This document shows positions 1 through 64,000 of a stretch of DNA of 64,000 nucleotides, piece after piece (the first letter of the stretch is position 1; each line of letters starts with the position of its first letter). The position numbers and the translations under genes were made by a program. The stretch covers positions 6,810,448-6,874,447 of the forward strand of contig BDGG01000002.1 of assembly GCA_001949185.1 (NCBI GenBank), read 5' to 3'. This stretch comes from Ramazzottius varieornatus. Its lineage: Eukaryota; Animalia; Tardigrada. Under the pieces are notes generated by a model. The model was given only the letters and a program-made list of their open reading frames with translations, had not been told where the DNA came from and made no database searches.

Positions 1-326
1 AGACAGAGCCACTACAGGCACACTTTTATCGTAAAGACTTAAAAGCTCTGATAAATGCTCGAATACTAGTTTTACAGGTTACGTTCAGGCCTGCTGACAA
101 ACTCGAGAGAGACGTTGACAAGAAGCCACATCGATCCATCGAGCTAATCATCACACATCACCAAGACATGGAACTGAGAACAGGCAGTGTACTAAGCAAA
201 GAAAAAGCAACGCTCATCTAAGAAAACATCCCCGAAAGGCTGGTACGAGTAATCTAATTCCTTTCGTCTACCATACTCGAGATCGTTGGGGAACTCTTCC
301 TTATTGCAGAGCGTTCTCTTCCGCGT

Positions 327-3300
327 TCATACTTCTAGTTTCTTAGAGAGATTCAGAGGCTGCTCTGAATCGCTACTGCTGACCATTGCTGACGAAGGTC
401 TCTTTGCGGGCAGCGTGAAAGCCCCTGATGGAGAAGGAATGGGTGAAGAAGCGGTGGAAGAATGTGAGAACGAGGTGGACTCCGACGAAGGTTGTGAGGT
501 CCGCGTTTCAGTCTGAAGTGGATGCATGGATGAAAACGCCAGTGGCGCCATCCTCGCCTGTAAACATGCAACATGGTGAGTGATCGGTTCGTTGTATTCT
601 AGGGAGATGGTCTATGTCACCTGTGCCATTTGCATGTATGCCATTTGAGACATGTCGAACGAAGAAGGATAGAGGCTTATTCCGCTAATTTGGTGTTGTA
701 ACGACCGCACGTCTTGTGGATGATAAAAGGAAGGAACAAAAGAAAAGGGAGATGCTTTGGAATTGAATGCTGAACCAGCCATGGCGGCCACTGCTGCCGG
801 CATCATCCCGGCGTGTGGCGAGATGCCATAGCCGAAGTAATTGTTGGGAAAAGGTAAATGCGTGGCCGACATGGCAGAGGTCGAGGTGAAGGAAGCTTGA
901 CTGTGACTGGTGGTGCTGTCGGGCTTAAGAGCTGCTTGTAATCGAGTTGTCGAGGTTTGTGCTGCTACTTCGTCCTTGGTAGGTTGAAGGTCTTTGCTCA
1001 TGGGCGAAGGAGCCGGACTGTCTTGTACAGGTTCCGTTGTGCTGTCCGCCCGTGCTAACGACTCGGACTCGCTCCTTCGGGCTGCCCGAAACTTTTTGTG
1101 CGTTCGGTATAATTCCGCATATATTTCCGAAGGCGGTGCTAAAGGCGGCGCTTGTAGCGCCTTCTTTAGTACCGGCGTATCACATTCCACGGGTGCTGCT
1201 TTTGAATCTGCAAAAATTAAAAGTATTATTCGCAATCCAGAAAACATAAATTCTCGAGATGAGGTCGAGTTCAGAAGTTGCATTATTTCTGCGTTGTACA
1301 ATTTGAAGTAACCCCAGCAAAATGTCCTTACCGTTTTCGCTACGGCGTCGTTTTTCCACTTCACTTTCCAAGTCGAATCTGCAATCGCTGCCGCTTTCAA
1401 CTCCAGAGTCAGCAGCACGTGTGGTCTCCGAAGACGAACAACTCGTGGGAGACCTTGAATTGGGCGAGGAACTTTCACATCGTCCAAAAGATGAATTTGG
1501 ACTATCCGCTGCTTCCACGAGGGTCCTCGGTTGCAGCCATCTCTTGGCCACTCGATTAGCCGCGCCACTGAGCGCAGGGTTGATGGACGACAGTGCGGCC
1601 ACATTACACGCTTCCATCTTGCATCCAAGAAGCTTCTCGGAATGTAGCGTGTTCAATGTGCGCAAATCAGGGATCTTGCGGAGTACTTGGGCGTAAAAAT
1701 CCGGTTGATGTCGATGGTTACGGGCCAGCAAGCGTTCAAGACACTGTTTCATCGCATCTTGCAGCTTGCCGACCAATTCCACACTGCGCAAACCAGGCCG
1801 ATCTGTAAAGGGAATCAAGGTCTCATCAACCGTAACACGCGCAGCAGGTAACGGCGAAAGAAAACATTAAGTGAAATTCAAGACGTAATTGTGGTCAAGG
1901 ATCCCCACAAACTACAGAGTGAAGGTAACAGCCACCACCACAAGGTTAAATGGCTCGATTGGCGATGTAGGACTGGGAGGCCGGCTCTCAGTGAAAACAC
2001 CAACAAATTGATATGGGCTCATTCAATAAAAACCAGCGGCGATCCACTGAACGTTCGGGCAGGCACCACTTGGTTTCTAGTCAGGCGGTCCATACTGGAC
2101 AGCGGGTATGGAACGTGCGAATAGAAACCATGGTTGACCAACCGGTACACCCTTGTGGAAGACCACTGATTTCTATTAGATGATCTCATATTGAAGAATA
2201 GAACGACAAAATAGAAACCTTGGGTTGGCTCGAGTATCTCGTGGTGGCTGACAGCTGCTTTCTGTTTGCCGATGAGTATAACGAGTCGAGGTTGAAGGAC
2301 TTACCGTTGGCCATGAGTGCGATGGCCGAAAAGACGGCAATCTCAGCGTCCGTCAAGTCCATGTGATTGAAGCGCTCAGCAAAGTCGAACATGGAGTCAA
2401 CAAGGAATCGGGCGTTGCTACCAGTCAGTGCAGGTAGATCGCGGCGTAAAACCTGTCCATTGGGACAGAGCAGCGAGCTGGTGCTAGCATCAAACAATCT
2501 GGATAAGCGGACCAGGAGGATCTCAAACACGCCCGCCTGTAATGCACAAAAGAGACGATCAGCGTCCGTTATACTGTTAGCTCGTACTCTCTTCACGGAA
2601 TACAAGCTCATAAAACTTAAAAATATCAAACTGATTTGCCTATCGACGCCATCGTTTGTTCAATCCCACAAACAGCCTTCATCAGTGACCGCAACAGTTG
2701 TTAATGCCCATTCTAAACCAGGCTTTATCTTGACCGGTGCACAAAGTTGTTTGCCTTCAACCCTCAACAACTCGCGCATCAGCAACCGGATCAACGTGTG
2801 GGGAACTAACCGGTGCCTCACAGTTAGGTTATTTCCCCGCAGGTTGGTCCTCATTTACTGTCACTCAGGGAGAAGTTCGAACTCATTCTGAATCAATTTC
2901 TACAAAATAGTTCATGAGAATTTTACTAAATTAGTCTCCGAAAATTGTCAGCTTGCATTCCTAACCAGTGAAGGCAATGCCATACTGCCTGGAAATGGAT
3001 GGAAAACCCTTACCTTTAGCAGAGTGACTTGGTCGTCCTGTGGAAGCAGTAAGAAACCGGGAAGCAGCTTAGCAAAGTCGACAACTCCACGAATAATGGG
3101 TGAGAAGCGTTCTGAGAAGCCGTCGAGAGCGTTGAAGCCTGACTGGAAGTGTGGAGAGCTCGATGCAGCCGCTGGGTTCAACGGGCAAACCTGTATCAAG
3201 ACCCAATAACCTTAGCAAGCATTCGCTCGCGCTCAGTAAAACATAGATGGGTTCGAGGACGTTCGTTCACGCCCATCGTTATTATAGTCATTTAAATCCA

Positions 3301-6300
3301 TTGAGATTAAATTTCAAATTTAGTACTGACCACAGTTGAAAGCTCGGGTATGTGACTTCCGCCTGATCTCCATTGCTCCAACGTCCCAATTATCCTGGGT
3401 CGTGTATATTCGCACGTTTCCTCGTGAGCTTTAACGATTAGCGCCAATAAACTCTCTTGATCCTCCATCTCGGCAGTTAGAGAAGTGGCCTGCTGCTTGG
3501 CGTTCTGCTTTTGCATTTCCGCCATAATCTTGGCTTTTTCGCGCTTCGGAACGCGTCCAAACCGAACAGCTGCAATTATCCATCACACAATTGATAGATC
3601 TTTCAGTTAGAACTTCCGAAGAAATGACTAGCTTTTCTGGAAACTGTTATAACTCACCATCACGAGACATCCCAACTTCAATGCACTTCTTTAAGCGGCA
3701 ATACTGACAACGATTACGATTGATACGTAGAATGGCGCACTGCTGGTTCTTCGTACAAGGCCGGTACTGGATTTTCTGCTGAATGGAACGTCGAAAAAAC
3801 CCCTTCAAAATACAAACCCATCAGCAATGTTATCAGGAAGGTCCAGCAGTAGCTAGATTATCTTTGGAAGTATTGGAGAATTCCAGAAGAAGCACAGTTT
3901 GATCGAAGAGCTCAAAGAACCCGACGTTCTGTGCGATCCGGAAATTCTGACTTTCGGACCGCAAAACTGACATGTAAATCCACAAAATAAAATATCAGAT
4001 AAATTGTTGTAACAGGGGATTATTTTGTTGACCCAAATAGATCAGTGCTCGGGGAAAGGCGGGGAAAACAGACGCGAAAAGATTCTCGCGTTGTCCCATT
4101 TTCCCGTTCTCAATAAACGCCTATGGCCACAGCAAGTCACACCCATCGACATTATTTTTTCAAATCAATTTCCCCCTTCTTTCCCTTTTCGCTTTATATC
4201 ATTCTTGCTCGCACTTTGTTCCCTGTGTAGCTCTTGAAGATCCCCAGTGTGTAAAAGATAAGATGACTTCTTCCGCCGCTGTTCGTTCGCACACTTTCCT
4301 ATTGGCTTTTCTTTACGCTATTCGACCTCCTGGTCAACCATCCTCCACAAAACCCTCTTATCTATCAGTGTCCCAAAAAACACCTCTTGTTCGAACAAAC
4401 TGCATCTTTATTTTAAAAATGGTATTCAGCTAAACTTAACCACAATAGGAAGAGTGGCAAACGGCACGTATTAAGTGACGCATGTTTTCGTTTCAACTGA
4501 GTGGAAGCGTGCGCCACTCAGGACAGCAATTTTGTGTTAGAAACATTTAGTTTGGATCTTTCGACCAGTTTTAAGAGTATCCTACAAATACTCAGTCTGT
4601 TTCTAACCTACACGAAAACGTAGCATAATGCTCAGATTGAAAAAGAGCTGTGCACGTTTCGATGCAGTTCGGAATGTACGCTAACGATTCGGGTTTCCTG
4701 TAAGCGTGTAACGTGATGTAGCGTAGGTGAGGTTCGCAGTGACGTCATGGCCCACTTCCCGTACTGTCTACCGTAACGACCTGAGATGAACGGGTGGCCG
4801 CAGGAGGCAGTTTGCCTTGACTGTACTGTCAGCCAATGCGGTCCTTTGTCTCACGGCGGGTCCCTTTCATGCCGTGTGTGTGTGGACGGACTACTTAATC
4901 GAGTGTGAAACCCACTTTTCACTCGCAAACCCCAATCTTGACATGTTGGTCAACGAGCTCGCTTTGCAGTTCACACGGCTGGCAGCCGTATCTGGAACAT
5001 CCACTGTAGTGAGCGTAGTGAAGTCTGCGGGATTGAGTCATCGAACAAGCCTTCCTACACGTCGTCTCTCCCGTTCGCAATCGGCGCCTCGACCTGAATG
5101 AGTTCGCCCATGTGCCATCTGCACGCATAACGTATTACGTCCTCGCTACGTATCGTCCTCGTTTCTTCCCGCGCCAAGATCGTTGTCCTACACTGAACTA
5201 AGCCAGTAATAAAGCGACCCTAATCCATCGTACTCCATCTCCACTTGCGCCTCTTTACGCGCATTTCTCGCAAGGATCGAGTACCGCGATTGCAATTCTC
5301 CGCGCACTGTCCCTGTCACCATAATATACCCATCAACCTGAATTATTTCCATAACTCGCACTAGTAATCCATCTGCCATACTTTGCACTTCTCCGTTGCA
5401 CCCTTAGTATCCTGAAGAACCGTCCAGACATTCCACAGATGGCGCTATGGCATTGCCCAGGTCTTCCACGACGCATCTTCTTGTCCATGAGCCGTCGTAT
5501 GCGCAGCTCAGTCTGTAAGCTCAGAGCCCACTAAACCGACTGGAGCAGTAGGCCAAGAAGTGTCCAGCAAGTTAGGCTGCGCGAGTGAACACGGGTCGTA
5601 CAGCCCTGACTGGACACGGTACACCGTTGCAACAGGCTTGCTTTAGCATAAGCCAGTTGGTCAGTGGTCACTTCGCTTGCTGTCACTGACCACCACTGAC
5701 CCACAACGCCACTTCACATACTGCCATACACAGGAGAGCCTGCCAGGGTGAAGCCGCAGCTCCAAAGTCCGTGGCAGTTCTTTGTGCGCCACTTGGCCGG
5801 GGGAGAAGGCGCACTCACCCAATTTACATACTTCGTTGTCAGTGTCTGGTCCGATGGTGGTTCGGCCCCTACGTTGACCTGCTTTCCATCCACCGCGCCG
5901 CAGTGCTGGTTTCCTCTATCCTCGCACTCGGCCATACTCTGACCATTACATCTCGGCCACAATCTACTTCTAATGGAGAGAATGGCCGCTCGAATGCCGA
6001 GTTCGGTGTGGCACGCTTAAAGTGCCAAAAGAGAATCAGGCCAGCGTTCAACGACCTGTTCTGCCCTGCACATATCTCGAGCACAGCTTAGCTTTACTTT
6101 ACTTTCCAGCTGGTCAATGGCCGGCCGGTGGTCACTCGAGAGAGGGACGCTAGAATAACCAGCGGTCATCGACGGGCCAATGTCCTCTTCCTCTTCCCCA
6201 CATTTCGTTGCCCAGCAGCCTGACCACTAAAGCCGTTCACTATCCACTGTCCAGCACGGATTCTTCGCTTTACCGTCGATTTGCTCAGCCTTTGCAATCA

Positions 6301-8797
6301 AGTATGTCCCTTTGATGCACTGCTGGACAATGGTCACTTGACGGCGTCAACTGTCCGAAGCTAGCCTGCATTCCTCTGGCTTGTCCTACTGAAGTCCTAA
6401 CCCACAAACCACACAAACGAACAGTGTGAGATCGCTATTCAACACGGCGCACACTCCCAGCAAACAACACGGGAAATGTGCGCCACTTGGGACAGCAATC
6501 TGGTCGAGTTCGTTCCGAAGAACCAGGAAGTTGATCAGACACGAGCAATGAATGTCTTGTTTTGAAGAATCCCAGCTTTAGAGCATCTGTGCCTCCAGAG
6601 TGGCAGATATGTTAGTTGCAGGTGGGAGAAGTTTGTACTCAAGCGCTATCGACCTTGACGTCACTTCCTAGCCGCTGGTCAGTCAGGCGTGTCCAACAAG
6701 AGGACAATATGCCCAAAGCGAGACGGTCTCGAGTTGTGAAAAGAAGCTGACGTTGTCGAACGATCTTGGGGTGTTCAGTGAGAATTAACAGCGAGACGAG
6801 AGAGAAAGCCCATAGATTTGAAAGGTTGCAAGTGATGAAGATTGCTTTCAACTGTCAATGATGGTTCTTTTGCGCAGTCAGGCAGTGGGTCAGGCGTAGC
6901 ATTCACCGAATCGCATCTCTCTTACAACAAGATCTCTTCTCCTTCAACAACGCGCTTCTCAGTCGCACATATTTCAGGGTCGTTGTCCGGCCAAGCTCTC
7001 TTCACTGAAATTTCAGCTCAGCTTCCGGCCGGATTAAACTTGTTTTTCTCACTCGCGAAGACTCATCGGAAATGTGTGCCAAAACGAAAACTATGCCGAA
7101 GCTTGTTCCGTAAGAACTTCCGCCATGGCCTTCATTAGAACCTCCACCAACGAAAGAAATCTTCCGGATGACTTACTGATACCATCGTTTTTGGAAGGGA
7201 ATTTTACAGGTTTTAATGACCCATTTCCGACATAATTCGCACTTTTTTAGCGTTATTCGATCTTAGTCGAATAAGTGGGGCAACCCAGCCCAATCGATTT
7301 CCAGAAAACATGAAGGGATCCTTGTTGCCTGCTGGCGCTTCTGCGTGTTGTACAAAGGGGGAGATCGGGCGTCGAACACGTAATTGGCGATTCAGGCCGC
7401 GCGTCGCCTTGGCGCTTGTCATTGTGACTTATCGGAATTTGGATTCATGTACCCCGGTACCACAGCGCCAAAAACTTTTACGTAACATGGAAAGCCGCTT
7501 CTGGAATCTCGGCGGTGAAGTCAAACGAGGGCACTCCCACGTCAGCTGGTTGACCACTGGTCCCCGAGGTCCACACCGAGATCCGTACTGACGCTTCCAG
7601 ATAATCAAACGCGATAATCGACGCTTCCAGACTAATGAAACGAAAAAAGGGGTCCATAGTGGCGACCCAGCGTGCGCCCATACTACTGACGCCCTAGGCC
7701 TATGCGTTACGAGTGTTCAGTGCGCCACTTTGACCGAACCACGTACAGTGCACCACTTCAGGCGAGCAGGGGTATATATAGACCTTACAGACTGGTCAAG
7801 TGATGAAGGGGAGTAGGCTCTGTGCTCTGTTCATCTTCGGAAGGCAGTAGGCGCCACCACACCCTACTTGACCATCAGTGCGTCCACCAGCGGAACGGTC
7901 AGTCACCCAAGTGCGCTTCTGTGAACTTCCATCACTGAAGCTGCTTCTCATCTTCCCGTTACACTAATTAAACTGTGCTTCTCCTCTATACGCCCTACTG
8001 AACTCTTCGGAGAAGGAACTCATCCCTTACCTTGCATCCTTCGCAGCTGTGCACGCCATAGTGGAAACCACTAGCCTGAAATTGCGTTGATCAATTGATT
8101 TTCGGATAAAACGACTACAAGCAATACAGTAAGGTGAACAATAGACCATACTAACCTTGTCCCCGCATACGCGACACAGCACTGTGGTCCCATCGAAATC
8201 TAGAATGCAGGTAGACATGAAGATACTGCGGTGGACAAGAGTGTCGAGCATGAGTTATGAAAAAAAGGTTATGTCAATAGGTGGTTTGTCCCTTGAACTT
8301 GGCTTACAAACAGTCACAGCTACTATGACATGACACGATACAAGAGCATTGCTCGATTACGCGCACAAATGTGGATCAAACCGGTAAGTCACTTTGCTGT
8401 GTCCCTCTGCGCCTCAAAAGTCTCTTCACATACCTTATGTCATTCATTGTGAAAATCAATCAAGAACCCCTCAAAAGAGATCAAAGAGCAAGGAACTCTA
8501 ACCACAAACCATGCAAGAGAAATCGACAGACGAAACTGCATTTCCATTAAATTTGATAACGGAAATCTCATGCCCGTTCTCCATTTCGTTATTTGTACGA
8601 AAATATTCAGAATATTTTTTCCGATTTTTAACAGTTGCACGCGCTTTTTTATGCGGTGATTTCAAAAGCCAAGTTTAGATTTTTGGAGGTGTTATTGGAT
8701 ATAAAGACGTACCAATTTTCAGTTCAGAAGAGGCGTGGTACTTTCCTCCCGTCGAAGGGGCGCCACTGGTCGGTGGCATGGGTGATGGACTGGACAT
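327..8797 (-). CDS. E75: Ecdysone-induced nuclear receptor E75 (NR1D/Rev-erb family), A-type isoform, 10 coding exons
   Basis: Exons 8797-8713, 8199-8156, 8075-8031, 3802-3658, 3569-3331, 3190-3014, 2536-2305, 1802-1332, 1207-621, 557-327, all GT-AG. Spliced DNA-binding domain reads [55 protein letters not shown]...[10 protein letters not shown]...[15 protein letters not shown]. Ligand-binding domain has VCPLNP and [15 protein letters not shown]75-type F-domain motifs [18 protein letters not shown] and terminal PLNLSKK are present. Confidence 0.95.
4450..4540. repeat. Fold-back palindromic repeat family, copy 1 (E75 intron)
   Basis: AAGTGACGCATGTTTTC...GGAAGCGTGCGCCACT at 4473-4518, flanked by GGCAAAC and GCAATTTTG. 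Confidence 0.7.
4717..6400 (+). mobile_element. Putative decayed Ty3/Gypsy LTR-retrotransposon relic inside the E75 intron
   Basis: Candidate LTR TGTAGCG...TTCCACA (4717-5437) containing AATAAA; then a primer-binding-site-like TGGCGCTATG at 5440; frameshifted GHRRAxCP zinc-knuckle remnant at ~6163-6186; retropepsin-like FDALLDNG at 6311-6334. Order fits, but no intact ORF and no second LTR. Confidence 0.35.
6410..6520. repeat. Fold-back palindromic repeat family, copy 2 (E75 intron)
   Basis: CGGCGCACACTCCCAGC...AATGTGCGCCACTT at 6444-6488, followed by GCAATCTGGTCGAGTT. Confidence 0.7.
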
Positions 8798-10721
8798 AGC
8801 GGCTCAGCGATCAACCGCTCCGAGTGATGTAAGATCCACAAAGAGGAAAGTCGTCTGTGCGATAGCACCGATATCAAGGTATCTCTAGTCAAACGCCGAC
8901 ATGAAGGCGAACGAAAGTGAGGTCTTGACTAATTGATATAGGGAACAAGGTGGATGTCATCAATCGAACGGCATGCGGCAGTGTTGTGGTCAAGTCCGAA
9001 GAACGAAACAAAATATATGGATGTTACTGAGGCAAAGTGTGATGAGGGCGAATTCGTATAGCGCAGTTTGGTCAGTAGAGTGTGTACGGGGCGATACAAA
9101 GGCGTTCAGCGCTTATAGTTTAGTGGGCCTTTTGTAAGTAGCACAGATACTTTTGATAACACCAACAGGATACCGTCTCGTTGTCTTCGAAGGCTTGACG
9201 AAATGGCGTTTAGCTGACTTGACTGGTCATCAGAGTTCATTCACACGTCGGCTGCACCGGCAGCCGAGTATGCAGTATTAACTACAAACCAGAAACAATT
9301 ATATTAATAGAGGGTACGGTGTATAGTGTATAGTGTATACAGTACAATGTCACGTACAAAAGTACGTATAGACAGCACGGATGTCCCGGCTATAGGTACA
9401 GCCAGCAGGCTGCCAAAAAAGGGATCATAAGCAAGTGAGCAATCCAACCCCTTCTTCGCTAATTGGCCTTGTGTACCAACACGCTACATAGTCTCATACA
9501 TCTACATGGTTCATACACGGACGGAAAACGGCGGAGCCACAATTCGCACAAAGTGTCGGAACACGCCTCTTTTTTATTACGATACATGGTGGTTATGGGA
9601 AAATTCCACCCCATTGATAATGAGATCAAAGACGTACTCGTAGAAGATTTTCTTAACAATGCAGTGACGAGGACGACAGTCTACAAAACAGGAACTGCAT
9701 CGGGACAGCCGGAAGTGTCTTCCCGGTTCGCTTCCAAGTCGAAGAATCAAAAGTTTGCAAGTCGGATTATCGTAGATCCTTTTGGGCGAATCTACACTTG
9801 CCCGGCCCGTGTAATCTATTACGACTTGCATTGTAGTTTGATGATGTGGAATTACGGGAGAAAGTCCCAAAGCAAGACATTGATTAGCGGCGGCACATCA
9901 GACACTAACAAGCAAACACGCGGACCTGACTGGAGTATGTCGACTTATGTGATGATTACTATAACACTATCGTCTCTTCCGACAAGGTTGATACAGTGCA
10001 AGCTCCTCTTCGATCACGTCCTGTTTCGAGAAAGCTGGATATTTGATCTACGATGAGTGACTACTGTACTACTCCTTGCATTGATTAGTAGGGTCTTTGG
10101 TTGGCTTAGAGTTCAGAGTGAAAAACTTGTTTACGACGTTGAAGTTCAGGAGGAGATTGGGTGACTCTGCTCGGTAAGAGTTGGTTCAGTCCGCCCCGGT
10201 CAAAACAACAACAAAGATGTTTTCGTGCAGAAAGGTTTACTCAGCATGTTGATGATGAGGAAACGTGTGCAACCTAGTTCAAGTTCAAGCCGCTTCATCT
10301 GACAATCGCACATACAGTGTTGTTGGTCTAGCAGGACAAACACGCAAGAAGCACATCGCAAGACCTCATCGTGGTGCAGCGGAGTACTCACGCCACGCCA
10401 CGCCACCACCAAGAAAAACAAAACTCCTACTGGTAACTTCGGCGAAATTGCAAGTGACGCAAAAACGCTTGGTCAGTTGGCCGCGAACAGCAGTTACACA
10501 TCAGTTGTAGTCCGCATTCAACGACGTGGGCAGTAAACCACAGCAAGACCCTTCGGCCAGCAGACGAATGCCGGCAGTGGTTTCCTCATGATTTACGATC
10601 GTGAACCGCATTCGGAACGGACGAACTTCACACGACATGGTCAAACCTTGATTGAGATACCCTTCAACTGCAATGTTCCAAATTGTTTATGGGTTGGGTT
10701 CGAACTCTTACAATGTATGGA

Positions 10722-10835
10722 AGGTCGGCAAACAAAACGTACTAGACCGTTGGCTCAAGTGGCGCACGTTTCATTCGTTATTAGCTGGAAGCGTGCGCCA
10801 CCTGATATGACAATCTTATGCGTGTCGTTTTTCCG
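10722..10835. repeat. Fold-back palindromic repeat family, copy 3 (upstream of E75)
   Basis: AAGTGGCGCACGTTTC...GGAAGCGTGCGCCACCT at 10757-10803, with outer arms TCGGCAAACAAA and ACAATCTT. Confidence 0.8.
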
Positions 10836-13800
10836 TCTCTGTTTCCGGTTTGACAGCTGCGAGCATTGATACACCAAACTAGGGTACGTACGCAACGACG
10901 CATTGGTCGTAAAGAATATTAACGATGTTATTAGAAGGAGAAACAGGACCATGGCCCAATTCCCGACCTCTAAAAAGAGGATAAGCGCGCGACAACATTT
11001 CCATGTACGGCTGAAGGCCTAAAGTCATGTCACATTAAACATGAAGGGCGCTCCAGCAACCCGAGGGTTTATAGCTGTTGGGATAAAGGGATAAGTTACT
11101 GAATAAGGTCGCGTTCTTCTTGATAAACGAAATTTAGGTTGGAAGGAATGCTTCAGTTGCCGTTCTTGCGTGAAGAAACGGGTCAACTCCTGCATACATG
11201 TTGTGCGCATTAGAGGACTCGGCGGGTTCCTGGAGACTCGTTCACGCGATGGCTGTCAGTCCCCATCTCGTTACCTCAACGATGGAAAACCTCTTGACTA
11301 TGTAAAATACTGTATAAGGAAACCCGAATTGGGGCCTAGAAAATTAACTTGCGTCCTTGACAGTGGCAGTGACAGTGATGGCTGTTTTGAAGTCCTAATT
11401 GCCAGAGATTAAGGTCGCCAACAAGCGTCAAGAGTATTCCGGTTGGTGCGACGTCCTCCTTCCCTTAATTTTCTCTCTCCCTACAGTTATGCCTTTTTCT
11501 CTCCAACGAGGCCACACATCATATCATCAGTCACACAACAACTGTCGGTCGTGAAACAAAATCCAGTTTACCCAATTGTTAATTATTTCCGCCCGACTTT
11601 TGACAGCTTTTTTAATGGACGCATTCGGATGTTCATCGATCCTCCAGACGCCACGAACTCATAAAAGACAGTCCATGTGGATTCATAGCTTTGAACTTGA
11701 AAGTTACGATACTGTGTCCGCAGTGACGTCACTGCGGACTGTGATTGCAAGTTTGCCTGTTATGTACACGAGCGGCTCGCGGTATATTCAGCGACCAGCC
11801 ATTCCGCGTTCCCTGCTCCTCTGTCATAAACCTATTCATACTAACAAACTACTGATAAGTTGACCTAGTAAAAATTTTATAAACAGGGACGGTCGTTAAA
11901 GTATTAGTTGACGATGTGGCCACTTTCTAAATAAAAACAAGTTAACAACATGGCGTGCATGTTTATTTCAGCATTAATGGGTTGAACTCATTCTCACCGC
12001 AGGCTGCTCCAGATAAGCTTTCTTTGTTGCCTTATCCGACACAAAAACAAGAGTCAAGTCATATACCCGACTGTGCTGGCGAAGAGGCAACTCAGCTAAC
12101 CACGGCAAGATTCTGCAGCAGGCAGACTGGCTTTGGGCTGTATCATGCCACCTTCTGTTCTAACAGGGAATTCATCACCATACAGTCGCAACACGCAGTG
12201 ACGTCTGGCCCAGTTCCCCAGTGTCACTTGCGTCCACTGAAGTATTCATGCAGACTGGTGTTATCTGGAAATCGAGGGTGAATGTGAGCCAACGACCTAT
12301 TTGCTGGGGCTCGTTTCAGGAATGGGACGATTTATACCCAGTAACCTGATCACAGATCATTCTAAAATCCTGATGAAGTATGACTGATACCAGAGAGTCA
12401 GGTTTTTGGAATGGGGGTGGGAGCTTAAGGGATGTAAGGTCCACGAGCAGCAAGAGCAAAGCGCAATGCGCAACGGAAAACCACGCCAGAACGATACAGC
12501 AAGCGCACGTCGCGACAGAACTTCCGGCGACGGTGGCGCTACTGCAAAACCCATGGCCGGCGAAAACAACAGAGTTGCGAAGAGAGATGGCGCTGCGTAC
12601 GATCTGACTGGTAAGCTACACGGACTCACGAAGAACTCGCTGTGCAAGGCCGGCGTTGGTTTACCTTTCTTATTTGATGGTAGTCCTGTGAGGACTAGGC
12701 TTGCCGCCATGGCAGTTTTTAGTTTTTTACGTTTTGCGATTTTGGCTACAGCGATCGACGATGCGATGCACTTTACAGCAACCTCAGTGTCTCCAGAACA
12801 ATAATTCCGGAGCACTGGTATAGCTGATACAGCAGCTTCTTCAGGCCTTGGGCTTAGGACGTTCTCTGTGGATCACCAGGTAGTCTGCAGATCACAAGGT
12901 CCTCCGACGCGCCGGATAGCCGGGGACATGTGGCATGCACTGGACATGCGGCCTTCGGTCGATGATCAGCACATGCTGTCCATGCCTCTTCAGCTTCAGA
13001 AACCGACGTTTATAAACCTTTACCAGTGATCAAACCAGCCTTTATGCTCTCCAAAAGATTCCGCATTTTGCAGGGAAAAACACCAATGGTCACATGGTTC
13101 AGTCTCTTTTTCAAAGCGAGCCGAATTTTCTCTACAAACTGATGTCGCTTAACCCGATTGTTTTTGTCAGCTTCCCGGACAACTGATTCGCCTTTATTAA
13201 TACCATCGAGGCTTGTCTGAGCATTGGTTAATGTGCAACAACGTACTCCTCGACCGAGACCGTATGTCACATCGTTCGCCTGCAGTACGTGACGTTGTAC
13301 CATCGTGGAGATAAGTCTCATAAGACTGGTAAGTGATCGAACTTTTTGTAGGGAACTGCAGTTTTCCTATCGAAAACCTTCAGCAAACCACAGGGCTCTC
13401 GCCTCCATAAATCTGGTGAGAATTCACAGCTGGATCAAGTCGACGTTTGAAAGCCAACCCAGTTCCGCCACGGTTCCATGCGACTTGCTGAAGCACGTTG
13501 GCGCAACGGAGGTGGCAGCACCGTCGAAAGACCTTGAATTTGACTGAAAGCGATCGAGGTTGCTGGTTTTTCCATCCTTTTTTTAGTGAAGGGACGGAAG
13601 GTCGCTTACGTAAGCGCTGTCATTAATTGCGACTTTTTTCATGCTCGAAACACAGACTACGCATCCAATAGCCATTTAAGAAAAGTGGGTTCGCCAGATG
13701 ATCAAGGACAATATTTATTCTTCTCAAATCGGCCTTGGTCGCCTTCCTCTCCTCCCCATAAAAAACGCTGGTTTGTTTCAGGGTTACGTAAGAAGCAATT

Positions 13801-16800
13801 TCCCAAACAAGTTATTGCTGCAAGAGCACTTTGTGACGCTCCTTCTGATAACGCCGACACACTGTCACACTTTCTAAAACGGATGCGCTGGATGAAGGAA
13901 TGTTATGTCATCGGGCTAATATTAATACTCATCTGTCAGAAGAGATAACTTAGCCGCACTCTAACCACAACATGCTACTTCATATTACGAGTCCTTGCAA
14001 TTTACGCAGATGGTTTGAACAAACGACGGTTTAATCAAATCCATTGCATTTAGTAGTGTTTAAACATTCAAGATTAATAATTAGCTTCGCAATTCACGAA
14101 GCAAAGGGAGGCTTTGTTCGTCAACCAGGAAAGAAACTCTCCACTGAATTGACTGTGGAGCATAGGCGGTGTTCGGATGATGTAGGGCGAACACTCCGGA
14201 CAATCAGTCAATCAGATTTGAACTTTTTCAACTTGGTGGTATAATTGACCACCAAGCAAACTACCACGGACAGCATCAGCCGTTTGTCCCATCGTTTATC
14301 TCAAACTGCCACGCGTTTTGCAACCCCTCGAAGGATCAGCGAAGGTTTTCATTAACTATCATTTTCAAGACAAATTAGCTTTCGTTTGTTTGATTCCTTT
14401 GGGTAAATCTACTCCGAAATCGGTACACAAAACTTCAAGCATTCCGATTTGATAGTACTATATTTCTAATTTTGGATTTTTCCTTCCATTTCCGGCCCAT
14501 TGGCTTTTCGTGGTTGCGGAATTTGATTTTCGAAAAGCCGAGTGCCAACAGAGCATTCGGTGATAACGTCGGGGTTTAGTAAGACAGGGAAGAGGCTTAT
14601 CTGAAAAAATGCCACAAATTGCTGGTTACATAACGGCAGGATCGAGGAAGTTACGACACTCTCCCGGTTCCCAGTCTCTGAGACCTTGCCACAATGCAGT
14701 ATCAGGCGAAGATGGCGATCAAATTTCGTGGCTAATTGTGTTGGCACACTCGATTCGTCTTTATTTGCCCATAGAGCCATATCGACAGTCGATATGAATG
14801 TAACTAGTCTTGGCCAAGAACCACAAATTCATCGATGGCTATCAGCTTGATTTACAATGCTCTGTGTCTACAGTAGATTGGGGAGAATATCAGGATTTCC
14901 TGATAGCAGGCCATGTACCAAAGTTTCCTTCCGGGGAGAAACCAGACTGAAGGTCAAGATATATTTATTTCTCCGGCCGAAAACCTGATCCTCCCGACTA
15001 ATGTAGGCAAATACGTCTGGTAGCGCGAGAAGTTTTCGACCGATACAGTATCTTGTCAGTCATTACGGATAGGTGCAGCTTTGCTAATTTTGCGGGGAAC
15101 CCGAGACTGCCTTCGGTCGGCGGGACCCCGACGAGAGTCAGCTCAAGAACTGTTCTTGTGATACCGGCCTCCGGGGAGGTTATGTCACAGGCTTAAAATA
15201 CAAGTGATGCGAACCGACTAATTGCACATAAACCCTGGATGTCGCCCAGTCTTTCGTACTCGTTTCTATTTAATGCCATAGAAGAGCCTGGATTGCAGAT
15301 CGATCAGAACGAAGATTAAAAGACGCCAGCATTGGATAACCGTGTCTCGGAATAGGTAATCTGCCTCAGGCAAAAACCTACACGTACATGTAGTTATGCA
15401 GATAAGTGCCCATGAACTTGAACGACCATTTTGCGAGCAAGCATTCACAGTGCCGTGCCAAGAACGCGAAAGTTTTGCGACGATCGAGCGACTTCGGGTC
15501 TTTTAGGGGGCCACCTTTACAATTCATATAGCATTGAAAACAGTCTGGTCTTCATAACAACGGTATTGAATTATCTGTCTGGTGGTCCGGAAACTGCCTC
15601 TTCCGAAACTGCCATTTGAATTGCGCAGAAACCTTCTCGCAGTTTGGACAAGGAAACTATCCAGCCAACAGAACTTGAATCTTTTCCTAATGGAAAGCGA
15701 TCAGCCTGTAGGAAGGCGAATAAAGTGATGTGCCAAAGCAGAAAGCAGCCAGTTAGCACTCAAGGACACGTTTATATAACGGGTATATCAGTGAGTGGGT
15801 TGCGGCGCTAGAGCCGTCGTTGGTTATACGGGTGCAATGACGTCAGCGCGAAAATACGGGTCGTTGATCAGTGGACCGTTGTCACGGCGACGGCTTGAAC
15901 CACTTTTGCGTTGCGACAGCCAAGGTGACCTTGTCGAATAATCATTTATTGACTTTATCGTTTGCACTTGAAAGCCTGCCTGGCTTGCCTTTATTATCGA
16001 TAGGCCCGTATAGCGTTTTCAAAGGCGGAAGAATTACACAACTTTCGCTTAGCTGGCTGCTGCTGCCAACCTTCAATAGACGCGAGCCATGCTCAATCGA
16101 CAAACTAGGCACAGAAGACAAACTCGGTCCCGCAGAAATTATATTGCTTACGTTGCATGCCATTGATTTCAGCCCACATTGGAACAGCGCGCTGCGAAGG
16201 CCGACGCTGGCTAGCCCAAGAACCCTCCAAGCCTACATTCATCCGCGTGTTTTCGTTTTTTCCTTCTCCAGGATCAACACGCAGAAACTTGCACGCAAAC
16301 CTTCTCCAGTAGAAATCAATACGTTCTTCTTCCTTTTCATACTCCCCCTCACACTTCCAACGCTATCATGCTAAATTACACCCTTTGTCGACAACCATAT
16401 GAAAAACCTGGCGCGTATAAGCTCATTATGTGAGTAGGCCTAGCACACACCTCCAGACGTTAACACAAGACATCTTCTAGGAAACCCTTTCGACGTCATT
16501 TCGTCCCTTTACGCATCTTGCGCATGTAGACTCCACTCCCAAAATATAATGATCCAATTAATCATGCAATTCGGACATCTGGTTAAAGTCTGCATGGACG
16601 TAAACAAAAGAGAACGCCCTTTGTCATATATGTCGGAAATATCTTAGTGGCGCAGTAATAACTGATGAACTACTACACAGCTAAGGGCGCTTTGTTTTGA
16701 TGTGTGCATCCTAACCTAGTGTTTGGAACTGTCTATTTGACAGTTCTCTACAACACAACGTGGCTCAACAACGATTTACAGAAATAAGAGAAAAAATATA

Positions 16801-18771
16801 CACAGGCTAAGAACTTCCTTGTCCCTGTAATGTCTTTCGCCTTTCATCGCGAACCCCGCAGTTCTCCAACCAGCAGACGCAAATGCCCATCAGCACACAG
16901 TAGTTAAGTTAGCTCGACGGAGGGAGCAGTTACGTAACAAGGCTCTCTTCGTGCCATAAACGCGAAAGGAATCTACAATCATGCGGTGCCGTTATGTAAC
17001 CGTTCTACTTGCACGCCCTGCCAGATCTCTTCCTTCACCCTGCGCTTCCCACAAAGATAATGGCTTGGAAAATTAGCATTCGTATGCTAAGCTAGTATTA
17101 GCCACCGGTAGAACTAAAGACGGATCCAAGTTTCGAAAGCACTGCGCAGCCGCGAGACGCGAAAACAAGATAAAGGAAAAATGGCCTAGTTTTGCGCATA
17201 ATGTCGGGCAACATATCAAACCAAGGGAAGCAACAAACATTCACCAACGAACGCGTTAACGGACAGTGCCGTCCCACTTCAGGCGTCTACTGGATCCCGA
17301 TCAAGGCCATCACACGAGTGAACGGACAACACCACCATATTACAACCGCCACTTTCCTATATAAGCTCTTCCGCGTCTCGCAAAACCACACTCAATTCCA
17401 CACTTCACTTTCGAAGCAGACATTCATTCGGCATTCCATCGAGGTTACCTTCAAATTGTCCCGTTGAATGGTCCTCGTCTCCTTTAGCTTAGCTGCTATG
17501 GCTATCCGAGCAGGCACAGTGCTGTTTCTCCGGAGGAAGGTTTCGGGTATGCAAAAGTAGGCTTTGCAGATGTTTGAACAAGGAAGAAACTGGGGGAAAT
17601 GTGTCAGCTGACAGTACTGAGCTCCGTTGCCCGTTATCCAAGGGAAACTAATTGAGGCACCATTTGCTGATCAGTGCACAAAACATTCTTGGCCAGAAAT
17701 GTATATGATGGTTTTTTGTATACAGACCGGCTATGCGGTAAAGAAATGTGAGAAGCGTTAAGCAGAGGCCTTGACAGAGAGAAAGAGATCCAGTTTGGCT
17801 GCTGCCAAAAAGTTGGCAATTCTATCGTTGAATCGTGTTTCTACTCTGAACCCGCTCTCTCAATGTCATTCGTGTTGAAGGGCGGTTCTTGGAACAGAAT
17901 TACACTACTTTTCCAGGCTGTACAAGCCTTCAAATGTAGGTCTATGGCGCAGCGCAGGGTCCACAACCACAATGCTGGCAACGTACGCCGCGTATCAGTT
18001 GGTACACTGTGTTATTGCTCTATCACGTTATCTTTTAGACAACGACTGATAAAAGCAGACCGCTTTGTCATATCCAACAGCCTGTACGGTCTCCGACTGT
18101 AAAGACGTACGACACGGAAAACTCGGGTGCGCGGCTTTGCTAGGGTTCTCTACAGAGACCCATGTTGAGGGAAACTCGAGGCCAGCAGTTTGCCTTTCAG
18201 CTGCCTTTCTATCGCTCGCTCTCTCGCTCTGTGTACTGTTGGATACTTGGTTTGGCAACCGGAAGCGCTAGCTTTTATGATAGGACTTACGTAACTTTGG
18301 ACCTTCGATTTATCGTCATCTACCGCGCTATCTGCTATTTTTTCGTCGCTGGAGCCAGCCTTGTCTGCAGCGGATGAGGTTTGCTGAGAGATGCTTACAA
18401 GCTCTAGACGAGCAGAAATTTCTTTAGCATCAGAAACCCTCTCTCCGTCTACTTCCGGTTACAGCAGAGAAATAGCGCTCGATATTCGATCAATCAGTAC
18501 AAACTGCGTTTCTGAGATATACTACATATACAGATGTAATGATAGGCATTCGCCCCATTTCCGTAATCGCAAATGAGCATGCAGTAAAGATACAAGAAAA
18601 GTTCGCGTAGGAACTGGAAATGATACTGTCATGAACCATGCCAGTAAACGACACTCGATATTGAAGCTTTAGTGTTCCCGGGCCAACACAGCTTCTAGGG
18701 TTCCCACTTCAAACTGGTACCAGCAATCATTAAATGCATCTATAGGACTCATGAGCGTGTTATGTTGTTAC

Positions 18772-21700
18772 TTATGTCCGGCTGTTGCGAGTGTGTGCTG
18801 CGTCTGGGTCTTCGTCAGCAGTGTCAGTGGCATCATGGTCAGCATCATGGTTTGAATCACCTAGAAGAACGAATGCACCGGTTACATAACGTTTGAAGTT
18901 CGGATGCAATATTGGTATTACAGAATCTGCATTACCAGATAAGATCATTGATTAACGTACCTGTGGCATGGTCCTCGGTTCCTCGCTGGCTAGCGTATGG
19001 ATCTTGTGGAGCCTCGCCCTCTGCAAAATATCACTGTCGGCGTACACTGCCTGTAGGGACCCATGGGAAACGACGATACTGGCTTACCTTGTCTGTTGTC
19101 GCTGCTATGGGCAGCGGAACCGGCGGTTTCGGCTGCTTGCCCACTGCTCGATTGGAAAGGTACCACCTGGCTGAACTCCGAGTTACCTCTCGCGCTCTTG
19201 GCGCGGACCTTCATGTACACTGGGGTACCAGGCGTCAGACGAACCAAGATGAGCTGGTTCTCGTCACCAGGGGCGGTATCGACCTGCCACAGATCATCGG
19301 CGGCATATGGATCTGCAAAGACAGAGTATTACAGCCCGATCATTCTGCTACAGGTGAGATCTTTTGAACAAAAATTTGCCTGTCCCGAGCAGCCGGATAC
19401 GCGACTACCAGGTACTCGTGAATGCAAAGCTCACTACTCACCATAAGAATAATAGACTTCGTAGTTATTAATGCCACTGGAAACCTGCAATACATCGACA
19501 GGTGGGTGTTAAGCACAGGTTTTCTGTTATTGTAGGAGTTTAAAGCATACTGAAGGTGTGAAAGTCACAAGGGCCTCTGTTGGGTCTTCCAGAGAGTCAA
19601 CGCGAACGTCGGTTGGTGGATCGGGACCGCCGGCTAAAATATGGATATAAGGATAAGCTGACAAGTTTGAAAGTTGCATCACATGCAATGGATTAATGTG
19701 GACTTCAACTGACGTGTTGCAGAATGACGTCCTCCTCCGCTACTGGAGCTTCCAGACCATGCACTTCCGCCTGCGCTGCTACCGCCTGACCAGGATGGAG
19801 CAGCGGTCGCAGCTCGCGAGGGTTCGGTGGCGGCTCCCCAGTATGGTGACCAGTAGATGTCGGTGGTCTGAGGAGCAGCAGTCACGGTACCCATCAGACC
19901 AGTTCGTCCATAGGCATCCTCACGAGAGGGTGGTGTGGTGGCGGGGTAGCGAGCAGCCCAGTAGTCTGGTGTTGTCTGCTGTCCGGCATAACGACCGTAG
20001 TAATCGGGAGTGTTCGCCTCGTAACCGGGGTAGGCAGTCTGATAGCGAGAATCGTGGTTTCCGTCATCGACGGGCGCAGCTGTTGGGTAACGACTCCAGT
20101 AGTCCTCCGTGGTTGTCTGGTACTCCTCTGGGTAGTTTCCCCACTGGTCCGGTGTGTTCTGTAAATCACCAAAAACGCATCAAAATTTGGGAGCTCGGCA
20201 AACAAACTGGACACGATCGTTTTCCAAGCAACGCGCGTCCTCAACCAGTTGCAACGGAAGCTTGCTCCGCTTAGAAAATAGCCTGGCAAGTTTTCCTTTT
20301 CAAGTGGCGCAAGCTTGAGATGATATGGACTGAAAGCTTTGTGACACTTGGGACAAGGATTTTGTCCTCGTCATCTGGTGCGCTGATTTTTCACGTTAAA
20401 TGTATGAGAGTTTCTGCTTTGGAAATGTTAATTTTACCTCAGAAGCACGGGGTTGTTCGGTGCGGTATCGGCTCCAGTAGTCCTCAGTGGTGGCTTCAGC
20501 AGCTGGACGTCCGTACTGGTCTTGTCCATATTGAGAATCATAGCCAGAGTTATAGCCTGGGTAGGTGTCTCCTGCACCTGGATAAGGTTGGGCAGGAGGC
20601 GGTGTGTTATAGCCGGAGCTATAACCTGGGTACTGGTCTGCCCCTGGATAAGGCTGGGCTGGTGCCGGAGTGTTGTACCCGAAGGACGAGCCAGTGCCGT
20701 AGCTGGGATAACCTGAAGTCTTGAAGCTGGTGATCTCGGTGAAGGGACTGCTACCTCGGCTGTTGGTAGCCTGGATGGTGTAAAAATACTCCTCAGCAGG
20801 CTTGAGGTTCCTCAAGACGAACGTGGTCTCACCAGAGTAGGCGGCGGGAACGGTTTGCTCTGACCACACGCGAGGCTCTTGGCCACCACCAGAAGGCGCG
20901 TACAAGATCAGGTAACTGTAAAGCCGCGAAATAACGACTCCGAGTCGAACAGCAGCCGTTACAAAGAAGACCTACATACCTGCGGATATTTCCGGCGAAA
21001 CCTTCCGGTGGAGATATTTTTATTGTTGCATCGCGATCGGTAGGGTCGGCTCTAACGTTAGAGGGCGCTCCGGTGGGAACTACAAAACAAGCACAAGAAA
21101 TTCATGCCCGAGAATGTTGGAGGCTCCTTGTTACTTCTACAGTAATACTGGTAAAGATCAAGCAAGCTGCTAATAAACTAAATCTATAGTAACGGCTTCC
21201 TACGGGCTTCGAGGGTGCGGTTGCTGACAGGAGCACTCCATCCGGTCTCCTGGCCGTTTCGGTTGGCCTTGATGGAGAAGCTGTAGTCTGCTCCAGGTTG
21301 GAGCTGATTTATCTGATGGTGTTTCCCCGAAACCTCGACCTGCTGTTCTTCCTGACGCCCATCCGCAGACGGTTGCAGGGAATTGTACTTAATGACATAC
21401 TTCGTGCTGTTTTCCGAGTCTTTCTTGCCTTGGAGCCCTGGATCGACCCAGAAGAGATACATCGAAGACTCGGAGAGCACGAGGGACTTCAACGTTGGCG
21501 GATATAGACTGTAATCCACAGCTGCAAAGAAATACAAATTAATATAAATTCCCTGATGCAGTGTACCGTACTGCATATAAACTCTACAACCTGACCAAGC
21601 TGGGACATATCAAATTCTCCGCAACACTTGGGAGCTCGGCAAACAGACTTAACGAGATTGTTCGACCAAGTGGCGCACGCTTCCATCCACTAACAATCAC

Positions 21701-22655
21701 AAGGTGTGCCACTGTCAAACAAACTTGGCGAGTTAGTTTGTTTGCAGCGGTAGAATTTTTTCGCGAATATGTTTCCTCTTCCGGTAAGTCGGGAATTGTG
21801 TTTACCTGGTGTTGCTGGTTGTCTGTACGCTACATTATATCGGGGATCTACCGGTCTTCCGTATTGGTCATAGCGAGAATCCTGAGAACTTTGGGAAGTT
21901 CCATACTGGTCGTAACGCCCACTTGGACTAGGCTGACTGTATCGTGAATCGTACGATTGCCCATAAGATTGCAGAGGAGCCTGTTGGCCGTACCGACTAT
22001 CGTAAGCTGGCTGTTGTGGAGCCTGCTGACCGTATCGAGAATCGTAAGCCGCCGATTGCGACGGCTGTCCGTACCGCGAGTCGTAGGCCGTCGACGGCGA
22101 CTGTTGGCCGTAGCCTCGCGAAGCCGAGCTGTAGCTGGAGCTCGAACCGTACGACGGTTGTCCACTTTGGCTACTGGAAGAAGAGGATGCTGATCCTCCT
22201 ACGCGGACACCTTGTCCACTGGCTGACGAGTACGACGAGGCACCTTGGTAAGGACTCTGGCCGCTGCTTGAGGAAGAGGAGTAACGGCGAGCGTAGGCGT
22301 CGTAGTCCTCGGGTGCTCGGGTCGTTTGATAGGTGTCCCATGCACTACCGCGGTTATCGTACTGATCCCGGTTGTTCGTGTCCTCGTAGTTGTAAGCACT
22401 GTATAGTCCAGTCGTGGCTTGAACATCCCGATCGCGATTGTTGGTGTTGTCGTAGTTGTATGCACTGTATAGTCCGGTGGTGGGATGGACATCCCGATCT
22501 ACGGATCTTGCAGTTGTGGTGGAAGTCGGCTCGAGTGTCACGTAACCGAGAAGTCCCGTAGAGCGCGGTCGCACTGTTCCATATAAATGCGTCACTTGAC
22601 ACGAATACTGGGAAAGAAAAACTGTGAAGAAATAGGTGTAAAATGAGAGTTCCAT
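18772..22655 (-). CDS. Secreted fibronectin type III (3 domains) protein with Tyr/Gln/Ser/Gly-rich low-complexity repeats, 10 exons
   Basis: Signal-like start MELSFYTYFFTVFLSQYSC. Exons 22655-21806, 21521-21204, 21079-20980, 20915-20438, 20158-19714, 19633-19551, 19484-19442, 19312-19088, 19020-18961, 18860-18772 splice in frame. FN3 signatures LQPGADYSFSIKANRNG, LKPAEEYFYTIQATNSRGSSPF, LTPGTPVYMKVRAKSARGNSEFS. No transmembrane segment seen. Confidence 0.85.
20185..20375. repeat. Fold-back palindromic repeat family, copy 4 (double unit, FN3-gene intron)
   Basis: TTGGGAGCTCGGCAAACA at 20187-20204 is identical to 21628-21645; second unit AAGTGGCGCAAGCTT...AAGCTTTGTGACACTT at ~20302-20350. Confidence 0.7.
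21625..21750. repeat. Fold-back palindromic repeat family, copy 5 (FN3-gene intron 1)
   Basis: TTGGGAGCTCGGCAAACAGACT..AGATTGT..AAGTGGCGCACGCTTCCA...GGTGTGCCACT..ACAAACTTGGCGAGTTAGTTTGTTTGC. Confidence 0.8.
22365..22500 (-). repeat. 66-bp coding tandem duplication in FN3 gene exon 1
   Basis: RDVHPTTGLYSAYNYDNTNNRD / RDVQATTGLYSAYNYEDTNNRD. Confidence 0.85.
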
Positions 22656-24125
22656 TTTCGCACAGATTTTGTGGGCGCACGGCCCAGTATTTCCGAAACT
22701 ACCCCACTACTCCAAGTAAGATACACAGTGACCAACTATTTTGCAATGTGGTTGTCGTCGAAGATGAAAGGTTCGGGTGCCGAGTTCGCAGACTCAACGC
22801 CGAAGGAATGACCAGAACCAAGAAAGTCTGGCGGAAATTCGGTAACGTCTTTACAGGTCTAAAGATCGTACCAGATGGTTATCTCATCTTTCTTGATAGA
22901 CTGGACCCTATTAATTCTGGCTAAACTGGTCGAGTTTTGTGTTTGAATGGGTTAGGGAATGCATATGTACCGAAGTGCCTCTTTAAAACTGGAAAATTAA
23001 CGGTTGATGACCACTGTCCAGCCACCGTTCCATGGTTTCACCTGGTGTAAATAGGTACGCTTATCTTTTCAGATGGACTCACTTCATCGGATGAACGACC
23101 AAAGTTGTCAATGACTCAGGAATAAAGCACAGAATATCCGACGGCAGAAATAACTTCAAGTACAAAGTACAAAACCGGCAGGTTTACTCCCTCCTCGCCT
23201 TTGTGCTAAATCACGTAAAAAAAGCCTGCTATCGCGCCAATTGATCTGGAGCACCAGGCTAGGTCTCTAGCTGTTCATAGGCGTGAGAAAAGTTTACTTC
23301 CGTGTTTAAGATAAGGGCTGTTCTTCCAGCACCTTCGTACGTACGGCATATGCGTTTTCTGAGCTGTCGGGCACGATATACATTAGCCACGAGCTTCTAA
23401 CTAATATATCGTGTCTCGGGCTGCGTTTGGACGGAAAATGTACTTTTTCCCCTGTCACGAAATAATTCGAAATATGCTTTAGCTGTTTAGAGATCCCATA
23501 CATGATCTTTCGGCTGGCAAGAAATGAACAAAATGTTCAGAAATACAGCATAAGCTGATTTCGAGGCTTGTCTCAAACAGTACGAAGGCTGCCATTCAGC
23601 AAAAACATTCGGCGAATGGTGCTTTCGCAAAGATACGTTGTGACGACAATGAAACCAGTTTTGGCGTCGTCGGCAATTGATATGGCATACGGTAGCTGTA
23701 TGTCGGGACAGGTGTTTATAGCCAGCTAATACCGGATCATACAGAGAGGAACAATTAGTGAAGCATGTCTGCTAACTGGTTTCTTGGTTTAATTCCGCGT
23801 CGGGTGGCAGACAAGAACGCAAACGATCAAAGTCATTTCCCGAAGGAGGAAAGACAATATAATTTAGCCTACTACCTGTCTACACCGCACCATAAAGAAG
23901 TAAACAACGACGCCGTGGTACAGCTTTCTGCAGCCAGCCGTAAAGTATTCATACCTTCGGCTTGAAACGACCAGGCAGTCAACAGTTGACGAACAAGTAT
24001 TTTTCTCAGTCTCTTTTTGCTTACTTCCGGAATAACATCGAGATCCTTAGCAGACAACGTTGCCTTGCTGAAGTTCTCCCTAGCTGTGCTACATCTACGG
24101 ATTCCTAGCTTATATCTCGTCCGAC

Positions 24126-27100
24126 ATGAGGTTTCTCTGGCTTGGATTACTTTTGCAACTGCGTAAGTATGGAGTTATGTCAAGTGAAAACGGCGTCCAC
24201 TTGTTTTAGGTCTTCAGTAGCACAGAATTTGGGCGGAAGAAATATCACGAGTGTTTTTACAGAATCCCTATTTGCTGCGTCTGTACCTGGTTCTTTACAA
24301 TGTTTCTGTGGCCAGCCGAGACCAGGTCAAGTCCTGCCTGCGCATGCCATCATCGATGCGATGCAGAACCAGAAAGCCGCATCAGCTGGACGATGGTGTT
24401 GGCAGGTAAGCTAAAAGACCATAAAACAGGAACAGCAAGAAAATCATGACCACTAACTCACATGACACCACGGGTTTGCTCGACAGGTGGCGCTCCAAGA
24501 TGAGACTGGAACGGTCTTCTGCTCCGCAACCCTGATCGACTCGTCTTACGCAATCACGCCCGCCCAGTGTGTTTTCGGGTAAGCTAAGGGAAAAACAATG
24601 CTATTGGTACACACAAATAATTTGTCTTCGTTTAATTTGACAGACGCAAAGCTAACACTACCTTCGTTCGACTGGGAGCCGTCGACATATTGGCACCCGG
24701 AAGCGACTCGTCAGTTGTTCCCGTTAGCGACCTGCTGATTCATCAGGGATACCTGAACATTGATTCGCGGAACGACTTTAACATTGCTGTCATTCGACTG
24801 TCCACTCCACTGGACTGCAACTCCAACGCTGTCTGCTTCGCTTGCCTGCCGGAAGCTAGTGCGCCACTGTCGAGCGAGTCTTCCTGCTTGGCCACTTCGT
24901 GGAACTTCCGCAAAGGTGCCGCGGACAAAGTTCCCTCTCAGCCTCTGCGAGACCGGCCTGCAACAATCATGGATCAGATGGAGTGTGAAATGAGACTACG
25001 AGCTGATAGGGCTATTGAGAACGATTACCATTTGTCCGACAACAAATTCTGTTTGATGGAAGCCCAAAATGGAACCACCTGCATGGTAAATATCAAACAA
25101 AAATAAATCACAAACGGCTCAAAATTTTGAATGAACACCCGGCTTATCGTACCATTGTGACTTTTTTAGGGCGATTTGGGTGATCCACTGGTCTGTCAGA
25201 ACACCAAAACCATGAATGCAACCAACGGTCGTTACGAAGTGGTCGGTTTGAATACACTGGGCTTTAGCTGCTTCAGAACCGACCTACCCAGTTTCTACAT
25301 TCGCGTTTCCAGCTTCGTCGATTGGATCAACAAAATCCGCGAACAACCAGGTCTCACCTCCCTTCCCTCCAGTTTCCAACCTGTGCGAACACAGCAAACC
25401 CAATCCACCGGAGACCTCATCGGCGTTATTGTCGCACCCGTCAGCTTGGTTATTCCCACCTCAGTTCCATCTGCTTCACCTGTCGTGGTTGCTTCTGCCA
25501 GTAACGAAGCTGCTGGACGCGCTTTCGTACCTGCTTCCTCCTCTACAAGTACCTCCACCACAACGTCCACAACCACCAAGACTACTACCACCACTACAAC
25601 ACCAAGTACCACCACAACGTCGACCACCACTGCACCACCATCCACCGCTTCGGCGGTCGTTCTCGTCGCTCCCGTTCTGATTGCTCCAGGTTCCGCGAAC
25701 CCCACCAACACTGGAGCCTTACCGACGATCGGCCACATGAGTCCGATGGGCATCCAGCGTTTCAATGGCGACGGGTCCCTCCTTCAGTTGGGAACCGATG
25801 GTTCCCTGCAAACACAACAAGGCTTACGCCCAATGACACCCATGTTGAAACAGGTGTCGCCAGGAGTGTTCCAAACAAACATTGCAGGCCAAACACACAC
25901 TATCGACCTCAACCGTGGTCCAGCCATTGTTCTGCCCACCGCAGCAGGTATTTTAGAACCAAACTGGCAAAATTTATTATTAGGAAAAATAGCGCGTCAG
26001 TAAAATCTAGGAGATCTGATTTACGTCAGAAAAAATTTCCAAAAAACAATATGAAAATGAAACATTTCATCAGCTTATCTAGGTAAATAGGTAGCGGCGT
26101 CCCATTATCCGGAACATTGACTCATAACCGTACTGTTCAGCAATCGAGATCCAGGTTGCTGGACCCCAAGGGCAAATTGGAACTGTTATTGTTGTAACAA
26201 ACCTTTGGGAACAAGATTCTGAAGATCGTTTCTCGTTTTCTGACCAGTGGTCAGACGGCCACGTCAGAAATATCTGCAGGTGTTTGAAGTTTCGATTGAC
26301 AATGTTGTGGCGTACCAATGGCGTCACACAGCATAGAGATATCGATGCATATGAGATTGTTTTAGCATTAAATCCCTCTGAGATGGACTTTTCAGGTGTC
26401 GGTGACACATGGACACCTGCGAGAATATCTTCCCGAAAGACCGAACGGTTTTTTGGGACTTTCAGCCACGGCGAGGTTCGGCAAACGTACCACACGATGC
26501 CTTTGGATATTGCAAACGACTTCAAGTCAAAAAAGTGTCGTTTGGAAACAACAATAATGTTCCAGAAATTGGGCCGCCGAAACCCAAGTATCAATTGAAC
26601 AACTTACGTAACTTTTTCTTCGTTGTAGGCAACCAACAACGGCAGAAGCGAAGTGGCACTGTCTTGGCAGTCAGCAGTGCAGGCTCGAATTCCGGTTCCA
26701 TCATCGGGCCCAACTCGAACATCAATCTCAACATCCCCATCGTGAACGTAGCAGCAAGTGACGTAGCCTACAACGCCCAAACAGGCAAGTTCGAGTTCCG
26801 TCTCCCGACTGGAGAAAGTGCCGTTAGTGCTGTCTCCTTTGCTCCTTCCACCCAAGAAGACATCAAGAACCAGATTATCGCTCAGCAAGACCGCATTCTG
26901 GCTCAAGTTCAACAAGCCAACAACAACATCCTCATTGCCATCACCAAGGCCTTCCCTGGCCAGTTCAGCGCTGGAACTGGAGCCTTTACCGGTATCAACA
27001 CCGGCTCTGGTTCATCTAGCGTCCTCACAAGCGCAAACTCGAAGTCTGGCTCCTCAGCTTCCAACGCAGGAAGAGTGTCGGGACTCGCGCCCAAAAATGT

Positions 27101-27437
27101 TGCTACGACCTCGCTGGAAGACGAAGACTCCCCGGAAGAAATCGTGCCGGCATCGCAGACTGCCATAGTGAGACCAGGTGTCGTGAGAGGTAACGCCAAT
27201 GCTGCTGGCTCAGGCGCACCGGGTGTCCGCAGCGGACCTACTGGTAACGGAGGATTCAAAGCCACCGTCAACAATAACACGCCATCGCAAGGATCGCTGA
27301 GGACTTCCTTAAACACAGCCAATAGTCAGAACAGTGCAGCCATCGGTTTCAAAGGTGACCGCGTTGTTGGAGAAACCAGGAACTCACCTGGATCTGCCAT
27401 GTCGTCCGTATCGGCATCATCGAACGGAAAAAGATAA
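24126..27437 (+). CDS. Secreted non-catalytic trypsin-fold serine protease homolog with Thr-rich linker, furin site and S/G/N-rich tail, 6 exons
   Basis: Exons 24126-24162, 24263-24405, 24487-24578, 24644-25085, 25170-25947, 26629-27437. Signal MRFLWLGLLLQL. S1-fold motifs WCWQVAL, FCSATLI, TPAQC, NIAVIRL, CFACLP, GDLGDPLVC, YIRVSSFVDWI. Last intron (G|GC) joins in frame to NQQRQKRS; an unspliced form would stop at 26003. Confidence 0.85.
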
Positions 27438-27648
27438 GCGTAATTATCACTTTGTTCAAAACTTTTCAAATGTTTTTGCCATGATTTGAGAGCTGATACG
27501 AATCCAATCAATATTGGCATGTCGAACAATGTTGATACTGAAGTTTCAAATATTCAAAAATAACAAGAATAAATCCTCTGGTTTAGCATGAATGAATTTC
27601 ATTGACCACAGACGACTCTAACGAAGCGTGAAAAAACCCTCAGTCAAT

Positions 27649-29455
27649 CTAGAAGCCAAGATCTCGCGCAAGATTTCGCAGTTGCGGGCTAATTTTCGTA
27701 ACCTTACCAGTCTCGACTGATGGGGTCTCGGCGTTACCATTTCTTGTGATTTTGGATGTTCCTTGCGACGCGACTTGTGCTCCTCCTGGAGGCAATGGCG
27801 GTACAAGATTATAGACCGCTCCATAGCCAGGACCGATAGTGTTACCATATGTTGCTCCATAACTCGGCCTGTGGAAAACAACTCGAAATACATAAAGTGC
27901 TCGATGGGTCGCATATGCGGATGAAATGATTGTGATTACCCATAGGTTGCCCCGTAAGTTGCGCCAAAGGACGGACCGATTGTGGGACCGACAGTCATCC
28001 CGATAGACGGACCTGGAAGATTCAAACCAATTACAGAGTCTTGTTTGCTTAAACAACGAATAAAGTACTGCCCTCCAGGTGATCAAATCGGATTAGCCCT
28101 TGTGGACACATTACTGCAGTTACACTTGACTTGTGCAATGCACACTACGTAAACCAATCAAATTTGATCACCTGCAGGGCAGTACTTCCTTCACTGCATG
28201 GAAACTGAAAACCACAGAACACATACCTATCGTCGGTCCGTAGGTAGTGCCGAACGTTGGCCTGTGAGAGGAGAAGCGTGCCTCAGTGATCTAGGTACCC
28301 TGAGGTAATCCTTACCTATGTCCACTTACCCAATTGTTGGTCCTAAGAGAATAAAATGTCAACGGAAATACGATCAGGACTGGCATACCAACGAAGCAGA
28401 GAATTAGTCTTTACCAACCGAAAGTTACTCCAAAAGTCGTTCCTAAAACAAAAACAGCAATTTTTGACAGTAAACTCTGTGAACGCCGCAACCGAAGACC
28501 TCTCAAAGAACTTACCGAAAGTATCTCCGTAAGTATATCCGTAGGAATTTCTGTAAGCAACGACACGGAAGTTTGACGAATGCTTCGTGCAAACAGTACC
28601 GTAAGGTACAGTATTCCGAATGTGCTAGAACACTCCATTTACCCGTATGTCGGTCCTGCAAGAGGGGATTTGGTACATGTAATGAAAAAGAATGAGACAA
28701 CTGTGCGAGAACCAAAGAACCTACCGATGGTTGGTCCAAACACAATCGCCTTCGTTTCACCTGCAACGCAGAACAGGGAGTTGGAATACTGGAGGGAACG
28801 TTTCGGGCATCGCAACCTCCCAATGGAACTTGGAGCTAGTTTGCTACATACCGTAAGTGGATCCATAACCAAGTGCCAACTGGAAACAAAAGCACAATTA
28901 TAAAGTACTCAGTGTGACGTCGGCAGTACTTCGAGAAAATGTTTACCGAACTGTTGTCTTTCAATATGTAGCTAGGGCCGGTATTTGTAATGTATTCCGG
29001 ACCCTTAATCACAATTTCCAGGAAGACGACGCTCGATTTGTTCAGTTGTTTCAATGTGGTTTCTAACACACCTAGAACGAAACAAGGGGAGTTGGCCCCG
29101 AAAATGAACCAGAAAGATTTTTGCAGTCATGAGTTTCAGTCTATAGCTTACTCAAGTTCCCCGTCGAGTAGTCCTTCGCGAGCAAGAGCACCGCACTCAG
29201 TGAATCCAGTCCAGTGGAAGAGACATTCCTCAGCAGGTCAGTGACGTTGATGTTGTCCGCCCGATTGTCAAGGGTAGCATTGGGCGTATTCGGCGGCTGG
29301 AAACTTGGCGAAGAGGAATTCGCCGCACTTCCGTTGATGTCCGGAAAGTCCCCTTGAGCACCTGCAATACAGAAAAACACGGCCACGCACGTGCAACAGA
29401 ACACCCTAAATACGGCTCTCAATCCAGACGGTAGATTGTTCGTCCGAGCAGGCAT
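27649..29455 (-). CDS. Micro-exon gene: secreted ~301-aa protein with 22 tandem G-x-(T/S)-(Y/F/I)-type tetrapeptides, 11 exons
   Basis: Exons 29455-29152, 29071-28947, 28879-28852, 28760-28725, 28655-28643, 28550-28516, 28442-28419, 28342-28330, 28261-28227, 28012-27940, 27868-27649. All are GT-AG and total 906 nt in one frame. Signal peptide ...VFRVFCCTCVAVFFCIAGAQG; 8 N-glycosylation sequons before the repeat. Confidence 0.85.
28068..28182. mobile_element. 115-bp MITE with TA flanks (Tc1/mariner-type) in intron 9 of the micro-exon gene
   Basis: TA|CTGCCCTCCAGGTGATCAAAT...ATTTGATCACCTGCAGGGCAG|TA: 21-bp TIR with one mismatch, TA on both sides. Confidence 0.7.
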
Positions 29456-29984
29456 CGTCGTTGGACAACTTCGGGACAGTCCTACAGAAAAAATGATACT
29501 GCGGTTGACAGTGCTCGTAAAAAAAAAAAACGAAAATCTTGCTTACAGTTGTTTTCGCAGATGGCTCAGAGATGGAGGAAAGAAAGCGTTGAGTTTCGCT
29601 GGAAAGTTTTCTGTCTTTCCCGTGAGGAACAGCACACGGCTTGGATTGGTCAGCAAGATTTTATGATCATGGACAAATAAAACTTTTTTCGTGCAGTCGA
29701 ATGAAAGAACAGATAGAACGTGAATGAAATGTAAGAAAGAATGAAAGTAAAGTCAAACGTGGAATAAAGGATCCATCGTAACTGGATAAAAAACAAGCAG
29801 ACAATGGATAAAACACGAAAGTAGGGCTACCTACACTTTGATAGTACACAGCCCGAAAGTAAAGAGGTTTGTTCTATCTACGGGAGAGAGTCGAGAATGA
29901 CCTCATTGAGTATAATAAAGCCTGGCTGAACATCAGCTACCTGAACAAACGAATGTGTACAGCTAGAAAAAACCGCCAGAAGAC

Positions 29985-32900
29985 TCAGCCACCACTGAAA
30001 GGGAATGCCGATGTGTAGTTGGTGGTATGGACATTAGCCGGCGTCTTGGGCGAGGCGCAGGTGAAAGCCGTGAAGTCTTCCTGCTGCCAGTGGTTGCGAT
30101 TCAGTGTCGGCTCCGAGTTGCTCCTCCATATCACAGGTATCCGTTCCATCGCATGCTGGAGCTGGTTGTGGATCTCGGTGAACTCTGGTCGGTCTTCTCG
30201 CTTGTAGCTCAGACAGAGCTCGAAGAGAGACTTCAGTGTCTTGGGTACTTCGTACACGGCGTTGTCAAGCTTCAGTTGAAGGAAACCACGACCCACACGG
30301 TACAAAATCTGCAAGAAAACCCCGATCAGATGAATAAAACGATAAGGAAGAAAAATGTTGTATCACCATATCACGGCTCATTCCTTCGTAAGGTAACTTC
30401 CCCGACAGAAGTTCGTACAAAACCACCCCGAAAGAGTACACATCGGACTTGGAACTGAAAGGGTGAGAGTCATCCTTATCCATGCGGATGACTTCCGGTG
30501 CCATCCACAGAATCGAGCCGGTGGTCTGCCGCGACTGTTGATGCGAGCCAGTCCACCTCGTCTTCACTGTCGCCAGACCGAAATCCCCAATCTTCACGCT
30601 GCATTCTTCGCTCAGAAAGATATCTGAGAAAAACAAGTCTCATGAAACCACTCCTCAATAGCTCAGTAGCTAATGGAAATCTTTCAACAAGCAACATACA
30701 GACGCATTCTGTCCACTTGCATACGATACACAAAACGTTCACCAAAGTATTCAGCGTGCAGGTGCATGTCGTAGTTCCAGCGTACGTTACTGTAGTGCTC
30801 CTAAATTAACGCGCACTCAACCACGTGGACAGTAAATGATGTCCGGCTGAGAGTCACACAGGCTACACCGATAACATCTGATCATACTGGACAACGATGG
30901 CTCATCACGTGGCTGAGTGCGCGGGAGCACTACAGTATTTTTTTCTGGAAAATTCGAGAAAACCCTCTTCAGGCTTGTTTTCTTACTGTTCGATTTGAGA
31001 TCGCGATGAATAATGTTGCGTGCATGTAAGTATGCCATTCCCTGTGCCACTTGTCGGAGTATATCAATCAGCGGTTTCATTTCGAAGCGGTATTCTTCAC
31101 AGTGGATCTTTTTGTACAAGCTGCTGCCTTCGCACCACTGAGTAACAATGGCCAATTGTGGCGACTGGCCCGGTTCACATTTGGATACACAGCCCATGAA
31201 CAAGAGGACATTATTGTGCCTCGTCTTCCTCAGAACTGCCACTTCGTTCTTGAAAGCCTGCATCTGCTCCAGCGTTGGGTCGTTTACGTTCAGCCTCTTG
31301 ATAGCCACCGGTCCGTACCAGTGACCACGATACACCGTTCCGAAAGAACCCGAACCAACTTTGGGACCGATGAGAATTTCACCCACTGGAATCTCCCAGT
31401 CTTCCATGCTTTCCCGCTGAACTCTCTAAAACAAGAGACACGTCAGTTTCCATGAGAATACACTGTCCAGAAAGCTCTGTCCTCACGACCCATCCAAAGA
31501 GACCGACCAGCAGATACGCTTCGTTCACTTTCACGTTCCTACATATTCAGAATCGACTGTTCACTACACACCGGAAGTATGTAGGTCCGTGCAGCGCTCG
31601 GTATCTAACTGGCCGATCCCTCGAAACTTACGCGTGTGTAAGTTCTGCGATGCCTTACCGATAGTTTGTAACCGTTGGAGGTAGTGAGGTTCAAGCTGGA
31701 ATCCGAAGACATCATGGTTCTTCCACTGGGCGTGGGTGACGAGTCCGGCTCGACTCGGGCTGGAGGAGTCGAAGGATCCGAATAGGGTGTCCGAGGGGTT
31801 CTTCCTGGTACCGGCAACAAGTTGTTTCCCGAGCCCACTTCTCCTGAAACTCATACGAGAGAATGAGAACTGATGAAATTTAAAAGGAATACTGCGGTAT
31901 ACAGTGCGATGATACCTTGTGCAGCTAGCTGTTGTGAAGCAATCAAATCGGTAAACGGCACAAAACGCAACGGTGCATAACGAGATGAGAAGGCGAAGTT
32001 AAAAGCAGGCCAGGGCAGTCCAGCCGTGGCAGGAGTTAAGATAACTAAGTGGGGGGGATGAACAACAGGCAAAGGTGAAACATAAAATCAAACAGTGCGG
32101 TAACGAATGACAATGCAACAGGCGCAAGAAGCACAACCAAAAACAGAGCAAAATAAAACCAGAAAGAAGTGCTTACTGGGCGAAATGGGTGGCCTCATCT
32201 TCTTGCCCAGCGAGGGAAGAGTCCCACTCTGTACAGCCGGAAGAGGTTCACAGACGGTCACGACGGTGTTGACATCGGGTGCTGAGGTGGAACGGCTTCG
32301 GCCCAGCTGGGGATCTTCGGGAATGACACTGGGTAGCCCGTAAGGAAGGAAGGCTTCCCCATTGGCATCGTTTGCGAGGAACCTGCAAGACCACCATTAA
32401 CAATGAGTGGTCGAGATAATCTATCCGAGTTTGTCTTCCGATTATCTCTAGTATCAAACCCTACATTTTGGCTTTCATCTGTACGTTGTCTTTGTGGATG
32501 GCAGGGATGCAGTACGTGCGAAACTGGTCCTTGCACTTGTCGTGCACCTTTACTTCACAGCGTTGGCAGCGCCATCCACTGAAAATTCTTCTGCTGCAAA
32601 CGGCACAGTTTGCAGACGTCAGGAAGGTCTTGGGTTGGAGGTTGTGCTCGGCTACACAGAGGGCGTCCCATACAGGCGCAATTTCTTCCACGACGATACG
32701 ATCCCCTTCGATACTGGCCACATCATCAGTCCATTTTACAGCAATCCTGGACAGAAAGCACGTTGACCACTTTTCCTGCCGGCCGGACATTAATAGTGAA
32801 AGTATTCAAGATCCATTTCACAGTAACTGGGTATCGGCGGCCCAATTTACAGCCCAAGTGTTTTGATTCAAAACGACCCTTTTTCGACATGAAGTTATGG

Positions 32901-34619
32901 ATGATATCGAGGGGCCGAACAGATGCATGCGCATTCTAACGCTTTATGACGTCACTGTGAAAACAAAACTTTTTCATTCAAAATTTCGAGCCCCTTCAGA
33001 TTTTTCTGCCGTAGCCACGTGACCACTAGTAAGACGGCCAAATGAGCCCCAGTATTGTGTTCCCCGAAGTCTGTTACACCAGATTGCATCAGCAGTTTAG
33101 CTTTGCCCTTGGGGTCCCAGAACTTTAAAGTCAATTCTCGAACAATTTGACTGCAGAGCGTTGGCATGCAAATTGGGCCGCCGATACCCATCTGCTTACC
33201 TTTTGTTCGTGTCTTTGAGATCAAACTTGAAGACTCTGCATTTTGACGGCACCAGCTGTCTGTGTTGCAGCTTCTTCAGGAGAGTATCTTGTACTGACTT
33301 TCCTTTGATGGCTTCCACCTGTCGAAGAACACTCACCTTGTGGATTCAGTATAATCTTACAACTCAGCAATTGATGTTATTGTACTGGGGGAACGCTGGA
33401 TACACGGAACCATACCGTTGTCTTCTGGTTATTAGGAAGTTCCGCCATAATGATCTTTTTCGGTATCGCGGGAGTCTGCGGTGTGGAGCCAGATGCCGAA
33501 GGCGAAGGACCCGTCGTAGAGGGAAGGGGACCTCCGGGAGGCGTTGTGGCCCCACTGGTGGACGAGAGACTTCCGGTGGGATATCTAGCAACGATTGATG
33601 GACTACTACTAGCGCTGCTGACACCTGAAACAAAAACGATGAAAGATACAATTGACGACAAAAATAATGAAGACACTACTGGCGATAACAAGACAAAGAA
33701 CCATACCGGAAGTGCTCTCGGTTCCGACCAGACTAAGAGCCGGTCCGCCAGGTCTTGAAGGAGGTGGTAGCGGAGGTAGTTCGGGCATGCAAGAGCGTCC
33801 CTGGTCGCCATTCCTGCCGACGAGCTCCGGATGATTTCGTCGTAATGAGTCTAGCTTATCTTGATAGCTATCAAGCTTAGAGTTCAGGTCCTTGTATTCC
33901 TGCAAATGTCAGGAAAGGCCACATATAGAAAAGCTGGAAAGAGGCATTACGCTCGATGCTCCATTGACGCACACACAGATAGCTAGCTATCAAAGGCGAC
34001 CGATCGATAACTACGACAAAGTCATCTTCATAAGCGGAAAAGCCCTACTTGGGTTATCAAACTGAATGTCTTGATAGCCTTCCAATGACGTACTCGCACC
34101 AGCAAGCTCGTCAATTCCATGGAATTTCAACTTCATTTCGCCAAAACGCCAAACAGTCTCCCGATCAGAGAGCATTGCAAACCCAACCCAAATCAAACTA
34201 ACAGTGGAGAGAAAATAATTATGCTTACGGTAAGGTAGAATGCCGGAGGTGTAGGAAGCTTTCCAAACTTCTTGTTGAGCATTTCGAGGCTGCCCCTGGT
34301 GACCTCGATCATGAGGCTATAATTGCGCACCTGTAGAGACATTTAACGATCCAAATAATAATAGAGTTTTATGAAGTACAGAGGGGAAGTCTTCATTCTT
34401 GCTTACCTCTTCGGCTACTCGGTCTGCCAAAGTCATAGGAATAGTGACAGGGTCCTCCGGATCGAGACTATCCGACATCGAATCAATGGACAGGCTGTGA
34501 AGTGAACCATTCAGGGAGTTTGTGCAACTTCTTAGAAGATCAGGAACGACCGCCATCTCTTCCGGTATCGTTTCCTTGCTCGCTTGTGAACTCTTCCCTG
34601 TTGCGCACTTAGTCACCAT
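29985..34619 (-). CDS. Raf: Raf serine/threonine kinase (B-Raf/D-Raf-like), multi-exon
   Basis: N-terminal coiled-coil region ([16 protein letters not shown]), Ras-binding domain ([13 protein letters not shown]), C1 domain (HNLQPKTF...CAVC...CQRC...HDKC), 14-3-3 site RSTSAP, kinase domain ([28 protein letters not shown]...GSILWMAPE), C-terminal RSNSEP. Confidence 0.95.
32828..33190. mobile_element. ~363-bp non-autonomous TIR element in a Raf intron
   Basis: Perfect 21-bp inverted repeat TGGGTATCGGCGGCCCAATTT (32828-32848) / AAATTGGGCCGCCGATACCCA (33170-33190); no clear target-site duplication. Confidence 0.65.
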
Positions 34620-36068
34620 ACATTGATGTTAAGCTTCTCGAGAGTTGACTCAGGACTCTTGTTCTTTCAGTTACACTATCCTTTAATAATACTATTAGGC
34701 GTTCCGAACTCTGTGGAAAGCAAAGAAAGAAAACACAAATCGTGGGGTAGTTACGGACCTACGGGGTAGTAGACGCAGCAGAGTCAACAGACTCGATGAC
34801 GGTCTGTGCTATCAACTGCACTGTTTAATCAATCAAAGGGCAAACAGTACCTTCTAACTAAGTAGTCTAGCGATATCCGAACCTTGCAACATGTGACCAT
34901 GGCATATGACCAGTTCGATCCAAACGAAAGTCAGAGTATCCAGCTTGAAGTACGTTCCAGGTGCCTATTGTTTCCTGCAGAATCATTGTTATTTGCAACG
35001 AACAACTTCGCAATCGTCCATAAGAAGTTTGGGACAAATTTTTACCTTGCCAAAAGGGAAGACCACTTTCTCAGCTGGTCATCTTTCCTGGAGTCGCTGA
35101 TTTTCGGGATCATTCCGTTAATACATGCTTAGTGTCTTGTTGTGGAAGAGATGGACCAGGTTCGGTGGGAGAAGAACAAATACGGGAAAAACAGGGACAG
35201 AATCCCAGACGTCTACACATTCCGTCACAGCGAAAGCTTTTTATGCTGGAAAAAAGCAAAGTGCATACGGTGCAGCGACCTGGGAAAGGGGCGGCGATGG
35301 CCGTGACGTCAGCGTCACATTGTTCACGATTAATGCCTTTCCAGCGCGCAGCTGCAAGTGTGCAATCAATCAAAGAACAAGAATCATAGCTATTCGGAGA
35401 GAGTACCGTATGCAAGTTCTTGACTCATAAGAAAACAGCGTACTCTTACTGAGCTTGCTTGAGAAGCTGGGATCGAACTTCTACTTCAGGTACCTTTTCC
35501 GTTTCGTTTCTACCCAGCGCATTTTCGATCGGAAACCATCTTTGTTGGTCCAACAGAACCGGAAACAGATGGAATTTTCGGCAAGCCATCCTGAGAGAGT
35601 GAAGCCAGCTGGACACTGCCGAGCTTGATTATGCGGCGCGCGCCATCTCTGGGACAACGCAGCATGAACGAGAAGAAAGAGTGAGCCACTGGTCAGCCAG
35701 CAGAGCGGAATAACAAGCGCTTCCGAAACAGGAAATGCGGAATACAGTGCTCCGTCAGCCCTCTCCTGCTCTTTATTTCAGACATGATTATCGCTGAATG
35801 TCCTTCAAAAGGCAGCAAACAAGACCAGAGCCTGTCCAGTGGCCACCATCTGCCTTTTGAAAATTTCCGCTTGCTCTTTACCGTGCCATGGCGTGACTGT
35901 GGACGAGCCTGTAAACAACCTTACTTCATAATGGCCTTATGTATTCAGGTGTAACCGGATGTCGTAATGCTGGGGAGCTAGACCTGCGGACCCTCGTTAA
36001 TCCTGACAAGTCTTCACTATAAGGGAGCATAGACGTTCGTTTTGAATCTACGCGCAAACTGATGCAGA

Positions 36069-38632
36069 ATGGGCCGATTTGCAGCGCAGGAAAAGTCTCA
36101 AGTGCGCGGAGGAACATCGCGAAAGCCTGCTTCTTACGGAGGAAAATCTCCCATGAAACAAGCGAAAGGTCGCCAGGTAGGACTGGGAACGTCCCTGACA
36201 ATACAGGCTTCCGAAGTTGATAAAACAATTTGTCGATGACGCTAGATAGTTCTCGTTTTAGGTAAAGCCAAGGAGAAAAAGGAGCTCAGCGAAAGCCATC
36301 GTTGAACATGGGGTATGCCTGGAGGACGGGAAGTTCGCATATTCCGTGGATGAAAAGATATTCGACAGCAAATTTGATCGTCCGTCTAACAGCTGCGTTA
36401 ACGAAATGCTTCCTGCTGGTAAACACTGAACTAAGCCCGATCTGTACATCCATTACTATTTCTGGCATTAAAATTTTGTCTTTTAAAGATTTTACGGTCG
36501 GACGGCTTATCAGAACAGGATTTCAGCAACCTCTAAGTTTCCGGAAACTGCCGCCGCACGGGATGAGGTAGACAATGAGCTTAGAAGGCTCAATCAAATT
36601 TCACTGGTTTCTCGCGTCTGGTATCTTCATATAGTAACAACTCGCCTTAAGCGGGTTAATTCTACGTGGCTATATCTTTCAGAATTCCGAAAAAGCTGAC
36701 GCCAAAAATTATCGCCGATATTGTGGGTAGGTACTTGTACACGTTTAGACCGAAATCAATCGTGGTTGACACGGTATGGGTACAGGGCTATCGTACGCCC
36801 ACATCCGGTTTCTTCCAGGACTTTCTACCGTTGTGGAGGTGATTGACTGTTCCGTCCAAGAAGGAGTGCGGATGACCCTGGGAAAGTTCGTCGAGTATTT
36901 CACGAACAGCGGAAACCCTTCGTCTGCTCGGACAAGTCGCCACACGAAACGGGAACAGGTGTATAATCTGATCGACCTCGAGGTGGGCCACACGGCTCTC
37001 GACAACCTCATCCAAGCTCCCGCAGTGGTATAAACGTGCCTTTTTGTGCCTTAACATTACTTGATACTTCGGATTCTTGAAACACCCTTTGACATATTAT
37101 GTGTATGGATGTTGTTCTTCAGGTAACTGCTATCGATTGGGCAACGAACCTGTGGCCTCAAGATCTTTTTGCTCCTGATGATAAGTCAGAAAGGCGTAAG
37201 ACTCAGTATCCGAAGACGCAGAAGTATGTCTTGATGAGCAAGGCCGGTAGCTACACAGACTTTCATATTGTAAGTATGAAACCAAACAACTTCCGGTCTT
37301 ACGTTGGAACGACATGAGAAAGGGACAGATCTAACAAATGAAACTGATTTTTCTTTCCAAAGGACTTTGGAGGAACCTCGGTATGGTATCATCTTGTTTA
37401 CGGGAGAAAGGTAAGCCCAGTTGACTTCACATGTGAGATGTTGGTGGTTGGATGGATGAACGTATACGGCTTCCGGCTTTCTGATCGATTTTCAGATCAG
37501 AATATTCGACTTTCAAATAGCCGAAATATCATTTCGTAGATTTTCCTGTTGATTCCACCAACCGCGAAGAACCACGCCCTATACGCACAGTGGGCCATTT
37601 CCGGCCAGCATCTCAGTTTTCTCGCGGATGAGGTGGACGATTGTGAAAGAATCGAAGTTTGCGCTACAGACACGATCATCATCCCCAGCGGTACGTTTGA
37701 TGTCAATCTGGTTTTTGTACCGCAGCAGAAAACATTCGAATTTCGATCCGGGCTTTAGGTTGGATCCATGCAGTTTACACTCTGGAAGATTCCCTCGTTG
37801 TTGGCGGCAACTTCCTCCACAGCCTGGCCGGGGAAATGCAGATCAATGTGATGCGAATGGAGAAAGTACTGAAGGTACCGAATGTTCTGAACAACTTTTG
37901 TTCTGTTCACTGTAACAATCTAACATATTTTTTCGCAACAGGTAAAAAAAACGATCCGATACCCGTTCTTCCACGACCTCATATGGTTCGCTACTCGCCG
38001 CTACACCAAAGTCTTCCGTAAACTTCCGTCTCGCGTATGTAGTCATGAAAAGAAAACCGTCTTCGCCATCCTTCAGGCCCTGCAGGAAGACAGAGAGTCG
38101 GGTACTTTAGCCCTATCCCTCATTGCGGACGAAAGGATTTCCGATAAGAGCAGGGTTTTCCGGAAGCTACAGGCAAGTTTAACCTGACTGCATCAGACCT
38201 TAGCTGAAACAGGGTCATATAAGGCGATTAATGTCTCCACAGATGGTAGCTGACCAGTTGACCACTCTTCCGGATATCGACGACGAAGATACCCCTTTAT
38301 GGTTATCTTCCATAAAGACAGAAGCTTCGAGTAAGCAGACTACCAAGCCTACGATGGAAGTGAAGCCAGTTCTGCGGAACACCAGTAAGAAAGATGCATC
38401 CATCCAGACTGACTCAGCCGACTGTTCGGTTGAGCGGATATTGACGGAGGAATGTCCGACAGAACACATACAAGGAAGTCATTCTAAACAGGCTCCAGCT
38501 CCGCTTACCATCAGCATCCCCATACACCCTGTTCCCTTAGATCTAGACACTCCTAGTCCCACCCACAAAGGTTATATCCATGTGCCCGGGTCCGTTGTTC
38601 CATCCGAGGTCTCGACCTACATGCAACTATGA
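36069..38632 (+). CDS. JmjC histone demethylase, KDM2/JHDM1-like, without C-terminal CXXC/PHD/F-box/LRR
   Basis: Spliced motifs YNLIDLEVGHT, IDWATNLWP, QYPKTQKYVLMS..GSYTDFHI|DFGGTSVWYH..GRK|IFLLIPPT, IPSG|WIHAVYT..VGGNFLHS, RYPFF. Fe(II) ligands H-x-D...H are intact. The start codon is uncertain. Confidence 0.85.
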
Positions 38633-39010
38633 ACGAAGTACCTCAGCTTGGAGCTGTACTCAACCTGACGAGAAGCGAACATTCAATCCATTATTCATCG
38701 TCCCAATTTCCCAAAGCACTTTTTGTCTTGGTTAGTCAGAGTCAAAACGTAATCGTGGGAGGAAGTCTGGTTTTGTCCGTTTAATGTACCCTAGGTTTCA
38801 AGTTGACTTCCAGTGCCTCTATTTTCTCTACCTCGAGACCATTTTTCTCAGTGATGTGTCACATTTGCTGGTCGGTCCTGTTTTGTTGTTTTCTTGTGCT
38901 TTTCTAACCGGTGGTTTGTTTACTGGTTTCGCATCTTTATTTCAATTTTCGTCATCGTTGGACTGCAGTGTCAGACTTTACTGTAGCTATCGTAAATTAT
39001 TAAACAATGA

Positions 39011-40003
39011 TTAGGCTTCTTCTTCGGAGTCCGTTTCCGGTATGGAAGATCTTTGGTCCTGCAGAAACTCGAACAAGTTCCGCCCATTCGTGGAAAACCC
39101 ACTGTTAGCGAAGTCGGCTGGAATTTCGTACTGGCGCATGACGCTTGGTTGGACTGCGGTGGGTTCCCTTATGACTCGGAGTAGCTCATCTGTAGGTACC
39201 GACTCAGCACTTCGCAGTTCCTCCCATACGAAAAGACCCGGATCCGTCACTTTGTCGAACGGGTTGAAGTCCACAAGGCGAAAGTGTTCTACAGTGGTCG
39301 CGAACGTAACGATATCGAAGACGTAATCGTTAAGCGGAAACCTATGTTGAATGAACCTCTCGAAGAAACTTTTGATACGTACAGCTAGATCTTGGGAATC
39401 AACTAGATTATGAGCATAAAAGTCGGAGCAATTTCTTTGCGAAATTCCAACTAGGCGGTTATCTTTGACGAAGCAGCGATATTCCCATCCAGGACTAAAT
39501 TCCATCCACCGACGCAGTACCATTTCGTACCGGATGAACCCACGTTCACGGATGCTGTCCGACAGATCGTACTGGATCAGCGAGGAAGCTTTAAGCAGGA
39601 GCAACACGTCCGTGAGAGAAGTGCACTTGAGTTGCCTGTTGGGAAGTATCCATGAGGCGTCACGCGGAGATGTAAAGTTCAGCTTGGGAAACACTTGACC
39701 ACCGAGTTTCGCGACAGCCTTCTCGACTTTTGACTTCAAGTTGGTAACCCAGGTATAAACTTCTTCCTCCTCTTCATCCTCCGAACTCCAGTCCGGAGAT
39801 TGGACGTTTTCCTGGTTGCCATGAGCATAATTCGCGGAATCCGAAGTGTGAGAGTCCAGTCCCGCAGGAAGCTGCATTCCATCTTCCCGCAGGAAAGCCA
39901 CGACAGCGTCTTCCAGTGGGATGATCTCGCTCGGGAATGTAACATGCTTGAACTTTGGATACCACGATGAGAAACAGAAGCTGTGTAACTCGTTTGGTAT
40001 CAT
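39011..40003 (-). CDS. CDC123: Cell division cycle protein 123 (eIF2 assembly factor, D123 family), intronless
   Basis: FSSWYPKF, FPKLNFTSPRDASWI, LLLKASS, EYRCFVKDNRLVGISQR, YVFDI, LVDFNPF...TDPGLFVWEEL; ATG at 40003. Confidence 0.92.
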   Translation of the reverse strand: MIPNELHSFCFSSWYPKFKHVTFPSEIIPLEDAVVAFLREDGMQLPAGLDSHTSDSANYAHGNQENVQSPDWSSEDEEEEEVYTWVTNLKSKVEKAVAKLGGQVFPKLNFTSPRDASWILPNRQLKCTSLTDVLLLLKASSLIQYDLSDSIRERGFIRYEMVLRRWMEFSPGWEYRCFVKDNRLVGISQRNCSDFYAHNLVDSQDLAVRIKSFFERFIQHRFPLNDYVFDIVTFATTVEHFRLVDFNPFDKVTDPGLFVWEELRSAESVPTDELLRVIREPTAVQPSVMRQYEIPADFANSGFSTNGRNLFEFLQDQRSSIPETDSEEEA

Positions 40004-40710
40004 GGCTGCAGAGTGCAGAATGCTTGTGACCGGAAGTCGCACAACGGATGAAAGTCAGTCGTCTCCAGTCTTCGCGGTCATCCTCTCCCTGACTCCCCGA
40101 TTTCGCTGCGACGCTGCGTCTTCTGGCAGAGGTGGGGTGTAGGTCTGGAGGAACAAGTCGGGCCGGGAAGAAGAAATGCGCAGTGGAAGGTGGGAACGAG
40201 TGAGTCGACTGACTGGCTGACGAAATAACATCAGGCCGAGCGAAGCAAGGCCCTTCTAAGTCTGTAGATTTCAATGGACGATCAGATTCTTCGAGCTTTC
40301 AGATATCGCAAACACAGTACTGAAAAAAGACACGCCACTTGATCGGGGCGATTAAAAATTTTACTGGGGAACCGTACTGTGAGTCACAAGTAAAAGTGCT
40401 CACTCTACAATGGTTTGCCTTCTTTGCTCGGCCTTTCCAGTGGTCAGAACCACTAGCTAGTTATTACTTCGTCTGTAAATACCATGACGTAACAAACGAC
40501 TGACCGACATCTGGCGATTTTTCTCACTCCCGAATTGACGTTTCGAATCCGTTCATGACTGTGCGCACTTTGCAAAATTGTATGAAATCTTACTGCTACT
40601 TACAGTGTTCTTTTGCAGGTGAAGAGGGGAAGAAAGATCTTTCAGGTCCGGAGTAGATCGCCATTACGCCACCTGATTTCACGTAGGCTGCGCTTCGCTG
40701 CTGCCGATAA

Positions 40711-42158
40711 ATGTCGGACAAGCGATCCAGAACGATCAGCTATGCTACGAAATCTGTTCCAGGTGGGATAGCTGCATCGTGTAAGCCTGGCGGAACAACA
40801 AGGACTGCCGGAATCCCAAAGACATCAACCTCTTGGAATAGACCTTCGGTTCAAGCTGGCTGTAGGCCCACAGCTCTGTCGCAGTCTGGAGCGTCAACTT
40901 CGCAGGTGAAACAGAAACTGCCATCGCCATCAGAAGCCCCAGCCAACAAACCGTCAATTTCATCTCCAAAACCACCACCACCAGTAACTGTTTACAGGTA
41001 TAATCATGGGACATCCGTAAAACACAAAGCTCCAAAGACGCCATCTTCAATATCGGACGAACGTAACGGTGCGCCAAAAGTGATCTTCGTTCCTGCTGAT
41101 CAGTGCGTCACAACTTCGCAGGCTATCAAGACTGCGACCATTATCAAGCAAAGAGCTGCGCAGACCTCGAAGAAGCACCCAGTCAAACGATTAGCTCAAT
41201 CATCGAAGCCTGTGAACAGCAAGAAGGTGCAGAAGGCTCCAGTCAAAACGAGCAAAGCTCCTTTAAAGATGTGCAAAGCACCACTGAAGAAGACCAAAGA
41301 ATCCAAAGTTGAGGATATGCTGAACGAGGATCCAAACGTCTTTAATGTCGACAAAGTAATTAACAAGAGAGTGGAGAACGGAAAGATTTACTACCGCATT
41401 CGGTGGCAAGGGTATGTTGATCGCATGACTATCATTGCTCTAACGCTATGATAAGTTTACGTACTTTGTTTGGTATTTTGTTGCAGGTATGGACCCGAAG
41501 ACGACACATGGGAGCCGGTGGATGAGTGCAACTGTGATGAAGCGATTAGGCTATATGAAAGCACTCGCGGCGAAGTGAGCCTGCTTTCGTCCACTGGCAA
41601 GAAGTCCTCCAGTACGTATCGCTTGTGTCGTGCCTTGAACGAATTTATAAACCATATGTTCTGCTTTTGTATTGTAGAAGCTACTTCAAAGAAGTCGACG
41701 TATATCCCGAAGAAGAGAAAGTCCACGAACAAGAAAGGAAACGACGGCGGGAACCACAGCGGAAGTGGGATGAACTCAGCCAATCCTTCTGAGTCATCGG
41801 TGCCGTGGTCTGTGCTGGACCAGCGAACTCTGCGAGTCATTCCACAGCTCTTCCGAGCCCGTCTGGACGATGGCCAGCTTCCAGAAAAGATTCTGGACCG
41901 TGTCAACCCACCACTCGACAGTGATGACGGATGTCAACGATATCTCTGCGAATGGTTGGTTCTCTACTGCTCTAGCTTTTATCCCGTCGTTTGCTTTATC
42001 CCGTTTGCTTTATCCCGTTTGCTGTTTGTAGGAACGATGGAGTAACTTGCTGGCTTCCAGGAAAACTCTGTTGCAAGATTGTCCCTAAAGTGGTTTGCTC
42101 GTACATGCTGAATTCCCTTCTGAACGAGCCCGATACTATCAACTTCCTCACGAGTTAG
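40711..42158 (+). CDS. Divergent HP1-like chromodomain protein with a long basic N-terminus and chromoshadow-like C-terminus
   Basis: Chromodomain VFNVDKVINKRVENGKIYYRIRWQG|YGPEDDTWEP..CNCDEAIRLYE; basic hinge PKKRKS; shadow-like LPEKIL...YLCEW|NDG...LPGKLCCKIVPKVVCSY. Confidence 0.75.
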
Positions 42159-43632
42159 AGTTCTCGTCGTAGGAAGCGCTGTATTTTGGTGTTTTATCTG
42201 GATGTTCTCTGCGAAAGATCTTTTGTGCACCAGTGTTGTATTATTGGTTCAAATTTCAGCTTTCGCGCTTAACTTTATCAACACCGTGTCTTTTCAACTG
42301 TAAATTACGGTGCAGTACGCAAAGTACTGTGCTCCCTTGTTCTGCGATTACATCAGTTACACTACGTACGGCTTCCTCGGTTGTTTTCTCTTTGCCTTTG
42401 AGGTGTCGTGATTTAGTGTATATTCTGGAGCTCTAACTTTAAAAACGTTCCGGAAGAAGTTTCTATACAATAGTATTCCAAACTCCTATTTACTACGGAA
42501 AACCGGTCCTTCGCAATTTCCTCCAGCCCGAAAGCAGACGCCCTGTGGGACGTCATTGTCCAGCTGGAAAGCAGGTCGTTTTTCGAAGCTGTCTGGACTC
42601 GTGCCATGATTTCTTGGTTCGAGCAACATGAACGTCGGGTCCCGTGCCATGTCTCACGGACCATCAGCTCTTCGGCTAGCCTTGTCAAAGGCGTCGTCGG
42701 TCCGACTTCTGATAAGAACCTCCCAGTCCTGGTCAAGCTGGATTAGGGAATGAGCCGATCGAGCGAAAACTGCTAGCATTAGGAGAACCGGAGATGCAAC
42801 ACGAAATCAAAACCCGTTTCCGAAATCAAATGTGTTTTCCGCGGCGCAACCACCCGAAACGTTTCTCGACTCTCTAAGGCCCACGTGTACAAGGGTGACC
42901 TGGTGCAGGGTGCCCTTGGGTCTCGGCCCGGGTTCGGACTTTGGACAATCTCCCCCAGATAGCCAGAGCAGAATGACCTTAATGGTATTCATCTGATGGA
43001 TCAGCAAACCGCAGTCCGATCTCCGCAGTTCTTCCCGGATTCTGGATGCCCGCCCGCCGGAAACGTCTGTCAGTCTTTATCTTTTACAGTTCTACAACTT
43101 CACTTCTACCAGAATCTGATTGGTACTTTGAAGTGCCCAGTTGTTTCGACAAACAGCCTCTTGTTGGCGCATCACATCTATTTTTGTCTTGATTTACGCT
43201 AGGTTTGTGGACTAAAATACCGGAATCTCTACCGTTATTGCGTCCTCCACGACGCGAGAAAGTTGTTGACTTCGATCCTGCACAGCCAACTCGCACGATG
43301 TGGGCTTGGTCTTTTAGCGCTTAGTGGAGTCTCCAAGTCATTCGCAACGAGGCATCTTGTGGGCACGACCGTTCGAACGTACGTGTCTGCTTTCCATATA
43401 CTTTACGACTGTTGATGTCAAATAATGTGGCTTTTTTACGAACGCTGTATGACAATCTCGCCACCTAGCGTAGTCGATCTTCCATCCTGGCAAACAAGGC
43501 TATAGCCTAGCAAAAGTTTCCTTGTGGTTCGACTTTGCTTCATATTGTTTACGTTTTTTGTTGACAGGTACGGACTATAATCACGACACATCTTCCTGCA
43601 TTGCACCGATTTTATACTACTACTGCTCAAGG

Positions 43633-46600
43633 ATGGCGGCTTCAATGAATGGACCAAAACCATGTGCGAGATGCGAAGGCAAAGTGTATCCATTGGAACA
43701 GGTTAGCAAAATTTCTTCTAATAGCAATGGTGCTGCGCACAGATATGTGAATGCACCATTGCTGTGTTTACGTGAATGATATACGACTTACATGTCTTCT
43801 TTGTTTTTCTTGCAGCTCAAATGTTTGGACAAGGTGAGCCACTGTACAATAGCTCCGTAGAGCAAAGTTGTTCAAGACAGTGGGTTTTGAATAAGCTGAT
43901 CGAAATCCTCAAACATTCTAATGCACTGTAATGCGGTGCGCTAACTGGGACAAGGGGTGGAATGGGTCTCTCTAAACCAACGTATTCTTCCCCAGCTGGT
44001 GCAAGTTCAGCTTGCGATCCCTGAGGGATCATAGGCTGAACTTCAGTCAAGTCTTTCGGTTCTAATGTCCTGCTGCATGCTGGAGGTCCTACTGAAGCCT
44101 GCATGATTTGTTGGATTGAAACTAGGTGGGCACTGAGCACCTGAGACACGAGTGAGTCTTCGCCATGGTCCGCTCGTAAAAGATAAAACACTTACGTTGT
44201 TAAGATATCAACCTGGTGAGGTTTACGACAAGCAGGCTGCACAGCTGAACAAGTTGGTGGAATGCCGCACACCTACGCATCCAAGAGAAACTATCGCGTA
44301 TGATGGAACAATAGGTTGCAAAACACGACGGCTATCGAAATCTCTTTATTACTCTGGGAAAGTCTCGATATCTTTCCACTAGAGCTAGTATCTGGGATGG
44401 TTTAATGCTTATTTCAGCAATAGGACACTGTGGAATTTTTCCAGTCTTCTGCAAATCAATTTTGATATTTTTTTGGAGCCAACAAACTTGTTGGGACCAA
44501 TCAGGAGCCTGAACAGGGCACTAAGTCAATCACGGGAATCTTTCCCAGCAATTTGAGACTGTGAGTCAGAGTCTCAAGCTTTGGGCTAAGTTGTCAACAT
44601 TGCAGTTTCCGGCAGGTCTTGTCTGTCGTACAGAAGGGATTACAAGGATGTATTCATGCTGATCGCAGCCATCGTAAGTCAAGTTGGTGCACAGCTTACT
44701 TACAGTATCGCTATCATAACTTTATATGGCTATGCTGTTCAAGGCGAGTGAGCTCAAGCAGAGCCTTTCGTCGTCGACGATGACAAAGTTCTTCGTTTGG
44801 AAGGAGCATTAAGCAAACATAGACCTCACTGTATGGTGGGGTGTGCGCGTGGGTTGCGACTTGCGACGACGGAAGGCCTAGTGAGGAAATGCGTCATTCC
44901 GCCCTTCCTCCGCTGCCAGACGCACCACCGCTTCTCCGCTCGGATAAGCTTTTTGACGTATTCCGATAATGGCAAAAAATACCTCCGCAGACTCGTGAAA
45001 AACACCACAGACAAAGAGTACGACCCTGGCGAGGTTCTCCGGACCTCGTGGTCGCCCTAAGGACCTTTCTGGTCAAAAGACCCCAAAACAAGGAGGTTAT
45101 GCACCGCATTGTTATGTAGGACATTTGCTTCAGACGAATAGTTAAATCAGTTATGAGGTTCGACTGGTGGGTTCTTCTCTGAACGGCGTCAATGGCGAGA
45201 CCGGAAGATGTTATGTTTTATTTTTACAGATATGGCACAAAGGATGCTTCAAATGCAGCAACCCGGAATGCGGAATGGCATTGTCCATGAAAAACTACAA
45301 GGGATACGACAAGTTTCCATACTGCGACGCGTAAGTAAAAGCATAACGAAACAGAAGTCGTAGAAAATTCATGGAAGCGAGGGAACTAGTGTAAATAAAC
45401 CAAATTACGTATAGGTCCATAACTTCATTTGATATCACATTTTCGGCAAGGCACGTCTGGAGGCGGCGCAGTTTCATTACACAAAAAACTAGATCAGAAA
45501 GTGTTATCCTCTAATGGAAGCAGCCGGCTAATATTTCTCCCCCCTCCCCATCAAAGTTAAGGCTACTCCGTGGACCATGTTCCATTGACCATCTGGCCAT
45601 GTTTGCATTGGCCATCTTGATGCCACCATTTCATCATGTCGACATAGATTTGATGGAAAGACGTCGAGGGTTCTGCAGCAATCTCGTTTATTCTACGGCA
45701 TAGTTCACACAAGCTGTGGCTATACACTCCGCGTCTCTCCACTCGCCAATGTTCCTTCCACTGAAAGTACTCGTTGTAGGCACCAGGTGTGGCTTCCAGG
45801 TAAAACAGATAATCAGCCAGGTCTTTGGGCGTTGTGAAGTCCCGAGCATCGATGTAGGAGTTTGAGGGAGCGTTAATGGCGGTGTAGTTACCTCCGCCGA
45901 TGACGATGGGTACCACGTCGTTTTGCAGGGCGCCGAAGAACTTTTCGGTGATGTAATCTTTGCAGACCGAGGACTCGAAAGACAGGTAGAACTTGTAGTG
46001 GTCGCGAAGCAGAGTATTGCAGTTGGGTGTTGTAGCATTCGGACACTTCATCGTTCCGCAGTCGCCATAAATGTCCACAGGGATGTGCTTCTGAAGCTCC
46101 TTAACGTATTCCAGTCTCCCAGACTTCGCTCTGCAGTTGCTGACGAACCATGCAACCTGGAGAAAAATGGCCGTAAAATAATGGAAGCAACAAAGCTTTT
46201 AAAGTTTTTCCTGAAGGTTTCTCTGGCGAACGAAATAAGCAAGATTGCATGTATCTGCATACATTATGTCAGATGAGTACTGTAGTACGCGTGTATGCAG
46301 GTGCATGAGAACTCACAGCTGATCCTGGATGCCGAAAAACAGCCTTACCATGTATTTTTTCGATTCACCAAAGTCTTTGTAGATCTGAGGGTCCTCATCG
46401 GCATAGAAGGGTCTAAGCTTTCCATACCCAATGGGAACATCCGAGTCCAGGCGATATGTCATGGTTAAATTAAACTGTCCATTAAGGCGACCAAACCATG
46501 CCCTGTCTCGGTTCTCTGTCATTATTTGTGCTGGTTCCAGCATGTAGAAGACCCACAGTTGGCTTCGGTTGCGTCTGTAATCATGAGAGGGAAATGATGA

Positions 46601-49600
46601 CATGTTACAACATCCACTTCGTTAGAAGGGCATTAGCAAACCTCCTGGGAAAGAAGTGCCCCAAGTCATTGAGACGACGAAGATAAAATGCATTGACGAC
46701 GACGACATCGGCCAGCTGCCATCCAGCTATAACATATGAGCAAATCAGAGTTATTTTCACAAATTATCAGAGAATAAGGAGAAAACAACTTCTGGTCGTA
46801 ATAATGCAAGCCGACAAATAAAAGGAGGATTTCCCTCACATACCTGCATACATATGTTCATAGTAACTACGAGATACTGTATGCAGGTACGTGAAACTGT
46901 GCGTCGTTTTGATGGCCGGAATCGCAGCTTTGCCAAAGAGTTATTTTTCAACAAAAAAGTCGTTTTCTTACCGGTGTCGCTTGTAATTTCGCAGTTGCAT
47001 CCAGCAGAGACGGCTTGCAAGCTAGACCGAGGAAGTTCCTTTTTGAGACGGTACGGTTTGACGTCCATGAAAGGCGTTCTGCGATCCCAGATGAGAATTA
47101 GTTTGGGCGGTGGCGGTGACGACATCGAATGAAACATTTGATCAAAGGGGCGGGACCGAACAAGGAAGAAGATGAGGATGAACACAGCAGTGAGGAACAG
47201 GACAAACCATAGGCAACTTCGGTCGCGACGCTGCATCTTGGCCATTGTCGTGTGCTGATCCAGGTCTCCGTAGGACTGCTGCATCAGATAGTTGTCAATA
47301 TCGTCCTCGTTATCGGCTTCATTGCCCCGATGTTCGAGCCGATAGCGTTTATTGGATCGTACTGGAATGTTATCCAGATCGACGATCATTCTGCCGTATG
47401 CAAAATGGATTTTTCCGACGTTGGTTAGGACAGTGGACTCTCGTCGATTGATCGCTGATTATTGGCCGACGTCAGCGAGTTAGCATCAAGTATAGAGTGC
47501 AGAAAGGCTCTTTTGTCCATTCGGTCGGGGATAACTAATTCCGCGGTGTTGTTGAATACTAATATCCTTGGAAGGGACGAAGAGGCACTGTGTGGCTATA
47601 GGCCGTAGTTAGCAGACTGGAACGGATGTGGAGCAGAGCGAAAAGCGGAAATATTAGCCTTTGCCGTCTCTTCCTTGAATTTCTTCTTTCTCCGTGTCGT
47701 CTTTCAGTAAATCGTTCAGCGTCATCCAACAGGAAAGTTCTGCGATGAAACACCGCAGAGTTAGAACAGGGAATAATCTTTTTAAGGAACTCTGTTATAA
47801 CGGAAACACGAAGGTTCTTGCATTGGTGCCTCCTCGAGTCCACGTGGCTTCCCCCTGTTTTGCGTTAGCATGGAGGGGAAGCGTGTATACATCATTGGTT
47901 GTCAGTGATTATTCTATTCAACTTGGAACTTTTTGTGATCGTTTGAATCAGCTGCCGCGCGGTTTCGATCTTTGAGTACGAATCGAAGTCAATCAATATT
48001 CACAAACTGGCTTACCTTTGAATGGGAGGCTTCCCGGCCCAGACCCTCGAAATTCTTCCAGCTTCAGTGGACCGTTGTTGGATGCTATCTTTTAGGCTTA
48101 CCCAGCTGATTTCGGTAGTGAAGCTTGGTCGAGCATAACAGGAAATTGCTGCTTCAGGCTAATATTCAGCGGCAGATGATCCAGAAAGCAATGTTGACGT
48201 AAAGTGCGTCTATTCACGGCTTCGTAGACGCGCCGGAATAGCCTGACGAGGACAATTACAAGCAACGCAATCGTGTTAGATCAACTCTCCTCCAGAACTC
48301 CGAACTTGTCCGTATGTGCATACAGCTGCTCCGCTTTCAACTCCGCTCTTTCGAGTACACTAAAACGACTGCGCCAGTGGCTGTAGGTACTAACTTAGGT
48401 AGAGACCGTAGAGTACAGTGTATTGTAATGAAGGATGTACGAGTCGCTCTTCAACTTGCTTGTCGCTCGCCCACGGCCCGGCCTGCTGAATCCGTGTTAA
48501 GCATAGTGACTGTAATGCCATGTTGTACGACGGATGTTTCGAGTGCTGAGCCGAAACTTGCCAAAGTTCCCAAACAAGTTTTATGTTTGTGTGCTCATAT
48601 GGCACCTGCCGGACTAAGCAGTCTATGCTAAAGGCGCCATCTGCAGCTTCCATCAGAAAAAGTCTTAAAAGTCAAAGTCCACAGCTGGAAGTACGCACCG
48701 TAGTTTTTATTACACTTTTCACTTTCTTGTTTGCATGTCCTTTTCTTTTGTAGACATGTCCCGAAACCTGGCTTCACGACCATCGTGGACACTCCTGAAA
48801 ACAAGCGTCTGGCTGACAATACGGCGAAGCAGAGTGGGGTAAGTTTTCCTTTGTTGTTACTGATAGCCTTTGATATTGCTTTCAAACATTGGGTACTATT
48901 TCTTTTGCGCAGATTGCATATCACTCGGACTTCGAAAAGTCCAAGGGTAAATTTACGACGGTCGCCGATGACCCGGAAACGCTGCGCTTGATGCAGAATG
49001 CCAACACGGTGTCGAACATTGGCTATCATGGCATTATGGACCACAAGAACCAGATGGAGGCGTCGCGCCAGCCGTACGGAGATGGCCAAGATCCCTCCCA
49101 ACAACAGCAAAACTACATCGCGCCGTACCAGTCCACCCAGCCAGCCGAAGAGCCCAGGTCCACTATCGAGTATCAGCCAGCCGCGACTCCGAGCCAGTGG
49201 AAGAAAGGCTTCCCACCGAACCAGCCACCGCGTAAGAGTGACTCCTTATCTGGACGAAACTAATTAACTATAGAGCGCACTGTCCAGAATGGTAAAAATT
49301 GAATGGTGTATGTGGAAGATCCCTGTGAGACTAACTCGGATGGTTACCCTTGCAGTGTCGGCTTCGAATGTCTCACCCAGTAATAGTCTGAGTCGTGAGT
49401 CTTCCCATCGTGAACACTCGCAAAATGGCACGAGCTCCTTAACCCGATACCATAACGATTTGCAACTCAGTGTGGGAAACATGCTTGCCAAAGGTCCCAG
49501 CTCAAGCTCTAGTGCTCGCGCTACCGTCCCCGCTTCTTCTAAGTCTAGTGATTACAGGACACCGTCCCATCTTATGTCCAGTATGTCCCCACTTTACCCG

Positions 49601-51696
49601 GAATTAGTGTAACCAGTTACTATGTGAACAGTCTAGACACTCTTGGTTTAACGCTTCTTATCATGTCTAGCTCCACCCACGGAAAGACCGAAGGTTGGTT
49701 CGTTAGCTGATTATGATCCCTTGGGGGAAAATCGAGGTCAGCCCAGCCAACAACCATCGTCCGGTGGATATCAGCCACCCCAGGGTTAGTGTGTGTGAAA
49801 TTCCCACAACGTTCTAGTATCTGTATAGTTTTGGTGGTGGAGTATTTCTTTTAATACTTTAGAACTCTCATGTTGAGTTTGCGATGACATTTTTCGAACA
49901 CGATGTTATATTCTAGTCTTTTCAGGTCAGTCTCAGCAACAGCAAAGACCCCAACAAGCTGCTCAGCCTCCACCATACCAACAACCACAACAACAGCAAG
50001 GAGCCGCTATGCAGCGCCAGACGTCGTACGGTGGACAGCCCGGCGCCGGTGCGGCTCCTGCCTACGGTCAGCACCAAGGCGCTGGAGCCGCTGCCGGTGG
50101 GTTTAAGCCTCAGCAGCAATCCCAGCCAGCTTTCGGTGGTGTAGCCTACGGCCAACAGAGCCAGCCATCGAACTCGTATGGCCAGTCTCCACAAGCCGCA
50201 TCAGCGTACGGCCAGTCTCCTCAGTCCGGGGCGTACGGTCAATCACCACAAGCCGCAGCGTACGGCCAGCCGCAACAGGGTCCGCGGCCTTCTTTCCAGA
50301 CACAAGTGTCTGGACCTAAGCCTTACAGCCCCCAGCCACAGTCAACAAGTGCTTTTTCGGGTCCTAAGCCTTATAGCCCTCAGTCGGCCGGACCTCAGCC
50401 TTACTCGCCCGGGCAGCAGTCTTATGGTCAGAGCCCACAGCAGCCTTCGTCGTATGGTCAGCCTTCATTTGCTCAATCAGGTTACGATTCCCGAAGCCAA
50501 AAAGATAAATAAGTTGTTTTTTAAACATCGCGCACATATTCATGCTATTCGCTGGAAGCGTGCGCTCCTTGGAAAACTCGGCAAGATTGTTTTTATAAGT
50601 GGCGCACGTGATCTTCTGTAGTGGCGGAAAGGTGCGCCACTGGGGAAAACAGTCTTGTCGGGGTTGTTGGCCGAGATCCCACATTATAATATATTTTGAA
50701 GATGACAATTGTATGTCTAAATCTAAGACAAACTTTATGATTTTAGGAACGTCTTCCTATCCACAACAACAACAACAGCATCAACAGTCACATCAGCAGC
50801 AGCAGTCGAAGCAGTTCACCGGAACAAATGCATTCTCAGCTGCCTATGGAGATGCAGGACAGCATCCGTTACACAGCGGTGGACCCCAGCCTCTGCACAG
50901 TCAGGCTCAGGGTTCTTCGAGCATGTATGGTCAGCAGCAGGCACCGCAAAGCAACACCTACCAGCCAGCGTCGCAGAGCAGTGCGTATCAACCAGTAGCC
51001 GGTGGTCCAGCATCGCAGTTTAGTCGCCAGCCGCAGCAACAGCAGAATCAGCCATATTCAAGTCCTGCTCAAGGAGCAACTAGCTGGCCTCCGAAGCAAG
51101 GACAGAGCAACCAGCAGGACTCGAAGGCCCCACCTCCGTGGCTTCAGCAACAGGGTGGTCATTCGACAACGACGTCGCCTTCGTGGTCCCAACAGCAAGG
51201 AAACCAAACGACGCAGCAGTCGTACAGCTCACACGCTACCACTACGCAGTCCCATCAACAACAGGCTGGACGTGGTGGCCCTTCTATCCCTTCGAAATCA
51301 GCGGTACATATCCCACATCTTGTGCATGTACTCTCCCAAATTTTTTCCATTTGATCCTCTTTTCACAGAAAGAATATAAAGCCATGTATGATTATAACGC
51401 TGCTGACGTGGACGAAGGTAGGGAAGGCTGGAAAAAAATTGTAGGTGATGTTAAAGTGAAACTCAAACTGTATATTGTGATATGTTGGTAGTGTCTTTCC
51501 GGGATGGAGATGTTATCGTGAACGTGCAGCCCATTGATGCTGGATGGATGATCGGAACAGTGAAGCGGACAGGGCAAGTCAAAACTTTGGCTGTTGTCCC
51601 GAGTACTAGTACTCTTTTCGAGATGGGTTTTGAGGGTGTGTATTTTCTTGTAGAAAGAGCGGCATGTTGCCTTCGAACTACGTGACGCCTGTTTAG
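43633..51696 (+). CDS. Lasp: Lasp (LIM + two nebulin repeats + SH3)
   Basis: [16 protein letters not shown]|LKCLDK (18-bp exon 43816-43833)|IWHKGCFKC...PYCDA|H; nebulin repeats [11 protein letters not shown]|[25 protein letters not shown]; [10 protein letters not shown]; SH3 [14 protein letters not shown]|VSFRDGD...[18 protein letters not shown] is 43633 or 43645. Confidence 0.93.
45563..47389 (-). CDS. Alpha-1,3-fucosyltransferase (GT10), nested antisense in a Lasp intron, 4 exons
   Basis: Type II anchor [18 protein letters not shown]; [80 protein letters not shown]. Confidence 0.92.
50520..50685. repeat. Fold-back palindromic repeat family, copy 6 (double unit, Lasp intron)
   Basis: Degenerate unit at 50527-50570, then CTCGGCAAGATTGT..AAGTGGCGCACG...GGTGCGCCACT..ACAGTCTTGTCGGG..GTTGGCCGAGATCCCA. 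Confidence 0.8.
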
Positions 51697-52238
51697 AGCA
51701 TTGTGGATTGGGTACCGGTAGACTATGTTCGTGAGTATGTGCGGAGAATACTGCACATTTTCGGGCAGCGCTAGTCAGCCTTGAATCAAACCTTAGGGGA
51801 CGTAATCTTGATTTCTGATCACGAAGAGCAGCTATGAGTTGAACAGTGCATTTTCGTGTCCATGACAAAATTTTATACTAGCTCTCGGTGTGCCAAGCTC
51901 GAAATCTTTTTCGACGTTTATTCTTTTTGTGCCTAACGGTTTCTGTCTCACAAATTTTCTAGCTTTACTTCCTCATTTGAATTTTATCGTTTTTGCTCTT
52001 ATGTCTTTTATCCGAACTCAAAATATATTCAAGTACAAGCTCAGTTTTATGGTGAAGTACGACATCGTTATGCTCTTATGTTTAACGGGTTTTCGTAGTT
52101 CGCCCAATAGGTTTGTCCTCAACTACACACGTAAAGAGTAAGGCTGATTAATCTCAGTTCTATCTCGGAAAGTCCTTAGGGAACCGCGCTAGCAACGTGA
52201 GGCAGCTCATCGCGGAAACAGCTGACGTGAATCAGCTC

Positions 52239-53247
52239 TTATTGGTCAGATAACAGGGGAATTTCGTGGTTGTCAACGGTAAGTGTAGCGGCGATGCCGT
52301 GTCTATGGAAGTCTGTCGTGTCGATTTTGATGGAAGCACCGAAGTCTTGTCCTAGGCCGAAACTCAGCTGCGAACCGGTATCCGTAAAATCGCTCTGCAA
52401 AAAGTTAAGTGCAGCTTTAAGTAAGCTCTGCTATGTATTTGATATGTCTGTGACCATGGAACTTACCGAGGTCTCGACCACTTTACCATTCACACGAACT
52501 TCTAATGTCTGGGTGTCCAGAGTAATCTGGTACATGGTGTTGCCGGTGGAAGGGAAGTTCCAGTTCTTGAAGTTCTTTGCGGTCGTTTCCTCGTACCGTT
52601 CATAGGTTTGGCCTCCGATGGTCAGTTTGTAAGCGTATCTCATGTTAGGTGCTGCTTCGATGCTGATTTGACAGGGAACTGATCCGATGGTGAACTCTTC
52701 GGTTCCAACCAACTTGAACATAAAGTTTTTCCTTTTGAATTCCTGCAAAAACCTTTTGCAGGTTAGGGTCGCACAATAGAACGCAGCCGAAGTTCTTCAA
52801 GTGTTCGCAAAATCAATTTTAATGTTCCTTGCGATAACTGCAACCGGAACGTCCGCAAATAAACTTAGCAAGATTGTATCACCAACTGCCGCACGGTTTC
52901 TGCCAATAAAACTGAGCACGTGCGCCAGTTTGGAACACAAGTTTGTGAGGTGTGTTTGCTCGGCACCAGTTGCTCGCTGTACGGTGATCTAAATCCACAT
53001 GAAGCGTGGTTACCTTTCCATCTATCTTCAGAAGTCGCCGTCCGGAAGTGGTTCCATGCACCTGCAGAAAAATGTCTGGTCTCCCAGGTCGATGGAGAGT
53101 CGATTCTGGGATTGCCCAGGCGAACAATGTACGTACAAATTCCACTTTGTGGGTTCCATCCGATAGCTTGACGTCCCAATGCGCCACAAGATCAACATTG
53201 CCTGGGACTTTGGCAGGTTTGTCTTTGTTGTCAGACTTGTTCGCCAT
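52239..53247 (-). CDS. FAIM: Fas apoptotic inhibitory molecule, 4 exons
   Basis: DLVAHWDVKLSDGTHKVEF|VHGTTSGRRLLKIDGK|EFKRKNFMFKLVGTEEFTIG...YKLTIGG...ITLDTQTLEVRVNG|..SDFTDTG...LTVDNHEI. Confidence 0.92.
52850..52965. repeat. Fold-back palindromic repeat family, copy 7 (FAIM intron)
   Basis: GCAAATAAACTTAGCAAGATTGT..AACTGCCGCACG...CGTGCGCCAGTT (52884-52930)..ACAAGTTTG..TGTTTGCTCGG. Confidence 0.7.
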
Positions 53248-53952
53248 GGTTGTTCCGGTCCTAATGATACTATTCAGCAGGTGCAGCGGTTGAAGAAAGC
53301 CAGTCTAGCAAGCTCGATGCAAGGAAGCCAGAGAGATATTCGGAATCGAACATCCGGACACCTGGCAAGCTGTGCTTCAGATCGATCAACCGCTGGAGGT
53401 TTACCATGCTGGTTACCTGTGTTCGACTACCGGCAGTGCACCGATCCCTTGGACCATCTAGCCCACAGTACATCGATTTCTACGAGGCACTCCTGAATGG
53501 CACAGGTACGTACAGTACACGGTACAGAGGGACACTTAACTGTTTGATACGGTCAGAGCAAGGAAGATACACGCATCTGCCGAGACACAGAAGTATCGAG
53601 TTCTTCCTTGCTCGACTGAACGAAGTAAAGTTGAGAAGTAATCAAAGACCTCGTAACGCAAATCGATATCCATCTAAGATCATTATGTCACGTTGTCCGC
53701 TAATTGTTTTCCTCTTGAGGTACGGACTTGTATCGTGAGCAGCGACCTGCGGCAAGCCATTCGGCGAACCAACCTTTCGAACGCCGTTATAAACAATAGA
53801 TGACAAAACGTTTGTTTGACACCCAGCTGCTTGTTGTGAAGATGCAACTTTGGATAAGGTAAGTTTTCCTTATGGATCGAGTTTCCTCAAACGAACTGTG
53901 CAAATACGCCGCTAGTTGACGACGACGAGCAAAGCCTCGTAGAAGAGTCCAT

Positions 53953-53960
53953 ATAAAAGC
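53953..53960 (+). promoter_or_regulatory. Candidate TATA box of the Gly-rich precursor gene
   Basis: TATAAAAG about 160 bp upstream of the ATG at 54114. Confidence 0.4.
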
Positions 53961-54113
53961 TCCTGCCAAATTAAGCAGCACACAACCAGTAATTAGCTTT
54001 CCAAAATTTCCCAAAATTTAAACGCTCAGTCAAACTCTGCTTCGAATTCCAACCTGCGTTTTTTTATTTGGATACGCGAACCTTTTTCACTTTAAATTTA
54101 GCAGAGATCTACC

Positions 54114-54927
54114 ATGTCGGGTGCGGCTGCGCCTCCGCCTCCGCCTCCATCTGGCGGTGGATTGAGTGAGTAAAATGCTGTATGATGTCGTGTTTCTCGG
54201 AGACCTGGTTTTCACCGTAGTTAACTTCTGTATTCTGTTTTCAGGTGCCGTGCTTCCGTGTAAGTAAATATGGATCGCTCGCGATCCCGAAGTTAAAATT
54301 GTTGAAATCTAATATCTAATATTGAATGGACGCTGCTTTGTGATTGCAGTACTGATGCTTCTGCTGAGTGAAGCTTCCGGCCCCACTGGGGGCGGTGGTG
54401 GTGGAGGAGGATTTGGTGGATTCGTTGGTGGAGGAGGTAGCTCCAGCAACGAGCGAGGACGTAGAAACGTCATGTTTGGGCCAGGTGGCGGCGGAGGGGG
54501 AGGAGGAGGTTTCGGAGGCCTCGGTGGCGGTGGAGGAGGCGGGGGCCTCGGAGGTCTCGGTGGGCTTCTTGGCCGCAAGAAGCGGCAGGCTGGCCAACTG
54601 GAATCGGTCTACCGCCAGCAAGCCGCAAACCTCTTTGCTGGCCAAGTGGCTCCCCGAATGGCGCCACCTGCCACTGCCGGAAATGGCACGATTCCCCGGT
54701 ATGCGGAAGTGGGAGTAGTCAACTCCACTCTTTCCGCAGTAGGCTCGGGAACGATCGGTAAAGCAGACCCGCGTGCGGCTGAAAGTCCGTCCGAAGGGAG
54801 TGAAAGCTACTCTAGCGGGGCAAAACTTTCAAGAATCCTGACGGGACTTCAGGAACTTGGCCATCAGCTCGGAGACGCCAGCTGGAAGGAGATCATTGCC
54901 GAACTGAAGCTCCAAGGATTGCTGTAA
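54114..54927 (+). CDS. Glycine-rich secreted prepropeptide with basic cleavage sites, 3 coding exons
   Basis: Exons 54114-54165, 54245-54259 (15 bp), 54350-54927 give MSGAAAPPPPPPSGGGLSAVLPLLMLLLSEASG, then a Gly block, RGRR, a second Gly block, GRKKR and a Gln-initiated C-terminal segment. Confidence 0.75.
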
Positions 54928-55142
54928 CCAAGAGTGATCGGCGATCACTGTGTCCCTCAAGCTTCAAGTACTCCGGCACCGGAGTCGTATGCCGTTAAGA
55001 CATAGCTTTCCTGCTTTTCTAGTGCCTTTACGTGACGATAACTTAAATCAGCGATTGCCGTTTTAAGATTGCCTGCTGCGAACGTTTATTCACGCTGCAA
55101 GCATTTTATCTTGTAAAAACGATACTAATTTCTACTGGTTTG

Positions 55143-55869
55143 TTACAAAGAGTAGTTCGCAAAGAGGATGCTCACGATCACAGCAAAATGAATGACAGGG
55201 CCTAACGTCAAATCCACTTTGGCTGAAGAATTACAGTAGTTACTATAGCATACACATGTTTGGATATCGCCGTTAATTCCACAGCCCTCTGTTTGTGGTG
55301 CTCCAACGCCAGCACATGTTCGGAGGACGTTTCCTACAGAAACAATACACACTTACACAGCATTTCCGGTATGACACTACGACGTACTCCATCGCGAACA
55401 GCCGCACTTCAGTGATCAAGAAGCACATCGAAGATTCAGAACAAAGAGCGCGCGCTTCTACTATCGTTTGTACTTACTTCCGGGTCCGACAACCTTCAGA
55501 CATCGATCTGAAAGAGCCACCAAATTCACTCTGTTAATGCACAAGACAAGATAATTATAATGATATCATCAGAAAGAGGCATGCTTGGGAGAATCCGTAC
55601 CTTGTCCGGGTAAATTGCAGTCCTGATAGAAGTTCGTTATCCGACTAGAGTCTTCGCAGCCTTGTTGTCCCACGGAATTGCATGTGTAACAACTGATCTT
55701 GGCTTCTACAAAACCAGAGACGGCAAATACGTTGAAATAGCTCTTCAGCCTCCATTAAAGACAAAAGCGCTCAGGGACCCATTTGTGTACCTGTCGAGAT
55801 GATGAAAGTACAGATGAGCGCGCAGAAGGCGGTTAGCTTTGCAGTCCAGCTTGACTTACTTTGAGACAT
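55143..55869 (-). CDS. Ly6/uPAR three-finger protein (quiver/sleepless-like), probably GPI-anchored, 4 exons
   Basis: Signal peptide; ISCYTCNS...GC...DC...|DRCLKV..|VLRTC...GC...TCVCYSNYCNSS (10 Cys, terminal CN motif); hydrophobic tail VIHFAVIVSILF. Confidence 0.88.
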
Positions 55870-58800
55870 TATGATAAAGATCAGTTTGCCGCAGAAAATT
55901 ATATCGGCGCGGAGACAAAATGGTCAAAAGGTAAAACAATAATGGCGGCAGGTTCGGAATTCTACGCCGCAGACTATTCCAGATCCTAACAGTACACACG
56001 AAAACTCATAACGTCGACGGATATCTCTGTTCCAATGGTTTCTTAGGTCTCCAGCATTGGTGTACCGTATATTGCTTGTCGATAAGCGGCGTATGCTGAA
56101 GAGAACTCACTACCGTACATAACGTGAACCATGATGGATAAAATGCAAAGTTGTACGTCGTAAGTGCCTTCTAAATGTTCACTGTTTGATATGATTCAAT
56201 ATTTGTATTTGCTGAAGATGCAATAAGTCGCCGTTTTTGGGCAACAGCAAACTTCTTGCGAACCATTTGAGAGTTGTGTCGTCAGCGTACGGATCAGCTC
56301 TCCGTCATCAACACGGTGGCCCTCGGATTTGCGCAGTGTACTCTGCATATTCAACAGGTTTTGGCGTTGCGTGAGCTCACCGGGCGGAGTCTTGCATCAC
56401 ATTAGTGGTCAAACACGAAAGACTAAGCGGTTTATGTAACAATGGTGCCAGTTTTTATCACTTAGGGGACAGCGCGGGAAAGTATCTTGATATCAGACAT
56501 GCAGAGAACCCGGAGACTCGGTGTGCATTACTAAGCGTAATGCAAATAATACACAGAATTCGGATCAGCCCGCCGAAAGCACAATTCCTTTTTTTCAGAC
56601 AGCCTGCATGGGAAATTGGTTACGCCAGCAGTTCTCACCTTACCCTCTTAGTAGTAACAAAGATCAAAAAAGAGAAGAAAGCTTCAAAGACTTTAGGAGA
56701 ACGTACGCCAGCGCAGAACGCCGTGCTCTGAAGAAGAGCCGATTAAGCTAGATCGGTCTGGGCGTATCTGTTACGCAATCCGGCAAAGCAACAGTACATC
56801 CTATCCCAGGAAGTACCCACTACCCACCAATAGGTCAGGAGGTCAGCCAGCTATTTCTAAATTATGGGATAAGGCGACAGGAAGATCCAGATGCTGAAAA
56901 GTGGTTACGTAACGAGCGCATAACGCTACCACTATTTGCTGGTACCTGTAATTGTTTCCTCGGAGGGTAAGGAGTAAAGGTTCGACAAAACCGCACACTT
57001 CCGTGTAATATTCCATTGTACGAGAGGAAGGTGGCACCGTCAATCATAAGTGTAGGCCACTCTAGGGGAAATAATGCTACACCGCGATCAGGGCCACGAG
57101 TTTGTCCCACCGAAGTTCTAGATACACAGCTTCTCCAGCCACGCCAGCTGTTACGGTGAGTGAGTCCAGTACTCTGCGTAAACCTTTACGAGCTCCTCAA
57201 TGCTGCAATGCGACCACTATCTCTCACTAGACTAGACTCCACGCCCTCTTCCAACTTGAGTTTCTTCTTCGACCACGGCATCGTCCATGTCTTGACCGCA
57301 TCGTACCGGTACTCCTTTTCGTTATGGATCTACCGTGGAAGTGGTTCCGGGAAGACAGCAAAATTGTTGACCGTTACTGCGATCCTTGTGGGGAGACCAG
57401 TCGGAGGACCCTCGGAAAAGGCACCAAAAGATGTGGTGTTCCCTCATAGGCCGGCGTGATGGCGTTACTAGCCCGTTGCACAAGCCAACGTATCGGATCT
57501 GAGGATGATGCCGAAGCACCATGCCCATCGGTCCTCCGAACGCCTTGTCTTGGTCGCTTGCGGCAAACGTCTGATCGAAGGATCCATTGTGGATGTTGAT
57601 GTCCTCCAAGCCAATGATCGCCCGTAAGGTTCTTCCGGAGATGGGAGGGACCTTCGTGTGTACATTTTGCACAGGAACGACAGCTGGGCTGCGCAATCGC
57701 AGTCCAGCGCTGGTGCATCGCAGATTGCTCTCCACTTCTTCAACTCCGCACATTGTAGCTAACTGTGATTTGGCAGTGGAAAGTCGATGAGGGTCTAATC
57801 GATCACAGAGAAATCGAAGTACCAGAGCTGGAAGTAAGCTGCGCTGCACATGAGGCGAAAATTTTCAGCTGGGCAGTGGCCAGTCGCTACAAGCCCGGTG
57901 GTTTCTGGGTGACCCGATGGTGCTGCCAGACCCCTGGGAGTAGAATTGCCCTGAGAACCACGACCTTGTGACAGAGGTATCGCAAACTCCGCATTTAAGC
58001 CTTTCTGATCTTTGAAATTTCCTCACAATAAATTTCAGTAGTACAATGGTTTTTGAGTTTTGACGCGTACGAATCTTCGTCGTTCTTCCCGGAGGCTGAG
58101 TCTGGATGTGTCGTAAAGGATCGTCGCCAGTGGCGAAGCGAGACATCTTGTTGAATCGTCAACTCGTCACGTTTGGAGGAGGTTCAAGAGAAGGACATCT
58201 TATTCTTTGCCCGTCGATCTCGAAGGATGGGCACATCGAGATTGCTGTGACACAGTGGAATTCAAGGTAAGATCCCCTTCTCGTAATGTGACCTCAGGAC
58301 ACAGGCGAGTGAATAGGTTCTACGGAGCCACGTCTAGGAAGCAGAAAGGCTGTTTCGGGAATGGGGACTCGTCACGTGGCGATACTTGTGTTTGCTTCTG
58401 AGATGGTTGTCATCATGAATACGTGTGCGCTGGGTCTTTTTTTTACTTTACAGGAAGTAGCTTCTCGGTGGTCTAATTGTAACATTTTGCAGTGCTTCAT
58501 GGACGACGGCGGCTCTTTGCAAGTGGGAGTAAATGGTCGCAAGTAAAGAGTCCTGAAGCAGCGGATAAGTTAAGGGATTAGACTCAAGTGACAGCAGATA
58601 GATCTTGATCGATCGACGAGTGGGGCACATTTGCGTGCCTGCCTACATTCAGAAAGCCAGCAGGACTGCCGGGACAGGATAGAATAGATGAATGGATGGC
58701 AGTCGACCCGGGAAATATAGCTAGACTTGTGCCTCTCCCGTTTCTCCCTTCATAATATACCGGCTTATCACAACTTTGACCAAAGAGTTCAATGAATATG

Positions 58801-59756
58801 GGATTCGATAGTTGATTTCCATTGATCCGAATGTTACATCAATATCCGCGTCTGCTGTTTTCACTCGACCGACGTGTTGAAAGCACTAGAAGGCAGTCAG
58901 GGTTTCTTCGGGGAAAGTTGTCTCGTGTAATGGCTTTTCCGTATTACGAGTAGTTTGAAGTTGCCGCGAGCGAACTCTATTGGATTATGGCCCAGCAAAG
59001 ATCTTGTCGCATTTCTGTGCAGATTAAATTTGTTAGATTTGGGGAAATCTGTGAAAGGGTGTCGGGTATATATTGATGGCCACGTTTGGGTAAAGCGACA
59101 TGTTTGATTTGTAAGAGGATCGCAATGGTTAATTTTCACTCGATTCTTCGAGATTGGCCTAGACTGCAAAATATGTTCTAGAAATAGATGTGGACTCTTC
59201 ACGCTTTCCCCTCCAAGGCACGTGTCGGTCCGAATGTTATCTTGACGGTCGCAAATTTTGCCCTCTGTTAGACCAGATTTTGTCGTATTTATCAGTCGGA
59301 ACATCTGCTGCGCCATTTCATATGGTCCATACTTCTCCCACAGTTGTTTGTCAAAGTCACGCTTCCTGTCGAACAGCTCAATTACTTACTCTTCTCTGGA
59401 AAATATTTTTTACAACAACTCGATTTCTTGTTGCAGGTTCTATTGCTGAGGTTTTGTGAAATACCGGAATCTTCGAAGCAGGTAAGAAATTTGTCCAACC
59501 GGAAGCCTCGTTTGTTGTTTATCTGTTCGACCTGTTTATTTTTGGGATTTTCTTCCTAGTTGTGCAAATCGTTTTCTTTAGTTGCAGAACAGTCGCCGAG
59601 TCTTGTCGTGGTGATTACTGGGGAACACAGTAAGTAAATATTGGCTAGTTTCGTGTATGGTGGATTTTGGTTCGTAGCATTAGGATTTGCTCGTAGAACT
59701 CTGACGAGCTGGACGATGACTTTTTAACGCTGCATACATTTTCCGCTGGAGCAAGC

Positions 59757-62267
59757 ATGGCTTCGCGCACTGGTGGAAGCACTTCCGCTACAGCCTCTCG
59801 TATTCAGTTCTCCCCGCAATCAACAACGTTGCCTGCGTCTTCGTCTGGTTCCACCGTCGAGGCCTCACGGGAGTCATCATCGGCTAGTGCATCGACGTCG
59901 CTGCCACGGCAGGATGCCAAACCGCTCAAAGGCATCCTTATGCACCAAGTACGTCATTTGGCCCCTTTCAAACGTCCTCTGATCGTTCCCTTAATAGCCC
60001 AGAATTTATGCTCCACCCTGCCATTCATTTTCCGATGGTTTTCCAGGGCTTGAGAAGTCAAGACGCAACGCCCAGCTCGTCACCCCGCACGGTCCCTGAC
60101 TCTGTGCACTTTCAAACCCCAGTGAGCGAACCTGCCAACAGTGTCAGGAAACCTGACACACAGAGAGGCAAAACATCCAACGCTGTCGCTGACTTTCTGA
60201 GGAAGTTTTCCCCCAAACTTAACCGCTCGAAAAAGACGCTGCATTGGTACACTGTAGATATTCAACCTACCACAGAATCCTCTGTGAACTCGCACAAGGG
60301 TAACACAGCCTCAGACCTGGACAGCGACACCACCATCAAGAATCTGCAGAATGGCCGAATTAGCTCAGAGTTCAGTTCGGAGATGTCCGAGTGTCTGGCC
60401 AGGAGGCTGGATGAGAAGCCTCGAGCTGTACCGCCGGCTCTGCCCACTGTCCCTCCTCCCAGTTCAGCACGAGGTGTCAATAGCAGGACTGCGCAGGACA
60501 GAGTGGATTTCCTGATGAAAGGGACGTCGCCGAGAAGCGTGACAATGATGGCTCCCTCGATTTATGGCAGTCCCGTGTCAAAGTCCATGCCGACGACGCC
60601 CGTCGCGCATATGCAGCAGCGTGATCAACCGAGTAGTGGCAGTGAATGGCGGATGTTAATGGTGGACATTAATGTCGACAAGAAAGACACATCAAGCCAG
60701 AGTTACGGTAGTGCTAGTGCAGTTGCTAATGGGCTGGACACCCGACGAACGTACTTTCAGGTACTTACACGCTTCAAAGAAGAAAGAAAATTTGAGCAGT
60801 GGTAATCATCGTAGTAAAAGATTAGCTATGCGTGCACATGAATACGCCAATATCATGGTTTGTGTGCGACTCGGTGTACGCAGGTGCCTGAAAGTCACTA
60901 TAATTAGCTCATCTTTCCGTCTGGAACTGAATTCAAATCGGAGTCTGTTTCCCTTCCACCTTTCTGTGAACGATGTATTCAGTCAGGATTATGCATTCTT
61001 CCTGATTTAGGACTCGAATCCACACTTGGATCGTCGTGATGACGGTCATGTTCCTTCTTATATTCGCCTTAGCCGAGCACTGAATGGTTACAGTGCTCGC
61101 AACATGTATTCTTCGAAGAAGCTAGTCAACAGCCGAGACTACAACGTTCTCCTGTGCCGTAGTGAAGAGTTCCTCAATCGGCCCGTATCCCGTTCGACCA
61201 CCCCTGCGATCCGAACGGACCTGATTCGCAGCGGAGAGAAGCCATCCGGCCTCCAGTCTGCCCGCGAGTTTTGCAACGCCAAGAGCCCACGTCGTGCTGC
61301 CTCGGAAGGACGCGACCTTACAAGCGCTTTCGCGGAAGCAGAGACGGTTCCGTTACCCGCTCCAACAGTCAAGACCGAGGAAGAGAAGCCGGGCTATGAG
61401 TTCTTGAGGAGGCTCGAACATGAAACTACCGCACTACGGGACCTGGTAAAAGTAGCTCAAGCTGAACTGGACACCAGCGCCGATCTGACCGAAAACGGTG
61501 AGACATGGGTTCTTCATACCTACACCCGTCCTGATTTATGGTGAAACCGTGTTGTGATCACGACAAGGTTATTTTCGCTTACAGAAAAGGAACATCTTCT
61601 TAGCGCAGTGGGAAAAACTAACTTGCTGCTCAGCCAGAAATGCCGCCAGTTCGAAGACCTATGCAGGAAAAATATCGTAAGTGAAGAATTTCCGAAGAGT
61701 TTGATATCGTTTAGCATTGTGGCGCGTTTCATCATTGGGAACGGTGGGTTGGTCTCACTTAGTGTAACGTTGTTGTTATTGTTGTAGGATGAGGAGCCAG
61801 ACGAAAAGATCAAGACGACCTTTTCTGACCTGGAAGGTTTCTGGGATCTGATCAACATTCAAATCACCAACTGCCGTCGCATGTTTGACGATCGAGCACG
61901 ATTGCAGTCTTCCAACGAGCCTTCCAACGAGCCTTCCAACGCCAGTGGTCTTCGAGAAAGTACCACCGTTTCCGGTGCGGAACCTGATGCCAGTGGACAT
62001 GGGGTACTGAAGCAAGGAGGATCGCGAAGGTCTAGCCAAGACATCAGCTCCCCAGCAGGTCGACGTTCTTCCAAACCCAAGGTAACTTTCCAGTTGACTG
62101 AACGAGATGTACAGCGGAAGGAAATGATAGCTGCAAAGAGAAGAGAGTTCGAGCAGCAGCAGCAACAGGGCAAGACGTCGGTCGACGTTATTGATACGCC
62201 CAGTGTGGCAGGTCCTGGACATGAGGATGTCCAGATCTACGTGGCGCCGAACGGTTCCTCGGAATAA
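59757..62267 (+). CDS. GKAP/DLGAP (SAPAP) family protein, about 5 exons
   Basis: GKAP-homology domain GYEFLRRLEHET...LLSAVGKTNLLLSQKCRQFEDLC...TTFSDLEGFWDLINIQI...MFD; C-terminal VQIYV; Ser/Pro-rich N-terminus. Confidence 0.85.
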
Positions 62268-64000
62268 GCAAAAACACAAAAGAGATTAAGGTCAAAATTG
62301 AGATTAGTCTGTTTATCGGTGATAGTCGTCATTTTCGGCGTCGGCTTTTTTTGGATTAATATGCGTAGAACTCTTTGCTGCGACCATGGTTCAGTCTCTT
62401 TTTTACGTGAATCTCTTTCTGGAAGCTGGGTGGATCTCATGACATTTTTTTGCCGTTTTACTGTTGAGTTCTCCTGTCATCGGTAACCGCCCTTTCTGTT
62501 TCGAACAAAAATCTCTTCCGTTAAGTTTTATTACTGGTGTTTAATAAAATCAATCAAAATCAAAGGTGGGCTAGTTATCTTTAAAGAAGATATGTATGAG
62601 AAGTGGTTGAGGAGAAAATGGTACAAGGTTTTCGGGTGGAAGTATGGCAAGTTGGGCTTTCCTTCGCCGATTTTCCATGTGGGATCTCCTGGCCGAAACT
62701 TCGGACACGCTACGTTTATGGCGATATTAATGACTTCCATATCTTCCCTGTTCTTCGAACCTGCTGATACGGTGAGACATCATTTTCCTCTTCTTTTACA
62801 TTGCCCAACATGCTTGTAACCAAAACTTCTTCGCAGGTCGACGAGAAAATGCGGAAGGTGGCGAAAGATGCGTCAAATGTGGAATCATAAACACTGCTGA
62901 TAAGGTTCCTGGCCGTAGTAAATCGAACAAATTGGGTTCGTACACTGCCAAGCCAGAAAGTTATCGGTATGATAGCACGGTACTTTCGGACCTAACTTTC
63001 GTAAGCCTTTCGAGCCAGCTCACTGTTAGTTGCAGGGTGGATGAGACTGGCGGCAGACGGTGGCTTGTCCTCCAGCTGGTTTGCTAGTGTTTACTTCCGT
63101 ATGACGGATTGGTTCGGGCAAAAGTGAAGGTCGTGGTGGACTAAATGTGATCGTGCTGTTTGCTCCAAGGATCCTAGAGTGTCCGCCGGCACCACCAGAC
63201 CTACGGTATGTACACTGACTTTCATAGCGACCTATTTCCTTAGGCAAATTGTTTGAATTACCCTATGGTACGTTATTGAACTTTAGAATAAATTTGCTAG
63301 TTTGAGTGGTCACTTGCCACCATCAGTTGCTCATTAGAGGTCTTTGTGGTCCATCGAGTGGAAACTTTCATGTTTGATAAGTCATTCGAGCACAGGCTGG
63401 TACAAGCTGATACCTCGGCAAAGAATGTCTGGTCATTTCCGCGCCGGGTCCTGACTTTGATTTCGCTACGCATTCCCAATAGCGAAATCCTTTATCCGGG
63501 GAGTGATCATGCAAGCGGCCTTTGTCTATGATTATTGTTGAATAAGAATATTGTCTGCCATGGTTTATCATCGAAAGTCTGTGCCACGCCAATTGTTGAG
63601 ATAAGGTAATCGGCGAAAAGGAGTTCGCGAACTTGAAGACTTTACTCAGCGCTGGTTAGGGCAGCGCAACTCTTTGCAGATTTTAAGTGGTTCTTCTTGG
63701 AAGAACCATCATGCGGGTGGCATCTTTTTACTCTGTACATTCCATATTTCCAGCACCTGGTCAACCCTAGATTTGCTGGTTTTAAAAACTGCAGTGAGTG
63801 TGGAATGCAAATTTTTTACACCCGAAATTCGGATTTACCTCGCCCTGTTTTAGACCGCCCATTTTTGTATGTAACTGTGTCTTTTAGCTGCACGGAAAAA
63901 TACCGCTTGGACCTTGCGACCAACGAAAAGTCGCACAAGGAAGTAGGGGATAAGACCTTGCTCGGGCATGGCGGCTGACGGCAAGAACAAAAGTAAGTTA

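What the first reader, a model, noticed from the sequence alone, without database searches (positions are those of the whole stretch)
27649..29455. Hidden micro-exon gene encoding a secreted protein with 22 uninterrupted Gly-initiated tetrapeptides
Seen: exons of 28, 36, 13, 35, 24, 13, 35 and 73 bp splice through canonical GT-AG sites into GPTI GPTY GNSY GYTY GDTF GTTF GVTF GPTI GPTF GTTY GPTI GPSI GMTV GPTI GPSF GATY GATY GPSY GATY GNTI GPGY GAVY. The 4-residue register is kept across every junction, which is very unlikely by chance. Upstream are a signal peptide and a region with 8 N-glycosylation sequons. I recognise no family, and ORF finders would miss or fragment it. Inference: the Gly/Thr/aromatic periodicity suggests a beta-solenoid or cross-beta fibre with Thr and aromatic ladders, so candidates are an ice-binding, cuticle/eggshell or self-assembling protective protein.
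Basis: partly seen in the sequence, partly recalled or inferred. Interest (0 to 1): 0.85.

Follow-up and report, generated by a model that had tools for sequence, protein, structure and literature searches.

The report
Mis-annotated tardigrade micro-exon repeat-protein gene
A real, transcribed gene of the tardigrade Ramazzottius varieornatus, built partly from exons as short as 13 bases, encodes a secreted glycoprotein with 22 perfect four-residue Gly-x-Thr-aromatic repeats; public annotation splits it into two truncated "hypothetical proteins", and its function (probably a self-associating extracellular matrix protein) is still untested.

Summary
On the minus strand, 11 coding exons join through GT-AG introns into a 906-nt CDS (301 aa). 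It has a signal-peptide-like N-terminus, 8 N-x-S/T sequons and 22 uninterrupted G-x-[T/S]-[Y/I/F/V] units. Intron-less contigs from three separate studies carry every junction, including both 13-nt exons. A genomic contig keeps the introns.

The genome is Ramazzottius varieornatus. The public annotation splits the gene into RvY_05672 (192 aa, reads into intron 4) and RvY_05671 (92 aa, starts inside exon 10). Exons 5-9 are in neither model.

The gene is single-copy. Fragments of an orthologue exist in one unnamed ENA organism. Its last five repeat units are identical and the last intron site appears conserved.

No Pfam, PDB or ESM-Atlas family matches. AlphaFold2 on the referable fragments gave no ordered structure, so the beta-solenoid or ice-binding idea has no support, but it is not excluded.

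Best reading: a lineage-restricted secreted, self-associating Gly/Thr/Tyr-rich matrix protein. Another first-stage note of this scan (s1-804798) covers the same stretch.

The parts
29546..29612 (-). 5'UTR exon (non-coding). The upstream limit is approximate: it is the end of the X1 contig.
   Evidence: the 29480->29546 joint skips 65 nt with CT..AC ends in X1 and X2. The X7 loose end at 29481 reads the first bases of this exon. The spliced 92-nt UTR has no ATG.
29152..29455 (-). Coding exon 1 (304 nt): start codon at 29455, signal-peptide-like residues 1-33 (29357-29455), and 6 of the 8 N-glycosylation sequons.
   Evidence: RNA contigs cover 29150-29480. It is 42% identical to the orthologue fragments P0002/P0006, with the hydrophobic core and the NVT, NVS and NLS sequons conserved.
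28947..29071 (-). Coding exon 2 (125 nt), the rest of the non-repetitive N-terminal region, with 2 sequons.
28852..28879 (-). Coding exon 3, a 28-nt micro-exon.
   Evidence: Joints 28758->28850 and 28879->28947 in X1, X2 and X7.
28725..28760 (-). Coding exon 4, a 36-nt micro-exon. The perfect tetrapeptide array begins at 28737.
   Evidence: The public model RvY_05672 fails after this exon by reading into intron 4.
28643..28655 (-). Coding exon 5, a 13-nt micro-exon.
   Evidence: tables 5 and 5c: between 28555 and 28724 the contigs of X1, X2 and X7 carry letters that add up to the 13-nt exon once the flanking letters absorbed by the aligner are counted.
28516..28550 (-). Coding exon 6 (35 nt).
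28419..28442 (-). Coding exon 7 (24 nt).
28330..28342 (-). Coding exon 8, a 13-nt micro-exon.
   Evidence: table 5c: 11 letters lie between 28262 and 28418 in X1, X2 and X7. With one absorbed letter on each side they equal window 28330-28342.
28227..28261 (-). Coding exon 9 (35 nt).
28058..28192 (.). MITE-like insertion inside intron 9, with 37-nt inverted arms. It explains why this intron is 214 nt and the others 67-92 nt.
   Evidence: arms 28058-28094 and 28156-28192, 86% complementary. (at least 12 other copies in the genome at 73-81% identity).
27940..28012 (-). Coding exon 10 (73 nt). The public model RvY_05671 starts at a Met inside it.
27649..27868 (-). Coding exon 11 (220 nt): the last 5 units (the array ends at 27811), a 53-residue non-repetitive tail, and the stop codon at 27649-27651.
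   Evidence: The orthologue fragments P0009/P0010 are 68% identical, with the 5 units identical.

Best explanation
This is one real, expressed, single-copy gene of the tardigrade Ramazzottius varieornatus. It has 12 exons (1 UTR and 11 coding), and seven coding exons are only 13-36 nt long. GenBank splits it into two truncated hypothetical proteins, RvY_05672 and RvY_05671.

Shown: the splicing, the 301-aa reading frame, the array, the single copy, and an orthologue in one other organism.

Inferred from sequence: the protein enters the ER and is cleaved after about A33. It is N-glycosylated on its roughly 110-residue N-terminal region (8 sequons, Cys-free when mature) and is secreted.

Inferred mechanism: the almost uncharged 88-residue G-x-T/S-aromatic/aliphatic array places a 'sticker' (10 Tyr, 5 Phe, 6 Ile, 1 Val) at every fourth residue, between Gly and Pro turn-formers. 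Such an array would be flexible or turn-rich rather than globular. It would self-associate into an extracellular matrix such as cuticle, egg shell or feeding apparatus, and its Tyr residues could be fixed by oxidative cross-linking, as in resilin and other Gly/Tyr-rich structural proteins.
For: Gene and splicing. Spliced contigs from 3 studies carry all junctions and both 13-nt exons, and the DNA-like contig X18 is unspliced.

Identity and mis-annotation.

Secretion signals. The only strongly hydrophobic stretch is residues 14-35, with A-G-A before Q34. There are 8 sequons, and the mature chain has no Cys. The orthologue keeps the hydrophobic N-terminus and three sequons.

Selection on the array: the 12-nt units are only 54% identical at the DNA level and no two are identical. 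All four Gly codons and all four Thr codons are used. So the array is old and is maintained at the protein level. The last 5 units are 100% identical in the orthologue, while its tail has diverged. The intron 10 site is conserved.

Structural-protein flavour: the array is 26% G, 25% T+S, 18% Y+F and 11% P, with a single charged residue. The only Pfam hints are sub-threshold composition matches to keratin-associated high-Gly/Tyr matrix protein and the prion octapeptide. S/T-Y-G-A/P strings resemble the YGAP core of resilin A-repeats, which cross-link through dityrosine (PMC3233583). There is no confident fold.
Against: No localisation, stage-specific expression or biochemistry is available. The functional part rests on composition and analogy alone. 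There is no chitin-binding or other matrix domain. Low pLDDT from a 2-sequence alignment of a fragment does not prove disorder. The hydrophobic N-terminus could be a signal anchor rather than a cleaved signal peptide. The joined 301-aa model was never searched or folded, so residues 165-209 were not covered by any tool.
Confidence: 0.55

Rival explanations
1. Ice-binding or water-ordering protein. The array folds into a regular beta-solenoid or cross-beta fibre with Thr and Tyr ladders and binds ice or inhibits recrystallisation.
For: Thr or Ser sits at position 3 in 20 of 22 units and an aromatic or aliphatic residue at position 4 in every unit. The composition (G, T, Y, S, A) recalls bacterial ice-nucleation repeats and Thr-rich insect antifreezes (from memory, not tested). 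The host is a freeze- and desiccation-tolerant tardigrade.
Against: AlphaFold2 gives no strands and pLDDT below 50 over the 9.5 units that could be folded. The ESM Atlas models have pLDDT 0.33-0.36. No period above 4 marks a coil length, there is no T-x-T motif, Pro is in 45% of units, and there are no Cys or capping elements. There is no sequence match to any solved ice-binding protein.
Confidence: 0.07
2. Mucin-like or antifreeze-glycoprotein-like O-glycoprotein. The regularly spaced Thr/Ser next to Pro/Ala are O-glycosylated, giving a hydrated, lubricating or protective surface coat rather than a cross-linked solid.
For: P-T or A-T dipeptides recur every 4 residues. The protein is predicted to be secreted and heavily N-glycosylated. 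Fish antifreeze glycoproteins are (A-A/P-T)n (from memory).
Against: A bulky aromatic or aliphatic residue follows every Thr, which is unlike mucins or AFGPs. The period is 4, not 3. O-glycosylation cannot be tested here.
Confidence: 0.12
3. Precursor of Gly/Tyr-rich antimicrobial or signalling peptides, as in the nematode NLP/CNC type.
For: Gly/Tyr-rich secreted peptides are known immune effectors in other ecdysozoans (from memory). Other windows of this genome carry candidate glycine-rich peptide genes (unchecked notes).
Against: There are no dibasic or furin sites within or flanking the array, and a large N-glycosylated N-terminal region precedes it. At 301 aa it is much longer than such precursors.
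Confidence: 0.04
4. The transcript is real, but the repeat protein has no selected function: a lineage-specific low-complexity gene drifting neutrally.
For: It is an orphan, with relatives in only one other organism in 1.8 billion representative proteins. No fold is predicted.
Against: The motif is kept at the protein level while the DNA units have diverged to 54% identity. The five comparable units are identical in an orthologue whose exon 1 is only 42% identical. All micro-exons are faithfully spliced in three studies.
Confidence: 0.05

Closest known systems
Resilin / pro-resilin repeat domains (arthropod elastic cuticle protein)
   Same: Both are secreted, Gly/Pro/Ser/Thr/Tyr-rich short tandem repeats. 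S/T-Y-G-A/P strings resemble the YGAP core of the A-repeat. The regularly spaced Tyr is suitable for dityrosine cross-links (PMC3233583). Both lack a predicted stable fold.
   Different: The repeat unit is 4 residues rather than 13-15. There is no R&R chitin-binding domain. Half of the 'sticker' positions are Ile/Phe, not Tyr. There is no detectable homology.
High-glycine/tyrosine matrix proteins (keratin-associated proteins PF11759; also lamprin, chorion arms and suckerin Gly/Tyr modules, the latter from memory)
   Same: These are low-complexity Gly plus aromatic repeats that pack between or into structural fibres. P0008 gives a weak composition-level Pfam hit to KRTAP (E 0.051).
   Different: The score of 14.6 bits is below the 21.1-bit cut-off. 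KRTAPs are intracellular vertebrate hair proteins. The strict G-x-T-aromatic register and the N-glycosylated N-terminal region are not shared.
Schistosome micro-exon genes (MEGs)
   Same: Both encode signal-peptide-bearing secreted proteins. Most internal coding exons are micro-exons (seven of 13-36 nt) between longer first and last exons.
   Different: MEG micro-exons are symmetric, with lengths that are multiples of 3, which allows combinatorial skipping (from memory). Here only the 36- and 24-nt exons are symmetric, and skipping a 13-, 28- or 35-nt exon would shift the frame. Contigs show only full inclusion. The phylum differs and there is no homology.
Beta-solenoid ice-binding proteins (insect antifreeze proteins, bacterial ice-nucleation protein repeats)
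   Same: Both have short Thr-rich tandem repeats with regularly placed Tyr or aliphatic residues.
   Different: There is no T-x-T motif, no coil-length super-period, no disulfides and no predicted beta structure. There is no sequence match to solved structures.

Membership tests
Schistosome-type micro-exon genes (MEG) | Most of the CDS lies in micro-exons of 36 nt or less, flanked by longer terminal exons, and there is a signal peptide. | tested here: met
   Seven of 11 coding exons are 13-36 nt. The terminal coding exons are 304 and 220 nt, and the N-terminus is hydrophobic. By length, however, the micro-exons hold only 184 of 906 nt.
Schistosome-type micro-exon genes (MEG) | Micro-exons are symmetric (lengths are multiples of 3), so that skipping keeps the frame. 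| tested here: not met
   The lengths are 28, 36, 13, 35, 24, 13 and 35 nt. Only 36 and 24 are multiples of 3, and the intron phases are 1,1,2,1,1,2,1,2.
Resilin / R&R cuticular proteins | A Rebers-Riddiford chitin-binding domain (Pfam PF00379). | tested here: not met
   No Pfam hit for exon 1, P0001 (residues 1-164) or P0008 (residues 210-301) even at E<=10. The unscanned residues 165-209 are pure tetrapeptide units.
Resilin / R&R cuticular proteins | Tandem Gly/Pro/Tyr repeats with a YGAP-type core, cross-linked by dityrosine. | tested here: inconclusive
   S/T-Y-G-A/P strings are present, but the unit length differs. Cross-linking cannot be tested in silico.
Keratin-associated matrix, high Gly-Tyr (PF11759) | A Pfam score above the gathering threshold. 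| tested here: not met
   14.6 bits against a cut-off of 21.1, E 0.051.
Beta-solenoid ice-binding proteins | A regular coil-length repeat (12 or more residues) with a flat T-x-T or similar ladder, and a predicted or solved beta-helix. | tested here: inconclusive
   No period above 4 and no T-x-T motif. AF2 of the fragment with 9.5 units gave pLDDT below 50 and no strands. The full array was not folded.
Beta-solenoid ice-binding proteins | Ice-binding activity (thermal hysteresis or recrystallisation inhibition). | not testable with these tools
   Needs a bench assay.
Collagen-like proteins | A G-x-y triplet period. | tested here: not met
   Gly recurs every 4th residue, 22 of 22.

The most novel reading that the evidence does not exclude
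The G-x-T-aromatic array, possibly O-glycosylated, adopts an ordered four-residue-period assembly: a Thr/Tyr-laddered fibre or a very tight solenoid. This would be a fold with no solved precedent. It would act as a tardigrade-specific ice- or water-structuring, or vitrifying, surface protein that contributes to freeze or desiccation tolerance of the cuticle or egg.
Probability: 0.07. Interest if true: 0.85.

Novelty: new variant of a known kind. Interest (0 to 1): 0.42.

Why it matters
Three points.

1. Annotation. Two GenBank/UniProt entries (GAU93786.1 and GAU93785.1) are halves of one gene. Exons 5-9 are in neither entry, and the central part of the repeat array is absent from the protein collections searched here. 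Proteomic and transcriptomic analyses that use these models will mis-assign or miss the protein.

2. Gene structure. Two 13-nt and five 24-36-nt exons are spliced constitutively in a compact genome with introns of about 70 nt. Every intron in the array sits inside a Gly codon. This makes a clean natural case for studying micro-exon definition and intron placement in repeats.

3. Biology. This is a lineage-restricted secreted protein with an unusually strict tetrapeptide register kept by selection. It is a candidate component of tardigrade extracellular material (cuticle, egg shell or feeding apparatus), whose protein make-up is largely unknown. It is also a possible new sequence design for protein-based materials.

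Nothing here shows a role in extremotolerance.

Tried and rejected
- **Paralogues in the same genome.** I searched with exon 1, exon 11 and P0008 as proteins, with a two-unit degenerate DNA pattern, and with a 13-nt-exon-plus-splice-site pattern. Only the gene itself was found. Paralogues broken into micro-exons with other sequences could still escape these searches.
- **Distant homologues.**
  - HMMER with exon 1 against 1.84 billion representatives gave the gene's own fragment, one orthologue fragment, and three low-complexity chance hits.
  - Three word-index searches (P0001, P0002, exon 11) gave only fragments of this gene and its orthologue.
  - Pfam found nothing above threshold.
  - PDB sequences gave only chance hits at E>0.01 to designed 'Pizza' propellers, and these matched the tail, not the repeats.
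  - The ESM Atlas gave no usable hit.
- **Orthologue DNA.** A JGI metagenome scan by profile and one by degenerate pattern gave only chance matches. Conservation of the micro-exons in another species therefore could not be checked, apart from the last intron.
- **Structure.** AF2 of P0008+P0009 gave pLDDT 49, and AF2 of P0001 gave pLDDT 36. Both are too poor for a fold search, which I did not run.
- **Joined model.** It was assembled only inside local scripts from window.fa, to check frame, composition and codons.
- **Intron duplication.** Pairwise intron alignments gave no score clearly above the shuffled range (best 16 against a shuffled maximum of 14, mean 8). The 13+35-nt exon pairs are therefore not recent exon-intron duplications.
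- **Expression data in papers.** The gene ids RvY_05672 and RvY_05671 appear in no held full text. They also appear in none of the supplements checked for three tardigrade transcriptome papers.
- **Depth.** Contig depths were not used to rank expression.

Full report
**1. What is in the sequence**

On the minus strand of window 27649-29455, eleven coding exons are each bounded by AG and GT. Their lengths are 304, 125, 28, 36, 13, 35, 24, 13, 35, 73 and 220 nt. They join into a 906-nt open frame of 301 codons.

The product has four parts:
- A hydrophobic N-terminus. The only strongly hydrophobic stretch is residues 14-35, with small residues at -3/-1 before Q34.
- A non-repetitive region of about 110 residues with eight N-x-S/T sequons.
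- An array of 22 uninterrupted tetrapeptides at residues 161-248. Position 1 is Gly in 22/22. Position 2 is Pro in 10 and Ala in 4. Position 3 is Thr in 16 and Ser in 4. Position 4 is Tyr in 10, Ile in 6, Phe in 5 and Val in 1. Three degenerate units precede it in the same register.
- A 53-residue tail.

The mature chain has no Cys, and the array has one charged residue. All eight introns inside the repeat region split Gly codons, in phases 1,1,2,1,1,2,1,2.

**2. Is it real?**

Yes. I laid contigs of four public runs on window 27400-29700.
- Three RNA-like runs from three different studies (X1, X2, X7) each hold one contig that skips exactly the predicted introns. All skips have CT..AC ends on the + strand, which is GT..AG on the gene's strand.
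- Both 13-nt exons appear as the letters that lie between two joints. With the letters absorbed by the aligner on either side, they add up to the full 13 nt.
- The fourth run (X18) holds an unspliced contig over 28194-29645, which is the genomic form.

The runs were labelled only 'RNA?'. The intron-less contigs with canonical intron ends are what show that they come from spliced RNA.

The same contigs add a 65-nt intron in the 5'UTR (29481-29545) and a UTR exon (29546 to about 29612). The spliced UTR has no upstream ATG. Contigs cannot show rare isoforms, so alternative skipping is neither shown nor excluded.

**3. Whose gene, and how is it annotated?**

The assembly has 55.84 Mb in 200 contigs.
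- The HMMER search with exon 1 returned a 192-aa public protein, GAU93786.1, 'hypothetical protein RvY_05672 [Ramazzottius varieornatus]'. It is correct through exon 4, then reads into intron 4 and stops.
- The search with exon 11 returned GAU93785.1, 'hypothetical protein RvY_05671', 92 aa. It begins at a Met inside exon 10.

The public annotation therefore cuts the gene in two. Exons 5-9 are in neither model. No 301-aa model turned up among candidates of 105-336 aa.

**4. Relatives**
- The gene is single-copy in its genome.
- Outside it, only fragments from short ENA contigs of one unnamed organism were found. These are an exon-1 ORF (P0002/P0006, 42% identity) and an exon-11 ORF (P0009/P0010, 68% identity).
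- In the exon-11 fragment the five repeat units are identical to the window's, while the tail has diverged.
- The residues just upstream read like the end of an intron (…FFHR, against …VFHR in the window's own intron 10). The last intron site therefore appears conserved.
- Within the window's gene, the 12-nt units are only 54% identical to one another and no two are the same. All four Gly codons and all four Thr codons are used. The introns are not alignable with each other.

The array is therefore old and is kept at the protein level. It is not a recent DNA expansion.

**5. Family and fold**
- Pfam gives nothing above threshold. The best hits are composition-level matches of the repeats to the prion octapeptide and to high-Gly/Tyr keratin-associated matrix protein, both below their cut-offs.
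- PDB sequences give only chance hits, to the tail.
- The ESM Atlas holds both public fragments with poor models (pLDDT 0.33 and 0.36) and no usable neighbours.
- AlphaFold2 on P0008+P0009 (the last 9.5 units plus the tail) gave mean pLDDT 49, below 50 across the repeats. It showed no strands and one short helix in the conserved C-terminal end.
- AlphaFold2 on P0001 gave pLDDT 36.

It was built only inside local scripts, to check frame, composition and codons. Residues 165-209 were therefore never searched or folded, and the solenoid idea was tested only on a fragment with a two-row alignment.

**6. Most likely mechanism**

Shown:
- a spliced mRNA;
- a 301-aa frame;
- an N-terminus with the features of a cleavable signal peptide;
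- eight sequons;
- a strict, nearly uncharged tetrapeptide array that is conserved at the protein level.

Inferred:
- The protein is secreted and N-glycosylated.
- The array has a hydrophobic or aromatic 'sticker' every fourth residue between Gly and Pro/Ala/Thr. It behaves as a flexible, turn-rich, self-associating low-complexity domain.
- It builds or fills an extracellular matrix, and its ten Tyr residues are available for oxidative cross-linking.

The nearest functional analogues are resilin repeat domains and other Gly/Tyr-rich structural proteins. The YGAP core and dityrosine cross-links of resilin are described in PMC3233583. This protein is not a member of any of those families. It has no chitin-binding domain, a different unit length, and no homology.

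I put about 0.55 on this reading. The gene model itself I put above 0.95.

**7. Rivals**
- Ice-binding solenoid, about 0.07. Against it: no super-period, no T-x-T motif, Pro in 45% of units, and no predicted strands. It is not excluded.
- O-glycosylated mucin-like or AFGP-like coat, about 0.12.
- Peptide precursor, about 0.04. There are no processing sites.
- A functionless orphan, about 0.05. The protein-level conservation argues against it.

Compared with schistosome micro-exon genes, the gene shares micro-exons and a signal peptide. It fails the defining symmetry, because most of its micro-exons are not multiples of three.

**8. Verdict**

This is a new, lineage-restricted variant of a known kind, the secreted Gly/Tyr-rich repeat protein. 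It has an unusual micro-exon architecture and comes with a concrete annotation correction. Another first-stage note of this scan (s1-804798) covers the same stretch and makes the point about Gly-codon introns, which I verified.

Noticed in passing
window 28058-28192 (inside intron 9 of the gene): An element of about 135 nt with 37-nt inverted terminal arms (86% complementary). At least 12 other copies, at 73-81% identity, lie on six other contigs of the genome. It looks like a MITE-like dispersed repeat, and it explains why this intron is 214 nt while the others are 67-92 nt.
   Followed up: yes
window 29646 and 29985-32790 (minus strand): The upstream gene on the same strand is a RAF/KSR-like kinase, with ORF pieces for a C1 zinc-finger and a protein-kinase domain. 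A contig with a poly(T) loose end places its poly(A) site at 29646. That is only about 33 nt from the first UTR exon of the repeat-protein gene. One 4.9-kb contig (X2) runs through both genes, which could be read-through or an assembly merge.
   Followed up: partly
window 26409-27437 (+) and 25176-26003 (+): A convergent Ser-rich 342-aa ORF has no Pfam hit. It is preceded by an ORF with a trypsin C-terminal match and a weak mucin-like match. The RNA contigs of the repeat-protein gene run past 27400 into the end of this ORF. So either the two 3' ends overlap or unstranded contigs merged them.
   Followed up: no
window 27548-27761 and 29315-29419: Run X7 (another study, same species label) differs from the window at 95-99% identity. 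Of the eight listed differences that fall in the CDS, four are synonymous and four are not (R13G, G265E, I288T, D298G). None is listed inside the perfect array, and all splice junctions are the same. This is probably a different strain or lineage.
   Followed up: partly
window 39011-40042 (-): An uninterrupted 343-aa ORF gives a full-length match to Pfam D123, the cell-division-cycle protein 123 family (E 3e-80). This is an ordinary housekeeping gene.
   Followed up: no
Sequencing-run table: Several RNA-like runs with the same species label hold next to none of the gene's sampled words: X21 from the same 2016 study as X2/X3, and X22-X24 from a 2021 study. This hints at stage- or condition-specific expression, but it is no proof of absence.
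   Followed up: no
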